Positions 1 to 64,000 of a stretch of 64,000 nucleotides of DNA are shown in pieces. Within the stretch, counting starts at the first letter, position 1. Each line of letters starts with the position of its first letter. Made by a program: the position numbers and the translations under genes. Source of the DNA: an uncultured Clostridia bacterium. GTDB lineage: Bacteria; Bacillota; Clostridia; Christensenellales; UBA1242. Where the stretch lies: contig CALWOV010000004.1 of NCBI GenBank assembly GCA_944383275.1, positions 4,957-68,956 on the forward strand, read 5' to 3'. The notes beneath the pieces were generated by a model. That model was given only the letters and a program-made list of their open reading frames with translations, did not search any database and was not told the DNA's origin.

Positions 1-200
1 TAATTTTGAATACTTGATTTGTCTTTTGAAGATATAATTAAAATGTCGTTTATCCCACAAGCAATAAGGTCATCAACCAAAAATTGTAACGCTGGTTTAT
101 CAACTATTGGAAACATTTCTTTGGGAATCACTTTTGATACAGGTTTCATTCTTGTTCCAAGACCACCTGCAAGTATAATTGCTTTGTTAATTTTTTTCAT
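1..200 (-). CDS. Sugar-phosphate nucleotidyltransferase, GalU-like (N-terminal part; runs off window edge)
   Basis: Not in the ORF track. Manual translation from ATG at 200 gives MKKINKAIILAGGLGTRMKPVSKVIPKEMFPIVDKPALQFLVDDLIACGI, with the GGxGTRxxP...PKEM.P.VDKP nucleotidyltransferase signature. Confidence 0.85.
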   Translation of the reverse strand, partial: MKKINKAIILAGGLGTRMKPVSKVIPKEMFPIVDKPALQFLVDDLIACGINDILIISSKDKSSIQN

Positions 201-496
201 ACCAAGTATTATATTCAATACTATTTAGTTTTGATAATAATATACTTTTTTTATTAAATTTATAAATTTTTCTATAAAATTTATAATATTTAAATGTAAT
301 ATTATTATGAAAGTAAAAATAAATCATTAAATTGTAATATAATAAATTACTTTTGTTTAAATGGAAATTTTTTGCTATTAAAAAACATTTTATCATTTTG
401 ATAAAATGTTTTTGTTTTATTTAATATAAGGAACATAATATAAAATTCATTAAAATTTAATAAAAATCTTTATTAACTATAAATCTTTATTTTTTA

Positions 497-573
497 TATC
501 ACAGTTTAAATAAATTTTAGTTTTACTTATAAATTGACTAATTAATATTTACAGACAAAACTTTTAACAATAT
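497..573. repeat. Eroded partial copy of the 43-kb structured repeat family
   Basis: tatcacagtttaaataaattttagttttactt...cagacaaaactt resembles the reverse complement of the 43-kb units (catcacagtttgaatKaacatcagttttgctt...cagacaaaacttcc). Confidence 0.55.
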
Positions 574-591
574 TTAATAAAAATTATATTC

Positions 592-1836
592 TTACATTTG
601 AGTATTTGAATTTGATTTTTCAGTATTAATAGATTTCTCAACAATAGCTTTAATATCTTTTGTAGTTTGTTTTTTGTTTTCAGGTTCACTACAAAAGCAA
701 TTTAAACAGTTAGGTTCAAATAATGTTTTTGCTCGTTTTTCATTTAATTTAATATAGTCTTTTGTCTCTTCTTCACTCCAACCATTAATCGCCTTTAATG
801 CTTGTATAAAATCTTTTTCTGTTGGTAGTTTTGGATTTTCTTTTTTGTCTGCATATTTGTTAGTTAATTCTATATATTTTTTAGATATTGCAGCACCACC
901 ACTAATTTCTTGATAAGGTATACAATCATCAATTTCAATCGTTCCTTCTTTAATTTTATCTATATCAGAAAAGGGTAGTAATGCATGGTTTAAATAAGAT
1001 ATATTTTTTATATCTTTTGCAAAAGAACCTGCTTGATAAGCATCCCAACACGAATCGACATAGAAAAGACCATCTATATTATATTTATCGTCTTTTAAAT
1101 AAATTATATTATTAGAATGAGTAAATTTTGAAAGTGTATCTTCTTTTATTTCAGATAATTTAATTTCTTTATCATAAACTGCTAAATCTTGAGATTCACA
1201 TTCTAACCCAACTTGTTGACAAATATATCTTAATAAATTTGAAAAACCTGTGCATACAATTTTATCACCTGTTTCTACTTGCACAATTGAACGAGACCCT
1301 TTGCCTTCTTTATATTTTCTTCCTGCAACATATTGGTATGCCATTAAATATTTTTCAAAAGGAGATAAAGGTTCTCCATTTATTTTAGACTCATTTATTA
1401 ATTTTATTTCTTCATTCATTTTTCTATTAGCAAGAAGAACATCTGTTAATGAAGTTATATCACTATTAAATTCAACTCCATTTTCAGAATATTTATTTTC
1501 TATCAAAAAGTTATGAATATCAACTAATTTATTAGTTTCTTCTTCGTTAAAGCCCACTTTAGAAGAATTAACATTAAAACTTATATTAGCATCAACATTT
1601 TCAATATTTAATATTTGTTTCATTTGCTCACTATTTATTATTTCTAAAATAAATGGTAAATTTAAAATTTGTTCTTTACTAAATATGATTTTAACTCCAT
1701 CATGTTGTGGTAATTTCCCAATACGTTTTAAAATATGGGAATTATTATTTACAATATTACTTACAACATAATCAAGTTGTTTATTTATAGTTATCTTATC
1801 CTCTATGATAAGATTTTCAAGATTTATACTTAACAT
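592..1836 (-). CDS. Orphan protein with transglutaminase-like (Cys-His-Asp) core
   Basis: 414-aa ORF with motifs IVCTGFSNLL, HSNNII and YVDSCWD in the order typical of transglutaminase-like/papain-fold cysteine enzymes; ends -TQM. Confidence 0.6.
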   Translation of the reverse strand: MLSINLENLIIEDKITINKQLDYVVSNIVNNNSHILKRIGKLPQHDGVKIIFSKEQILNLPFILEIINSEQMKQILNIENVDANISFNVNSSKVGFNEEETNKLVDIHNFLIENKYSENGVEFNSDITSLTDVLLANRKMNEEIKLINESKINGEPLSPFEKYLMAYQYVAGRKYKEGKGSRSIVQVETGDKIVCTGFSNLLRYICQQVGLECESQDLAVYDKEIKLSEIKEDTLSKFTHSNNIIYLKDDKYNIDGLFYVDSCWDAYQAGSFAKDIKNISYLNHALLPFSDIDKIKEGTIEIDDCIPYQEISGGAAISKKYIELTNKYADKKENPKLPTEKDFIQALKAINGWSEEETKDYIKLNEKRAKTLFEPNCLNCFCSEPENKKQTTKDIKAIVEKSINTEKSNSNTQM

Positions 1837-1949
1837 ATATTATCAATTTATCCTCCTACTTTTATTTAATTTAGTAAATAAACAAAATTTATCAAACTAT
1901 TAAATTCATTATATAAGCCTAATTATATAAGTAAACTTTATTTGCTTTT

Positions 1950-3005
1950 TTATAATGGAATGCTGGGTTTTGCGCTCATACTTAATTCTGCAGGTTCATA
2001 GGTTTGAAGATTGAAATATGCAAGAGAACCTATCATTGCTGCGTTATCGGTGCAAAGCTCAATATCTGGGAATAATACGGTTACATCATTTTCTTTGCCT
2101 AAATTTTGCAAAGTGTTTCTTAAACATGAGTTTGCTGCAACGCCCCCAGCAAGCACAAGTGTGTTTAAATTGCTATCTTTGCAGGCTTTTATTGCCTTTT
2201 TTGCAACCATTTCTACTGCTTGCTTTTGAAAAGAAGCACAAATGTTAGCAACATCAAGTGATTTACCAGATTGTTTTTGTGTGTTTACATAATTTATTAC
2301 AGCAGTTTTTAGCCCACTGTAACTTACATCATAACTATTTTCAAAAGTGTCGTGTTTTATAAATGTTATGGTTGGCTTGATATCTTTTGCAATTTTATCA
2401 ATTTTAGGCCCACCCGGATAACCTAGCCCCACTACTCGTGCAACTTTATCAAAAGCCTCGCCTATGGCATCATCTTGTGTGCTTCCCAATAATTTAAAAG
2501 AAGTATAATTTTCAACCTTAACAATAGCAGTATGCCCACCACTTACAATTAAGCAGCAAAATGGGGGCGTTAAATTAGGGTGAGAAATATAGTTTGCAGC
2601 AATATGACCTTTTATATGGTTTACTGCAATTAATGGCTTTTCATAGGCATATGCAAGGGCTTTTGCAGTGTTAACGCCAACAAGCAAAGCACCAACAAGC
2701 CCTGCTCCTTGAGTTACTGCAACAACATCTATTTCATTCATTGTTACATTTGCTTTTAAAAGTGCTTGTTCAATAATTGGGTTAATGCTTAAAATATGAT
2801 TTCTACTTGCCACTTCTGGAACAACACCACCAAATCGTGTATGAATATCTATTTGTGAAGAAATTATGTTTGATAATACCTTTCTTCCGTTTTCGACAAC
2901 TGCAACACTTGTTTCATCACAAGAAGTTTCAATAGCAAGAACGCGAACAGTTTTTTGTTCGCGTATTTTTTTAAGTTTCTCTTGCATTTGTTCAAAATAG
3001 GTCAT
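1950..3005 (-). CDS. tsaD: tRNA N6-adenosine threonylcarbamoyltransferase
   Basis: LAIETSCDET, GGVVPEVASRNH, VNHIKGH, DDAIGEAFDK and CTDNAAMI motifs. Confidence 0.96.
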   Translation of the reverse strand: MTYFEQMQEKLKKIREQKTVRVLAIETSCDETSVAVVENGRKVLSNIISSQIDIHTRFGGVVPEVASRNHILSINPIIEQALLKANVTMNEIDVVAVTQGAGLVGALLVGVNTAKALAYAYEKPLIAVNHIKGHIAANYISHPNLTPPFCCLIVSGGHTAIVKVENYTSFKLLGSTQDDAIGEAFDKVARVVGLGYPGGPKIDKIAKDIKPTITFIKHDTFENSYDVSYSGLKTAVINYVNTQKQSGKSLDVANICASFQKQAVEMVAKKAIKACKDSNLNTLVLAGGVAANSCLRNTLQNLGKENDVTVLFPDIELCTDNAAMIGSLAYFNLQTYEPAELSMSAKPSIPL

Positions 3006-3167
3006 TAGTATTTCAATTCTTCTCCTGTTATATTATTAAAATTCTATGTTAACAAACTATATTTCTTATGAATTATTTTGCATTAATTTTATTTATGGTT
3101 ATTGTTTTTAAAGCAAAATAAAACTTTAACATTTACTTTTAAAGTTTATCACACACAGAATTTAAAG

Positions 3168-4265
3168 TCAAGTTGCTGATTTTTTAAGATATTCTTCGAT
3201 AAATGGTTGAATTTTACCATTCATAACGCCGGTTGTATCGCTTGTTTCGTAATCTGTTCTGTGGTCTTTTACCATATTATATGGGTGAAAAACATAACTT
3301 CGTATTTGACTTCCCCATTCAATTTTCTTTAAATCGCCTTGAATTTTATTAAGGTCTTTTTGTTGTTGTTCTTCTTGCAGTTGTGCAAGTTTAGATTTTA
3401 AAACATTTATGGCTGTTTCTTTGTTTTGAATTTGACTTCTTTCATTTTGGCATTGAACAACTATTCCTGTCGGTATATGTTTAACTCTTACTGCTGAGTC
3501 AGTGGTGTTAACACCTTGCCCACCACAGCCACCACTGTGAAAGGTATCTATTTTTAAATCTTCTGGTTTAATTTCTATTTCGTTATCATTTTTAATTTCT
3601 GGAATAACTTCAACGGACGCAAAACTTGTATGTCTTCTAGCGTTACTATCGAAAGGCGAAATTCTAACCAATCTATGAACTCCCTTTTCTGCTTTTAAAT
3701 AGCCATAGGCATTTTCGCCTTCAATTTTTAAAGTTACACCTTTAATTCCTGCGCCATCGCCTTCAGTTATATCTAATATTTCAGCTTGATAGCCACGCAA
3801 AGCAACATAGCGTTGATACATTCGCAAAAGCATTTCTGCCCAATCTTGCGCCTCGGTTCCACCTGCACCTGCTTGAATTGTTAATAAAGCATTGCAATTA
3901 TCATATTTCCCATTAAGCAAAGCTTCAATTCTTGCTGAGGCTGTATCTTTTTCTAAATTATTTATTGCTAGTTCTAGTTCATAAATTATTGATTGTTCAT
4001 CATCTTTACATTCGTTTGCTAAAAATTCTATTGATTGATAATCGTTTACAAGTTTTGATATTTGAGTTATTTTTCTATCAATAGAAGCAATTTGTTTACC
4101 GACCTGTTGCACTTTTTTCATATCACTAAAAAAGTCGGGGGCGTTTTGTTGCTCTTCTAAATCTGCCTTTTCTTGTTTTAATTTATCTATTGGAAAAATC
4201 GCTTGAATAATATCAAGCGATTTTTTTATAATATTAAGTTTCTCTTTAATATCATCAATTGTCAT
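3168..4265 (-). CDS. prfB: Peptide chain release factor 2 (continuous ORF, no programmed frameshift)
   Basis: GAGGTEAQDWAEML, SPF tripeptide (RISPFD), GGQ motif and IEWGSQIRSY; lies directly downstream of secA. Confidence 0.96.
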   Translation of the reverse strand: MTIDDIKEKLNIIKKSLDIIQAIFPIDKLKQEKADLEEQQNAPDFFSDMKKVQQVGKQIASIDRKITQISKLVNDYQSIEFLANECKDDEQSIIYELELAINNLEKDTASARIEALLNGKYDNCNALLTIQAGAGGTEAQDWAEMLLRMYQRYVALRGYQAEILDITEGDGAGIKGVTLKIEGENAYGYLKAEKGVHRLVRISPFDSNARRHTSFASVEVIPEIKNDNEIEIKPEDLKIDTFHSGGCGGQGVNTTDSAVRVKHIPTGIVVQCQNERSQIQNKETAINVLKSKLAQLQEEQQQKDLNKIQGDLKKIEWGSQIRSYVFHPYNMVKDHRTDYETSDTTGVMNGKIQPFIEEYLKKSAT

Positions 4266-4267
4266 AA

Positions 4268-6970
4268 CTATTTACCACAACAATTTTTATATTTTTTACC
4301 ACTTCCACAAGGGCAAGGATCATTTCTTCCAACAGTTTTTTCTGTGTTTACAACTGTTTTTTGACGCTCGGTTTTTGCTGGTTTATTTCCACTTGATGCA
4401 ACAAGTTCTGTTGGCTTTGGTGCTGCTGGTCTTATTTGAATTGTTGGTCGCTCTAGGTGCAAAAGAACTTTTGAAATATTTTCACGAATTTTAGTTATCA
4501 TTTGGTCAAACATTTCAAAACCTTCGCGTTTATATGCAATTATTGGGTCTTGACGACCAAAACTTTGTGCCCCAATTTCGTGGCGCAAGGTTGTCATTGC
4601 ATCAATGTGTTCCATCCACGCACGGTCAACAATTTGCAACATTATTGCGCGTTCTAGCACTTCAAAATTAATTGCACCTGCCAAAATGTCTTCGCGTTTT
4701 GCTTCATAGCGTTTATTAACTTCTTCAATAATTTTATCACGCAATTCTTCAAAACTTATGTCTTCAAGCATATCTTGTGTTACAAAGTTTTCACCCTTGT
4801 TTAAAACAGTGTCTTCAAGTGAGTGGTTAATTTCTTCGATGTCCCACTCGAAACTTGGTTTATCTAGATTAACACTTGACATTAACGCGTTTGTTATAAC
4901 TTCTGGGAACATATCTAAAATTTCTGCGTGAACATCTACGCCGTCTAGAATTTTATTTCTTTCATCATAAATAATTGTTCTTTGTTTGTTAATAACATCG
5001 TCATATTCAATTAGGTGTCGTCTTATAGAATAGTGATTTGCTTCAACTCGTTTCTGAGCAGCTTCTATTTGTCTTGATAAAATTTTTAATTGGAATGAAG
5101 TGTCTTCATCAATACGGAAAAACTCGCTTATGCGTTTTAGCCTGTCGCCCCCAAACAAACGAATAAGGTCATCTTCTAGTGAAATATAGAATACTGAACG
5201 ACCTTTATCGCCTTGACGACCAGCACGACCACGCAACTGATTATCTATTCTTCGGCTTTCGTGGCGTTCTGTTCCGATTATAAGTAACCCACCAGCATCA
5301 ATAACTTTTGCCTTTTCTTCATCGGTTTGTTGTTTGATTTCATCGTAAATCTTTTTATATTCGTCTTTTGCTTTTTGCTCTTCTTCATCTTCTGCTGGCA
5401 AGAAAGATACAGCCTTTTCTATTTGGTCGTGTGTGTAACCTTTTTTAGCCATTTTTGCTTTTGCTAGATATTCTGGGTTACCACCAAGCAAAATGTCGGT
5501 TCCACGACCTGCCATATTGGTTGCAATTGTTACCATTCCATAACGACCAGCCTGCGCAACAATTTCACCTTCTTGTGCGTGATTTTTTGCGTTTAAAACA
5601 TTATGTGGTATTTTTTTCTCTTTTAAAAGTTTGCTTAGTTGCTCACTTTTATCAATAGTAATAGTTCCGACAAGCACAGGTTGACCAGTGCTGTGTGCTT
5701 CTTCTATTCGGCTTACAACTGCTTTCAATTTACCTGAAATTGTTGTGTAAACAGCATCTGGCTCATCAATACGCTGACTTGGAACATTGGTTGGTATTGT
5801 TACAACATCTAGCCCATAGATTTTGTTAAATTCGCCTTCTTCTGTTTTTGCAGTTCCTGTCATACCACTTAATTTTTTATACATACGGAAGTAGTTTTGC
5901 AATGTTATAGTTGCAACAGTTAGCATTTCATCTTTAATTTCAACGCCTTCTTTTGCTTCAACTGCTTGGTGCAAACCGTTTGAATATCTTCTGCCTTCCA
6001 TAACACGCCCTGTAAACTCATCAACCAACAAAACTGCGCCATCTTTTACAATATAATCACTGTCGCGTTTCATCATATAATTTGCACGCAATGCGTTCAT
6101 TATATGCTGGTTAAGTTCCAAACAATTAACATCACTTAAACTTTCAACACCAAAATATCTTTCTGCTTTTTCAGTTCCTTGCTCTGTTAAGTGAATTGCT
6201 TTCTTTTCTTCATCAACAGCATAGTCTTCATCTCTGCGCAAAGTTTTTATAAAGCGTTGTGCTTTAACATAGTTATCACTGCTTTTAAAACCTCTGCCAC
6301 TTATAATTAATGGAGTTCTTGCTTCATCAATTAAAATACTATCTACCTCATCGATAATGGCAAAATTATAACCACGCATCATTCTGTCGTTTTTATTTAT
6401 TGCCATATTGTCGCGCAAATAGTCAAACCCTAGCTCACTGTTAGTGCTGTAGGTTATATCACAAGCATATGCTGTCCTTTTTTGTTCAGGCGACATTTGT
6501 GAAAAACTGCACCCAACAGTTAGCCCAAGAAATTTATGAACTTTACCCATCCAATCGGCATCACGACCTGCCAAATATTCGTTAACAGTTACAATGTGAA
6601 CACCTTTTCCTGATAAAGCGTTAAGATATGCTGGCAAAGTTGCAACCAATGTTTTACCTTCACCTGTTTTCATTTCGGCAATACGACCTTGATGAAGTAC
6701 AATTCCACCAATAATTTGAACATGGAAAGGTTTCATATTTAAAACACGGTAACTTGCTTCTCTTACAACAGCAAAAGCATCAAACAAAATATCATCTAAG
6801 GTTTCGCCATTTTTTAATCTTTCTTTTAACACATTTGTTTGATTTCTTAATTCATCATTAGTCATTGCTTGATATTTTGGCTCTAAATCTTCAACCTTCT
6901 TAGCCAATTTTTCAAGTTTCTTTAAATGTCTTTTATTATCAGATTCAAATAACCACATAAAACTCTCCAA
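4268..6970 (-). CDS. secA: Preprotein translocase subunit SecA
   Basis: MKTGEGKT, DEVDSILIDEARTPLIISG, ATNMAGRGTDI and C-terminal GRNDPCPCGSGKKYKNCCG. Confidence 0.98.
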   Translation of the reverse strand: MESFMWLFESDNKRHLKKLEKLAKKVEDLEPKYQAMTNDELRNQTNVLKERLKNGETLDDILFDAFAVVREASYRVLNMKPFHVQIIGGIVLHQGRIAEMKTGEGKTLVATLPAYLNALSGKGVHIVTVNEYLAGRDADWMGKVHKFLGLTVGCSFSQMSPEQKRTAYACDITYSTNSELGFDYLRDNMAINKNDRMMRGYNFAIIDEVDSILIDEARTPLIISGRGFKSSDNYVKAQRFIKTLRRDEDYAVDEEKKAIHLTEQGTEKAERYFGVESLSDVNCLELNQHIMNALRANYMMKRDSDYIVKDGAVLLVDEFTGRVMEGRRYSNGLHQAVEAKEGVEIKDEMLTVATITLQNYFRMYKKLSGMTGTAKTEEGEFNKIYGLDVVTIPTNVPSQRIDEPDAVYTTISGKLKAVVSRIEEAHSTGQPVLVGTITIDKSEQLSKLLKEKKIPHNVLNAKNHAQEGEIVAQAGRYGMVTIATNMAGRGTDILLGGNPEYLAKAKMAKKGYTHDQIEKAVSFLPAEDEEEQKAKDEYKKIYDEIKQQTDEEKAKVIDAGGLLIIGTERHESRRIDNQLRGRAGRQGDKGRSVFYISLEDDLIRLFGGDRLKRISEFFRIDEDTSFQLKILSRQIEAAQKRVEANHYSIRRHLIEYDDVINKQRTIIYDERNKILDGVDVHAEILDMFPEVITNALMSSVNLDKPSFEWDIEEINHSLEDTVLNKGENFVTQDMLEDISFEELRDKIIEEVNKRYEAKREDILAGAINFEVLERAIMLQIVDRAWMEHIDAMTTLRHEIGAQSFGRQDPIIAYKREGFEMFDQMITKIRENISKVLLHLERPTIQIRPAAPKPTELVASSGNKPAKTERQKTVVNTEKTVGRNDPCPCGSGKKYKNCCGK

Positions 6971-6989
6971 AAAATAAATACAAAATAAA

Positions 6990-7138
6990 ATAAACTGTGT
7001 GATGCAATTAAATAAATTTTAAGTTGTGAAAGCACAACAACTACAATAAATTGTAGTATCACAAGTTTTAATTCGGCGTCGTTTTGGTAATATAATTATA
7101 TTAAATTATACTATGCACAAAACTTCATTGAATATAAA
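6990..7138. repeat. Single full-length eroded copy of the 43-kb structured repeat in the secA leader
   Basis: ataaactgtgtgatg-[hairpins]-atcacaagttttaattcggcgtcgttttg-[hairpin]-cacaaaacttcattgaatataaa is collinear with the reverse complement of the 43-kb unit. Confidence 0.65.
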
Positions 7139-7183
7139 AGTATTATATACCAAAACGCATAAAAAGAAAAGAGATTTTTAGTA

Positions 7184-8008
7184 TTAAATAAGTTTTTTGT
7201 TTGAATCTAACCCCTTTTCTTGTGGAATTTTGACAGAAGTGCGCGCAACTGACAAAACATAAACTGTTTTTGCACCTGCATTTTTCAAAACTTTTGAACA
7301 AACATTTGCAGTTGCACAAGTTGTTACAATGTCATCTATTAAAAGAACAGTTTTGTCTTTAATGCTTTGTTTATCTTTAACTTTAAAACTTTTTAATAAA
7401 TTGGTTTGTCTTTCTGAATAATTAAGTTTTGCTTGCTGAGATGTGTCGTTTATTTTCTCTAACACATCAGTGTTTAAAGTTAAGTTAGTGTATTTACAAA
7501 AACTTTTTGTTAAAAGTTCGGCTTGATTATACCCTCTCCATTTCAACCTTTTTGCACTTAACGGAACAGGAATGACTACATCAATTTTCCAATTTAATGT
7601 TTTAAATAATTCAGCCATTTCTGCACCCAAAGTTTCGGCTAGATATGGCTTATTGCTGAATTTTAAATTAAGAATTAATTTTTTAACATTGTCTTTATAG
7701 ATGAAAACCGAACGACTTTCAACAAACTCTCTTTTAGAGCTTTTACAACTTATACAAAAATCAGACATACCACTGATGTCTGTTCCACATACTTTACATA
7801 TTTTATAATTTTTAAGATATGGAAGTTTTTGTTTACAATGTTCGCAGAACTCTATATCGGCTGGCTTTACTAAATCTCTACCACAACAAACACATTTTAT
7901 TTTAGATGGAAAGAAAAGTTTACAAAACATTTCCCACAAATTTACAAAAAATTTTTTGAATTTATTGTTGGGTTTACTTGTTTTCTCATTTAAACTTATT
8001 TTGGTCAT
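7184..8008 (-). CDS. ComF family protein (double zinc ribbon plus PRTase domain)
   Basis: Four CxxC pairs, VPLS...RGYNQA and LIDDIVTT. Confidence 0.9.
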   Translation of the reverse strand: MTKISLNEKTSKPNNKFKKFFVNLWEMFCKLFFPSKIKCVCCGRDLVKPADIEFCEHCKQKLPYLKNYKICKVCGTDISGMSDFCISCKSSKREFVESRSVFIYKDNVKKLILNLKFSNKPYLAETLGAEMAELFKTLNWKIDVVIPVPLSAKRLKWRGYNQAELLTKSFCKYTNLTLNTDVLEKINDTSQQAKLNYSERQTNLLKSFKVKDKQSIKDKTVLLIDDIVTTCATANVCSKVLKNAGAKTVYVLSVARTSVKIPQEKGLDSNKKLI

Positions 8009-10251
8009 GACAGCAAAAACTCCATATTATCTTTTTGCTCTTTTAAAAAGGTTTTAAGCGCGCTATATCGTTTTGCTGTATAATTATTATCTACCATAAA
8101 CTTTAAATGAAACTTTTGCCCAACTAGAACCACCATTTTTTTAGCACGAGTTACAGCCGTATAGAGCAAATTTCTTGATAGAATTGTTGGCACGCCCCCA
8201 ATAACTGGCATTATTACAACATCAAACTCGCTTCCTTGACTTTTGTGCACAGTTATTGCATAACTTAGCGTTAATTGTGCTAAATCAGGTTTTGCATATT
8301 CTGCAATTCTACCGTCATCAAAAGTGATTTCAACTCGTTCTTGTTGACGAAATATGTTTGTTATAAAGCCAATATCTCCGTTAAAAACTGCTTCACCTAT
8401 TTCCCACGCTTTTCCGTTAGGCTTTTTCCATTCTATATTATAGTTGTTAACGGTTTGCATAACCTTATCGCCAAGTCTAAAAATTGTGTTTCCATATATA
8501 ATTTCTAATTTATCTGCGTGTGCAGGGTTTAAGGTTTGTTGCAGTTTGTTATTTAAGTTTTCTACGCCACAAACGCCCTGCCTTAATGGTGCTAGAACCT
8601 GTATTTTAAGTGGTTCAATATTCAAAAACCTTGGAATTCGTTTAGATTGCATTTCAACTATGGTGTTTGCAATGTCTATTTGCTCTTTTCGTTGCTCAAA
8701 GAAAAAGTCGTTGCTTGTGTTATCTAGTTTTGGCATTTGACCATTATTTATTAGATGTGCATTTGTAACAATTAAACTTTTTTCACTTTGCCTATAAATT
8801 TGGGTTAAATTGTGGCATTGAATTACATTTGATGAAATTATATCTGCAAGCACATTTCCTGCACCTACACTTGCAAGTTGATTTTTATCACCAACAAGTA
8901 AAAGTTTTGTGCTTGGTTTTAATGCACTTAAAAGATTTGCTGCTAGAACAACATCTACCATTGAAACTTCATCAACAATAACAGCATCATAAGGTAATCG
9001 ATTTCTTTCATTATGCACAAAAACAGTATCATCATCTTCAAGGTTTGCTTTGGTGTGGTCAACAAGCAATGCTCGGTGAATTGTGCTTGCCTCATAACCA
9101 CAACTTTCGCTCATTCGTTTCGCTGCCCTTCCTGTTGGTGCAAGTAAGGCAACTTTTTTGTGTTGATTTTGTAAAATGCTTAATATACATCTTATAATTG
9201 TTGTCTTTCCTGTTCCTGGCCCACCTGTTATAACACAAACACCTTGGTTAATTGCAAGTTCGATGGCAGACCGTTGGTCTTGATGAAATTTAATGTCATT
9301 TGCTTTTTCAAATTCATCTATTTCAGCAGCAAGGTCTAGGTGTAAATTGGGCGCTTCACTTGACATTCTAACTAGTCGTTGTGCCAATTTTCGTTCAACA
9401 GAATAGTATTTATCAAGCATTATACAAGGTTCACCATCAAACTCAACTTCTTTAATTAAACCATCGAACACTAAACGAACAATAACTGTTGAAAGTAGGT
9501 CGGAATAATTATCAAAATCTAAACCCAAAAGTTTAGATAAGTGTTTTACCATTTCTTCTTTTGGCAAATATGTGTTGCCATCTTTTTCTGAACTTTCTTT
9601 TAATATATGCAAAATTCCTGCACGAACTCGGAACTCGCTATCTTGGGCTATTCCTAACTTTTGCGCAATCTTATCTGCTGTTGAAAAGCCTATTCGAGAA
9701 ATATCTTCTACTAATTTATAGGGGTTTGTTTGAACTATATTTAGTGTATCATTTTGATAATATGAAAAAATTTTAATTGCAAGGTTGGTTGAAATGTTGT
9801 GTTGTTGAAGAAAAATAATTACATCTTGCATATTTTTAATTTCTAAAAAGCGTCTGCCAATTTCTGCGGCTTTTGTTAAACTTATTCCCCTGATATCTGC
9901 AAGTTTAAGGGGGTTATACTCTATAACTTCAAGTGCTTTTTCACCAAACTCTTGCACGATTGCCCTTGCTGTTACGGGGCCTATGCCAGAAATAAGCCCA
10001 CTTGCAAGATATTTTTCTATGCTTTCTTTCCCTGTTGGTTCGCTTATTTCAAAAGAACTAACAGAAAATTGTTCTCCCCATTTTTGTGAAGAAACGAAAT
10101 TACCTGTTGCACTTACAACTTGTCCTTCACTTAAATTGGGCAACTTACCAACTATGGTAATCAACTCGCCATTACAATCTATATCAGCAACAGTCCAGCC
10201 ATTTTCTTTGTTTTGAAACACTATGTGTTCAACATTACCCTTAACTACCAT
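8005..10251 (-). CDS. recD2: ATP-dependent RecD-like helicase
   Basis: GIGPVTA HhH region, TGGPGTGKTT, LAPTGRAAKR, VDEVSM and YAITVHKSQGSE. Confidence 0.93.
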   Translation of the reverse strand: MVVKGNVEHIVFQNKENGWTVADIDCNGELITIVGKLPNLSEGQVVSATGNFVSSQKWGEQFSVSSFEISEPTGKESIEKYLASGLISGIGPVTARAIVQEFGEKALEVIEYNPLKLADIRGISLTKAAEIGRRFLEIKNMQDVIIFLQQHNISTNLAIKIFSYYQNDTLNIVQTNPYKLVEDISRIGFSTADKIAQKLGIAQDSEFRVRAGILHILKESSEKDGNTYLPKEEMVKHLSKLLGLDFDNYSDLLSTVIVRLVFDGLIKEVEFDGEPCIMLDKYYSVERKLAQRLVRMSSEAPNLHLDLAAEIDEFEKANDIKFHQDQRSAIELAINQGVCVITGGPGTGKTTIIRCILSILQNQHKKVALLAPTGRAAKRMSESCGYEASTIHRALLVDHTKANLEDDDTVFVHNERNRLPYDAVIVDEVSMVDVVLAANLLSALKPSTKLLLVGDKNQLASVGAGNVLADIISSNVIQCHNLTQIYRQSEKSLIVTNAHLINNGQMPKLDNTSNDFFFEQRKEQIDIANTIVEMQSKRIPRFLNIEPLKIQVLAPLRQGVCGVENLNNKLQQTLNPAHADKLEIIYGNTIFRLGDKVMQTVNNYNIEWKKPNGKAWEIGEAVFNGDIGFITNIFRQQERVEITFDDGRIAEYAKPDLAQLTLSYAITVHKSQGSEFDVVIMPVIGGVPTILSRNLLYTAVTRAKKMVVLVGQKFHLKFMVDNNYTAKRYSALKTFLKEQKDNMEFLLS

Positions 10252-10840
10252 TACAAACTCGTTTTAAATCTTGTTCAATTATATCCCAAACTGCATCAAG
10301 TTTATCTTTTTTAACTGAACTTGTTGCAATTATATCATCACGCCCTACACTTAAAACTGAAGATATAATATTAAGATTTTTAATTATTAAATTCTTTGAA
10401 ATTTTATCTGTTTTGGTTGCAATAATAGAAAATGGTATTTGATAATGATATAGATAATTAAGCATTTGTTTATCTTTTTCATTTGGTTCGTGTCGTATAT
10501 CAACAAGAACAAAAACTCGTAAAAGATTACTGCTGTTTTCAAGATAGGTGCCAATTAATTCTTGCCAAGCATTTTGCTCTTTCTTACTTCCCAAAGCAAA
10601 GCCGTAACCCGGCAAATCTATAAACTGAAAAGACTTATTAATTTCAAATACATTAATAAGTCTTGTTCTTCCCGGTGTTGAACTTGTTTTAGCAAGTTTA
10701 TTTCGGTTGCAAAGGGCATTTAGTAAACTTGATTTTCCAACATTACTTCTTCCGACAAAGGCAAACTGTGGTTTATTAAGTTCGCTTATTCTTGCAGAAT
10801 TTGCAATGCTTGTGATAAAATCGGCTGATTTAACTACCAT
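10241..10840 (-). CDS. engB: Ribosome biogenesis GTPase EngB/YsxC
   Basis: GRSNVGKSS, SSTPGRT, DLPGYG and TKTDK; follows lon as in many Firmicutes. Confidence 0.95.
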   Translation of the reverse strand: MVVKSADFITSIANSARISELNKPQFAFVGRSNVGKSSLLNALCNRNKLAKTSSTPGRTRLINVFEINKSFQFIDLPGYGFALGSKKEQNAWQELIGTYLENSSNLLRVFVLVDIRHEPNEKDKQMLNYLYHYQIPFSIIATKTDKISKNLIIKNLNIISSVLSVGRDDIIATSSVKKDKLDAVWDIIEQDLKRVCNGS

Positions 10841-10873
10841 ATGCCCTCCTGTGTTTATATAATTAATTTGTCT

Positions 10874-13333
10874 TTACTTGTTTTTGGTTTTCACTGTTTT
10901 CTTTTCAGAATTTTTGTTTTTAGTTTGTGATTTAGTTGCTTCCTTTTTTGTGTCTTGCGTTTTAGATTTAGATGCTTTTTCTGGTTCAAGAGCAATTTCT
11001 AAAACTTGTTCTATATGAGTTGCAAAATGAATATCAAAACTATCACGCACATTTTTTGGTAAATCTTTAAGGTCTTGCTCGTTATCTTTAGGAATAATTA
11101 TTGTTTTCATTCCACTTCTGTTTGCTGCAATAAGTTTATCTCTTATACCACCAACAGGCAACACTCTTCCCCTTAATGAAACTTCACCTGTCATTGCAAG
11201 CAATGGTTTTACTTTTCGGTTTGTAAATGCAGATGCTATTGCAACAACGGTTGTAATACCTGCACTTGGACCTTCAACACCATATGGCAATGCTGGATAG
11301 TGAATATGTAGGTCAATTTTATTAAACTCGGCTTTTATATTTAATTTATCTGCCATTTGTTTTATAAGTGAATATGCTGCATTAGCACTTTCTTGGCTAA
11401 CTTTGCCCATTTGACCAGTTAAAATAAGTTTTCCTGTTCCGTTTGTATAAGCACATTCAATAAGCAAGCAACTGCCGATTTCAGCAGCATTTGTTGCAAG
11501 CCCAACAACTTCACCAACATTTCCACCTTGAAATATTTTTTGTTCGTGATTATATTCATTGCCCAAAAACTCTCTAAAATTCTTTAAAGTTATTTCTTTA
11601 ATTGGTTTTTCTTCGGCAATATCTGTTGCATATTTTCTGCAAATTGCTGCGATTTGTCGCTCTAACCCACGAACACCAGATTCGTAAGTGTATTCTTGAA
11701 TTATTTTTCTTAAAAGTTCGTCATCTAATTTAACAGTTCCTTCCTTCAAACCACAAAGTTTTTCTTGCTTTGAAATTAAATGACGTTTTGCAATTTCTAT
11801 TTTTTCAAATTCTGTATAACTTCTTAACTCAATTATTTCCATACGGTCTAAAAGTGGTGCTGGAATAGTTCTTAAACTGTTTGCAGTTAAAACAAACAAA
11901 ACTTGTGATAAATCGTATGGAATTTCCAAAAAGTTGTCTTTAAAATGGTCATTTTGCGCAGGGTCTAGAACTTCAAGCAATGCACTTGCAGGGTCTCCTT
12001 TAATATCTCTTGAAAGTTTATCAATTTCATCAAGCAAGAAAACAGGGTTTATTGTTCCTGCTTGTTTCATACCTGCTAAAATTCTTCCACACATTGCACC
12101 AACATAGGTTCTTCGGTGTCCACGAATAACGCTTTCATCATTTACACCACCAAGCGAAACTTGAACGAACTTTCTGCCCATTGCCGTTGCAATAGATTTT
12201 GCAATAGAAGTTTTACCCACCCCCGGAGGTCCAACAAGACAGATAATTTGTGCACTTACTTTGTTTGTTAATTTCATTACAGCCAAACATTCAAGAATTC
12301 TTTTTTTAACTTTATCTAAAGCATAGTGTTCATCATCAAGCACTTTTTTTGCTTGTTGCATATCAAGGTTATCTTCAGTCTTTTGTGTCCAAGGTAAATC
12401 AAGCACGGTTTCTAAAAAGTTTCTTATGTAACCAAGTTCTGGTGAACCAAACGGAAGTTTTCCAAGTCTGTTAACTTCTTTTAAAACTTTTTCTTCTGAT
12501 TCTTTTGGAAGCCCAAGTGCTTTTACTTTGTTTGTAAAATCTTCAATTTCGTCAACATCGCCATTAAGTTCTTCATTTATAACATGAAGTTGCTCTCGCA
12601 AAAACATTTCTTTTTGATTTTTGCTTATATTTGCATTAACTTTTTCATCTATTTCGCGCTTCCACATTATGCTGCTGATAAACTTGTCCAAAGTGGCTTT
12701 TAAAAATTCCAGCCTTGTGCAAACATCTTGTTCTGCAAGTAACCTTTGTTGGTCTTTAACATTTTTGCAAAGCATATGTGTAATCATATCTGCAAACTGT
12801 GATGGTGGCAGATTTGAGTATAAAATTTGAGTTTCAATTTCTGGTGGTAAAAACCTGTCGAACTTACTTGCATCTCGACATTTTTCTTGAATTTCTCTCA
12901 TATAATTTTTTGCAAGTTGAGAATCTGCTCGTAAATCTTTCAACTCAACAGCAGAAATTATAAAATAAGCACCCATTTTGCTTATGTTTTCAATTTTAGC
13001 ACGAGCAACACCATCTAGCAATGCCTTTATTCCACCATTATTAAGTGGAGTTATTTTTTTAATTACGGCAAGACAACCATATTCAAAAATTTGGTCTGCA
13101 TCTGGTGCAATTTCGCCATTTTTGCTGGAAACTATTATAATTTTTTCGTCTTTATCATACGCTTCTTGCACACATTTAATTTCGCGTTCTCCTGTTAAAT
13201 CACAGGTTATGCCAACGCCTGGCACAGGCACAATATTTGTTAAATGCAATGCCACATATTGTTTAATTGGCTGAGCATTTATTTCATTTTCATTAGCATC
13301 AATTTTTTCAACATTTCCAACTATTTGTGTCAT
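10874..13333 (-). CDS. lon: Lon protease
   Basis: GPPGVGKTS, IRGHRRTYVGAM, LLDEIDK, catalytic GPSAG and LPVGGIRDK. Confidence 0.95.
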   Translation of the reverse strand: MTQIVGNVEKIDANENEINAQPIKQYVALHLTNIVPVPGVGITCDLTGEREIKCVQEAYDKDEKIIIVSSKNGEIAPDADQIFEYGCLAVIKKITPLNNGGIKALLDGVARAKIENISKMGAYFIISAVELKDLRADSQLAKNYMREIQEKCRDASKFDRFLPPEIETQILYSNLPPSQFADMITHMLCKNVKDQQRLLAEQDVCTRLEFLKATLDKFISSIMWKREIDEKVNANISKNQKEMFLREQLHVINEELNGDVDEIEDFTNKVKALGLPKESEEKVLKEVNRLGKLPFGSPELGYIRNFLETVLDLPWTQKTEDNLDMQQAKKVLDDEHYALDKVKKRILECLAVMKLTNKVSAQIICLVGPPGVGKTSIAKSIATAMGRKFVQVSLGGVNDESVIRGHRRTYVGAMCGRILAGMKQAGTINPVFLLDEIDKLSRDIKGDPASALLEVLDPAQNDHFKDNFLEIPYDLSQVLFVLTANSLRTIPAPLLDRMEIIELRSYTEFEKIEIAKRHLISKQEKLCGLKEGTVKLDDELLRKIIQEYTYESGVRGLERQIAAICRKYATDIAEEKPIKEITLKNFREFLGNEYNHEQKIFQGGNVGEVVGLATNAAEIGSCLLIECAYTNGTGKLILTGQMGKVSQESANAAYSLIKQMADKLNIKAEFNKIDLHIHYPALPYGVEGPSAGITTVVAIASAFTNRKVKPLLAMTGEVSLRGRVLPVGGIRDKLIAANRSGMKTIIIPKDNEQDLKDLPKNVRDSFDIHFATHIEQVLEIALEPEKASKSKTQDTKKEATKSQTKNKNSEKKTVKTKNK

Positions 13334-13663
13334 TTATTACCTCTCTTTAAAATCTTACTTATTAGTATAACCGAAATCGGTTAAAAAATCAACAAAAACA
13401 ACTTAAATTACAAATATCTTTAATATATTTGCTTCTATTAAACGCATATAGTAATGTATTTATTTGTTTTATTTTATATAAAGTTTATGATTATTCAATA
13501 AATATAATTTTATTTTACAAATTACTTGCTTATTCGACATAATTTAAGATATAATTTTTTCGTATAAATTATTTTTAGCAATTAAAAATAATTGAATTTA
13601 TGATTTTAATAAATCATAACTGCTCTTAAATTGAGTGTAAAATAAATTATAAAGGAGAATTTA

Positions 13664-14533
13664 ATGACAGTTATACTTACCGACCCAGGCAGTGATATTT
13701 GGCCTGAACTTGCAAATGAATATGGAATTGAATACATTGATATGCCATATTTTATTGAAAACGATGAATATATGGCTGGAAAAAATTTTGACAGCAAAGC
13801 ATTTTATAGTGCAATGCGAGAAGGTAAAAATGTTACAACAAGTTCACTAAATCCACAACTTTATGAAAGCGTTTTAACACCTTATCTTGAAAAGGGCCAA
13901 GATGTTTTATATCTTCACTTCTCTGGTCAACTTTCGGGAACATTTAACCATTTAAAAACAGCAGTTGATATTTTAAAAGAAAAATTTCCAGAAAGAAAAA
14001 TTGCTTTTGTTGACACAAAAAATATAAGTATGGGTGCAGGTCTATTAATACTTGATGTTGCAAAATTAAATCAAAATGGTATGCCTTTTGATGAACTTGT
14101 TACTTTTGCTGAACAAAATAAAGGAAATTACTCAACTTATTTTTATGTTGATAATCTTAAATATCTTGTTCGTGGTGGAAGAATATCAAAGGTTACCGGT
14201 TTTGTTGGTTCGCTTTTAAACATAAAGCCCCTGCTTCATAGTTCTGCAGATGGAAAAATTGAATCTATAGGAAAAGTTAAAGGTAAAAAAGCAGCAATGC
14301 AAGAACTTGTTAACTATATGAAGAAATTTGGAAATAATGAAGCAAAGCATAAAATGGTTGTATTGCACGCCGATGCTGAAGAAGATGGCAAAGCATTATA
14401 TGAGTTGGTTAGAAAAGAATATGGCGATGATGCTGAAATTTTATTTGGCTCAGTTGGTCCTATTGTTGGAACGCACTGTGGTCCTGGAACTTGTGCAGTA
14501 TTCTTTTATGGTAAACCACAAGTTATAAATTAA
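13664..14533 (+). CDS. DegV family fatty-acid-binding protein (FakB-like)
   Basis: TTSS, SGQLSGT, LVRGGRI and VGTHCGPG motifs; AAGGAG SD. Confidence 0.92.
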   Translation: MTVILTDPGSDIWPELANEYGIEYIDMPYFIENDEYMAGKNFDSKAFYSAMREGKNVTTSSLNPQLYESVLTPYLEKGQDVLYLHFSGQLSGTFNHLKTAVDILKEKFPERKIAFVDTKNISMGAGLLILDVAKLNQNGMPFDELVTFAEQNKGNYSTYFYVDNLKYLVRGGRISKVTGFVGSLLNIKPLLHSSADGKIESIGKVKGKKAAMQELVNYMKKFGNNEAKHKMVVLHADAEEDGKALYELVRKEYGDDAEILFGSVGPIVGTHCGPGTCAVFFYGKPQVIN

Positions 14534-14670
14534 TAATTTAAAATAACTGATTAATAAACAAAATGTAAGATTAAGAATTTTAATTTTTAAAAGTAAAATA
14601 TAATTAATTTTAATTAAATTTATTAATTTTTTACAATCAAAAAATAAAATTATAAATTTTTATAAAAACA

Positions 14671-14698
14671 AAAAATCTCATTTAAAATGAGATTTTTT
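14671..14698. terminator. Bidirectional intrinsic terminator
   Basis: aaaaatctcattt-a-aaatgagattttt hairpin between convergent genes. Confidence 0.75.
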
Positions 14699-14700
14699 TA

Positions 14701-15342
14701 TTACATTTGTCGTTCTTGAACTTGCATCTGTTGCTCTGATTTATTTTCAGCTTTTTTAATGGTTTTTATTTTTCTATTTTTATTTAGATTATTTTCTTTT
14801 AAATATTTTTTCTCACATTCTCTTGCAAGTTTATATGGAATTTCGTCAAGATATTTATAGTATGCATCTGTTTTTAAACTTTCTTTTGAAACTTTAGGAT
14901 TGACTAGATTATTTATTGACACACCAGCCCCTATAAACGCCAAAAGCATTCCAAAAGCTGATAACGAATCAGAAGTTAATGAATCTATTTTTGACATTGA
15001 AGACAAAACCAATGAAGTTGATACCAATGATATTGCTGCAACAGAAATTGGTAAGCCAGTTTTTAAAATAATATCTTTATTCTCTTTTTTAAAAATATTA
15101 GGTTGTTCAATATTAAAAAATTTTCTAGCAAACATTTCGTGTGTAATTTTAGCTAAACTATCCAACTCTTCACTACTTAAAAAAGACTTACTACTAAACA
15201 TTTTTTGTCTAGTATCTTTATAAGTTTCGTAATACTTTGTTGAAATTTCTTTATTAATTTCTTCTAATTCTTTTTGTGTTTTTTCTTGTTTTCTTTTTTC
15301 TACTTTTTGTCGTAAACTATGATATATATCAGATTCTTCCAT
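14701..15342 (-). CDS. Orphan protein with central two-helix hydrophobic hairpin
   Basis: 213-aa ORF with AAGGA SD, two hydrophobic segments, no signal peptide; ends -ERQM. Confidence 0.7.
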   Translation of the reverse strand: MEESDIYHSLRQKVEKRKQEKTQKELEEINKEISTKYYETYKDTRQKMFSSKSFLSSEELDSLAKITHEMFARKFFNIEQPNIFKKENKDIILKTGLPISVAAISLVSTSLVLSSMSKIDSLTSDSLSAFGMLLAFIGAGVSINNLVNPKVSKESLKTDAYYKYLDEIPYKLARECEKKYLKENNLNKNRKIKTIKKAENKSEQQMQVQERQM

Positions 15343-15369
15343 TTCATTCCTTAATTAAAAATCAAAATT

Positions 15370-15398
15370 AGTATATACCAAAACTATAAAATTGTCAA
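15370..15398 (-). promoter_or_regulatory. SigA-type promoter of the orphan gene
   Basis: TTGACA-17bp-TATACT on the minus strand. Confidence 0.7.
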
Positions 15399-15477
15399 TA
15401 TATAATTATTATATTTTATAACATTTTTAAAATTAACAAGAAAATAAAAAAATTATAACACTTTGCTATAATTTTTA

Positions 15478-16212
15478 TTATCCATTTTCTTTATTTAAAA
15501 AAACCGATTTCATATTTTCTATAATTTTATTTTCTAAGCGAGAAACCTGAACTTGTGAAACACCAAGTTCTTTTGCAATTTCACTTTGAGTCTTATCACG
15601 GTAATATCTTAATATAATTATCTTTCTTTCTCTTGGCTCTAAATTTTGAATTAATTGTTTTAAAACAAAATGGTCAACCATTTGTTCATCATCTTTTTCG
15701 TCTGAAATTTTATCTTGCAAAGTTAAGCCTTGCTCATCAGACGAATCTACAGTTGATGACAAACTTACAGGATAAACGCCAGAATCTAATGCAAAAACAA
15801 CTTCTTGTGGTTCTATTTGAAAATTTTTCGCAATTTCATCTATATCTGGTTCTTTCCCCAACTTCCTTTGTTCATCAACCCACTTCTTTATTTGTAAGGA
15901 TAACGATTTCATTGCTCTGCTAACCTTTATATAACCATCATCACGCAGAAATCTTTTAACTTCTCCAGCAATCATTGGAACAGCATAAGTAGAAAATCGA
16001 ACATTAAACTTTTCATCAAAATTATTAATTGCTTTAACGAAACCAACGCAACCTAATTGAAATAAATCATCATAATCTACGCCCTTATTTTTATATCGCC
16101 TTATAACACTTTTTACCAAAGGATAATTTTGATTTATTAATTCGTTCTTAGCCTCGTTATCGCCCTGCTTTGCAAGTTTTATTAAAGCAAGTGTTTGCGT
16201 TGCATCAACCAT
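15478..16212 (-). CDS. sigF: Forespore sigma factor SigF
   Basis: DLFQLGCVG, FSTYAVPMIAGEVKRFLRDDG and TQSEIAKELGVSQVQVSRLE; third gene of the spoIIA operon; ATG at 16212 follows GGAGG. Confidence 0.9.
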   Translation of the reverse strand: MVDATQTLALIKLAKQGDNEAKNELINQNYPLVKSVIRRYKNKGVDYDDLFQLGCVGFVKAINNFDEKFNVRFSTYAVPMIAGEVKRFLRDDGYIKVSRAMKSLSLQIKKWVDEQRKLGKEPDIDEIAKNFQIEPQEVVFALDSGVYPVSLSSTVDSSDEQGLTLQDKISDEKDDEQMVDHFVLKQLIQNLEPRERKIIILRYYRDKTQSEIAKELGVSQVQVSRLENKIIENMKSVFLNKENG

Positions 16213-16213
16213 A

Positions 16214-16663
16214 TTAACCTCCACATACTGCTGTTTTTTTGCCGTGAAGTTTTTTTGTCATAACAACTTCTACTCCTTGATTTTTTTCACATTTTACTGA
16301 AACAGTATCCATAAAACTTTCCATAACCGTAAACCCCATTCCTGCGCGTTCATCACTTTGTTTTGTTGTGAAGAAAGGTTCGCGTGCTTGCTCTATATCA
16401 TTTATTCCAACGCCCCAATCTTTCACTTTTATGGTTACAGTTTGCGCATTTAAACCAACCCAAACTTCTATTTCCCCAAGATGTTTAGGATAAGCGTGAA
16501 CAACGCAGTTTGTAACTGCTTCACTAACTGCTGTTTTTATATCGGTTATTTCATCTAAAGTTGGATTTAACTGAGCACAAAACGCAGCAACTGCGCTTCT
16601 TGCAAAACTTTCATTTATAGATAAAGAATCAAACTTTAATTGCATTTGATTTTCAAATTTCAT
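16214..16663 (-). CDS. spoIIAB: Anti-sigma F factor / serine kinase
   Basis: NESFARSAVAAF, IKTAVSEAVTNCVVHAY and ERAGMGFTVMESFMD. Confidence 0.95.
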   Translation of the reverse strand: MKFENQMQLKFDSLSINESFARSAVAAFCAQLNPTLDEITDIKTAVSEAVTNCVVHAYPKHLGEIEVWVGLNAQTVTIKVKDWGVGINDIEQAREPFFTTKQSDERAGMGFTVMESFMDTVSVKCEKNQGVEVVMTKKLHGKKTAVCGG

Positions 16664-16710
16664 AACATACATCCTTTTAAATATTTTTAACTTATTTTTT
16701 TATTTTAAAC

Positions 16711-17019
16711 CTAATTTATTCTTGGCATTATTTCATACATAGCAGTCATTTTAAATATTTTATCTGCGTGTGGAGATGGATTAGAAATGAAAACAGGAAT
16801 TCCCCTTTCTTTCATTTTTTTATAGCGTCCAATCATAACGCCGATGCCTGTTGAATCCATAAATTCTAGTTCAGATAAATCTATAATGACCTGCTTGAAT
16901 AAACCATCTCGTAATTGCTCGTCCATTGCCTTTCTTGCATAGGTTGCACTATGTTCATCAAGTTCTCCGTGTATACTTAAATATAAAGTATCTTGAAATA
17001 TTCTTGAGTTAACCTGCAT
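16711..17019 (-). CDS. spoIIAA: Anti-anti-sigma F factor
   Basis: STAS domain with GELDEH and FMDSTGIGVMIGRYK. Confidence 0.93.
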   Translation of the reverse strand: MQVNSRIFQDTLYLSIHGELDEHSATYARKAMDEQLRDGLFKQVIIDLSELEFMDSTGIGVMIGRYKKMKERGIPVFISNPSPHADKIFKMTAMYEIMPRIN

Positions 17020-17246
17020 ATTATTTCCCCCTATTAAAACTTTAATAAGTATAACAATTTAAGAAATTAAAAAAATAAAATAAAAACGCGTAAAAACTCT
17101 TTTTTACACGCTTTTTGATATAATTTTTTAATTTTATTTAAATTTATACTTTGAAAAATAAAACTTTAATATAAAAATAATTTACATTAATTACTTTAAC
17201 TGAATTTAAAAGTTATAGATAAAATTTAGTAAAATTTAATTTGATA

Positions 17247-18413
17247 CTAATTACTATTCCAATAATTTATATATTCATAGGCATTAAAAGCATTAATTAT
17301 GCCACTGCCACAAGCATTTGGCTCTTCACACACTTTAATTGCTGAACGCATTAAAACCGATTTTATTTGATTAGGTGTTAAAAAAGGATATTTACAAAGT
17401 AACAAAGCACACACACCAGCAACAACAGGCGTTGACACACTTGTGCCACTCATAACAGTATAGAAGTTAGTATCGTTAGAAGTTGATGTTAAATCTACAC
17501 CCGGAGCAATTAGGTCTGGCTTAACAAAAGAAAAGCACGGACCTCGTGAACTAAACGGTGCAACCTTTATTTCACTGTTTTCGGTTGAAGTATCAGCACT
17601 TCCAACTGTTATAATTTTAGGGCTAGCCCCAGGGCTTTTAACAGTTCCCTCTTCTGGACCATCATTTCCACTTGCACTTACAACAACGATTCCTAAATCC
17701 CACAAAACTTCTGCACCTTTAATTAATGGGTCGTTTTTATCAAGTGGTGAACTGCCAAAACTCATACAAACAACTTTTATATTATATTTTTCTTTATTTT
17801 CGGCAATCCATTGCATAGCATCAAGTATTGTAAAAACTTGTGTTTCCCCATTTTTATCTAGTGCTTTTAAAATAACCAAATCACAAAATGGTGCTATTCC
17901 ACAATATTTTTTATAATTTGATATTCCACTGCTGGCTAAAACACCCGAAACAAATGTTCCGTGCCCGTTGTCATCATACATCACATTTTTATTATTAATA
18001 AAATCTTTAAACAATTTTATTCTATTTTTGGCAAATAAAAAATCTAGGTGCGAATAGCAACCTGTATCAATTACGGCAACAGTAACATTTTGCCCATAAA
18101 TTCCTTGTTTAAAAAGTTTATCTACTTCAATTAATTTGCGTGTTTTATCAAGCAAAACACTTGCTTTTTGAACACTAGATACAAAACTAACCCAAGAAAA
18201 CTCACTTAAAAAACAAAGTTCTTTTTGCTTTATTTCTAAGCCCAAAGCATTTAAAAAAGGATATTCACCTAAGATGCTTTCTTTTCCAAAAAGCAATTCG
18301 CATTTTTCTTTTGCAAAATTAAAATCTTTAACCCAAATAACACATTTAATATTTTGATTATCTAAAACATATACACTAGACAAAAGCGCAGAATCTATTT
18401 TTGAATAATTCAA
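17247..18413 (-). CDS. S8 subtilisin-family serine protease (AprX-like, no signal peptide)
   Basis: Catalytic triad motifs VAVIDTG, DDNGHGT and MSGTS; TTG start. Confidence 0.9.
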   Translation of the reverse strand: MNYSKIDSALLSSVYVLDNQNIKCVIWVKDFNFAKEKCELLFGKESILGEYPFLNALGLEIKQKELCFLSEFSWVSFVSSVQKASVLLDKTRKLIEVDKLFKQGIYGQNVTVAVIDTGCYSHLDFLFAKNRIKLFKDFINNKNVMYDDNGHGTFVSGVLASSGISNYKKYCGIAPFCDLVILKALDKNGETQVFTILDAMQWIAENKEKYNIKVVCMSFGSSPLDKNDPLIKGAEVLWDLGIVVVSASGNDGPEEGTVKSPGASPKIITVGSADTSTENSEIKVAPFSSRGPCFSFVKPDLIAPGVDLTSTSNDTNFYTVMSGTSVSTPVVAGVCALLLCKYPFLTPNQIKSVLMRSAIKVCEEPNACGSGIINAFNAYEYINYWNSN

Positions 18414-18414
18414 C

Positions 18415-18720
18415 TTAATCTAAATAATTTAAAAGTTGATACATTTTTGCTCTTTGCTCGTCTGTAAGCAAAGGCGCAATTTGTTCTGCGGCTTTTCTTA
18501 TCTGATTTGCATCAAAAGTGCCTTCTTTTTTCTTTTGTTGTATAAGTTTAAACATCTCTTTTAAAAGTTGGTCTTCTTCCATATTGCCATATCTTTTTAC
18601 AAATTCGGTTACTAAATCGCCGTATTCTTCTTTGGTTTCTTCCATTGTTTTCTTTTCTTTAAATTCATTTTCATTTTCGTTTTTAGGTAACTCTGTTTTT
18701 GCAAAATCTTTAATATCCAT
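18415..18720 (-). CDS. Small hypothetical protein, probably co-transcribed with the subtilase
   Basis: 101-aa ORF with AAGGA SD; its stop lies 1 nt from the subtilase start. Confidence 0.75.
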   Translation of the reverse strand: MDIKDFAKTELPKNENENEFKEKKTMEETKEEYGDLVTEFVKRYGNMEEDQLLKEMFKLIQQKKKEGTFDANQIRKAAEQIAPLLTDEQRAKMYQLLNYLD

Positions 18721-18762
18721 AAGAAATTCCTTTTATGTAGATTAAAACTGATTTATCAGTTT

Positions 18763-18800
18763 TCACTTTCTATTATATGAAAGCATATATATATTTGACA
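18763..18800. promoter_or_regulatory. Overlapping divergent sporulation-type promoters (SigE-like on minus, SigK-like on plus)
   Basis: Minus strand: TCAAAT-13bp-CATATAAT. Plus strand: AC-17bp-CATATAT. Confidence 0.35.
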
Positions 18801-18817
18801 TTACAAGGGGGTATGCT

Positions 18818-19315
18818 ATGTTCGACTTTTCAAAATTGCTTGAAATTTTGCCAAGCGTTTTAAACATTTTTAGTCAACTAAATTCCCCTACTAAATCTTC
18901 ATCTAATAACGATTTTAATAATATTAATTCTGAAAATTATGCTCAAAATTATCATAACAACAACAACAATGATAACAATCAAAACGATTATTATGAAAAC
19001 TTTGCTTCAAACCCATATTGGCAGTTACCAAACTATAACTATGCGCAAAACACGCATAATTTGAATACTATGCAGTTTCAAAATTTGAATAACACTGATA
19101 GAAATAATATGTATAACAATTCTTCAAATACATACAACGAACCACTGCCCAAAAATGAAGAAAAAACTGAAAACAAAAGCATTGATATAATGCAAATGGT
19201 TGGACTTGTTAGTAAACTTTTAGAATTATTTCCTAAAAAAGAAAATAAAAAAGAAGAAGTTTCAACTTCTTCTATAAACAATTTAACAAAAACAGATAAT
19301 TATAATTTTAACTGA
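18818..19315 (+). CDS. Asn-rich low-complexity hypothetical protein (possibly spore-associated)
   Basis: 165-aa ORF with AGGGGG SD; Asn/Gln/Tyr-rich core flanked by two amphipathic helices. Confidence 0.65.
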   Translation: MFDFSKLLEILPSVLNIFSQLNSPTKSSSNNDFNNINSENYAQNYHNNNNNDNNQNDYYENFASNPYWQLPNYNYAQNTHNLNTMQFQNLNNTDRNNMYNNSSNTYNEPLPKNEEKTENKSIDIMQMVGLVSKLLELFPKKENKKEEVSTSSINNLTKTDNYNFN

Positions 19316-19670
19316 TATTTTTATTTGTTTTAAACTTATGTAATTCCATTATAACTTGTAAAGTTAAAGCATCTTCAAATTTTCTAATGTCAAGCCCAAG
19401 TATTTTTTCTATTTTTTCTATTCTATATAATAAAGTGTTGCGATGCATATAGCCAGACTTGCTTGCCTGACTTATATTAAGATTGCTTTGAAAAAAATGT
19501 TCAGCAGTATAAACAAGTTCTTCATCGCTTAAAAATTTTTTAACATTTTCGTCATTCATAATACTGTCGCAACAAGTTGCGCCTTTTTTATTAAGGTTTA
19601 AAATTAAATTTTTCAGTAAAGACGAATTTTCTGCAATAAACTGTTTTAAATTAACTGTCAATTTATTCAC
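19308..19670 (-). CDS. PucR/CdaR-type C-terminal HTH protein
   Basis: FFQSNLNISQAS...HRNTLLYRIEKIEKILGLDIR matches the PucR HTH pattern. Confidence 0.85.
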   Translation of the reverse strand: MNKLTVNLKQFIAENSSLLKNLILNLNKKGATCCDSIMNDENVKKFLSDEELVYTAEHFFQSNLNISQASKSGYMHRNTLLYRIEKIEKILGLDIRKFEDALTLQVIMELHKFKTNKNIS

Positions 19671-20313
19671 CTTCTAAACTACCAGAATTAATTTTAATAA
19701 CTCGGCTTACCATTTGTTCCCAATTATCTATTTTGCTGCAAGCAACTATAACAACACTGTTTTTATTCATTTCTACTAATTTAGTAAAAGCCTTTTTTAT
19801 TTTTTCAAAAGTTTTTGCTTCAACATTAAGTTCAATATCATCACAAAGAATTATATCAAGTGGTCTTAAAGCAAGCCTTGCAATTTGCACCAATCTTCTA
19901 TCACTTGTGCACAAAGTTCCTGTTTTCTCATTTTTTAAATGAGAAATTTCAAATTCATTTAGAACTTTATTTATTTGTTCGTCCCATAAATCTTTATTTA
20001 CATTGCGAATTTTTAAAACATATGCTAAATTTTTATAAACTGATTTACTTTCCATAAAAACAGCCTTACTTGTTATATATCCAAGATTAACATCTGTTTC
20101 AAAATTGATTTTCATTATAGGTTTGTTATTTATATATGCTTCACCCTTTTTTTGCTTTTCAAGACCAGCAATAATTCGCAATAACGCTGTTTTACCACTT
20201 CCTTCCTGCCCCAAAAGTGCAACTTTTTCGCCTTTTTTTATTTTTAAAGAAATGTCATATAACGCATAATATTCTTTATTATAGGCAAGAAACACATTTT
20301 TTAATTCAATCAT
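19663..20313 (-). CDS. Degenerate ABC-type ATPase
   Basis: Walker A GQEGSGKT intact; signature replaced by LCTSD; Walker B ILCDD; no H-loop histidine. Confidence 0.75.
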   Translation of the reverse strand: MIELKNVFLAYNKEYYALYDISLKIKKGEKVALLGQEGSGKTALLRIIAGLEKQKKGEAYINNKPIMKINFETDVNLGYITSKAVFMESKSVYKNLAYVLKIRNVNKDLWDEQINKVLNEFEISHLKNEKTGTLCTSDRRLVQIARLALRPLDIILCDDIELNVEAKTFEKIKKAFTKLVEMNKNSVVIVACSKIDNWEQMVSRVIKINSGSLEGE

Positions 20314-20694
20314 AAAGCAAACTCCCTTTATGCATTATTTTACTATTTTTATTTATTTTTTTCAACTGTTTTTATAATATTAACACTAATAAAATAAAAT
20401 TAAAAATAGATTAATCTTTTTATTTATACACTTATGTGTTTTTATAGATTTATTATAATAAATATTAAATAACATTTATAAAATTATAAAATAACTTAAC
20501 TTAATAATATTTTATTTTATCTATCATCTAACATTTTTTAAAACAGTTTTTATCTAAACTATAAATTAAATAATAAAAATATTGTAATTTTTTGTATATA
20601 GATTTATAAAAAAATTTTTTTACCTTATTTGCTAGCAAAAATTAATTAACTTTGTTATACTTAGATTAAATTAATATTAATCGGAGATGTAATT

Positions 20695-21915
20695 ATGGAT
20701 TTATTTGAAAAATGTTTAAAATATGATGTTGCAAAAAACGCAAGGAAGCAAGGTTTATACCCATACTTTCATTATCTTGAAAGTGGTCAAGATATAGTTG
20801 TTAATATGGAAGGAAAGCGTGTTATAATGCTTGGGTCTAATAACTACCTTGGGTTAACAAGCCACCCAGATGTTATAAAAGCAAGTATGGAAGCAACAAA
20901 AAAATATGGCACAGGTTGTTCTGGTTCAAGATTTTTAAATGGAACACTTGATTTACATATTCAACTTGAAAAAGAATTGGCAGAATTTTTACATAAAGAA
21001 GATGTTGTTACTTTCAGCACAGGCTTTCAATCTAACCTTGGAATTATAAGTGCTGTTGCTGGAAGAAATGATATTATTATTTGCGATAAAGAAAATCACG
21101 CAAGTATTTATGACGGTTGTCGTTTAAGTTTTGCCAAAATGTTAAGATATGAACACAGCAATATGGAAGAACTTGAAAAACTTTTACAAACAGTTCCTAA
21201 CGATAAAGGTTGTTTGATTGTTACCGACGGTGTATTCAGTATGGGGGGCGACATTTGTAAGTTACCTGAAATTGTAAGGCTTGCAAGAAAATATGGCGCA
21301 AGAGTTATGGTTGATGATGCACACGGCTTGGGTGTTCTTGGGAAAAATGGTCGTGGAACTGCTGAGCACTTTGGGCTTGAAAAAGAAGTTGACATTATTA
21401 TGGGAACTTTCAGTAAATCATTAGCATCATTAGGTGGATATATGGCTGCATCTGCAGAAGTATGTGATTTTGTTCGCCATAATTCAAGACCTTTTATATT
21501 CTCTGCTTCAATTCCACCTGCTTGTATAGCAAGTGCTTTGGCTGCGCTTAATATTTTAAGAAACGAACCACAACGCGTTCAAAACTTAAGAGATATAACA
21601 GAATATATGCGTAAAACTTTAAAAGAACGAAACATACCTATTCGTCAAAGTGAAGCACCTATTATTCCTATTGACACTATTGACGACTGGAGAACTTTTT
21701 ATGCTTGTAAGGCTTTGCTTGAAGATGGCGTTTATGTTAACCCTGTTATCACCCCTGCTGTTCCTGCTGGAGAAGCAATTATAAGAACAAGTTACACAGC
21801 AACACACACCAAAGAACTTATGGACGAAGCTGCTGACATTATTCAAAATGTTTTTGAACACAAACTTCCACCTGTTGAATATTTTAATGATCTAAGAGAA
21901 AAAATGAATAAATAA
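20695..21915 (+). CDS. PLP-dependent alpha-oxoamine synthase, serine palmitoyltransferase-like
   Basis: GSNNYLGL, GSRFLNGT, NHASI, DGVFSM, VDDAHG and GTFSKS (PLP lysine); N-terminal G.YPYF as in bacterial SPTs. Confidence 0.85.
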   Translation: MDLFEKCLKYDVAKNARKQGLYPYFHYLESGQDIVVNMEGKRVIMLGSNNYLGLTSHPDVIKASMEATKKYGTGCSGSRFLNGTLDLHIQLEKELAEFLHKEDVVTFSTGFQSNLGIISAVAGRNDIIICDKENHASIYDGCRLSFAKMLRYEHSNMEELEKLLQTVPNDKGCLIVTDGVFSMGGDICKLPEIVRLARKYGARVMVDDAHGLGVLGKNGRGTAEHFGLEKEVDIIMGTFSKSLASLGGYMAASAEVCDFVRHNSRPFIFSASIPPACIASALAALNILRNEPQRVQNLRDITEYMRKTLKERNIPIRQSEAPIIPIDTIDDWRTFYACKALLEDGVYVNPVITPAVPAGEAIIRTSYTATHTKELMDEAADIIQNVFEHKLPPVEYFNDLREKMNK

Positions 21916-22131
21916 TTAATTTAATATTAATAAATTAAAAAATTTACAAACTTTAATAGTAAAATTAAAAATTTCAATTTTTATAACATTAAATATATTT
22001 TACTTTTTAACTTAATTTTAAAATCACATTGTTTAATTTAAATATTTATTTTATTCATATAAAATTAACATTAAATATCTAACTCAATTTTTATTACAAT
22101 TTTAAATGATTTTAAATAATATATATATAAT

Positions 22132-22162
22132 AAAAAATTCCCATAAAATATGGGAATTTTTT
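22132..22162. terminator. Bidirectional intrinsic terminator
   Basis: aaaaaattcccata-aaa-tatgggaatttttt hairpin. Confidence 0.8.
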
Positions 22163-23400
22163 TAACCATACATACATCTAGAATTGTTTGAGTGTTCACT
22201 TGGTATATAGCTATCTTCTATTATTGACTCATTTAAATCTTCATAATCTTGGGTTAAATCTACAGCATTAGAAGTCAGTGCAAATAAAGCAATATTAGAT
22301 TTAAAAAATCTTTCCTTTACAATTTCACAACTTGTTTCATCATAAGGTTTGTTTATATATTTAAAAAATGTTAAATTGTCGTCTTTTTTGTAATTAGCAA
22401 AATCTTCTTGATTGATATTTAAAATTGCTTTAAATTGCATATTTTTCATTGCATTTTGATAGTCATCTACCATCAATACCAAATCTTTATCTGTATTTGT
22501 TAAAGTTTCTAATGTTGGGCTAATATTTGCCCCTCTTAAACTTGGGAAATAGGTTTCTTCATCTGGTTTTGCAAGCCCAAGCTCTTGAACTAAAGTTCGG
22601 TTTTGTGATTGGTCTGCAATAAAATACATTAAATTTGTTGCGTTAATAATTCTTGGTGTTAAATTAAAAGATTTGCTTTTCCTTTCATCTAAAATAGTTG
22701 GTAAGTTTAGTTTAAGAATTATATTCTCGGCATTTTTTATAGATGCCAAATCATCTAAATATTCTAATTCATTAAGTATTAAATCTATAAACTCTGAAGC
22801 ATATGAACCATTATATTTTTGATTATTTTCCATTCCATCTTTAAAGACTTTTTGTGTAACTTCTGTTACTAATTGGTTTAATTTATTATAATCAAATTTC
22901 ATACCACAGTTAACAGCATTAAACATATTTGTAGAACTTATTGATGAAAGATTTACAGCATTATCAAAATTGTTACTACCAATTAAAATTTTTGATATTT
23001 TTGAACTACTATCTGAATTACGACTATGCAATGGGCATTTATCTAGAACATTTTTTATATTTTTATAAATATTTAAAACATTAACCATATGTTCTGAAGT
23101 TGCTTGGTCAGCATTTTCTGCAACCCCAGCTTCGTGTGCCCCACTTGTTATAACAAATGGATTTTTAATGATATCAACATCATTATATAAACAAATTTCT
23201 ACTGGAATGCTTTCAACATTTATAAACTCAAGTGGAGCACTGTTAAATGTTTCTTCATCACAGTCATTTGTTTCTAAAAATAATTTATTTTTAAGTTCTT
23301 CAAAAGAATCATCGTAAGATAAGTCAAGCAATATACTGTTTGTATATTTTTTAGAGTAGTCTCCAAGTTTTACTTTTGATATTTTTCCTAAATCTGCCAT
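22162..23400 (-). CDS. Orphan acidic hypothetical protein
   Basis: 412-aa ORF with AAGGAG SD, own promoter (TTGACT-17-TATAAT at 23426-23454) and terminator; no recognised motif. Confidence 0.75.
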   Translation of the reverse strand: MADLGKISKVKLGDYSKKYTNSILLDLSYDDSFEELKNKLFLETNDCDEETFNSAPLEFINVESIPVEICLYNDVDIIKNPFVITSGAHEAGVAENADQATSEHMVNVLNIYKNIKNVLDKCPLHSRNSDSSSKISKILIGSNNFDNAVNLSSISSTNMFNAVNCGMKFDYNKLNQLVTEVTQKVFKDGMENNQKYNGSYASEFIDLILNELEYLDDLASIKNAENIILKLNLPTILDERKSKSFNLTPRIINATNLMYFIADQSQNRTLVQELGLAKPDEETYFPSLRGANISPTLETLTNTDKDLVLMVDDYQNAMKNMQFKAILNINQEDFANYKKDDNLTFFKYINKPYDETSCEIVKERFFKSNIALFALTSNAVDLTQDYEDLNESIIEDSYIPSEHSNNSRCMYG

Positions 23401-23514
23401 AGAAAGTCTCCTTTTAACTATGGTAATTATATCATTTTATATAAAATAAGTCAATATCAAACTTTTCTAGCAAAATCGCTGGACTATTTTAAAGATATAT
23501 TATACAATAGTTAT

Positions 23515-23742
23515 ATGAGAGAATTTGATGTTAAATTGTTAGGAGAAAGGCTTAAAACTCTGCGCAAAGAAGCAGGTTTTAGCCAAATTGAATTGGCAAA
23601 TGAATTAGGAATTGCTCAAAACACAATTTCACAATACGAACAAGGCATAAACTGCCCTAGTGCTGATATGATTTTTAAAATTTGTGTTGCATTAAGGGCA
23701 AACGCTGATTATTTACTTGGTTTAGACGAATTGTATAAATAA
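23515..23742 (+). CDS. XRE/Cro-family HTH regulator
   Basis: RLKTLRKEAGFSQIELANELGIAQNTISQYEQG...DYLLG; ATG lies 6 nt after a TACAAT -10 box. Confidence 0.9.
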   Translation: MREFDVKLLGERLKTLRKEAGFSQIELANELGIAQNTISQYEQGINCPSADMIFKICVALRANADYLLGLDELYK

Positions 23743-23778
23743 AAAAAGAAGATGTTTACATAACATCTTTTTTTATTA

Positions 23779-25362
23779 TTATAAAAGTTCCAAAGTTTTT
23801 CCAAATACTTTTTTAAAATCTGCCCCTGCTTGTGCTGTTATCCTTAGTTCAAAACTTATATCGGTTGAAGTAATTGTTTTCATTATAACAGAATCGCCTA
23901 ACACATCACAAACAATATCAGTAACATTACCTTGCTCTGCGCAATCTAGGCTTGCCGCAATTCTAACAATAACTGACAGGCGTTTAACTGCTTGTAAATC
24001 TTCTTCATCAACAATATCTTTATATTTAACCCATTCACTTAACGAAAACTCTTCACTATGTTGACTTTGTGCTATGAATGCTGCAACAATTAAATCTCTG
24101 TGAGATGCGCCATATATTTGAGAATTTAAAATTATATGTAAAGCATCTTTTCGTGTTGGTTGAAATCTAATTCTTGCCCCACAATTATACATATAACAAG
24201 CAATTTTAAGTGGTTTAATATAATATCTTGGTAATCTGTGCATTACACGAAGTTGTTTAAATAAAAGTGTAGCAAGTTCAAATACATGTGAACCATTTGT
24301 TTGGGTAGGCTGATAATATTTTTGGTTTGCTTGCAAACTATATCCAAGTAAGTCTTGAATAGGTTTTTCTGTTGTTAATGGAACACAATGGTTAAACAAC
24401 ACACCTGTGCTTATATCTGAATTTGAAACAACAATTTTTTGAATATTGAAGGTTTTAATTGCCCCAAGCAACATTGCAAGCCCACTAGCAATACTTCCAG
24501 CCGATGTTTGAGAAACACCTTTTATTCTTGCATCTTTATCAATTTTTAAGCCCTTAATTGCTTTATAAACATTGTCGATATCATTAAGGTTCATTACATA
24601 ATTATGTGGAATATCAAGTGGATATTTTCTTCCCTTTCTGCTTATTTTTCCAGCACTTAAGAATATATCGCCAACACCAACGAATTGAATTTCTTCAAGT
24701 CCAAGTTCATTAACCCAATTTTGTGTTTCCCACTGTTTTAAGAAAAATTCTTCAATTATATCACACTGAGTTTCAAAATTACTTTCGCCTTCCATAAACA
24801 ATTTTTTCAAAGTGTCAGAACCAAATTGCAGTGTTGCTTGCCCCAAAATTGTTCTTCTTGCATAGGCAATTAATCTTGTGTGTTCTTTTTCAATATCTAT
24901 AATTAAACCTTTTGCAACATCTAACGAATTAACAACACCTGAGTAAATTGCATTAAACTCTTCTTCATCGCTTAATAAATGAAATTTAAAACCCGAAGCA
25001 AGTTCCATCTCATCTAAAAAACCATAATGATTTTTTGCCGACCGTATTATGTGAGTTGCATATGCTATACTTTTGCATATTTTCAATGAATCGCACAATC
25101 TACGATACATTTTTATTATTTCTCGACATTCTGCAATTTGATTTGGTTTAATAACACCATCTCGTTCTATATCATCATATATATGTAATTCTTCAACATA
25201 TTCATCAAACACTTCAAAAGATGTGCCATTTGTAGATGACCAAGCCAAAACTAATTTTGCTTGATGTGGATTAATTTCTACAAGTGCAATTTTTTCACGG
25301 TCTGTTGCTTGTTTATCCGAATTTAAGTCTTTAACTTCACTATTAGAAAAATCTTTGTTCAC
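23779..25362 (-). CDS. Ppx/GppA family exopolyphosphatase-like protein
   Basis: AYATHIIRSAKN and LSDEEE...YSGV plus a C-terminal HD-like helical domain; GTG start overlaps the ferredoxin TAG. Confidence 0.8.
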   Translation of the reverse strand: MNKDFSNSEVKDLNSDKQATDREKIALVEINPHQAKLVLAWSSTNGTSFEVFDEYVEELHIYDDIERDGVIKPNQIAECREIIKMYRRLCDSLKICKSIAYATHIIRSAKNHYGFLDEMELASGFKFHLLSDEEEFNAIYSGVVNSLDVAKGLIIDIEKEHTRLIAYARRTILGQATLQFGSDTLKKLFMEGESNFETQCDIIEEFFLKQWETQNWVNELGLEEIQFVGVGDIFLSAGKISRKGRKYPLDIPHNYVMNLNDIDNVYKAIKGLKIDKDARIKGVSQTSAGSIASGLAMLLGAIKTFNIQKIVVSNSDISTGVLFNHCVPLTTEKPIQDLLGYSLQANQKYYQPTQTNGSHVFELATLLFKQLRVMHRLPRYYIKPLKIACYMYNCGARIRFQPTRKDALHIILNSQIYGASHRDLIVAAFIAQSQHSEEFSLSEWVKYKDIVDEEDLQAVKRLSVIVRIAASLDCAEQGNVTDIVCDVLGDSVIMKTITSTDISFELRITAQAGADFKKVFGKTLELL

Positions 25363-25544
25363 TATTTTTGTTCCTCTTTCTCTATTGTTATAGCAGATAC
25401 AGGGCAAACACTTTCACATGTTAAGCATTTAATGCATTTAGTTTTATCAATAACTGCGTGGCCGTCTTCATCAAAACTTATAGCATTAACAGGACAAGCA
25501 CCAACGCAAGCCCCACATCCGATACATTTTTCTTTATCTACCAT
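25362..25544 (-). CDS. 2[4Fe-4S] ferredoxin
   Basis: Two CxxCxxCxxxCP motifs; GGAGG SD. Confidence 0.92.
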   Translation of the reverse strand: MVDKEKCIGCGACVGACPVNAISFDEDGHAVIDKTKCIKCLTCESVCPVSAITIEKEEQK

Positions 25545-25787
25545 TTTAATTCACCTCCATTTTTTGCAATATAGCACAGTAATCGGCTTTTGTCAACATA
25601 GTTTTTAAAATTTTTATAAGTTAAATAATTTAAAGCATAAATAATGAAGTTATTATAATTAAATAAATAAAAACACTTGATTTTTTATAAAAACTATGTT
25701 ATTATTGACATTACTATGATATCTTAATTGTAACGGTTTAAAATACATTTTTAAATACATTTTGATATTACATTTTAATGGTTATAT

Positions 25788-25874
25788 GCGGTCATGGCGG
25801 AATTGGCAGACGCGCAAGACTAAGGATCTTGTGATAGCGATATCGTGGAGGTTCAAGTCCTCTTGGCCGCACCA
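25788..25874 (+). tRNA. tRNA-Leu(AAG)
   Basis: Cloverleaf with long variable arm, GTTCAAG T-loop and CCA end; anticodon arm CAAGA-CTAAGGA-TCTTG. Confidence 0.92.
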
Positions 25875-25880
25875 GAGAAG

Positions 25881-25925
25881 AATAAAACGAACCCAAGAGA
25901 TATTTCTCAAGAGTTCGTTTTATTT
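25881..25925 (+). terminator. Terminator after tRNA-Leu
   Basis: ataaaacgaac...gttcgttttat stem followed by a T-run. Confidence 0.7.
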
Positions 25926-25942
25926 TTTAATAACAATGTGGT

Positions 25943-26413
25943 TTGGAATTGATATTGAATTTTAATCATGTGTTTTTAGTTGAATTGGATGTAGCAATTA
26001 ATAAGTTTACGAAAGGGTTGTTTGACTTTATTACTGTAACCTTCTTTTTGGGAATACTTTTTTATAGTAATTTAGTGGTAAACTATGGACAGTTTCGAAT
26101 ATATGTTGTTGCTTCATTTTTATTGGCAATCTTTTTAAAGAGAATTTTATCTAAATTTTTATGGACAAAATGTATTAAAAGGTGCTATAATAACTTTAAA
26201 GAGAGATTCAATGAAAGAAGAAAAAAGATAATTAACATATCTATTATTGTCGGACTTGTAGTGCTGATAGCGTGTGTGATTATAACCTCTATCGTTATAT
26301 ATAATCAAAATCAAAGTTATGATGATTTAAAAGATGACAACGACCATATCTTAGACGTTTTAGACGACCAAGGAGATGGTGAAGAAGCAGTTGGAGAAGT
26401 CGATTATGAGTAA
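25943..26413 (+). pseudogene. 5'-truncated YabQ-like fragment fused to a small single-TM gene
   Basis: NYGQFRIY motif resembles YabQ; no credible start or SD; internal ATG AAA GAA GAA AAA AGA TAA at ~26211 suggests a frameshifted second gene. Confidence 0.45.
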
Positions 26414-26834
26414 CCAAAAGAAATATGATACTGCATTTTATGAAAAAATAAAAGATGATGATAAATTAAATAAGGCAAATGAATTTCACAAATTGCGTAC
26501 AGCATTTATGATTATAGAAAATAAGGTTTTATATCTAACAAACAGTACTATGACACATTATGAGTGGGCTCAGTCTTTGGGACTAGCAATGAATTGTTTT
26601 GATGAAATAACTCGTGGGTTTGTTAATGATGGTTTTATTGTTTTTTATAAGGGCAACTTTGACTATGATGATAAAATCATAGAAGACGCAAATGCTTATG
26701 CTGGGAAAGTTGCCAAGCACTGCAAATTAAAATCAGCAAATGTTTATGTTGGTATGAAAATAGGCAAAATTGGAAAAAAATGGAGTCCGAATAAATATCT
26801 TTTTTCAATAGAAACCGAAAAAGAAAATATATAA
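26406..26834 (+). CDS. Hypothetical protein
   Basis: ORF with GGAG upstream of ATG 26406; no recognised motif. Confidence 0.6.
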   Translation: MSNQKKYDTAFYEKIKDDDKLNKANEFHKLRTAFMIIENKVLYLTNSTMTHYEWAQSLGLAMNCFDEITRGFVNDGFIVFYKGNFDYDDKIIEDANAYAGKVAKHCKLKSANVYVGMKIGKIGKKWSPNKYLFSIETEKENI

Positions 26835-26882
26835 ATTGATTTTTAATCAAAAAAATATTTAAATTTTCTTTATTAATATAAT

Positions 26883-27410
26883 TTATAATTTTAACTCTTC
26901 TACTGAATTTACGACATCGAAGCAAATTGCATTTTTAGCAAGCCCTAATTTAAAATTATTTTCAAATTGTTGTAAAATTGAATCGTAAAAACCTTTATAA
27001 TTCACTAACACTATTTCGGCAGAATGTTCTTTTTGGCGTTTCGTTTCATTGCAATATAATAACTCTTCTAATGTTCCCGTTCCACCTGGCAATACTATAA
27101 TTTTTTCACAAGTGATAATGCTGTTCAATCTAGCCATCTCATTATCTACAATTTTAATTTCAATATTATCACCAAGAAATTGTGTTAGTTTAGGAACATC
27201 ATATTCTGCATATTTTGCAGGAATCACAAATTCAACATTTTTAGATAATTTACTAAACTCACGCAGTGTTTCCCCCATTAATCCATTAAGACTACCACCC
27301 TGCACATATATGTGATTATTATTTGCTAAAATTTCTCCTAATTTTCTTGCCTGCTCACAAAAATCTTGTTCTTTAAAATCAAACATTCCAGCACAAACAA
27401 AGATACGCAT
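26883..27410 (-). CDS. LOG family nucleotide phosphoribohydrolase
   Basis: GGSLNGLMG and LPGGTGTLEEL motifs; AAGGAG SD. Confidence 0.88.
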   Translation of the reverse strand: MRIFVCAGMFDFKEQDFCEQARKLGEILANNNHIYVQGGSLNGLMGETLREFSKLSKNVEFVIPAKYAEYDVPKLTQFLGDNIEIKIVDNEMARLNSIITCEKIIVLPGGTGTLEELLYCNETKRQKEHSAEIVLVNYKGFYDSILQQFENNFKLGLAKNAICFDVVNSVEELKL

Positions 27411-27531
27411 TTTAATCTCCTTAAATAATATTTCAGTTTATTATATCATAATTTCTTAAATATTTAAAAGAAAAAATTTAATTAACTAAAGTTTATAAAA
27501 AAATTTTAATTTATAAAAAATTAAAATAATT

Positions 27532-27558
27532 AAGAGCCATTGTTTAATGGCTCTTTTT
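27532..27558. terminator. Intrinsic terminator hairpin
   Basis: aagagccatt-gttt-aatggctctt followed by T-run. Confidence 0.65.
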
Positions 27559-28340
27559 ACTTTATATTGTAAATTTTTTACAAAGGAAATTAATAAATAT
27601 TTATTAATGGCAAATAAAATAAATATTTATATAAAAATTATTTTGGGGTTATTTTAAATATAAATTTTAAATTTGAAAAATTTAAAAATTTATTTAATTT
27701 ACTAATAATTAGTTAAATTTTTGTTTATTTTTTATATAATGTTTAACATTTTATAATATTTTATCTTAAATAAAGATAAAATATGTTTTAAAATATTTGC
27801 AATTTTTTGTTTAATTTTTTGTTTTTAATTAGTTTATATGAAATAAAATTTTGATAAGGAAAAGTGTTTTATATTTTAAATTATTTTTATACATAATAAT
27901 AAAAATTAAGTTAAATAAATCTATAAAATTATTTTATAGGAAGTTTATGCATAATTAAAAGATTACTTTTATAGTTACACAAACGACACTTTATTTGAAT
28001 TATATTGTTAATACTTTAGTTTTATAGTTAATTTATTTAACTGACTAAAAATTTAAAAATTGAAATTTTTAGAAATTAAGCGCTTTGCCACAAAAAATTT
28101 CAATTTTTATAATCATTTTCCAAATAAATATCTATCTTAATTTCAGGTGCCTATTAGCACTTACATACAAAACTTTTTTATTTATAAATTATGTATAGTA
28201 AAAGTTTTAATTAGTAAATTAAATAATTTTATTAAGAAACTAATATTTTGTCAAAATATTTTGAATTAAATATTTTTTATAGCAAAATAAAGTAAACTTT
28301 ATGCTTGTATAAATTTGATAGTATATTTTTATATTAAAAA

Positions 28341-28796
28341 CTATTTATATTCACATTTGAATTTTATTAAGGGTCTTTCAAGTTCATTTCCATATTCTTT
28401 TAAATCATTTAAAAGTTGCTCTTTAACTTCTGTAGGAAAAACATTATAATTTTTAAATTTAGAAAGTTGAATTAAAACAGGCTCGTATGAACCATATTTT
28501 TCTAAATTAATATTGGTATATTCTTCTGCATCTGTTTTATGAATTTTACCATCAATCCATTTACACACAAAAAAACCCTGTTTAGTATTCTTTTGAGTTA
28601 TTTCATAAATCATATACAGTGGTTCAACATTAATACCAAATTCTTCTAAGACCTCTCGTTTACAACATTGTTCTGGCGTTTCATTTTCTTCAAGCCCACC
28701 ACCCGGAAAAACATAAAATCTTTTACCTCGCTTTGTTCGTTTCATAAGCGCAATTTTATCATCTTTAATTATTATTCCCCTATATCTCTCTGTCAT
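28341..28796 (-). CDS. NUDIX hydrolase
   Basis: Nudix box PGGGLEENETPEQCCKREVLEEFG. Confidence 0.92.
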   Translation of the reverse strand: MTERYRGIIIKDDKIALMKRTKRGKRFYVFPGGGLEENETPEQCCKREVLEEFGINVEPLYMIYEITQKNTKQGFFVCKWIDGKIHKTDAEEYTNINLEKYGSYEPVLIQLSKFKNYNVFPTEVKEQLLNDLKEYGNELERPLIKFKCEYK

Positions 28797-28852
28797 ATAT
28801 TTTCCCTTTTGTATCTATTCATATTTAATTTATAATTAGATTTATAAAAATT

Positions 28853-29560
28853 TTATTTCCAACCATCTATTTGTTCAATAATTATTTTAGCCATAAACTT
28901 ATGCCCATCTGCATTAGGGTGAACACCATCTTCGCAAAGTAAATCTTTATAATCTCTGCACATTAAAAAGTTAGAACGAAAATCTATTAATTTACATTTA
29001 TGTTTATTGGCGCACTTTGTTATTGCCATATTCATTGCTTCTTGATATCTATAAATATTTGATATATCATTATTAAAAAATTCTAGAATTTTATTTGGGT
29101 CTGCCTTTTTTGATATTACGCTTGAAAAGTATCTTTCAGCATCAACAGGTGGAATTGAAGTTAAAATTACTGTAGTTTTCTTTTTTTGTAATTTTTGAAT
29201 AATTTCGTCAAGAAGTTTTGTAAATTCTTCAACGGAAGTTTTTGAACTGTGTTTTTCGTTTGGCGTTTTTGCAACATCTTCCCAATCAAAATCAGCATCG
29301 TTACCACCTATTGACAAAACAACAATATTTTTATCTCGGCGTCTAATTTCGTTTAAATAATTATCAATCAAGCCCTTTTCATAAATTCTTCTTAAAGTCT
29401 GCCCGTAAACAGATTGATTTTTAATTTCTGTCCCATAGTGTTTTGCAACCAAATTTACAACATTATCAGATAATACTTTTATTTTACTGTTTTCAGAAAC
29501 AATACCCTTTGGAACAGAATCGCCAAAAACTGTAATTTTAAAATTTTTTGCTATCTGCAT
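28853..29560 (-). CDS. SGNH/GDSL hydrolase
   Basis: FGDS, GGND and DGVHPN motifs. Confidence 0.92.
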   Translation of the reverse strand: MQIAKNFKITVFGDSVPKGIVSENSKIKVLSDNVVNLVAKHYGTEIKNQSVYGQTLRRIYEKGLIDNYLNEIRRRDKNIVVLSIGGNDADFDWEDVAKTPNEKHSSKTSVEEFTKLLDEIIQKLQKKKTTVILTSIPPVDAERYFSSVISKKADPNKILEFFNNDISNIYRYQEAMNMAITKCANKHKCKLIDFRSNFLMCRDYKDLLCEDGVHPNADGHKFMAKIIIEQIDGWK

Positions 29561-29878
29561 AATTTCTCCTATTTATTTCAATAAAACACTTAAATAAATA
29601 TATAAAATATTTACTTTAATATTTTACTTTATAAAGTATTGCCAAAAATATTTATATCAAAATTATTAATTTAAAATTAAAAATATAATTTATAAAAAAT
29701 GTTAAATTATATTGATTTCATATTAAAATTAAAATATTTATTAAAATGTTTATTTTTATTTATTAAATTATAATTAGAAATAGAAAATTAAATTGTTAAC
29801 ATATTATTAATAGTTTTTTTAATATTATATAAATTTTAACTAATTAATTATATTTACTTTTTATGTTTAATTTTTACA

Positions 29879-30718
29879 TTACTCTTCATTAATATATATT
29901 ATACCAACAGCATCTGTTCCACAATGAGTTGAAATTGTAGCCCCTGCTTGTGATACATAAATATTTTGGAAGCCAGCATCTTTCATTAATTTCTTTAAAT
30001 CTTCAATTAATTCAGGTTCTGCTGTTGTATAAGAAATAAAACCATATTTTAAATCTGGGTGATTATATTCAGCCAAGTTTTCTACAGCATATTTTTTAAC
30101 AACGCTTTTAAAATCTCCACGATATTTTTTAGTTGAAATTACTTTGCCATTAACAACTTCTATTTTAGGTCTTATTTGTAAAAGGTTTGCACCTAAAAGT
30201 TGTAACATACTGCAACGTCCACCCTTTTTCAAATATTTAAGTTGTTTAACAACAAAACTAACTCTTACATTATCACGACGTAAAATAATATTTTTAACAA
30301 TTTCTTCTGGGCTTAAACCCTTGTCTGCCATTTCTCTTGCATAGATGCAAAGTAATGCTAAACCTGTGCATAAAGTGTGAGTATCTATAACATAAATATT
30401 TTTCATTTTTTCGCCAACGCGAATTGCATTATTACAAGCAGAACTTATTGTGCTTGAAATAGAAAGATGAACAACAGCATCATAATCTTTTAATAAATTT
30501 TCAAAATGTTGCTCGAACTGATATTCGTTTACAGCACTTGTTTGAGGAATATTACCTGTTTGGTCAACATAATCAAAAATTTCTTGTGTAGGAAACTCGC
30601 CATCATATTTAACTTCATTTCCAAAAGAAACACCAAATGGAACAGTTTTAATATCAAACTTTTCTAAAAGTTCTTTACTCATATCAACACTTGAATCTGT
30701 AGATATTGCAATTTTCAT
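29879..30718 (-). CDS. DegV family protein
   Basis: STDSSVD, PQTSA, LKKGGRCS and ISTHCG motifs. Confidence 0.92.
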   Translation of the reverse strand: MKIAISTDSSVDMSKELLEKFDIKTVPFGVSFGNEVKYDGEFPTQEIFDYVDQTGNIPQTSAVNEYQFEQHFENLLKDYDAVVHLSISSTISSACNNAIRVGEKMKNIYVIDTHTLCTGLALLCIYAREMADKGLSPEEIVKNIILRRDNVRVSFVVKQLKYLKKGGRCSMLQLLGANLLQIRPKIEVVNGKVISTKKYRGDFKSVVKKYAVENLAEYNHPDLKYGFISYTTAEPELIEDLKKLMKDAGFQNIYVSQAGATISTHCGTDAVGIIYINEE

Positions 30719-30831
30719 TTTTAAAAACTCCTTTTTTGTTAAAAACTAAATATACTTTTATATTATATTGATAAAATTCAAAAAACACTACTGATTTTAA
30801 GCAATTTAATTATACGGATAAAATATGCAAA

Positions 30832-30879
30832 AGTAGAGTTATTTTTAACCAATTCTACTAATAGTAGAGTTATATTTAA
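30832..30879. promoter_or_regulatory. Candidate operator array between divergent degV and XRE genes
   Basis: AGTAGAGTTATWTTTAA direct repeats at 30832 and 30863, with an inverted half-site AATTCTACT at 30851. Confidence 0.55.
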
Positions 30880-30930
30880 ATTGCTTGATTTTAGTTGATT
30901 TTTAACTGTAAAATAGTTTATAATAACTTT

Positions 30931-31548
30931 ATGGAAGATATAAAGGAAGCAATAGCGCAAAATATTGTTAATTATAGAAAACGAGCAAAACTTACGCAAG
31001 TTGAACTTGCTGAAAAACTTAATTACTCGGATAAAGCAATTTCAAAGTGGGAGCGTGGCGAAGCAATTCCTGATATAGTGGTATTAAAAGAAATTGCTGA
31101 CTTATTTGGAATAACGGTTGATGATTTATTAAAAAAGCCAAAACAAAGCAGTTTAAAAAAGCGTTTTCAAATACCACAGATATTAAAAAACAAGCGTGTT
31201 TTAATAACTGCATTTTCATTTATATTAGTTTGGTTAGTTGCAATTACAATATTTGTGTTTTTCACAATATTTGCTAAAAATGTTTATCCTATTTGGCTAG
31301 TTTTTATTTATGCCCTACCGGTTTCTTTTATTGTGCTTGTAGTTTTTGGTGCTATTTGGTGGAATCATATTTTTACATTTATTGCTGTGTCTGGTTTGAT
31401 TTGGACAGTGTGTTTAGCAATTTATTTAACTTTTACATCTCCAAAACTGTGGCTTATATTTTTAATTGCGATACCACTTCAAGTGTTAGCAGTTCTTTGG
31501 TTTTTAGTTTGGAAAAAGATGTTTAAAAAACCAAAAATAAAAGTTTAA
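30931..31548 (+). CDS. Membrane-anchored XRE-family regulator (HTH plus 4 TM)
   Basis: LTQVELAEKLNYSDKAISKWERG HTH followed by four hydrophobic helices; ATG 6 nt after TATAAT. Confidence 0.9.
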   Translation: MEDIKEAIAQNIVNYRKRAKLTQVELAEKLNYSDKAISKWERGEAIPDIVVLKEIADLFGITVDDLLKKPKQSSLKKRFQIPQILKNKRVLITAFSFILVWLVAITIFVFFTIFAKNVYPIWLVFIYALPVSFIVLVVFGAIWWNHIFTFIAVSGLIWTVCLAIYLTFTSPKLWLIFLIAIPLQVLAVLWFLVWKKMFKKPKIKV

Positions 31549-31681
31549 CATAACAGGTTTTTACAAAGTTTATTTTTTAATTAATTTTATAATAAAGAAA
31601 TTACTAATAACAAATAATAAGACAAAAACTTTACTTAATAATAAACTTTACTTAAACCATCAATAATTGGGTGTGTATGAT

Positions 31682-31712
31682 AAAAAAAGAAGACGAAAAC
31701 TCGTCTTCTTTT
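31682..31712. terminator. Bidirectional terminator
   Basis: aaaagaagacga-aaac-tcgtcttctttt hairpin. Confidence 0.8.
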
Positions 31713-31737
31713 AACTTTTAACAACTACTGTAAAACA

Positions 31738-32277
31738 TTAATCATAATCTGGTTCGATAATACCAAAGTCTCCTGCTCTACGGCGATACATAATGTTTAC
31801 TTTGCCTGTTTCTTCATTTAAGTAAATATAGAATGCGTGGTCACTGCTTTCAAGATTCATTTGAGCATCTTCAACTGAAAGTGGAACAATGTCAAATTTT
31901 TTAACTCTGCTTACGCCTGTTTTTTGTTGTGGGTGTTCTTCTTGGTCATCATAGTAAAGCCAATCGCGATTTATAATTGCTTGTTTTTTAAGTTTGTCTT
32001 TTAATTTGTCGCTGTATTTAACAAGTTGGCGTTCTACTTTTGGAAGAACAAGGTCTATATTTTGATACATACTGTCGCTTGCAACTTCCCCACGGAAAAG
32101 CACGCCTTTATCTTTAATAGTTAATTCCAAACGACAAATGTCGTTTTCTTTACGGCAAAAAACCCTGATGTCAGCATCATCGCTGAAAAATCTTTCCATT
32201 CTGCCAATCTTTTTTTCAATTATATCTTTAAGTTTTTGGCTTACAGTATAATTTTTAGATGAAATTTGAATGTTCAT
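31738..32277 (-). CDS. hpf: Ribosome hibernation promoting factor (long HPF)
   Basis: N-terminal S30AE domain (DSMYQNIDLVLPKVERQL) plus C-terminal dimerisation domain (MYRRRAGDFGIIEP). Confidence 0.9.
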   Translation of the reverse strand: MNIQISSKNYTVSQKLKDIIEKKIGRMERFFSDDADIRVFCRKENDICRLELTIKDKGVLFRGEVASDSMYQNIDLVLPKVERQLVKYSDKLKDKLKKQAIINRDWLYYDDQEEHPQQKTGVSRVKKFDIVPLSVEDAQMNLESSDHAFYIYLNEETGKVNIMYRRRAGDFGIIEPDYD

Positions 32278-32339
32278 AATTATTCTCCTTTTTAATTCTG
32301 TTAATATTATAACATCAAAATATTAATATAGCAATTAAA

Positions 32340-34811
32340 TTACGCTTTTGTGTTACTAACTTTTATTTTTAATGCGTTATCTTTTTCATCAATAGTAACT
32401 CTTGCACCACCATCTATTTTAGATGATAAAATTTCATCTGCTAGTTTATCTTCAATTTCTTGTTCTATAACTCTTCTTAATGGTCTTGCCCCCCATTCAG
32501 CATTATAGCCTTTATCTACAAGATATTTTAAAGCATTTTCTGTGAATTTTAATTCAATTTGCTGTGCTTTTAATTTATTGGAAAGTTTAGTAATAAGAAG
32601 TTTTGCAATTCTAGCAAGTTGTGGTTTAGTTAAAGACTTAAATGTTACTATGCAATCTATTCTGTTTAAAAACTCTGGTTTAAATTGCTTTTTAATTGCT
32701 TCATTTAAGATTTTATCAGCCTCTTCATCTAGTTTTGCAATTTTAAGTTCATCATCTGTTGATTCAAATGCTAATCTATTCTTTTTATATGCTGGGTCTG
32801 ACACACCGGCATTACTTGTCATTATAATTATTGTGTTTTTAAAATCTACCGTTCTGCCGTGACTATCGGTAAGCCTACCATCGTCCATAACTTGTAAGAG
32901 AATGTTGAACACATCTTGATGTGCTTTTTCTATTTCATCAAACAAAACAACAGAATATGGTTTTCTTCTTACTTGCTCGGTTAATTGCCCACCATCATCG
33001 TGGCCAATATATCCTGGTGGAGAACCAATTAATTTACTTACCGAGTGTGCTTCCATATATTCACTCATATCTAAACGAATAATTTGGTTTTCATTATCAA
33101 ACATTGCTTCTGCAAGTGCTTTACTAAGTTCTGTTTTACCAACACCTGTTGGACCTAAGAATAAAAAGGTTCCAATTGGTCTGTTTGGGTCTTTTAAACC
33201 AGCACGAGCACGCCTTATGGCTTTACTTACAACTTCAACTGCTTTATCTTGACCAATAACTCGTTGATGTATAATATTTTCTAACCCTAACAATTTATCT
33301 CTTTCTGTTGCAGTAAGTTTAGTAACAGGTATGTGCGTCCACGCACTTACAACACGGGCTATGTCATCAAACCCAATAGTTGTTGCATTATGTTGCATAT
33401 CTTTATTTGCTTCTTTTTGATATTGCTCTAACTCTTCTTGTATTTTTTGTATTTGGTCTCGAATTGATGCTGCTTTTTCAAAGTTTTGAGCAATAACGGC
33501 TTCTTTTTTGTCATTTTCAAGTCTAGTTAATTCATCTTGCTTTTCTTTTATAGGTGCAGGTGTAACTGTGCCACTTACTTTTGCTCTTGAACTTGCTTCA
33601 TCAATTAAGTCGATTGCTTTATCTGGCAAACTTCGATTTGTTATATACCTTTCACTTAAAGTTGCAGCAGCTTCGATTGCTTCATCACTTATTTTTACTT
33701 TATGGAAGGCTTCATAAGAATCACGAATGCCTTTTAAAATTTCAATAGTTTGTTCAACTGTTGGTGGATTAACTAAAACAGGTTGAAATCTTCTTTCTAG
33801 CGCTTTATCTTTTTCGATAAATTTTCTATACTCATCTGTTGTTGTTGCACCAATAGTTTGCAATTCACCACGAGCAAGATATGGCTTTAACATATCTGCA
33901 GGGCTTATTTCGCCTTTTTCACTTCCTGCTTGTGCTAGGGTGTGCAATTCGTCAATAAATACAATTATATTTTTTTGACTAATTATTGTTTCAATGGCAG
34001 ATTTAAGTTTTTCTTCCATACTGCCACGATATTTTGTTCCAGCCATTAACGAGCCAATTTCCCAAGAATAAATAATTTTATTTTTCAATAATTCTGGAAC
34101 ATTACCATTAACTATTGCCTGTGCAAGCCCTTCAACAACTGCACTTTTACCAACACCAGCCTCGCCAATTAGAACAGGGTTGTTTTTTGTTTTTCTACAT
34201 AATATTTCAATTAATCGTTCAGTTTCTGCTTCCCTGCCGATAATTGGGTCTATTTTATTTTCTTTTGCTTTTTGGGTTAAATCGATTCCCATATCAAGTA
34301 ACTCTTTTGGAAGAGAACTTCCCGACTGACTGTCTGATGAACGAGATGTGGTTTCATCACTTCCAACAGAATCACGCAAAGCATCAACAACTTCATCTCG
34401 AAGTTTATTGATATTAACATTAAAGCCACGAGTTAACATTGTAACAGCAATACAATCTGAACTTGATAGTAGTGCAAGCATAATGTGTTCTGTTCCAATA
34501 AAATCGTGCCCTAATTGATTTGCAACTGCTTGACCTACGCGCAATATTTCTTTAACTCGTGGAGTTACTTCAATATCGCCAAAGCCAATGCTGTTGCCTT
34601 TATCTATACTTTCATCAAAAAGTTGCAAATAAGTTTGCTGTGTAACACCATACTTTGCAAGCAATTTACTTGATAAACATTCTTCAACAGAAATAATACC
34701 AAACAATAGGTGTTCTGTGCCTAATTCATCGTGTCCACTTTGAACAGCAAGTTCACTTGCATTTTGTAAAACTTTTTGAACAAGTCTTGTAAATCCGTGT
34801 GATTGATACAT
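32340..34811 (-). CDS. clpC: ATP-dependent Clp protease ATPase ClpC
   Basis: Double Clp-N domains, GEAGVGKS, UVR coil, GPTGVGKT and GSPPGYIG; follows mcsAB. Confidence 0.95.
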   Translation of the reverse strand: MYQSHGFTRLVQKVLQNASELAVQSGHDELGTEHLLFGIISVEECLSSKLLAKYGVTQQTYLQLFDESIDKGNSIGFGDIEVTPRVKEILRVGQAVANQLGHDFIGTEHIMLALLSSSDCIAVTMLTRGFNVNINKLRDEVVDALRDSVGSDETTSRSSDSQSGSSLPKELLDMGIDLTQKAKENKIDPIIGREAETERLIEILCRKTKNNPVLIGEAGVGKSAVVEGLAQAIVNGNVPELLKNKIIYSWEIGSLMAGTKYRGSMEEKLKSAIETIISQKNIIVFIDELHTLAQAGSEKGEISPADMLKPYLARGELQTIGATTTDEYRKFIEKDKALERRFQPVLVNPPTVEQTIEILKGIRDSYEAFHKVKISDEAIEAAATLSERYITNRSLPDKAIDLIDEASSRAKVSGTVTPAPIKEKQDELTRLENDKKEAVIAQNFEKAASIRDQIQKIQEELEQYQKEANKDMQHNATTIGFDDIARVVSAWTHIPVTKLTATERDKLLGLENIIHQRVIGQDKAVEVVSKAIRRARAGLKDPNRPIGTFLFLGPTGVGKTELSKALAEAMFDNENQIIRLDMSEYMEAHSVSKLIGSPPGYIGHDDGGQLTEQVRRKPYSVVLFDEIEKAHQDVFNILLQVMDDGRLTDSHGRTVDFKNTIIIMTSNAGVSDPAYKKNRLAFESTDDELKIAKLDEEADKILNEAIKKQFKPEFLNRIDCIVTFKSLTKPQLARIAKLLITKLSNKLKAQQIELKFTENALKYLVDKGYNAEWGARPLRRVIEQEIEDKLADEILSSKIDGGARVTIDEKDNALKIKVSNTKA

Positions 34812-34832
34812 ATTTTCTCCTTTTATTTAACC

Positions 34833-34915
34833 GGAGCAACGCTTTGTGGCAATTTTGCCACGAAGTGCCATTTAGTACTTTTAAAGGCTTTTCAAAGCCT
34901 TTAAAGCGTTGCGAC
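34833..34915. repeat. GC-richer four-way-junction palindromic element between mcsB and clpC
   Basis: Closing stem GCAACGC/GCGTTGC enclosing three hairpins. Confidence 0.7.
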
Positions 34916-34919
34916 CTTG

Positions 34920-35921
34920 TTAGTATATAGTTTTAAATGTTTGAACTAAAAGTTCTGCCCTTTTAATATCAATTTGTTCTGTAGGTAACATCATTTTATT
35001 CATAACTTGCAACGCACCTGAAGCGCATTGTTCAAGTAAATCGTTAAACATATCTTCATTTTTTATATTAACGAACCCTAAACTTATGCCTAATTTAACT
35101 TTTGCGAATAGTTCTAGAAATTCTTTATGCGAAATAGAATAACAACTTCGTAAAATTCCCAATGCTCGCATAATTTGATTTCTTAATTCTGCTGGATTCT
35201 TTTTCCAAAACTCCTGCCGTGCCAAGTGTTCTAATTCGCAAATTTTTAAAACAGCATCGTTAATATTTTGAATAATTTCTTGCTCGCTTCTTCCAAAAGA
35301 ACTTCTATTGCTTAATTGATAAAAATATCCATCAGCATCACTGCTTTCGCCAAAACTACCACGCACAACAATTCCCAAGTCGGAAACAGCCTTTATTACT
35401 TCATTTATATTTTCACACAATGAAAGCCCTGGCAAAAACATCATAATTGACGCACGCATTGCCGTTCCAAGATTAGTAGGACAAGCCGTTAGAAATCCAA
35501 GTTTACTGTCGTATGCTATGTCTAGATTTTCCATAATCAAAGCGTCTATGTTATTTAATTGTTCCCAAGCATTTTTTAAATTAAAACCTTTTAAAATGCA
35601 CTGCTCACGAAAATGGTCTTCTTCATTAACCATTATACTTATTTTTTGGTCATCACTTAACGCAAGACCACCAATATTAAAATTTTCAACTAAATCTTTA
35701 CTTATAAGGTGTTTTTCGATAAGCATTTGTCTGTTTATTGGCAATATGTTTTTCATAAGAAAAAATTGCATATCTTGATTTTCTAGTATTTTTTCTAATG
35801 GAATTATAACTTCATCTAAAGCCTGCTTTTCTGTCATTCCAGATGGAAAAGGTAGTTTTCTTATGTTTCTTGCCAATCTTATTCTTGAACTTACAACACA
35901 ATTTTTTATTATATCATTCAT
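34920..35921 (-). CDS. mcsB: Protein arginine kinase
   Basis: SSRIRLARN, MVNEEDH and GFLTACPTNLGTAMRAS. Confidence 0.93.
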   Translation of the reverse strand: MNDIIKNCVVSSRIRLARNIRKLPFPSGMTEKQALDEVIIPLEKILENQDMQFFLMKNILPINRQMLIEKHLISKDLVENFNIGGLALSDDQKISIMVNEEDHFREQCILKGFNLKNAWEQLNNIDALIMENLDIAYDSKLGFLTACPTNLGTAMRASIMMFLPGLSLCENINEVIKAVSDLGIVVRGSFGESSDADGYFYQLSNRSSFGRSEQEIIQNINDAVLKICELEHLARQEFWKKNPAELRNQIMRALGILRSCYSISHKEFLELFAKVKLGISLGFVNIKNEDMFNDLLEQCASGALQVMNKMMLPTEQIDIKRAELLVQTFKTIY

Positions 35922-36327
35922 AATCATCTCCAATTAAAGAATTTAATTGTCGTTTAATTATTGCTGCTTGTTCATAATCTTCTTGCTCTACTGCATTTTT
36001 AAGTTGCTCTTTTAATTCTTCAATATCACCCTGTGGCTTTACATTATAATTAACACCACTGTGTTCTGTTTTACCAAAAAGCCGTTCTATAACAGGTGAT
36101 ATTGTGCTTGCTAAATATTTATAACATTCAGGGCAACCTAAAAAGCCTGTTGCTAAAAACTTTTCACTTGTCCACCCACAATTTAAGCATTTATCTTTTT
36201 TATTAGATTTTGTTTTATTCAAATTTACTGTAAAATCAAAAAATTCGCCTACATTAACAACTTTGAATTGCTCGTCATTATTTTGTGTATCTTTGCCTTT
36301 GTGATTATAATTAAAATAATCATTCAT
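35914..36327 (-). CDS. mcsA: McsA-like activator (lacks N-terminal CxxC pairs)
   Basis: CLNCG...GFLGCPECY and UVR motif AVEQEDYEQAAIIKRQL; overlaps the mcsB start. Confidence 0.8.
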   Translation of the reverse strand: MNDYFNYNHKGKDTQNNDEQFKVVNVGEFFDFTVNLNKTKSNKKDKCLNCGWTSEKFLATGFLGCPECYKYLASTISPVIERLFGKTEHSGVNYNVKPQGDIEELKEQLKNAVEQEDYEQAAIIKRQLNSLIGDDYE

Positions 36328-36348
36328 ATTAACCACCTAATACATAAA

Positions 36349-37662
36349 TCAAAGATTTTCTTTTTTTGCTAAGTCTCTTTCTTGTATTAATCGCTTTATA
36401 TTATTTTCACAATGGTCGCAAATATTACTATAACTTTCGCCTATATAAAAACTTCCTTTTTCATATAGAACTCTACCACCAACAATAGTCATAACAACAT
36501 CAGACGCAGACGCCGAATAAACCAAATGAGTAATTACATCATTAACAGGTTGCCAATGTGGTTCTTTAGTGTTTATTCTTATTACATCTGCTTGATAACC
36601 TTCAGTTAACTGCCCTATCTTATCTTCTAAAAATAATGCTCTTGCCCCACCACGAGTTGCCATTAAAATTATATCTTTTGCAGGAATTGCAGCAGCGTCT
36701 TTCATAACCACTTTGGTTATTGATGCTGCTAAAAACATTTCTTTAAACATATTAAGTGAGTTATTACTTGCAACACTATCTGTTCCCAAACTTAAATCTA
36801 CACCATTTTTTATATAAGTGTAAATTGGCGCAATTCCACTTGCAAGTTTTAAATTGCTTGACATATTAATTGAAACTTTTACATCATATTTTCTTAAAAT
36901 TTCTATATCTTCTTTATCAACATGAATTCCGTGTGCAATGGTTGTTGGATAATCAAAAAAGCCCAACTGTTCAAGATATTTAACAGGTGTAAAACCGTGT
37001 TCTTTAACACAGTTTCCAACTTCATTTAAAGTTTCACATAAGTGAATAGATTGTGGTAAGCCATATTTTTTTGCTAAAGCAGTGCAATCATTTAAGCCCT
37101 GTTCATCAACAGAAAAAATAGAATGACTTGAAACAAAAAATGTAACAAGTGGATTCCCTTTATCTAAAGATGCATGCCTATTTTCCCACTCATTTCTTCG
37201 TTCTTCTTTCGGTAATTTATATCTAACATCTATCGCAATAGCACCACGCATTCCACTTACTTCAAAAGCATTTAACATACTTTTTTGATGGAAATAGTTA
37301 TTAAGTGTGCAAGTTGTTCCACCTCGCACCATTTCAGCAATACCAAGTAAGGTTGACCAATACATATCATGACCTGTTATATGGTCTTCAAGTGGACGAA
37401 TATTATCATACCACCAACCTTTAAAATCTGAATCTTCAGCAAGCCCTCGAAATATTTGCATAGGTAAATGTGTATGTGAATTTACAAAACCTGGCATAAC
37501 AACATCGCCCATACAATTAACCACTTTGTCTGCCATAAAACCCACTTTTGATTTACCAACATAAACAATTTTATCGTCTTCAATCCAAACTTCTCCATTT
37601 GGATATATATCAAAATTATCATTGCAAGTAATTACATATGCATTATAAAGTCTTATCTTCAT
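36349..37662 (-). CDS. Metal-dependent amidohydrolase (MTA/SAH deaminase-like)
   Basis: PGFVNSHTH, IHLCET, AHGIH and LGTDSVASNN motifs. Confidence 0.88.
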   Translation of the reverse strand: MKIRLYNAYVITCNDNFDIYPNGEVWIEDDKIVYVGKSKVGFMADKVVNCMGDVVMPGFVNSHTHLPMQIFRGLAEDSDFKGWWYDNIRPLEDHITGHDMYWSTLLGIAEMVRGGTTCTLNNYFHQKSMLNAFEVSGMRGAIAIDVRYKLPKEERRNEWENRHASLDKGNPLVTFFVSSHSIFSVDEQGLNDCTALAKKYGLPQSIHLCETLNEVGNCVKEHGFTPVKYLEQLGFFDYPTTIAHGIHVDKEDIEILRKYDVKVSINMSSNLKLASGIAPIYTYIKNGVDLSLGTDSVASNNSLNMFKEMFLAASITKVVMKDAAAIPAKDIILMATRGGARALFLEDKIGQLTEGYQADVIRINTKEPHWQPVNDVITHLVYSASASDVVMTIVGGRVLYEKGSFYIGESYSNICDHCENNIKRLIQERDLAKKENL

Positions 37663-38054
37663 TTTATTCCCCCAATGTTATATATAATTATATAACTAAA
37701 TACCAAAATCTCAAAACAAATTGGGGTAACTTTTTTTAAACTTTTTAATTTTATATATTTATTATTTTAAAATTTATATTTTTTATTTTTAAATTCTTTA
37801 ATTTAATCTTTAATGGTAATAATTAAATATAATTTTTTAAATATTTTTTTATTTTAATTAAATTTCCCTATTTTAAATCTAAATTCTTATGATTTTTTAA
37901 TTTTTACGCATATTTCTTATTTTATAATCGCGTTTACTATAAATTGTAAAGATTTACTTTACAATAATAATTATAGCACAAATGTTCCAAAAAATCAATT
38001 TTTTTTGAAATTTTTTGGTTTGACAAATACATAAATTCGTGTTAATATTCAATT

Positions 38055-38531
38055 ATGAGTAAATTAAAATATGGTTTTGAGCCAATATATAACCAAGAAA
38101 GCAAAATTCTTATCTTGGGCAGTTTCCCAAGCATAAAAAGTCGTGAAAATAATTTTTATTATGGTAACAAACAAAACAAGTTTTGGAGAATGTTAGAATA
38201 CATTTTTAATGAAAAAATTGAAAATGAAATTAATGATAAAACCCAATTTTTGTTAAAACATAATATTGCACTATGGGATATTGTTAAAAAAAGTTATATA
38301 AAAACTTCTAGTGATAGTGAACTTGTTAATTTATCAAAAAAAGATATTAACAATATATCTTTATTGCTTCCTCCAAATACTAAAATAGAAAAAATTTTAT
38401 GTAATGGCACTAAAAGTTTTCAATTAGTAAAAAAGTTTATTAAAACAAGTTTACCAATAATTTGTCTTCCTTCTACTAGCCCTGCTAATTTTAAGTTTGA
38501 TTTACAAAAATGGAAAAATGAACTTAAATAA
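38055..38531 (+). CDS. Uracil-DNA glycosylase superfamily protein (DNA-deoxyinosine glycosylase-like)
   Basis: LILGSFPSIKS...FYY..QNKFW, IALWD and LPSTSPAN. Confidence 0.85.
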   Translation: MSKLKYGFEPIYNQESKILILGSFPSIKSRENNFYYGNKQNKFWRMLEYIFNEKIENEINDKTQFLLKHNIALWDIVKKSYIKTSSDSELVNLSKKDINNISLLLPPNTKIEKILCNGTKSFQLVKKFIKTSLPIICLPSTSPANFKFDLQKWKNELK

Positions 38532-38624
38532 TGATTTGCATAAATTTATTTTTTAATCTATTAAAAATTAATAAAAAAGAACTTTTGATTGATAAGTTCT
38601 TTTTTAATTTTATAAATAAAGTAT

Positions 38625-40325
38625 CTAGTTAAAATACTGCTCTGCTTTAGTTAAAATAAATTTAGATATTTTTTCATATTTTTCTTCAACTTCTTGCTTT
38701 GTTTCTGCGCATATTGAAAAATATATTTTACACTTTGGCTCTGTCCCCGATGGTCTTATTGCAAAATATGAACCATCTTCAAAAACAAAACGCAAAACAT
38801 CTGATTTTTCAAAATTAAAATCTTTTGTATTATTTTTATAATGTTTTTTCAATGTTAAGTAATCTTCTATAACATAAACTTCTTCATCTGCAATTTTTTT
38901 GAATAAGTTTTTTCTTAATTCTTTCATAAAGTTTGAAATTTTCAAAATTCCAGAACTGCCTTTAACATAAAAAGAATGTAGTTTGTCTATATAAAACCCA
39001 TATTTTTTATAAATATTTTCTAATATATCAATTAAAGTGAAGCCTTGATTTTTATAATAACAAGCAATTTCTGAAATTAACATTGCTGATTGAATTCCAT
39101 CTTTATCTCTTACTTCTGGATTTATAAGGTAACCATAAGACTCTTCATAACCCAACAAAAATTCTGCTCCATTATTATCTATTGCTTCTTGTATTTTTTC
39201 TCCAATATATTTAAAACCTGTTAAAGTTTGCTCGCACTTTATACCATATGAATTTGCAATCTTTTCCCCTAAGGAAGATGTTACAATAGTATTATAAATT
39301 ACATAATTTTTATTTAATAAATTATTTTCTTGCTTATATTTAAGAATATAATCAAGAATTATAGCACCCATTTCATTACCTGTTAAATATACTGGCTCAT
39401 TATGATTATCAAAAACCACTGAGCCTACCCTATCGCTGTCTGGGTCTGTTGTTAAAACTAAATCTACATTAACTTTTGTTGCAAGTTCAATAGCTTGCTT
39501 ATATGCTTTTTTATCTTCTGGATTTGGTGATTCAGTATTTTCAAAAGTTTTTGAAGGAAATGTCTGTTCTTTTACATCATAAACTTGATAGCCTTGTAAA
39601 GCGAGAACTTTCATAACAGGTTTATAGCCTGCTCCGTGTTGTGGCGAATACACTATTTTAAAATTAGTTTTATCAATATTTTTTCTTATTGCTGTATTGA
39701 TTACCATTTTTATATAAGCATTTTCAACATCATCATTCAAAACTGTAATTAAATTAGAATTTACATCACATTCAACATTCAATTCATCTTCTATTTTATT
39801 TATTTCTTCTAAAATTAAATTTGTATATTTAGGAACTAATTGACAACCATATTGATTATATATTTTATAGCCATTATATTCTTTTGGATTATGGCTTGCT
39901 GTTATAACTATTCCACCACAACATTTTAAATATCTAACAGCAAATGATAATAAAGGTGTTGGCTGTAATGTATAAAAAATATAACTTTTTATACCCATTG
40001 CTGCAAGCACTCCTGCAGCAGCCAAAGTAAATTTATCAGCATTTTTTCTGTTATCGTGCGCAATAACTACACCAGATTGTTTTGCGTTTTCATAATTTTT
40101 TAATAAATAATTTGCATAACCTTTTGTGCACTTTTTAACCATAATGGAATTCATTTTATTTGTGCCAGCACCCATAACTCCACGAATTCCACCTGTTCCA
40201 AACTCAATATCCTTATAAAATGCCTCGTATATCTCATTTTCATTTAATGATTTAAGTTCTTCTTTTAATTCTTTTGAAACTATATCACTATTAAGCCATT
40301 TTTCATATTTTTCTAAATAATTCAT
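38625..40325 (-). CDS. Phosphoglucomutase/phosphomannomutase
   Basis: FGTGGIRG, ITASHNP, DPDSDR, GYEESYG and RPSGTEPK. Confidence 0.93.
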   Translation of the reverse strand: MNYLEKYEKWLNSDIVSKELKEELKSLNENEIYEAFYKDIEFGTGGIRGVMGAGTNKMNSIMVKKCTKGYANYLLKNYENAKQSGVVIAHDNRKNADKFTLAAAGVLAAMGIKSYIFYTLQPTPLLSFAVRYLKCCGGIVITASHNPKEYNGYKIYNQYGCQLVPKYTNLILEEINKIEDELNVECDVNSNLITVLNDDVENAYIKMVINTAIRKNIDKTNFKIVYSPQHGAGYKPVMKVLALQGYQVYDVKEQTFPSKTFENTESPNPEDKKAYKQAIELATKVNVDLVLTTDPDSDRVGSVVFDNHNEPVYLTGNEMGAIILDYILKYKQENNLLNKNYVIYNTIVTSSLGEKIANSYGIKCEQTLTGFKYIGEKIQEAIDNNGAEFLLGYEESYGYLINPEVRDKDGIQSAMLISEIACYYKNQGFTLIDILENIYKKYGFYIDKLHSFYVKGSSGILKISNFMKELRKNLFKKIADEEVYVIEDYLTLKKHYKNNTKDFNFEKSDVLRFVFEDGSYFAIRPSGTEPKCKIYFSICAETKQEVEEKYEKISKFILTKAEQYFN

Positions 40326-40526
40326 ATTATTTACCTTTTATTAATTACAATTTATATTTTAGCATAAATAAAAAAATAACTCAATGATATAAAAAAAAAT
40401 AAATAAAATAATTAATTTAAAAACATAATTTTAAAAATATATTCTACTGTTAAAACAAAAATGTATTATTAAAATTTAACTATTTTAGATTTTATATCTA
40501 AAAAATTACAAATACTTATTTATAAC

Positions 40527-40554
40527 AAAAAACCAAGGTATATACCTTGGTTTT
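40527..40554 (-). terminator. Terminator of the tRNA operon
   Basis: aaaaccaaggta-ta-taccttggtttt hairpin directly after the tRNA-Tyr CCA. Confidence 0.8.
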
Positions 40555-40555
40555 A

Positions 40556-40641
40556 TGGTGGGCAGTGGTGGATTCGAACCACCGAAGTCTCCCGACAACA
40601 GATTTACAGTCTGCTCCATTTGGCCGCTCTGGAAACTGCCC
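40556..40641 (-). tRNA. tRNA-Tyr(GTA)
   Basis: Reverse complement GGGCAGT...CTGTAAA...ACTGCCCACCA with long variable arm. Confidence 0.95.
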
Positions 40642-40644
40642 CTA

Positions 40645-40720
40645 TGGAGCTGGCGAAAGGAATTGAACCTTCAACCTGCTGATTACAAGTCAGCTGCTCT
40701 GCCAATTGAGCTACGCCAGC
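40645..40720 (-). tRNA. tRNA-Thr(TGT)
   Basis: 76-nt cloverleaf, anticodon loop CTTGTAA, CCA end. Confidence 0.95.
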
Positions 40721-40864
40721 ATATTAGGTGTTGCCACCCTTTTTCAATATTATATTGAAATATATTTAAACAATAATTTCTTATTGTTATAAGCCTTTTT
40801 CTTAACGCAATAACTTAATTTTGCGCACTGTTAAAGGCACTAGTGTGCTGAACTAAGTCAGCGT

Positions 40865-40940
40865 TGGTGCCCCAGGCGGGACTTGAACCCGCGACACATG
40901 GATTTTCAGTCCAATGCTCTACCAACTGAGCTACCGGGGC
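40865..40940 (-). tRNA. tRNA-Phe(GAA)
   Basis: 76-nt cloverleaf, anticodon loop CTGAAAA, CCA end. Confidence 0.95.
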
Positions 40941-40951
40941 GCACAAAAAAA

Positions 40952-41028
40952 TGGTGGGACTTCAAGGACTCGAACCTTGGACCGATCGGTTATGAGCCGA
41001 TTGCTCTAACCAACTGAGCTAAAGTCCC
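40952..41028 (-). tRNA. tRNA(CAT), most likely Ile2 (lysidine) rather than Met
   Basis: Loop CTCATAA; body GGGACTTTAGCTCAGTTGGTTAGAGC resembles Firmicute tRNA-Ile2; lacks initiator features. Confidence 0.85.
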
Positions 41029-41057
41029 ATAGCATTTCTTTGTAAAAACAAAGAAAC

Positions 41058-41134
41058 TGGCGACCTAGAAGGGTCTCGAACCCTCGACCTCTACCGTGAC
41101 AGGGTAGCGCTCTAACCAACTGAGCTACTAGGCC
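41058..41134 (-). tRNA. tRNA-Asp(GTC)
   Basis: Loop CTGTCAC, GCCA end. Confidence 0.95.
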
Positions 41135-41165
41135 ACATAAAAAGTTATATCTCTGCCCAAGGCAG

Positions 41166-41242
41166 TGGTCGGGGTGGAGGGACTCGAACCCCCGACCCCT
41201 TGATCCCAAATCAAGTGCGCTAGCCAACTGCGCTACACCCCG
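41166..41242 (-). tRNA. tRNA-Pro(TGG)
   Basis: CGGGGTG acceptor stem, loop TTTGGGA, ACCA end. Confidence 0.95.
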
Positions 41243-41271
41243 ACAGTGATTTAAAGCGATATAACAACTTA

Positions 41272-41300
41272 ATAATACATTATTTTTTAACATTTGTCAA
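41272..41300 (-). promoter_or_regulatory. SigA promoter of the tRNA operon
   Basis: TTGACA-17bp-TATTAT on the minus strand. Confidence 0.7.
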
Positions 41301-41444
41301 CAAATTTTTAAAAAAAATTAAAATTATTACAAAAGATTTTTTATGCAAAAAATATAACTTTTTATGTTAAAAATTTTTTTATAAATTAAATGCTGATATA
41401 TCACTTTAAATTTAAAAACAGCTTAATTAAATACTTTTAACTCA

Positions 41445-42692
41445 TCACATATCATCTAAAGGAGATATTTCATCATCTGCATCAAAATAGTTTATGAAAT
41501 CTTTATCTAAAGTGTTAGCAGTTCTTAAAGCATAGAAGCCATATTTTTCTCTCATTTTATCCATTATTTTACTTAACTCTTTTTTCTTTTGATGTGATTT
41601 GTCATCAAATAATGTTATTTGTTCCACAACATTTTCACAATTCCTTAAACTACAAACAGACACCCTTATTGCTCTTATAGAAAGATTATCTAATTTCCAA
41701 TGTTTTTTAAACATATTTAAAGCAATTTCGGCAATTTCTGTTGCAACATTTGTATAATACGAAATACTTTCTGAATAGCCACGCCATTCAAAACTAGAAC
41801 TTTTCATTGAAAAATGAATGCATTTCCCTTCCAGATTTTTTTGTCTAAGCCTGAATGCAACTTTTTCACTTAATAGATAAATTAATGAAATAATATCCCC
41901 TTCTGTTGTTAAATCTTTAGATGTCGTCATTCCATTTCCAACGCTTTTTTGTTGCACAATTCCATCGGCAAGTTCAACTGCCGTTTCATCTTCACCTCGA
42001 GCAATTGCACTCATTTTTAAACCATTTATGCCAAAGTGTTGCTTTAAAAGCATTGGATCAGTAAAGGCTAAATCTTTTATTGTATGAATATTAAGTTTTT
42101 GCAATTTCTCCCAACTTCGTTTTCCAATCATTAAAAGAACATTTGCTGGCATATCCCAAATAAGTTGTTTAAAATTATTTCTATCAATTACCGTTGTTGC
42201 ATTAGGTTTTTTTAAATCACTTCCCAACTTTGCAAAATATTTATTAAACGACACCCCAACAGAAATAGTTAAACCACCTGTTTCCTCATATACAATATGT
42301 CTAAGTTTATCAGCAACTTCCCTGCCACTTCCAAACAAGTGTGCAGTTTCTGTTAAATCTATCCAACACTCGTCAGGTCCAAAACTTTCTACTCTATCGG
42401 AAAATCTTTTATATATATTTTTTATTTTTTCACTGTATTCTTGATAAATTGCGTGCTGTGGTGGCAAGCAAATAAGATTAGGGCACAAGCGTTTTGCTTC
42501 CCAAATTACATGCCCTGTTTTTATTCCCATTTCTTTTGCTATTTGATTTTTTGCTAATATAACACCGTGTCGCATTCTTGGATTTCCAGCAACAGCAACA
42601 GGCATTGTTTTTAACTTTGGGTTTAAAACGCATTCTACTGATGCATAAAAATTATTAACATCACAATGTAAAATAATTCTTTCTTTTTTCAT
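41445..42692 (-). CDS. dinB: Y-family DNA polymerase IV
   Basis: ILHCDVNNFYASVE, SFGPDECWIDL and SVGVSFNKYFAKLGSDLKKP. Confidence 0.92.
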   Translation of the reverse strand: MKKERIILHCDVNNFYASVECVLNPKLKTMPVAVAGNPRMRHGVILAKNQIAKEMGIKTGHVIWEAKRLCPNLICLPPQHAIYQEYSEKIKNIYKRFSDRVESFGPDECWIDLTETAHLFGSGREVADKLRHIVYEETGGLTISVGVSFNKYFAKLGSDLKKPNATTVIDRNNFKQLIWDMPANVLLMIGKRSWEKLQKLNIHTIKDLAFTDPMLLKQHFGINGLKMSAIARGEDETAVELADGIVQQKSVGNGMTTSKDLTTEGDIISLIYLLSEKVAFRLRQKNLEGKCIHFSMKSSSFEWRGYSESISYYTNVATEIAEIALNMFKKHWKLDNLSIRAIRVSVCSLRNCENVVEQITLFDDKSHQKKKELSKIMDKMREKYGFYALRTANTLDKDFINYFDADDEISPLDDM

Positions 42693-42974
42693 ATATCCCC
42701 TTAAAAACTAAAGTTAAAAAATGTTCATATGTTCTAATTATAGCATAAGAAAATTAAGATGTCTATATTTTAGTTAAAATTATTAAAACAAATATTAACT
42801 TAAATAAAAAGATATTTTATAAAATTTACTTTAATTTTTATATTAGTTTTGACTAAATGGTTTTTAGCAATTTTATAGATTATTATTAAATAAGTAATAG
42901 CTTTTATTTGGTTTTAATAATAAAAATAATAAATTAATAATAAATTAAAAAAAGTTAAAAATATTGCTATAAAA

Positions 42975-43011
42975 AAATAACAATTTTTAACCAAGTTAAA
43001 AATTGTTATTT
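42975..43011 (-). terminator. Perfect 17-bp hairpin terminator bounding the repeat array
   Basis: aaataacaatttttaac-caa-gttaaaaattgttattt with a T-run on the minus strand. Confidence 0.75.
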
Positions 43012-43572
43012 CGTGTTATATGAAGTTTTATTTTTAAGTGTTAATAAGAATTTACAAGCAAAATTGCTATCTATTCAAACTGAGGTGGTAAAAATTAAAA
43101 TATTTATTGTAAAACATTTTTATTTTACAGAAAATTGCAATAAATTAAAATTTATATCATACTGTTTATACTATAAAAGTTTACTTTTATATTTACATAA
43201 ACAGCTCAAAATTTAAGTTGTGTTACTAAAAATTTAAAAATTAAAATTTTTACGACATTTAATTTATGTTATCGGAAGTTTTGTCTGAATGCACACGAAG
43301 CAAAGCGAGTGTATATTCAAGCAAAACTGATGTTAATTCAAACAGTGTTGCCGTTGGGACAACGGATTTGCGTTTAGCAAATTGGTTTGCGAACATCGTG
43401 AGCAAAACAACATCACATAGTTTATGTTATCGGAAGTCGAACCAAGCACAAATTAGTAGTATGTGAGTGAGACTGATGTTCATTCAAACTGTGATGGTGG
43501 GCAAAGCACGCAAATTCGTTAGAATTTATTAAAATTTTATGTTAGTAAAATTTTAACATCGCATAGTTTATA
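43012..43572. repeat. Tandem array (~4 units) of structured repeats with alternating conserved blocks and variable hairpin spacers
   Basis: TTTATGTTATCGGAAGT at 43263 and 43421; ACTGATGTTMATTCAAACWGTGWTG at 43326 and 43472; AACATCRCATAGTTTAT at 43409 and 43555; decayed versions at 43014, 43055-43089 and 43154-43182. Confidence 0.85.
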
Positions 43573-44232
43573 TTAATGGTTTTCTGCTTTGGTCCAATCA
43601 ATAATTTTAATTTTACCAATTAATGGCAATGGCTCTGCCTTTCCATCTGATGCATTACAAATGCCAAGAATGGTATATATAACACACACAGCAAATGAAA
43701 CAATCAGCAATATTAACCCTAATGGTTGCCAAACAAAAATTAAAGCAATAGAAATTATGTAAGCACTTATGGCAAAAATAAACAAAACTAGACCTTGATT
43801 GCAATGATACATTGCAAATTTTTCGTTTCTGTTCCAACAAAAAGGAATAAAAAACAGAATATAAGCAAGTGCCGCTGTAAGTTGGATTGTTGGCTTAGAT
43901 GCATTTATGTAATCATATTTTAAATCAGCATTAAATTGTGGGTCATCTGCCCTTTCATATTTAACTTTTGCAACAGTTTGGGTTTCTGTTTTTGGTGCGT
44001 TTTTTCTAGATTTTGCAATTGTTTTATTTGCCGTTGTTTTTCGTGTGGTTGTTTTTCGAGTAGTTGTTTTTGTTGCCGATTTTTTTGCAGTTGAAGATAC
44101 AGTTTTTTTAGCTGCAGTTGTTTTTGCAACAACTTTTTTGTTGGTTGCAGAAGCGCTTGTTTTTTCAGATTGTGCTTTAGTTGAAGTTTTGGCTTTTACG
44201 CTGTTTTCGTCAACTTTCTTCCTTTCTGCCAT
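43573..44232 (-). CDS. Membrane protein with Lys/Thr/Ala-rich N-terminus and DUF4870-like 3-TM C-terminus
   Basis: KTTTRKTTTRKTT repeats; ALAYILFFIP...FAMYHCNQGLVL...LPLIG membrane domain. Confidence 0.8.
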   Translation of the reverse strand: MAERKKVDENSVKAKTSTKAQSEKTSASATNKKVVAKTTAAKKTVSSTAKKSATKTTTRKTTTRKTTANKTIAKSRKNAPKTETQTVAKVKYERADDPQFNADLKYDYINASKPTIQLTAALAYILFFIPFCWNRNEKFAMYHCNQGLVLFIFAISAYIISIALIFVWQPLGLILLIVSFAVCVIYTILGICNASDGKAEPLPLIGKIKIIDWTKAENH

Positions 44233-44349
44233 ATTTCCCCCTTATTTTATTATAAAAATCACTTTAAAATAAGTTTATTATATCAATAAAAAAAAAGCAA
44301 ACATTTTAACTATGTTTTGATTAAAATGTTTGCGCAAAATTATAAAAAT

Positions 44350-44904
44350 TTAATTTAATTTAACAATAGAAAGTGCAGTGTTAGAGAAGTTTGTTGATAA
44401 AGCACCTGTATTTCTTAATGAAACAGTTTGAGCAAAACCCAATACTACAACAGCTGTTCCAGAAAGATTAACTGTGCTTCCTGCAGTTGCTGTTTGTGTA
44501 GATGTTTGCCCTGCATAGCTTACACCATTTACAAATAATGCAACCGAAGCACTTGTTCCACCAGCAGGAACAACTGCATCTGTATTATAAGAAATTATAT
44601 AAGTTCCTGGTTGCAATGTTGCAGATGATGAACCTGCAATTTTAGAAATGTCTGTTCCATTTAAAACAACATTAGAAGCTAGTGGAATGTCTGCATTACT
44701 TGCAACTGCTTGTGATGCTACATTAACAAAATAACCTTGACTTGAAGCAAATGCTGAACCTGTTGGACCTGTAGGGCCTGTTGGTCCTGTAAAACCAGTT
44801 GGACCACGAGGACCTGTTGGGCCTGTTGAGCCTTGAACAAAAATAGGTGCTTGCCTTATAACATTCCATCTGCAACAGTTGTTTCTATTACAACAATTAC
44901 ACAT
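44350..44904 (-). CDS. Collagen-like BclA-type exosporium protein
   Basis: Cys-rich N-terminus, (GPT)n collagen stretch and BclA C-terminal-like beta domain (QPGTYIISY...LSIVKL); AGGAGG SD. Confidence 0.85.
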   Translation of the reverse strand: MCNCCNRNNCCRWNVIRQAPIFVQGSTGPTGPRGPTGFTGPTGPTGPTGSAFASSQGYFVNVASQAVASNADIPLASNVVLNGTDISKIAGSSSATLQPGTYIISYNTDAVVPAGGTSASVALFVNGVSYAGQTSTQTATAGSTVNLSGTAVVVLGFAQTVSLRNTGALSTNFSNTALSIVKLN

Positions 44905-45377
44905 AAAAATTTTTCCTCCTTTGAAAAAGCAATATTTTAAGTTAGGAATTTTAAATTAAAAACTATCAGTTTAATTTATACGCTAATAATTTACTAACTA
45001 TTTATTTTGTATTTTTTATACAAGTTGTTAAAAATTTAACTAAACATGATAATTAAACACAAAATACTAAATGAAAATATAAATAAAATTAGTATTAAAT
45101 AACTTTAAACTGTTACTTATCTTAAATTCTGTCTTAATAGTTATAATCAATAAAAATTTATTTTTATAAACAAATAAATTTAAACGATAAACACAAAACC
45201 ACATAAACTAAATTTAACATAAATTCTATAGTTTAAAATATATTTAGATAAATAAATTTACATTTTTTAAATTCCTAAAATCAAAATATTCCTTATAGCA
45301 GTTTATTCAACTTTTAAATTTTATGTGCTATGTTAAAATAAAAAAGACTCTGGATAGAGCCTTTTTCCAATATATAA

Positions 45378-46970
45378 TTAAGCTTGCCGTTGAGTTTGGT
45401 TTGATGTAGAACTTGAACTTTCTTGAGCTCGCCCATTCAAATAATCGCTCCAACCTTGTTGAGTTTCTTTTTTAGTTGCAGCTTCAGTTTTTTTAGCGAC
45501 TTTTTCTTTTGCTTTTTTTAATGCTTCTGCACCTTTATTAATTTCATTTATCCAATCTTTCATTTGCAATTGTTGAGCATTTGTTAATTTATTATTTAAA
45601 TTGTTTTTAGCATAATAATCCATCATACCTTGTTGAACATCTGCACGACCAAAAAGTTCAGCCAAGTTTCCCATCATTTCCCAATTATCTTTATTTTTCA
45701 TTACATCTGAAATGCTGCTCTTTAACATTACATCATTAACTAATATTTTATAAAAGTTATTTGTTTTATTAGTAATGTTTTTAGTATCAACAACTGCATT
45801 TCTACTTGATAAAATATATTTACGAACTTCATTCTTTTGTTCTTCGGTTAAATTATTATCTTTACTAATTTTATTGTATTCTTCAACTAAATTAAAGGTT
45901 TGTCCTTTATTTTCTAATTCTTTATAACCATTTATAATATGTGTTGCTTTTAAATCTTCCGTTGCTTCTTGACCATAATTTCTTGTTTCTCCAGCTTTTG
46001 TTTGACCAATAGTTGGTATAATGCCATCTTTATTGTAGGTTTGTTGATTAATTTTACTTTGCAAATTATAAGAAGAAGTTTCATCAACATGTCCAGCAGC
46101 TTCTCTTGCTTCTTTTGTTACTTCAGAATCTGGCAATTTAAAATCTTTACGAATTTGGTCGGTATAATTCATTATAGAACTACCAATATTAGCAGCACCT
46201 TGATACATTTTTGTTACATCATAATTTTTTCTACTGAAATAGTGATTAGTATATCTATCTAAAACGCCACCAACTCGTCCCCTTGCACTGTTAACTTTTC
46301 CAACAACGCCCTTACCAAAAATAGAATTTTCATCTGCAGGACCATTGTGTGCCAAATAAGCAAATTTCCCCTTGTTTGCTAAAAGATTTAATTTACCAGC
46401 TTTTCTCTCTAAATGTTTTAAATCTTTATCAAAATTTTGCATTAATTTAGTATATTGCTTTTCATAGTTTTTGTATTGAGAACTGTTTGGGTCAAGTTGA
46501 GCCATAGCATTTTTTATATCTTCAAGCCTGTGTTTATATAAATCAGTTGTTTGGTCTATATTTTTCATTACTTTTTGCATTCTATATGAAAGAACTGTTG
46601 GGTCTGTTCCACGAAGACCAAATGCACCAACAACAGTTCTCCATGTGGTAGCACCACCAATTGCACCACCAGCAACAGCACCAATAACTGCAGGAACAAG
46701 TGCGATACCACCTGTTGCAATTGCCGAAACTCCAATTCCAAGTGCGGCAAGCGCAACAGGGGTTGCTATCCCCATTGCTGCCTTTCTTCTTAACTGAGCA
46801 GCAGCTTCTTTCCCGGCTTCATTTACCATTTCATTTGGGCTAAGTTTAATACGTTCATCCATTGAAAGCCCACTTTGTTCTGCCATTCTTTTTAGCCATT
46901 CTTGATACCAAGCATCATAAGTCATACCACAATCTTTTGTCCATTCTAGAGGAAATTCTCTTTCAGCCAT
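45378..46970 (-). CDS. Orphan protein with glycine-zipper hydrophobic hairpin
   Basis: 530 aa with AAGGAG SD, promoter TTGATT-17-TATAAT (47003-47031) and own terminator (45340-45366); GIGVSAIATGGIALVPAVIGAVAGGAIGG segment. Confidence 0.8.
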   Translation of the reverse strand: MAEREFPLEWTKDCGMTYDAWYQEWLKRMAEQSGLSMDERIKLSPNEMVNEAGKEAAAQLRRKAAMGIATPVALAALGIGVSAIATGGIALVPAVIGAVAGGAIGGATTWRTVVGAFGLRGTDPTVLSYRMQKVMKNIDQTTDLYKHRLEDIKNAMAQLDPNSSQYKNYEKQYTKLMQNFDKDLKHLERKAGKLNLLANKGKFAYLAHNGPADENSIFGKGVVGKVNSARGRVGGVLDRYTNHYFSRKNYDVTKMYQGAANIGSSIMNYTDQIRKDFKLPDSEVTKEAREAAGHVDETSSYNLQSKINQQTYNKDGIIPTIGQTKAGETRNYGQEATEDLKATHIINGYKELENKGQTFNLVEEYNKISKDNNLTEEQKNEVRKYILSSRNAVVDTKNITNKTNNFYKILVNDVMLKSSISDVMKNKDNWEMMGNLAELFGRADVQQGMMDYYAKNNLNNKLTNAQQLQMKDWINEINKGAEALKKAKEKVAKKTEAATKKETQQGWSDYLNGRAQESSSSTSNQTQRQA

Positions 46971-47405
46971 ATATAAATTCTCCTTTAATTTTATCTATAT
47001 ATATTATACCACATTTTGCAATATAAATCAACATTTTACCCTAAATAACGCCACTTTTAACAACAAAATATGACATATATTATTACCTTTATATTACAAA
47101 ATACTTTATTTTTTTGCAAATATTTTAAGCATATTTTTATTATTTTTTACAAATTTTTAAAAATTATTTTATATTTTTATTTAATGTTAGCATTTTATCT
47201 TTAAATTAATATTTTAAAAGGTTAAAAATTATCAATTTGGAAATAGTAAATATTAGTAATATTTTTTTATAATTAAATGTTAATTTTATAATTTTAAAGT
47301 TTGTTTAAGTAAATGATAAAATTTAAAAAGAAACACTTACTTATTGCATTTATATTGAATTATTTGTTATATATTCTTATGCAAAAATTATTAAAATTTA
47401 AAAAT

Positions 47406-47432
47406 AAAAAAGAGTATGAATTCATACTCTTT
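47406..47432 (-). terminator. Intrinsic terminator
   Basis: aaaagagtatg-aatt-catactctttt hairpin. Confidence 0.8.
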
Positions 47433-47437
47433 TAAAA

Positions 47438-48751
47438 TTACATTTGAGCTTCGGCCTCTCTTGTTGCAACAACATCGTCCATAAATGATTTATATGCTTT
47501 AACAGATTTTTTATCTCCGCGTCTTTCTTTGTTTTCAATATATGTATTGATTTGTTTTTCAAAAGTAGCAAAAGGTTTATCTTTTAAAGTCATAACTTGA
47601 TCTAACATTGCTTGTCTTGCTTCATCAGAGAAGTTTCTTATATCTTCAACGGTATAGTTTAAAACTGTTAATTTAGATTGTTTTCCAAATTTTACAGATT
47701 CACAAATTGTGAACAATTCTTCTTTGGTTAAACCATTTTGTTGTGCAAAAAGCCCAATTTCGTGTGCAAATTTAGGTCCTTCAAGTTTTTCTGCTTTGAT
47801 TTTTTCTTTTAATCTTTCAATAATAACAGGACTATAAGATTTGTTTTCAATTCTTGCAAGTTGGTCATCTATTGTTTCAATGTTTTCTTTGCGTTTTGCG
47901 TTATTCTTTTCAAGGCGTTCTAATGATGCTTTTGCCTTTTTAGCATTATCTTTTGCACGGTCTATAAGGAAATTATCAACTGATTTATTTCTTTCAAGAC
48001 CTGCTTCTTCACGCAATTTTCTTGAAAATAATAATTGACCATATACAAAATCATCACGGAATGCACGAAGTTGACGGTCTTTAACTTCTCTTGCATCGTC
48101 ATACCAGTGGAAACCAAGCCAATTACCAAATCTTGCAAAAGCATTTGGTTCTTTTTGGAATTTTCTATCTAAATTCTTAATATCTTGTTGCGTTTTCTTG
48201 TATTGTGCAAGTGCTTTAGTTTCATAAACATGAAGTTCTCTGTTAATTCTTTTTTCAAGTGATCTTGCTTTATCAACGCGTTCTGGGTGATTTTTTCTTA
48301 CATCTTTTAAAGTTTCAATATAACGGTCAATTTTTCTGATTCTTCTTGCTTCGCTCCATAAATATCTAAGCCTTTTACCATCTAAAGCACGGTTATATGT
48401 AAGTTCATTACGCTTTGCCCTTCCAAATCTTGTAACTCCAACGCCACCAACACCAGCAGCAGTTAAAGCACCACCCAAAACCATAACAGGTAAAACACCA
48501 GATGCTAAACCAACAACACCTGCAACTACTGCAGCAGCAGAAACGCCGTATCTTGCACCTTGTTTTAAATAGTATTTATAAATTTTCTTTGCTTCTGAAT
48601 GAATGTGTTCTTTAATTTCTGCATTCTTTTTTGATGAAACATCATAAGTTTCTTCTGCAATTCTATCATACTTATTAAAGTAAATATCCATTGGGTCGAA
48701 ATCGCTTTCTTGATAGTTATTGCCTTCATATTTAACTTGTTTTTTAGCCAT
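47438..48751 (-). CDS. Orphan basic protein with glycine-zipper hydrophobic hairpin
   Basis: True start ATG 48751 (MAKKQVKY) follows AAGGAG; GVVGLASGVLPVMVLGGALTAAGVGGVG segment; ends -EAQM. Confidence 0.8.
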   Translation of the reverse strand: MAKKQVKYEGNNYQESDFDPMDIYFNKYDRIAEETYDVSSKKNAEIKEHIHSEAKKIYKYYLKQGARYGVSAAAVVAGVVGLASGVLPVMVLGGALTAAGVGGVGVTRFGRAKRNELTYNRALDGKRLRYLWSEARRIRKIDRYIETLKDVRKNHPERVDKARSLEKRINRELHVYETKALAQYKKTQQDIKNLDRKFQKEPNAFARFGNWLGFHWYDDAREVKDRQLRAFRDDFVYGQLLFSRKLREEAGLERNKSVDNFLIDRAKDNAKKAKASLERLEKNNAKRKENIETIDDQLARIENKSYSPVIIERLKEKIKAEKLEGPKFAHEIGLFAQQNGLTKEELFTICESVKFGKQSKLTVLNYTVEDIRNFSDEARQAMLDQVMTLKDKPFATFEKQINTYIENKERRGDKKSVKAYKSFMDDVVATREAEAQM

Positions 48752-48800
48752 AAAATTCTCCTTTAAATAGCAGCGATATTCTCGCCTTTTTTCTGATTTT

Positions 48801-48829
48801 ATTATACAACAAAAGTGCAATTTTGTCAA
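48801..48829 (-). promoter_or_regulatory. Perfect consensus SigA promoter
   Basis: TTGACA-17bp-TATAAT on the minus strand. Confidence 0.8.
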
Positions 48830-49041
48830 TACCCTTTTTTTCAAAAAAACCCATTTTTATGCAGATTTTAACCATTTTTATTGCATAAAATTAAAGTTGA
48901 TTTTAAAATAACTTGCAAATATCATTTTTTTATGTTAGACTAATAAAATATTGAACAATATAGCTATTGTTTGGTTAAAAGTTACTTTGTTTTCTACATT
49001 TTTTAAATTAAACAAAAGTTGTTTCTAATTAAGTAATAAAT

Positions 49042-49117
49042 GCTGATGTAGCACAGTCGGTAGTGCAATTGATTCGTAATCAATAGGTCGTGGGTTCAAG
49101 TCCCACCATCAGCTCCA
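49042..49117 (+). tRNA. tRNA-Thr(CGT)
   Basis: 76-nt cloverleaf, anticodon arm ATTGA-TTCGTAA-TCAAT, TCCA end. Confidence 0.93.
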
Positions 49118-49153
49118 ACTTTATTTTATATATATAAGGGAATATATAGAAAA

Positions 49154-49972
49154 ATGAAACTTATAGGAACGGGAAGAGAAAGCAAAGCGTTTTTAATTGA
49201 TAATGAAAGCGTAATATTAATTGGACAAAATAAAACTGCTTTTAGTAATTATAAAAATCAAAAAATCACACTTGATATACTACAAGATAAAATTGATTTT
49301 ATAAAAATTCCACAGAATGCCACTTCAATTTCACCTTGTGAAAAGTATCCATATGGAGCTTTAGATATATCTTATGTAGAAGGACTTACACCTGAATTAA
49401 ATATTTTAAATACACAAGAAAAATTAAAGCTTGGAAAGCAAATTGCTTAATTTATATATAAGTTCCAAATTATTGGAGAACAATTAAATAAATATGAAAA
49501 AAAATTAATTAATTCTATTGAATTGAAAACAGATGCAAAAGCAGTAAACTTTTGTTTAAAACTTGTAAAAAAATATTTAACAGAAGAACAATTTAAAAAG
49601 CTTTGTCACATTGCTAAAATTTATAAATCAAAATATAAAAAAAGTAAAAAAATATTACACCATGATGATTTAAACTTATCTAATTTAAAAATAGATGATA
49701 ATAAAAATTTAATAGGAATTATAGATTTTGAATGCGTTGGTTTTTATATACCTGAATATAAAATTAAAAATCAATGGCACGATGAAATTATTTATAAATC
49801 TGTTCTCGAAGAGTATTATAAATTAAGTGGATATTTAATTAATGATAGAAAATTCTCTGAAGTATGTGAAATTATAACTATGATTTTACACTTAAATCGC
49901 TTTTACAGTTTGGGGAAAGAACAAATAGAATTAAGAGTCAACATCATTCAAGATTTAATTGACAAATTTTAA
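49154..49972 (+). pseudogene. Aminoglycoside-phosphotransferase-family kinase interrupted by one in-frame TAA
   Basis: IGTGRES start, then HDDLNLSN and IIDFE motifs; both ORF pieces are in the same frame with only TAA 49448-49450 between them. Confidence 0.8.
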
Positions 49973-49997
49973 AACCTAATTTATTAGGTTTTTTATT

Positions 49998-50549
49998 TTA
50001 CTTTATTTCGCTTCGTAATTTTAAGATTTTAAAATAAATTTTTGTTAATTGTTCTGGCGTTTCTTTCATTCCATTTCTTATCCAACACATTTCAAGATTA
50101 AAAAGTTCGCCAATAAACATTTGACTTGAATATTCGTGTATCCTTGATTTAGTTCTGTCTTGATTTAATGTATAATAAGCCCTGCAATAGCAATTATACA
50201 ATAAATTATCTAACTTTTTATCTAAAAACAATTCAATAATATCTACATATTTTACAAAATTTTCTAATGAGGTTGATATTATATTTTTAATAGCAAAATT
50301 AAGATTTCGTTTAGATTTAATATCTTCGACTGTTTCAACAAATATATCTAATATATATTCTTCAACAACATTTTCCTTGCTTGAAAAATTTCTATAAAAG
50401 CCCATTCGACTAACCCCAGCACGCTTAATTATATCACTTACACTTATATCTTCAAACTCATTATTTTTTAAAAGTTGAAAAAGTGCTTTTGTTATGCAGT
50501 CTCTTACAAACAAATTTGTTTTATTTTTCCTTGTTTTTATCTGATACAT
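49998..50549 (-). CDS. TetR/AcrR family regulator
   Basis: ISVSDIIKRAGVSRMGFYRNFSSKE HTH. Confidence 0.92.
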   Translation of the reverse strand: MYQIKTRKNKTNLFVRDCITKALFQLLKNNEFEDISVSDIIKRAGVSRMGFYRNFSSKENVVEEYILDIFVETVEDIKSKRNLNFAIKNIISTSLENFVKYVDIIELFLDKKLDNLLYNCYCRAYYTLNQDRTKSRIHEYSSQMFIGELFNLEMCWIRNGMKETPEQLTKIYFKILKLRSEIK

Positions 50550-50630
50550 TTATTACCCTTTTATCACAGTTTTGCATTTTAAATTTATTTTTGTTGTTTT
50601 TTACACATATAGATGCTATAATCAAAAAAC

Positions 50631-50646
50631 TGTTACAAGTGTAACA
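50631..50646. promoter_or_regulatory. Putative TetR operator
   Basis: Perfect palindrome TGTTACA-AG-TGTAACA just downstream of the TGcTATAAT -10 of the divergent degV gene. Confidence 0.7.
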
Positions 50647-50685
50647 CTTATTTTTAAAAAATGCAATTAAATAAAGGAATTTATT

Positions 50686-51516
50686 ATGATAAAATTAATA
50701 GTAGATAGCACTTCAGAAATTGATGTTGAAGAAGCAAAAAAATTAGATATAGATTTAATACCAATGAAAGTTATGATTGATGACAACGAATATATTGCTG
50801 GCATTAACCTTGATAATCTTCAATTTTACGAACTTCTTAAAAAATGTAAAAATCTTCCAACCACAACACAAATTAATCAAACTAAATATATTGAGCACAT
50901 AACAAAATATTTAGATGAAGGTTTTGAAGTTTTTGTTATGTGTCTTTCAAGTGGGCTTTCTGGCTCTTTTAACAGTTTAAGATTAGCAAAAGAAGAAATT
51001 AATAGTGATAAATTAGAAATTTATGACACTAAAAGCGCAACATTTGGCTATAAAGCTCTTGTTTACGAAGCACTTAAACTTATTAAAAAAGGGGTTTCAT
51101 TACAAGAATTAAAAAACGAAATGGAAACTTTAAAATCTAAACTTAAGCTTATTGCCATAATTGATAATGTTAAATATTTAATTAAAGGTGGAAGATTATC
51201 TTTGGTTGCCGGAATTGCGGCAACTGCACTTAATATTAAACCAATAGTCGAAATTAAAGATGGTAAAGTTGCAGTATTAACGAAAGCAATCGGCTTTAAT
51301 TCGGGTTTAAAAAACTTGTGCAATTTAATTAAAAATATAGATTCTGAAAAAACTATATTTTTTGGTCATTCAAACGATGAAGAAAAACTAAATAAAATGT
51401 CTGAAATTTTAAAATCTAAATTAAACATAACTACCGAAAATATATCTGATATTGGATCAGTTATTGGCACGCACGCTGGACCTGGTTGCGTAGGGCTTTC
51501 CTATTTTGAAAAATAA
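50686..51516 (+). CDS. DegV family protein
   Basis: VDSTS, PTTTQ, SSGLSGS, LIKGGR and IGTHAGPG. Confidence 0.92.
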   Translation: MIKLIVDSTSEIDVEEAKKLDIDLIPMKVMIDDNEYIAGINLDNLQFYELLKKCKNLPTTTQINQTKYIEHITKYLDEGFEVFVMCLSSGLSGSFNSLRLAKEEINSDKLEIYDTKSATFGYKALVYEALKLIKKGVSLQELKNEMETLKSKLKLIAIIDNVKYLIKGGRLSLVAGIAATALNIKPIVEIKDGKVAVLTKAIGFNSGLKNLCNLIKNIDSEKTIFFGHSNDEEKLNKMSEILKSKLNITTENISDIGSVIGTHAGPGCVGLSYFEK

Positions 51517-51870
51517 ATAATTAACAAATAATATTTATTAATTCAAGTTTATAGTTATAAAATATAAATTTTAAACTAAATTGTTAAAATAAAAACATAA
51601 AAAATGTTAATATTAATAATTTTTGCAACTAATAAAAAGAATAGTAAAACACTATTCTTTATTATTTTGCAAGTTTCAAATAATAAAGTAATTTAACTTT
51701 TTTAAATTAAGAATATTAATTTCATTAAAAATGAAAATTAAATTATTGTTTTTACTATATAATATTAAACATAAATAGAAAAGTGTAGAATATAAAAATA
51801 TAAAAAATATTTGACGATTTGCTTTAATAAGTTATATAATATATTTAATAATAATTAAAAGGAGTAAAAT

Positions 51871-52872
51871 ATGGCAAAAGAAAAGGCAAAAACATCAAAA
51901 ATTGTTATAAGTTGTTGTGTTGCTGTTGTTTTGCTTGCAGCAATAATTGTTGGCATTATTCTTGCAGTAAACAACAGTAACCGAGAAAAAACAGCAACAA
52001 CAATTATGACCTGCTCTGTTAACCCATCTGTTCAATTTAAAATTAATGCAAATAATAAAGTTATGGATGTGGTTGCAACCAACGATGATGGACAAAAACT
52101 TATAGTTAAAGGCGAATTTATTGGGCTTTCAGCAGAAGATGCTGCACAACTTTTTGTTGAACTTAGCACAGAGGCTGGATATATAAATGTTAGCACTCAA
52201 GGAACTGAAGTTTCTATTAATTTAACAGGAACACTTGAAAACTATGATGAACTTAAAAACAAAATTGTTTCTTCTGTAAATGAATATTTCAGTGAAAATG
52301 GAATTATTGCAGGTGCTGTTGCAACAGTTTCTAAGGACATTAAATCTGCTATTGAACAAATTAACACTAATGCAAAAAATTTAGCAGACAAAACAGCAAA
52401 CGAACTTATGCAAATATATGACGAAACAACAAACAATCTTGAAGGCATTTCAAACAGTTTGCAAGAAGCATTTTATGCATATTACCAAGTTGCACAAGAT
52501 GCAAAAGATTTAGCGATGGAAGCTTTGGAATCTGCTCGTGATGGATTAGACAAAGCTCAAGCAGCACTTGACAATGCAACTGATGCAACACGCGAAGTTT
52601 TACAAGAAGCATTAAATGTTGCGCAAAAAGTTTTAGATGATGCAGAAGCAGCATTTGAAAAAGCAACAGAAGAATTAAATGCAAAAATACAAGAAGCAAT
52701 AACAAAATTTAAAAAAGACAGTGAAGCAATTTTTGAACAAATTACAACTGCAATAAACCAACAAATTGAAAACAATAAACAATTAATTGAAGACCACCTT
52801 AAACAATTTGAAGAAAATAAAGCAGAAATTCAAAAACAAATTGCTGACTACCAAAATTCATTAAATGCCTAA
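51871..52872 (+). CDS. Membrane-anchored protein with RsgI-like periplasmic domain and long coiled coil
   Basis: N-terminal TM; VNPSVQFKINANNKV..V.A.NDDG pattern of the anti-sigma-I-like domain; Ala/Glu/Gln-rich helical tail. Confidence 0.7.
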   Translation: MAKEKAKTSKIVISCCVAVVLLAAIIVGIILAVNNSNREKTATTIMTCSVNPSVQFKINANNKVMDVVATNDDGQKLIVKGEFIGLSAEDAAQLFVELSTEAGYINVSTQGTEVSINLTGTLENYDELKNKIVSSVNEYFSENGIIAGAVATVSKDIKSAIEQINTNAKNLADKTANELMQIYDETTNNLEGISNSLQEAFYAYYQVAQDAKDLAMEALESARDGLDKAQAALDNATDATREVLQEALNVAQKVLDDAEAAFEKATEELNAKIQEAITKFKKDSEAIFEQITTAINQQIENNKQLIEDHLKQFEENKAEIQKQIADYQNSLNA

Positions 52873-52997
52873 AATTAATGAATATATTGTGAAATATTGT
52901 TGTTAATTAAAAAGCAAAAAATGCATTGATTTTAGTAATTTAGTTTATTTAAACCTTTGATATAAAAAGTTAAATTTATAAAAATAAAAAGAGCAAA

Positions 52998-53621
52998 CTA
53001 TTTGCTCTTTTTGTTTTTCTTTTGCATTAAATAATTATCTCTTAATTCAAGCATTTTACTTGACACTATTTCCCCAATTTTTGCAAGCACTTCTTTTGTA
53101 GGTTTTTGCCCCTCGAACTCTGTTAAGTCTATAGGCTTCCCTATTAACAATTTATTAAAGCGAAAAATTCTTGGTTTTTTAACATACCACATCGGAATAA
53201 TAGGTGCACCACTTTTAAGCGCAAACAATGCAACGCCGTTTTTAAGAGCCATTTGCTCGTCTTCATCGGTATGCCCTCTTGTTCCTTCTGGGAACACAAC
53301 AAGCCACTTATCTTCTTTTAACACTTTTAGCACGGTTTTAATTGTTGAAACACCCACATCTTGTCGATTAACAGGAATTGCACCCCAATTTTTTAAAATT
53401 GCACCGAAAAATTTATTTTTAAAAAGTGTGTGCTTTGCCAAAATGCGTGGCTGTCTGTGGATATGGCTGAATATTAAAACAGGGTCAAGATTGCTTGTGT
53501 GGTTGCATGCTAAAATAGCCTTCTTTTTTTTAGGCAGATTTTTTTTACCAACAACTTTTAATGGATATAAAATTCTTAATGGCAAGTAGGCAATAGTCCA
53601 ACAAAACCAGTAAAAAAACAT
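52998..53621 (-). CDS. plsC: 1-acyl-sn-glycerol-3-phosphate acyltransferase
   Basis: NHTSNLD (NHxxxxD) and FPEGTR motifs. Confidence 0.92.
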   Translation of the reverse strand: MFFYWFCWTIAYLPLRILYPLKVVGKKNLPKKKKAILACNHTSNLDPVLIFSHIHRQPRILAKHTLFKNKFFGAILKNWGAIPVNRQDVGVSTIKTVLKVLKEDKWLVVFPEGTRGHTDEDEQMALKNGVALFALKSGAPIIPMWYVKKPRIFRFNKLLIGKPIDLTEFEGQKPTKEVLAKIGEIVSSKMLELRDNYLMQKKNKKSK

Positions 53622-53632
53622 TCTAACTCCTT

Positions 53633-54340
53633 TTAAAGAGAATTTAAGTAGTTGATTTCTTCTTCACTAAGTTCTCTAACTTCGCCAACTTTTAAACCTT
53701 TTAAAGTAAGTTTTCCAAGCGCAATTCTAGAAAGTTCCACAATACTTTTATTTATTGCTTTAAACATTCTTCTAACTTGGCGATTTTTGCCTTCGTGAAT
53801 AGTTATTTGTATGCTAGATTGATTGTTAAGGTTCGATATTTTTTTAACTTCTGCTTTACTTGTTACAAAATCTCCAATATCAACACCATCACGCAATTTT
53901 TGTAATTCTTGTTCGGTGATATCCCCTTTTATTACAACCATATATGTTTTTCCAAATTCAAAACTAGGATGCATAAGTTTTTGCGTGATTTCTCCATCGT
54001 TAGTAAACAGCAAAAGACCTGATGTGTTATAATCAAGTCTTCCAACAGGATATACCCGTTTATTGATTGCTGGTAAAAGTTCCATAACTGTTTTTCTGCC
54101 CTGAGGGTCTTTAACTGAAGTAATGTAGCCCACAGGTTTATTCATCATATAATAAACTAAATCGCCCTTCAATCTAATTGGTCTGCCATCTACGGCAACA
54201 ATGTCGGTTTCTGGGTTTATTTTTATGCCCATTTTTTTAACCACTACGGCATTAACCCTAACTCGACCTTCTGAAATAATTTCATCGCATCGTCTTCTAG
54301 AAGCAACGCCACAAGAAGACATAAATTTATTAAGTCGCAT
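53633..54340 (-). CDS. rluB: rRNA pseudouridine synthase (RluB/RsuA family)
   Basis: S4 domain MRLNKF...GVASRR, VGRLDYNTSGLLL and EGKNRQVRRM. Confidence 0.9.
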   Translation of the reverse strand: MRLNKFMSSCGVASRRRCDEIISEGRVRVNAVVVKKMGIKINPETDIVAVDGRPIRLKGDLVYYMMNKPVGYITSVKDPQGRKTVMELLPAINKRVYPVGRLDYNTSGLLLFTNDGEITQKLMHPSFEFGKTYMVVIKGDITEQELQKLRDGVDIGDFVTSKAEVKKISNLNNQSSIQITIHEGKNRQVRRMFKAINKSIVELSRIALGKLTLKGLKVGEVRELSEEEINYLNSL

Positions 54341-54362
54341 AAGTAAACCTCGTTACAATGTT

Positions 54363-55640
54363 TTAAGCATTCCAGTTGTCTAAAATATCTTTAACCTTAT
54401 CTTTTATCAACTTAGAATCTACTTCTTCCATTGTATATATTTTTTCAGAAAAAATCAAGTGTTTACCAGCATAAACTTCCACTTTACCCACAACTTTATC
54501 TTTTTCAACAGGCGCAACTAATGTTTGTTCAAGTTCTATTTGTATGTTTAAATTGCTTTCTTCTTCTTTAGTTAAAGGCAAACTTAAACCTTTTCTGCTA
54601 TATGAGCCAACATAATCTTTTACACCATTTTCAACAGGAATATTATCCATACTTTTATATGGTGGTAAAATTTCACACATTTTAAATTTATCAAAGCCCA
54701 ATTCTAAAAGGTCTTCACTTTCTTCAAACATAGGACCACAATTAAACACCACGCAAACAAGTTTCAATTCATCTCGCTCGCAAGCAGAAACCAAGCATCG
54801 ACCAGCATCATTAGTGAAACCTGTTTTAACACCAATGCAACCATCAAGTTTACTTAAAAGTTTATTTTTGTTCATTAAAAGTCTTGTGCTTTCGCCATTA
54901 CCTATTGTTTTACTTTTAGTTGAAACAATTTCAGCAAAATCTGGGTTGTCTAATGCATATGCTGTTATTATTGCCAAATCTTTAGCCGTGGTATAATGCC
55001 CTTTTGCATCTAAACCGTGTGGGTTAACAAAGTTTGAGTTAGTTGCTCCACAATTTTGCGCAGTCTTGTTCATCATTTCACAAAAGTTTTCAACAGTGCC
55101 ACCTATATGTATTGCCAACGCAGTTGCTGCATCATTTCCACTTCTTAGCATTAAACCATATAAAAGTTCACGAACAGTCAATTGTTCGCCTTTCCTTAAA
55201 TATATGCTGGTGCCTTCAACACCAACAGCCTTGTTATCTATTTTTACAACTTCATCTAAATTATCGCAATTATCAATAACTGTAATTGCTGTTACAATTT
55301 TTGTTGTGCTTGCCATTGGTAATTGTTGTTCTGAATTTTTAGAATATAAAATTCTGCCTGTATCTGCTTCTATCATAATTGCACTTTTTGCAGAACTTTG
55401 ATAACTTACTTTTTCATTTAATGTTTCAATTTCATTTATATTAAAATTTTTAGTTGCAGCATTTGTAATAACAGGTTTTGATATATTTTTATTTTCTAAA
55501 ACCACTTCTTCTTCATTATCTAAAGACTTTGCACTAGCAGTTTCATTTGATACTACAGGAATTAATTGTTGTATAGGCAAATTTACAGCAATAAGTAAAA
55601 TTGCAACAAAAAACATCAAAAATTTAATTTTTTTAAGCAT
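54363..55640 (-). CDS. D-alanyl-D-alanine carboxypeptidase (DacB-like)
   Basis: STTK, SGN and KTG penicillin-binding motifs; N-terminal signal; ytfJ-dacB context. Confidence 0.9.
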   Translation of the reverse strand: MLKKIKFLMFFVAILLIAVNLPIQQLIPVVSNETASAKSLDNEEEVVLENKNISKPVITNAATKNFNINEIETLNEKVSYQSSAKSAIMIEADTGRILYSKNSEQQLPMASTTKIVTAITVIDNCDNLDEVVKIDNKAVGVEGTSIYLRKGEQLTVRELLYGLMLRSGNDAATALAIHIGGTVENFCEMMNKTAQNCGATNSNFVNPHGLDAKGHYTTAKDLAIITAYALDNPDFAEIVSTKSKTIGNGESTRLLMNKNKLLSKLDGCIGVKTGFTNDAGRCLVSACERDELKLVCVVFNCGPMFEESEDLLELGFDKFKMCEILPPYKSMDNIPVENGVKDYVGSYSRKGLSLPLTKEEESNLNIQIELEQTLVAPVEKDKVVGKVEVYAGKHLIFSEKIYTMEEVDSKLIKDKVKDILDNWNA

Positions 55641-56082
55641 TTTTATCTCCTTTTTTTGCATTTTTAGATTTTTTTACTTCATTTTTTACTTTTTCTAAAC
55701 CTTGTTTTCCTTTGTTTTTTACAAAATCTGACAAGGAAGTTGACAAATTTTTCGCAATTTCAGCAAAGGCATTTTCGTTTTCTAAAGTTATCATTTCGCA
55801 ATTATTTTTTCTGACAACTAAAAAACCAACAGGTGTTGCAGAAAAACCTGAACTTGCGCCACCTGCAAAAGGTAAATTAGTTTTTCTAACCTTTTTGCCA
55901 CAATATTCCCCACCACCAGCAACATATCCAACAGTTAATTTAACAATCGGGAATATGGTATCGCCATTTTCTGTTTTAACAGGTTTTGCAACAACATTAT
56001 CTACATTTAAAACATTTTTTAAGTTAGAAATTGAATCTTCTATTAACTCAACTATGGATTTTGCTTGATTTAAGTCTTTCAT
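55633..56082 (-). CDS. ytfJ: Sporulation/germination protein YtfJ (GerW)
   Basis: GYVAGGGEY and PFAGGASSG..ATPVGFLVV. Confidence 0.85.
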   Translation of the reverse strand: MKDLNQAKSIVELIEDSISNLKNVLNVDNVVAKPVKTENGDTIFPIVKLTVGYVAGGGEYCGKKVRKTNLPFAGGASSGFSATPVGFLVVRKNNCEMITLENENAFAEIAKNLSTSLSDFVKNKGKQGLEKVKNEVKKSKNAKKGDKNA

Positions 56083-56647
56083 ATCTGCTCCTTATTTTTA
56101 AGAATTGTTTTAAAGATAAAATTAAACAATATAAAATTTGAATCGGAAATATTAATAAATTTAAGTATCCAGCAAACTTTAATTTGTTTTCATCATTATC
56201 GCTTTCAGTTCCAACATTAGATTCAAAATTTCCTTTAACCGTTTTTAAAATTTGTAAACAACTGTGAATTATTGCTTGCCACAATCCACTGAAATACGCT
56301 GTGTGAAAAGCATCGTTTTTTTGTCCAACGCTAAAAAACAAAGATAATTCTTTTATTTTTATAGAATGAAACAAATTTTTCATAAGTAAACTTATAAAAA
56401 TGGAACTTGCATCAAAATACTTCATTTCTTTTTCATTATTCTTCTTTTTGTGTTTTAAAATTTTTACTGCATCTTTTTTTAGTTGTATTTGAAAGCTTAC
56501 TAAAGTAAAAATGCCAAATAAACTTATAGAAATAGCGCCCAAGTTTTGCAATGCATTCAAGTAAATTCTTAATTGAAAACAAAGTGGTAAAAATAGAATA
56601 AACAAAACTGCAAGAAAAACTATTAAAAACACAAAATACCATTCCAT
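56048..56647 (-). CDS. YtfI/DUF2953-like membrane protein
   Basis: N-terminal TM, DAFHTAYFSG motif, immediately upstream of ytfJ. Confidence 0.65.
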   Translation of the reverse strand: MEWYFVFLIVFLAVLFILFLPLCFQLRIYLNALQNLGAISISLFGIFTLVSFQIQLKKDAVKILKHKKKNNEKEMKYFDASSIFISLLMKNLFHSIKIKELSLFFSVGQKNDAFHTAYFSGLWQAIIHSCLQILKTVKGNFESNVGTESDNDENKLKFAGYLNLLIFPIQILYCLILSLKQFLKIRSRYERLKSSKIHS

Positions 56648-56716
56648 ATTTGCTAGTTTTTGAAAAAAAAATAAAAAAATGCACAAAAAGTGCATTTTTC
56701 TTTAAATTTTATGTAT

Positions 56717-57457
56717 TTAATTTTCAGCAGCCATTTTTTCTTCTATTGGTTTTATTTCTGCTTCTTTTAATGCTTGCTTAGTTTTCTTTAATATTTCTTC
56801 AGATTCTGCCATAAGTTCTTCATCTGTTTTTCCTGTTGGCATAAAGTCTTCTGGTTTTCTCTCAACTCGTTCTTCTGCTTCCATTGAAACATCATATTCA
56901 TTATATAAACCTTCTTGTGGCGTTCCACTTATAACTTTTATTTGTTCAAGTAATTCGTCATAATCAGGAAGGTCGTTTATACTTTGAAGTTCGAATCTTT
57001 TTAAAAACTCATCAGTTGTTCCAAATAATAAAGGTTTTCCAACAACATCTTTTCTTCCAACAACTTCAATAAGTTTATGAGTTAATAAAATTTGAACAGC
57101 ATAATCACTTGCAACACCACGAATGTTTTCAATTTCCAATCTTGTTATTGGTTGTTTATATGCAATTATTGCAACTGTTTCAAGTGCTGCTTTAGTTAAA
57201 GCGCGTTCACGAATAGGGTTTAAAACATTTGCTATTTCTTCAGCATACTTAGGATTTGATGTAAGTTGCGCCTTGTTTTTAAATGTTATAACTTGTATTG
57301 GACTGTCTTCATCTCTCTCATCTTTCATAAGTTGAACAGCATCTTTAACAGCATCAACCTTAACTTCAAGTTTTTCTGCAATTTCATCAAAGGTTACAGC
57401 ATTACCTGCAACAAACAAAATTGCTTCAACTACTTTCGCTAGTTCTTTCTTGTTCAT
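56717..57457 (-). CDS. scpB: Segregation and condensation protein B
   Basis: EAILFVAG, LETVAIIAYKQPITRLEIENIRGV and GKPLLFGTTDEFL. Confidence 0.95.
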   Translation of the reverse strand: MNKKELAKVVEAILFVAGNAVTFDEIAEKLEVKVDAVKDAVQLMKDERDEDSPIQVITFKNKAQLTSNPKYAEEIANVLNPIRERALTKAALETVAIIAYKQPITRLEIENIRGVASDYAVQILLTHKLIEVVGRKDVVGKPLLFGTTDEFLKRFELQSINDLPDYDELLEQIKVISGTPQEGLYNEYDVSMEAEERVERKPEDFMPTGKTDEELMAESEEILKKTKQALKEAEIKPIEEKMAAEN

Positions 57458-58382
57458 TAATTTTATCCTCCCTAAGCGTAATATTTATCTCTCCAAAAAC
57501 CTCATTTTGTTCAACACTTGCAAACTGTGCTTTTAAAAGTTCAAGCATTGCCTGAAAAGTTGTAATGATTTCCCCACGAGTAAAATCACCTTGAAAAAAG
57601 TCATTAAATCTAATTCTTTTTCGCTCTGTTAAAATTGAACGCATATTAACAATAGAGTCTGCCAAAGTGAAACGGTCTTTTTGAATTTGTCTTTCATTAG
57701 AATTTGGGTTCGCTTTTCTTTCTGCAACAATCATAAGTTTAGAAAAAGCATCAATTAAACCTTGCATATTCATATTTTTAAGCACAATTCTATAGTCGTT
57801 TGCTGATTTATCTGGCTCTTTATAAAAATGGCTTACATTTTCCATTGTTGCAAGTTCGCCACTTGCGTCTTTAAATAATTTATAAATTTGCAAACGCTTT
57901 TTAAGCCAAACCTCTGGGTCTTCTTCATCTTCATTTTCAGCATCTTCATCTTCACAAGGAAGTAAGTTGTTTGCTTTTATCTCTAAAAGTTTACTAGCAA
58001 CAACTATAAACTCGCTTTGTTGTTCCATATTTTTAAAGGGCATTGCTTGCATATATGCCAAAAACTGTTCAGTTAAATCGGCAAGCCTCACTTCCATAAT
58101 ATCAAGTTTTGTGCTTTTTATCATTTCAAGCAAAACATCAAGTGGCCCTTCTTGGTCTCCTAAATGAAACACAACATTTGCTTCTTCTAGGGTTGGCATA
58201 ACATAGTTATTGCCAAGCAGTTCTTTTTCGCGTTTTTCAAGTTCTTCATCTGATAACTTTATTTCTCTTTGGTTATCTTCTGGATTTAAAACGATAATGT
58301 TATTATCAGGAACAGGATTTATTGTTGCATTGTTTTGCTGCATTTCTATTTCAATTTCAATGTTAATAATATCATCTTTCAT
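57426..58382 (-). CDS. scpA: Segregation and condensation protein A (with acidic N-terminal extension)
   Basis: EGPLDVLLEMI, EFIVVASKLLEIKA and ITTFQAMLELLK. Confidence 0.92.
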   Translation of the reverse strand: MKDDIINIEIEIEMQQNNATINPVPDNNIIVLNPEDNQREIKLSDEELEKREKELLGNNYVMPTLEEANVVFHLGDQEGPLDVLLEMIKSTKLDIMEVRLADLTEQFLAYMQAMPFKNMEQQSEFIVVASKLLEIKANNLLPCEDEDAENEDEEDPEVWLKKRLQIYKLFKDASGELATMENVSHFYKEPDKSANDYRIVLKNMNMQGLIDAFSKLMIVAERKANPNSNERQIQKDRFTLADSIVNMRSILTERKRIRFNDFFQGDFTRGEIITTFQAMLELLKAQFASVEQNEVFGEINITLREDKINEQERTSESS

Positions 58383-58391
58383 TTGTATCTC

Positions 58392-59060
58392 CTAACTTAA
58401 TAACGACCATATTAAATTACAAATAGGCTCGAAAGTTATATATAAGAAGCCATTTAAAACCCAAGTGCTTAAAGGTGTTATAATAAATATCAACAAAAAG
58501 ATTATACCATATTGTTGCATAAATCTATCAAATTTTCCATAAGGTGGGAAGAATGCCATTAAGAAATTGTAACCATCTAGTGGGTAAATTGGCAAAAAGT
58601 TAAATATTGCCAAAACAAAGTTCATAACGGCTGTATAGTAGAAAAACATTTGCAAGAAATAATAGAATGTAACAGATGCATCTAAAAAATATGCTGTAAG
58701 TGCATAACAAACAGAAAAAACTATTCCCAAAATTAAGTTGGTTATAATACCTGAAAGTGAAACCCAAATCTGCCCTTTTCTCATATTTCTAAAACGAACA
58801 GAATTTACCGGCACCCCCTTTGCCCAACCAAAACCAAATACAAACAAACATATAGCACCAATAGGGTCAAAATGTGCTTTTGGATTAAATGTCATTCTTC
58901 CAGATAATTTTGCAGTATCATCACCCATTTTATATGCAACAAAAGCGTGCGAAAACTCGTGTGGAACTATTGCAATAATTACTGCAAAAATCCACGCAAC
59001 AAGTGTTAATATTATTAAAGTTGCAGATAAATCAGTAAACAAAATATCAATAATTCCCAA
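58392..59060 (-). CDS. Site-2 protease (M50) family protein
   Basis: HEFSH and FNFLPIYPLDG motifs. Confidence 0.92.
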   Translation of the reverse strand: MGIIDILFTDLSATLIILTLVAWIFAVIIAIVPHEFSHAFVAYKMGDDTAKLSGRMTFNPKAHFDPIGAICLFVFGFGWAKGVPVNSVRFRNMRKGQIWVSLSGIITNLILGIVFSVCYALTAYFLDASVTFYYFLQMFFYYTAVMNFVLAIFNFLPIYPLDGYNFLMAFFPPYGKFDRFMQQYGIIFLLIFIITPLSTWVLNGFLYITFEPICNLIWSLLS

Positions 59061-59177
59061 CGCATTACCCCTTGAATAAAATATGTTAAGTTATTATATC
59101 AAAAAGCCCCTAAAAAAGCAAATGATTTTAACCTTAAAGAAAATTCTAGAATTGAATATTTTAACATATAATATGTT

Positions 59178-60173
59178 ATGAAAACATTATCAATGAAAAA
59201 AAGTTCAATTTTTTTATCCTTGATCATTATTGTGTTTATAATAGCACTTGTGATGAATCCTGAAATTTATATGCAATCTACATTGCAAGGAATTTTAGTA
59301 TGGGCAACAGCAGTTTTGCCTGCACTTTTTCCCTTTTTTTTCCTAACTAAAATTTTGACACAACTTGGACTTGTTGAAAAATTGGCAACTTTTTTTGAAC
59401 CTGTTACAAAAAAATTGTTTAACGCCCCCGGAATTGCTAGTTATACTTTTTTAATGAGTATGATTTCGGGATATCCTGTTGGAGCAAAAATTACAAGCGA
59501 ACTATATGAAAACAAAGCCATAACAAAAGCACAGGCAGTAAGAATGTGCTCTTTTTGTTCTACTTCTGGCCCTCTTTTTGTTATTGGAACTGTGGGGTTA
59601 GAAGCGTTTGGGCATAAAGGAATGGGTGCTATTATGCTTGTTGCTCATTTATTGGGGGCGATTGTTAATGGACTTGTGTTTAGATTTTATAAAAGAAAAG
59701 ATAATGAAGTTATAAACTATACGCCAAAATCGACACCAATCAGTAATTTACTTGCAAACACAATTTATGATTCGGTTATGTCAATATTAATTGTTGGTGG
59801 ATATATTGCACTATTTTTTATGATAATAGATATTTTAACTAACTTGCATATCTTAACAATTATTGCTAATTTTTTTGCTGTTATACTTAATTTGTTTGGC
59901 GTGTCAACTCAGTTTAGTGTTGGGCTTTCTAGTGGAATTATAGAAGTAACAAGGGGGTGTTTGGAATTAGCCAAAAATTGTATAGATTTTAAAACAGCCA
60001 CCATACTTGCTACCGGATTGATTTCTTGGGGTGGAATTTCAATTCATTTTCAAGCACTTACATTTTTGAAAAAATGTGAAATTAAAACAGGCTTTTATAT
60101 GTTTCAAAAACTATGCCATTGTGTTTTTTCGATGATTGTTTGTTGGCTGTTGCTTTTGTTTATACCAATTTAA
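59178..60173 (+). CDS. ylbJ: Sporulation integral membrane protein YlbJ
   Basis: VLPALFPFF, SGYPVGAK, SGPLFVIGTVG and EVTRGC; SigE-like CATATAAT upstream. Confidence 0.85.
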   Translation: MKTLSMKKSSIFLSLIIIVFIIALVMNPEIYMQSTLQGILVWATAVLPALFPFFFLTKILTQLGLVEKLATFFEPVTKKLFNAPGIASYTFLMSMISGYPVGAKITSELYENKAITKAQAVRMCSFCSTSGPLFVIGTVGLEAFGHKGMGAIMLVAHLLGAIVNGLVFRFYKRKDNEVINYTPKSTPISNLLANTIYDSVMSILIVGGYIALFFMIIDILTNLHILTIIANFFAVILNLFGVSTQFSVGLSSGIIEVTRGCLELAKNCIDFKTATILATGLISWGGISIHFQALTFLKKCEIKTGFYMFQKLCHCVFSMIVCWLLLLFIPI

Positions 60174-60397
60174 AATTAAGATATAAAAATTTATATTTTT
60201 AAAATTGGTTCACTATTAAAAGTTAAATTTATTTAGCAATAAATTTGCATTTAAACTTTTTTAAATCAGTTAAAAAATAAATTTTTATTAAGTTTTTGCA
60301 ATATTTTTGTGATTTTTATTTAAAATTTAATAAAAAATTACTAATTTTTCTATTATTTTTATAAAAGTATAAAAAAATAAAAAAGGCGCTCAGCCTT

Positions 60398-61273
60398 TTA
60401 CATAATTTTTTCTGAATTATTTTGTCTTTGCTGTTTTTGTTCTAGCCCAAGTTCAATGCCCTTATTAATTTCTTGTTCGGTAAACGGAATTTCAGAACAA
60501 GTGTTTAAAATATAATTGTTGTTTGCTTTATAATTATCTGGGATTTTAGTTTTTAAAGGAAATTCTTTTTTTACTAAATCAATATATTCATCTAAAGAAC
60601 AATTTATACTGTCTCGTATTGATATAAGTTTTAAATCGTTTAAAGTGTTTTCATAGGTTGGTTCTTGTTTTTCCCAACCTTTTGGCAATATAAAATCTCC
60701 ACCTATCACTTCAACCTTACTAATACCTAAATTATTTTTTGTATCAAAACTTGAAATTAATTTTGCAATAATACAAGTTTTTATTACAGATGTTTGTTTT
60801 TCATTAGTTGGAACAAACCTATATTTTGGTTCTGGAATATATAAACCAAAATTTTCTTTAAAATTTGAAATACAACGCGCTTGATAAATATATGGTGTTA
60901 ACATAAACTCTCGTTTAAATCGCCCTGCTTCCATTGCTCGATATTCGGTTGGAGCAATAATTGTATTATCAATTTGATGAAAATGACATAACAAACCTGC
61001 TTCTTTTTTTAATCTTCCAAACTCAAGTGTTGGAAGCCCCATCAATACTGTTTGCATATTATTAGGGCTTTTAAGCACATAAACCATTAAATCGTTGCCA
61101 TAATTAATAAATTGCGTTTTAACTTTCTTCCTTGGAATATTGTTCTCTTCTGCATATGATATTTCTAATTTTTCAAGCACTTTTTTTGAACATAAATATT
61201 CCACATACTCACATTCATTTAATGCGAAAATCATCAATTCAACATTACTTTCTAAACCTAAATTATTTTTCAT
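60398..61273 (-). CDS. Hypothetical protein
   Basis: 291-aa ORF with AGGT SD and terminator at 60380-60397; ends -EKIM. Confidence 0.7.
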   Translation of the reverse strand: MKNNLGLESNVELMIFALNECEYVEYLCSKKVLEKLEISYAEENNIPRKKVKTQFINYGNDLMVYVLKSPNNMQTVLMGLPTLEFGRLKKEAGLLCHFHQIDNTIIAPTEYRAMEAGRFKREFMLTPYIYQARCISNFKENFGLYIPEPKYRFVPTNEKQTSVIKTCIIAKLISSFDTKNNLGISKVEVIGGDFILPKGWEKQEPTYENTLNDLKLISIRDSINCSLDEYIDLVKKEFPLKTKIPDNYKANNNYILNTCSEIPFTEQEINKGIELGLEQKQQRQNNSEKIM

Positions 61274-61338
61274 ATTTACCTACTTTAAATTAAGTATAAC
61301 ACAACAAAACCTAATTTTAAAGAGATTTCTTATTGTAA

Positions 61339-61370
61339 AAAAAGTCTTACTTTCCTAGATAAGACTTTTT
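61339..61370 (-). terminator. Intrinsic terminator
   Basis: aaaagtctta...taagactttt stem with a T-run on the minus strand. Confidence 0.65.
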
Positions 61371-61431
61371 ATAAATTTTTAATAATTATTATAAGAATAA
61401 TTTATTTATATGAAATGATACTTTTATGTAA

Positions 61432-63387
61432 TTATAAACTTTGGAAAAATTCTTTAATATTATTTTCTGGCCCCTTCTTGCTTTCACGCAATTCTTTTTT
61501 ATATTTTGCAGTGCGTTCTCGGATTGCTTTAATTTCTTCGGCTTGTTTTTTTGCAATTTCATCTTTTTTCTTTTCTAACTTTAATGCGAATGTTGGATAT
61601 GTTGCACAAAGATCATCAAGTTCAGCACGCTTTTCTGGAGTGAGCTTTTCATAGTTTGCAATAGCAGTTTGCACTTCTGCTTTTGCACGTTTAATTAGTT
61701 GATTCCTATTATTATAAAGATAGCTAAATTGCTCCTCGCAACTCATATTTGCAAATTGAGCACGCATTTCTTCGGTAGTTTGACTGTCACTAAGATATTC
61801 TTGTTTGATATAAGTAAATAACCAACCATTAATTTTTACAGGTTTTCTACCAGCTTTATGTTGTTGCTCTGTTTTGTCAGTTGTTGTTTCTTCTATTTTA
61901 GTGGAATTTTGAGTTGAACTATGCATTTTTTCAGCTGTAATATTTTTACTTTCTTTATCTTGATTGCTGTGTGATTCTATACCTTGCTTTTTCTTATTTT
62001 CGACAATATCAACAGTTTCTTTTGTTTCTTTTTGCTTATCTTCCACTTTCTCTAATTTATGTTGATTGTTTAATTGTGTTACTTCCGTTTTGCGTGTTAA
62101 TAGATCTAGCTCAGATACTTTTTCAGAAGTATCATCTTCCACGCTAATATCAATTAATTCAGACTCAGTTGCATCTGCAGATTCAACAGAAAGTACTTTT
62201 GATTTATCAGTTTGGGTAATTCTGCCAATTTTTATTATGGCTTTTTGTTTCTCTAATTGTTTATCTGAATTTACTGATTCACCTTGCTGCTTAATAATTT
62301 TTCCAATTTTTCCTTCTTGAGTAATTCCAAAATGTAGTGCACTAATATGCTTACCTGTTTGACCAAGTGAACTAAGGTCGTAACCATAAGCACTAAACAT
62401 AAGATAACAAGGAAACGCAACATATTTAGGTTGTTGTGAAATTTCTAATAAAAGTTTATTATAATTTTCACTTTCCCCATTTTCACACATCATTACACAA
62501 TCTAACATAACTTTTAATTCAGGTTCATTAACTAAAGACACAACGGCTTGTGGGTTAATATACTTGTTATGCATAGCATCTCTCAATTTGTTAACATAAT
62601 TACACACTAAATCTAATTTTTTATCAAAACATTTTTGCTTGTCTTCGTTGTCATATGGTGATTCATATCTAAAAACAAAATCTTTAAAATTATCATCAAG
62701 TTCCTGAGCAAGTAAACGACTTTGATTTTTTGTTCTATAACCAATCATCATTTCGTGTCTTTCAATATTTGCTAAATCAGCACCAGTAAGAGCAATACCA
62801 GCACGCTTTTTCGCTTCTGTTGCAGCAAAAACAGCATCTACCCCCATATCTACACCCTGTAAAGCACCAATTATGCTATACATATATGAAGTGCCGATTT
62901 GACGTAACTCGTAGTTAGATAAACTTCCTGCTGCTTCTTTTGAACTAAATGAATAATCTATAAATATACTAAGACGATCTCGCAATTTTTTATCCATATC
63001 TTCTATTTTTTCTTTGTGAGATTCGTGTAAATCTTTAGTAAGTCTTATCAAAGAACCAAATGAATTAGCTTTACCCGCTTCAGTAAACACCGTTAAAGTA
63101 GCACTATCTAACTCGTAAATTTTCACACAAAAATCTGCAATCTTATTGATAACTTCTTTACGAGTTTCTAGATCAGAACTATTTCTTAAAACATCTTCTG
63201 CCCAATCTTGAATTTGATTATATTCATTAACCAACTTTTGTGCTTCATTGATATATTTTTGAGAAGTTTCGTTTACTTGAATATCATGTGCGTTAGAACT
63301 GTGAGGAAAACCATACATTTCACGAACACTTCTACTTGTTTTTCCTTTATCTAAAAAAGGACCATCTTTTGAAGGTTTTGCAGACAT
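61432..63387 (-). CDS. Large orphan protein with charged disordered linker and coiled-coil tail
   Basis: 651 aa with promoter TTGACT-17-TATAAT (63424-63452) and AAGGA SD; no recognised motif. Confidence 0.75.
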   Translation of the reverse strand: MSAKPSKDGPFLDKGKTSRSVREMYGFPHSSNAHDIQVNETSQKYINEAQKLVNEYNQIQDWAEDVLRNSSDLETRKEVINKIADFCVKIYELDSATLTVFTEAGKANSFGSLIRLTKDLHESHKEKIEDMDKKLRDRLSIFIDYSFSSKEAAGSLSNYELRQIGTSYMYSIIGALQGVDMGVDAVFAATEAKKRAGIALTGADLANIERHEMMIGYRTKNQSRLLAQELDDNFKDFVFRYESPYDNEDKQKCFDKKLDLVCNYVNKLRDAMHNKYINPQAVVSLVNEPELKVMLDCVMMCENGESENYNKLLLEISQQPKYVAFPCYLMFSAYGYDLSSLGQTGKHISALHFGITQEGKIGKIIKQQGESVNSDKQLEKQKAIIKIGRITQTDKSKVLSVESADATESELIDISVEDDTSEKVSELDLLTRKTEVTQLNNQHKLEKVEDKQKETKETVDIVENKKKQGIESHSNQDKESKNITAEKMHSSTQNSTKIEETTTDKTEQQHKAGRKPVKINGWLFTYIKQEYLSDSQTTEEMRAQFANMSCEEQFSYLYNNRNQLIKRAKAEVQTAIANYEKLTPEKRAELDDLCATYPTFALKLEKKKDEIAKKQAEEIKAIRERTAKYKKELRESKKGPENNIKEFFQSL

Positions 63388-63538
63388 TTTATCGCTACCA
63401 TCCTTTATTATTTTTATAGCTAAATTATATCATAAAAACACAAAAAAGTCAATATGCAAATTTTTTAATAACAGCATATTGACTTGTTAAAAACTATTAA
63501 ATTTATAGTGAAAAAATAGTAAAAATATTAGTTTTTTA

Positions 63539-64000
63539 TTATTGATTATCATAGAATTTAAGCAAACTTTCTTGCAATTCGTGATTATAAAAACGAACAC
63601 TTTTTATTGGTGAAATTAAATAGTTTAAACTTATTAACAAAGCATTCATAATTTTTAAATTGCCAAGTTCTAAACTTTCTAAAGTTGCATCAATAGTAAT
63701 ATTTATCTCATCTTTTCTATCTTGTTTAACTTTATGGTCTTGGTTAACAGTTTCTTGAATTTGCGATAGAATGGTTGAGATTTCATCATAGAAATCACCA
63801 ATTAAATCATTTTCTTCTTCAATATATTCTTCTGTTTCCATTTCTTCCATTGATTCCTCTACTTCTCTTTTTTCAACTTCATATCCAAGCATTTCAAGTG
63901 TTGCATCTCTGAATGGCAAAATTACATTATCTACAAAATCGTTAAAACAATCAACAATAAGCCTGCCTTCTGCATTAAAATAATCACGCACAAAAGAATG
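63539..64000 (-). CDS. Acidic hypothetical protein (C-terminal part; start beyond window)
   Basis: Frame remains open to the window edge upstream of the GTG at 63991. Confidence 0.65.
   Translation of the reverse strand, partial: HSFVRDYFNAEGRLIVDCFNDFVDNVILPFRDATLEMLGYEVEKREVEESMEEMETEEYIEEENDLIGDFYDEISTILSQIQETVNQDHKVKQDRKDEINITIDATLESLELGNLKIMNALLISLNYLISPIKSVRFYNHELQESLLKFYDNQ

Follow-up and report, generated by a model that had tools for sequence, protein, structure and literature searches.

A dispersed, non-coding repeat of 146-158 nt with a conserved fold and a split dif-like site in an uncultured gut Clostridia bacterium

Analysis of a 64,000-nt stretch of DNA from an uncultured Clostridia bacterium (the whole stretch is hereafter called the window) revealed an array that almost certainly belongs to a dispersed family of non-coding repeats, each 146-158 nt in length, and that holds two intact copies in tandem as well as some decayed ones. 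With the same near certainty, this family has multiplied in the genome that holds the window (1.06 Mb in 34 contigs, 29% G+C, 90% complete) and is patchily distributed in related uncultured gut Clostridia. How the repeat spreads is a more tentative matter. Our working model, to which we give somewhat less than an even chance, is that the element encodes no enzyme and that a tyrosine recombinase of the host moves it by working on a folded strand.

The array lies in an intergenic gap (42693-43572) between the gene for DNA polymerase IV, dinB (41445-42692, minus strand; NCBIfam NF002848, 333 bits), and an ORF of 219 aa (43573-44232, minus strand), both of which are outside the element. The 219-aa ORF has no family match; its N-terminus is rich in K, T and A and its C-terminal half is hydrophobic. 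A promoter-like site of dinB is found at 42737-42765 (11/12 in a promoter scan), and the block containing dinB and a tRNA is inverted here relative to the genome of a relative. At the dinB-proximal end of the array is a perfect inverted repeat (42975-43011, minus strand; 17 bp with a 3-nt loop) followed by a T run on the minus strand, which is likely the terminator of the 219-aa gene's transcript. A simple terminator scan did not flag this hairpin because its stem has fewer than three G-C pairs. The array thus sits between the gene's stop codon (TTA, 43573-43575) and its likely terminator, the same two borders that had been assigned to it in a first-pass annotation of the letters alone. In the relative G003, a terminator comes directly after the stop codon of the orthologous ORF.

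The first-pass annotation had described the array as polarised and built from two alternating blocks, R1 and R2, with R2 roughly the reverse complement of R1, and this description held up well. R1 spans 43411-43437 and recurs as halves near 43260 and 43555, and R2 is present at 43326-43350 and 43472-43496; neither block was matched in 100 shuffles of the window. The complementarity of the two is imperfect, and every unit runs in one direction. The first intact unit (type A; 43261-43429, plus strand) measures 169 nt including both shared ends and is the covariance-model match G000:C4:48217-48385, with 121 bits. Along the plus strand it comprises a central TTTATG (43263-43268), the left-end arm TTATCGGAAGT (43269-43279), a long hairpin (P1), R2 (43326-43350), three hairpins (P3-P5, 43351-43408) and the right-end arm ACATCACATAG (43410-43420). 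This last arm opens a 28-nt site at the junction of the two units, ACATCACATAG-TTTATG-TTATCGGAAGT (43410-43437, plus strand), which has the 11-6-11 layout of a dif-like site. The second intact unit (type B; 43419-43575, plus strand; 157 nt, 122 bits with the covariance model) begins with hairpin P1b and continues on the same strand with R2 (43472-43496), P3-P5 (43497-43554), the right-end arm ACATCGCATAG (43556-43566) and a central TTTATA (43567-43572); its closing TTA (43573-43575) also serves the 219-aa ORF on the minus strand as its stop codon. To the left of type A, about two decayed units lie head to tail on the plus strand (43012-43262), visible as direct repeats D2, D3 and D6 with 72-79% identity to the intact units and closed by a degenerate right-end arm, ACGACATTTAA (43252-43262). 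These repeats agree with the earlier claim that units decay leftwards, but support for it is weak, as the decayed units gave no covariance-model match at E≤0.001.

With 50 diverse units as its basis, a covariance model gave 45 matches, grouped into 31 loci, in the 1.06-Mb genome. The element is thus dispersed and non-coding, and the earlier proposal that it propagates itself is borne out. Units occur singly, as at G000:C19:3439-3607, or in head-to-tail arrays whose neighbours share exactly one site, and in each of the 12 loci with at least two matches all of them lie on a single strand. Decayed units often flank intact ones at other loci too, and the unit contains no ORF. Types A and B each recur elsewhere in the genome at about 87-98% identity. 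The sequences between the blocks had been regarded as variable spacers; instead, each "spacer" recurs about 87-98% identical in other copies in the same genome, and the differences between the two units of the window reflect two subtypes rather than variability. Chimeras were also seen, in which P1 of type A is joined to the second half of type B. CRISPR, which had been dismissed from the start, is likewise rejected here: a CRISPR array has a single repeat type, unique spacers and cas genes, whereas here there are two block types and the "spacers" recur at other loci. A repeat block lies no more than 200 nt from 20 of the 68 contig ends, which makes the repeat a main cause of assembly breaks in this genome.

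The family is new to Rfam and to the open-access literature searched, and it behaves as a small interspersed repeat. The suggestion of an undescribed element was upheld by Rfam searches at permissive and gathering thresholds: Rfam 15 gave no match at the gathering score, and the best match in the region, to mir-19 (24 bits, E 0.15), is due to chance. No description of such an element was found in the open-access literature. BLAST against 40 relatives located the repeat in only four, and the covariance model detected it in 38 of the 151 sampled genomes of the bacterial family, spread over 25 of 58 genera, with copy numbers from 1 to at least 19 among carriers. Elsewhere in the order, it was present in 2 of 145 genomes. 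A degenerate pattern scan of species-representative genomes yielded at least 110 stretches, and among the matches listed nearly all came from MAGs of uncultured Clostridia, Christensenella(les) or Catabacter. Sequencing runs listed as holding the window locus were mostly chicken-gut metagenomes. Within the window's own genus, the repeat was found in none of the four other species sampled, compared with 45 matches here. This patchy, burst-like distribution is the pattern expected of a mobile element. A pattern scan of viral contigs returned three stretches, none of which matched the covariance model, and BLAST against plasmids and phages returned no match.

Single-sequence folds of 50 diverse units revealed one architecture, with helices P0-P5 arranged in two domains. 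Domain 1 is built on a helix between the left end, UAUUAUCGGAAG, and the 5' half of R2, CUGAUGNUNAU; this helix contains one invariant G.U pair plus two adjacent G/A mismatches and is capped by P1, a long hairpin that is highly variable in sequence and length. In domain 2, helix P2 joins the right end to R2's 3' half and encloses the small variable hairpins P3-P5. All invariant columns fall in the two ends and in R2. Covariation was scored on an alignment of 118 units fitted to the covariance model, a procedure that favours the structure. In that alignment, standard pairs occupy 87.6% of cells versus 69.6% in shuffles, 37 of the 47 pairs change on both sides, and the covariation score (0.414 versus 0.139) was reached in 0 of 500 shuffles; slid controls were 35-49% paired. 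In one P2 example, GUGAUG/CAUCAC is replaced by GGAAGU/ACUUCC. The idea that structure is kept while sequence changes is right between genomes but wrong within this one. The region itself folds better than shuffles on both strands (z -3.1). G.U pairs outnumber A.C pairs by 334 to 125, and by 218 to 125 when the invariant pair is left out, an excess that points to the window's plus strand as the strand that folds. When the permuted junction was folded as DNA, both strands reached z -2.7, without discrimination between them.

The strong covariation and the excess of G.U over A.C on one strand are also arguments for a structured RNA, either a functional multicopy small RNA or cis-acting UTR element, or a transcript that a reverse transcriptase turns back into DNA in the manner of a SINE. 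The window's array lies within a 3' untranslated region, and a reverse transcriptase of ~350-390 aa is present in 6 of the 10 high-copy genomes, which leaves an RNA route and counts against our working model. The co-occurrence with a reverse transcriptase that the first-pass annotation had proposed to look for is accordingly seen in part, but the enzyme was not found in this genome or in 4 of the 10 high-copy genomes. Moreover, the orientation of the repeat relative to flanking genes is unbiased (14 co-directional and 12 not, by tally), the transcribed strand in the window would be the complement of the folding strand, Rfam holds no match, and the invariant letters are located in the helices that form the site and not in loops or junctions. 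The hairpin loops bear on the same question. Three-nucleotide loops closed by C-G are a feature of highly stable mini-hairpins of DNA more than of RNA, and such loops cap 35 of 68 distinct P1 hairpins (20 of the 35 being C-GAA-G); this is a hint only that the fold is one of DNA. On balance, we regard an RNA element as unlikely.

The invariant ends have a property that a single unit conceals. The right end and the left end, split across the unit, make up a complete 28-nt site at each unit junction. This junction, ACATCACATAG-TTTATA-TTATCGGAAGT, has two 11-nt arms with inner ATAG/TTAT symmetry and a 6-nt centre, and the arms of copies in other MAGs repeat each other perfectly in inverted orientation (ACTTCCGATAG...TTATCGGAAGT). 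In reverse complement, the consensus junction has the same letter as the experimentally defined dif site of B. subtilis (quoted in PMC3025954) at 21 of 28 positions, and the window copy at 20 of 28. A scan of the whole genome for stretches with at least 21/28 identity to this dif site gave 15 positions, 13 of which are element sites; by that scan, the chance of such a match within one 160-nt family is ~3 in 10,000. Likeness to the left half of L. lactis difSL is weak, with the invariant arm agreeing at 8 of 11 positions in our own alignment. R2 is an imperfect inverted copy of the 28-nt junction site, so that in a circular or tandem single strand R2 would pair with the site and a mismatched duplex would be rebuilt, which would carry P1 at one end and P3-P5 at the other.

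Sequences bordering the repeat are also strongly constrained. Logos of 130 distinct left and 110 distinct right flanks (this genome plus the MAG loci) showed A56 T68 A70 A47 (percentages) at positions -9 to -6 and T79 T94 T96 A98 T99 at -5 to -1, immediately before ATTATCGGAAG, and A90 T70 T84 A65 T58 at +1 to +5, immediately after ATAGTTTAT; beyond these positions, letters on either flank are at background. The preferred target is accordingly ATAA-TTTATA-TTAT, which is the core sequence inside the element's own site and inside dif-type sites in general. Deviations in left flanks are not mirrored in right flanks, and the 9-10 nt shared by the two sides are consequently no target duplication; they are the trace expected of a crossover within a shared core. 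Two loci of G168 were compared with those of the element-free G113 from the same genus, and those of G168 are longer (298 versus 104 nt, and 590 versus 148 nt) by about the size of their inserts; at 70-78% identity between the two genomes, length differences are readable and the exact empty site is not.

Being small, AT-rich, non-coding, folded, intergenic and multi-copy, the repeat has the general appearance of an ordinary MITE moved by an IS-derived DDE transposase. Its termini, however, are direct and form no inverted repeat with one another, the target is not duplicated, searches of this genome for rve and DDE_Tnp_1 found neither, and none of the 110 loci holds a full-length parent bearing an ORF. 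We consider a MITE of this kind extremely improbable.

Subterminal hairpins, the lack of a target duplication and insertion beside a fixed short sequence would suit a different route, in which a REP/BIME-like element or an IS200/IS605-derived PATE is moved as single-stranded DNA by a Y1 HUH enzyme (TnpA/RAYT). The first-pass annotation had pointed in this direction, with a REP/BIME-like element and a RAYT/HUH transposase, and a tnpA of IS200 type is indeed present ~600 nt from one copy of the element (G000:C2:115933-116247). This gene is the sole Y1 match in the genome, but it is broken by 3 stop codons, and TnpB was not found here. Across the family, the repeat (38 genomes) and Y1 genes (24 genomes) occur together in 7 of the 151 genomes versus ~6 expected by chance, so the co-occurrence that had been suggested as a check gives no support, and the high-copy genomes G070, G073, G130, G155 and G168 lack a Y1 gene. 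In addition, insertion of a PATE is strand-biased with respect to replication, whereas orientation relative to GC skew is unbiased here (11 same and 13 opposite, by tally), and conservation of the target extends to either side of the point of insertion. Movement by a Y1 enzyme is therefore very unlikely.

A broader search likewise gave no enzyme that accompanies the repeat. Genes neighbouring the 110 loci, when clustered, belong to housekeeping families only, and no neighbour recurs. TnpB, RT, rve, resolvase and DDE_Tnp_1 were all sought and not found in this 90%-complete genome. IS110 transposase was found in 0 of 5 genomes and Y2 in 0 of 10, the latter result carrying little weight because the control of that search was silent everywhere. 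A serine recombinase is present in 5 of the 10 high-copy genomes. Tyrosine recombinases gave a different picture: PF00589 has a match in 148 of the 151 genomes of the family, and in almost every genome the top match, among those listed, is a recombinase of ~347 aa. This protein aligns over its full length with the XerS model NF003462 at 189 bits, below the family cut-off of 267, and its gene, of which G011:C4:95676-96719 is an example, adjoins lexA, miaA and mutL in 4 of the 6 loci inspected (two genera). In G098, which carries 15 copies of the element, the XerS-like recombinase is the only PF00589 match. The XerS-like gene, lexA and miaA are all missing from the present 90%-complete assembly, whose sole PF00589 match is a phage-type integrase of 457 aa. 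XerS is described as binding strongly to one half-site and weakly, with cooperativity, to the other (PMC2965235); such asymmetric binding would suit the element, one of whose arms is invariant while the other is free to co-vary with R2. The proposed link to Xer is thus made by resemblance and by elimination, and it shares the tentative standing of the whole mechanism.

It is also conceivable that a dedicated enzyme is encoded away from the element, an unbinned plasmid or phage being one possible location, or that the repeat has spread only through homologous recombination or gene conversion. The patchy bursts (0 of 4 congeneric species versus 45 matches here), the incompleteness of MAGs, and the serine recombinases and extra integrases of some carriers are all in keeping with these alternatives, but no candidate gene tracks the element, and no copy was detected in the viral, phage or plasmid collections searched. 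Homologous recombination alone leaves the specific target core unexplained. We view these alternatives together as doubtful, although a good deal more plausible than those involving a Y1 or DDE enzyme.

If the host's Xer system moves the element, the site that it mimics would be the native dif, and we searched for this site in several genomes. It was not found: of the five candidates, three proved to be coding stretches, one a promoter and one a terminator. A match to the palindrome pattern in G003 is a promoter. The pattern CCARTAA-N6-TTRTGTTTRC, seemingly a single-copy dif in 95 of 151 genomes, encodes a conserved motif, K-H-N-L-x-Y-W. The matches at G000 C1:46293 and G113 C3:39181 are coding, and that at G113 C3:173054 is a terminator. 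In G113, the element-free relative (97% complete), the single near-match inspected is coding, and no intergenic site resembling the junction was identified. A further stretch, G000 C24:57-84, is identical to the B. subtilis dif site at 23 of 28 positions; it was rejected as the native dif since, with about 30 flanks compared, its additional flank matches are no more than chance would give, and the sequence upstream of it may be a decayed unit. With the native dif not found, mimicry of the host's dif by the element stays a putative reading.

Taken together, our working model of a folded strand moved by a host recombinase would run as follows. The element encodes no enzyme and would be moved by conservative site-specific recombination catalysed by a tyrosine recombinase, for which the family's universal XerS-like protein is the best candidate. 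Recombination would take place between the dif-like site of the element and chromosomal core-like sequences, ATAA-TTTATA-TTAT. The substrate is probably a single strand folded so that R2 is paired to the split site, or an extruded cruciform. Insertion at the end of a resident copy would recreate the full site and so give rise to polar, head-to-tail arrays of mixed subtypes. Several observations count against this model besides the reverse transcriptases: the XerS-like gene is missing from the assembly and the native dif was not found, and the copies are dispersed over 31 loci, whereas known Xer-exploiting elements integrate at dif. A more specific version, in which the repeat is a gene-less "mini-IMEX", that is, a 150-nt self-folding dif mimic that hijacks the host's single Xer through a single-stranded intermediate at dozens of pseudo-dif sites, is possible but rather doubtful.

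By the defining features of each class, the repeat falls outside REP/BIME-RAYT systems, DDE MITEs, PATEs, integron attC sites and CRISPR. Like REP sequences and BIMEs, it is extragenic and palindromic and forms mosaic tandem arrays. The REP unit, however, is a short imperfect palindrome of about 20-40 nt, whereas the unit here has 146-158 nt and five helices, and in contrast to REP/BIME-RAYT systems, in which carrier genomes have a single-copy Y1 HUH (RAYT) gene that the repeats usually flank, there is no associated Y1 gene. Integron attC sites share more with the repeat: the substrate is the fold of one strand, pairing is kept while sequence varies, short conserved boxes lie at the base of the hairpin, and arrays are polar. 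The core boxes of attC, R'' and R', have the consensus GTTRRRY, and this core was not seen in the element sequences. Unlike attC sites, the copies are dispersed, neither cassettes nor ORFs lie between sites, and the analysis identified no integron integrase. The repeat further resembles pneumococcal BOX elements and other small interspersed repeats such as RUP, SPRITE, Correia and ERIC in being modular, below 200 nt, intergenic, highly folded and multi-copy, with shuffled modules, and like BOX-type repeats it breaks assemblies. BOX is described as a modular small interspersed repeat, and BOX and RUP as having terminal inverted repeats and target duplications (PMC3049150). Our element has neither of these and instead carries a split dif-like site, a comparison made by description.

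The closest parallels are with elements that exploit Xer recombination. The (+) strand of the CTX phage is described as bearing two inverted dif-like sites ~90 nt apart within a forked hairpin of 150 nt (PMC3089051), which XerCD recombines with dif (PMC3089051; PMC3442271). In other Xer-exploiting elements, the XerC-side arm and the centre are reported as kept and the other arm as divergent (PMC5357621). Like CTX attP(+) and other IMEXs, the repeat has a dif-like site, in which one arm and the centre are kept and the other arm diverges, and no recombinase of its own (21/28 identity to dif, 13 of the 15 genome positions at that level being element sites, and no ORF). As in CTX attP(+), the pairing is between dif-like sequences in inverted orientation within one strand of ~150 nt, and tandem copies arise at the site. 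The differences are that the element here is only the 150-nt hairpin, without genes, that it occupies about 31 dispersed loci, where known Xer-exploiting elements integrate at the chromosomal dif, and that the host has a single XerS-like recombinase rather than XerC plus XerD.

If our working model is true, a housekeeping recombinase for dimer resolution can drive the genome-wide spread of a parasite that encodes nothing, and the folded-strand substrates now represented by the CTX phage and integrons would gain a third, minimal class. If the narrower mini-IMEX reading is true, the repeat would be the first Xer-driven analogue of a MITE and close to a new class. Whatever the mechanism, this family is a major source of assembly breaks in MAGs of small-genome gut Clostridia, it marks rearrangement breakpoints, and it makes a well-covarying fold of 150 nt available for study.

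Comparison of window positions 40559-42692 with locus L137 of a sampled relative (G003:C17:39226-42966) revealed an inversion at the repeat array. Gene order in the relative runs from dinB (plus strand), the DNA polymerase IV gene, through some six clustered tRNA genes (counted by eye) and a terminator to the membrane gene (minus strand), and the block of dinB and tRNA genes lies in the opposite orientation in the window's own genome, G000. One inversion breakpoint in G000 is the site of the repeat array, adjoining the stop codon of the membrane gene; no element copy was seen at the second breakpoint in this comparison. The membrane gene itself is a 219-aa ORF (window 43573-44232, minus strand) without an NCBIfam match; its N-terminal half is long, of low complexity and rich in K, T and A, and its C-terminal half is hydrophobic. 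Its stop codon consists of the three final bases of the repeat, and a like arrangement, with the stop codon supplied by the repeat, is found at G000:C3:86527.

Elsewhere in this genome, a diverged 141-nt subfamily of the repeat forms a tandem array of three units (G000:C1:103780-104300), with ACTGACGACATTTCAAAC as its R2 block and AAAATTAGGAAGG as its left end; the covariance model matches this array only weakly. About 600 nt from a two-unit repeat array, at a contig end, lies a broken IS200-type tnpA (G000:C2:115933-116247, minus strand; locus L123 1501-1815) that retains the HUH motif and the catalytic Y but is interrupted by one TGA and two TAA stop codons. Six of the ten high-copy genomes carry a reverse transcriptase gene whose open frame spans ~350-390 aa (for example G168:C1:221381-221983, G155:C111:1513-2112 and G073:C11:33064-33663), and these genes do not adjoin element copies. 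A 457-aa phage-type integrase in G000 (locus L124, G000:C2:17563-21108) lies next to two further ORFs, one of 168 aa that resembles a DNA methyltransferase and one of 365 aa without an assigned family; this locus possibly represents the remains of a prophage or island.

A mutL-miaA-lexA-XerS-like recombinase block is kept in relatives of two genera (G011, locus L126, G011:C4:93500-99500; G003; G168; G070). Because tblastn found no match to it in the whole G000 assembly, we place the G000 block within the missing ~10% of the genome. A 23-mer resembling dif, CCAATAG-TTTAAA-TTATGTTTAC (G000:C3:40069-40091), occurs as one conserved site per genome in many genomes of the family. We rejected it as dif because it encodes the motif K-H-N-L-x-Y-W within an ORF; this conserved coding motif is a pitfall for predicting dif by pattern.
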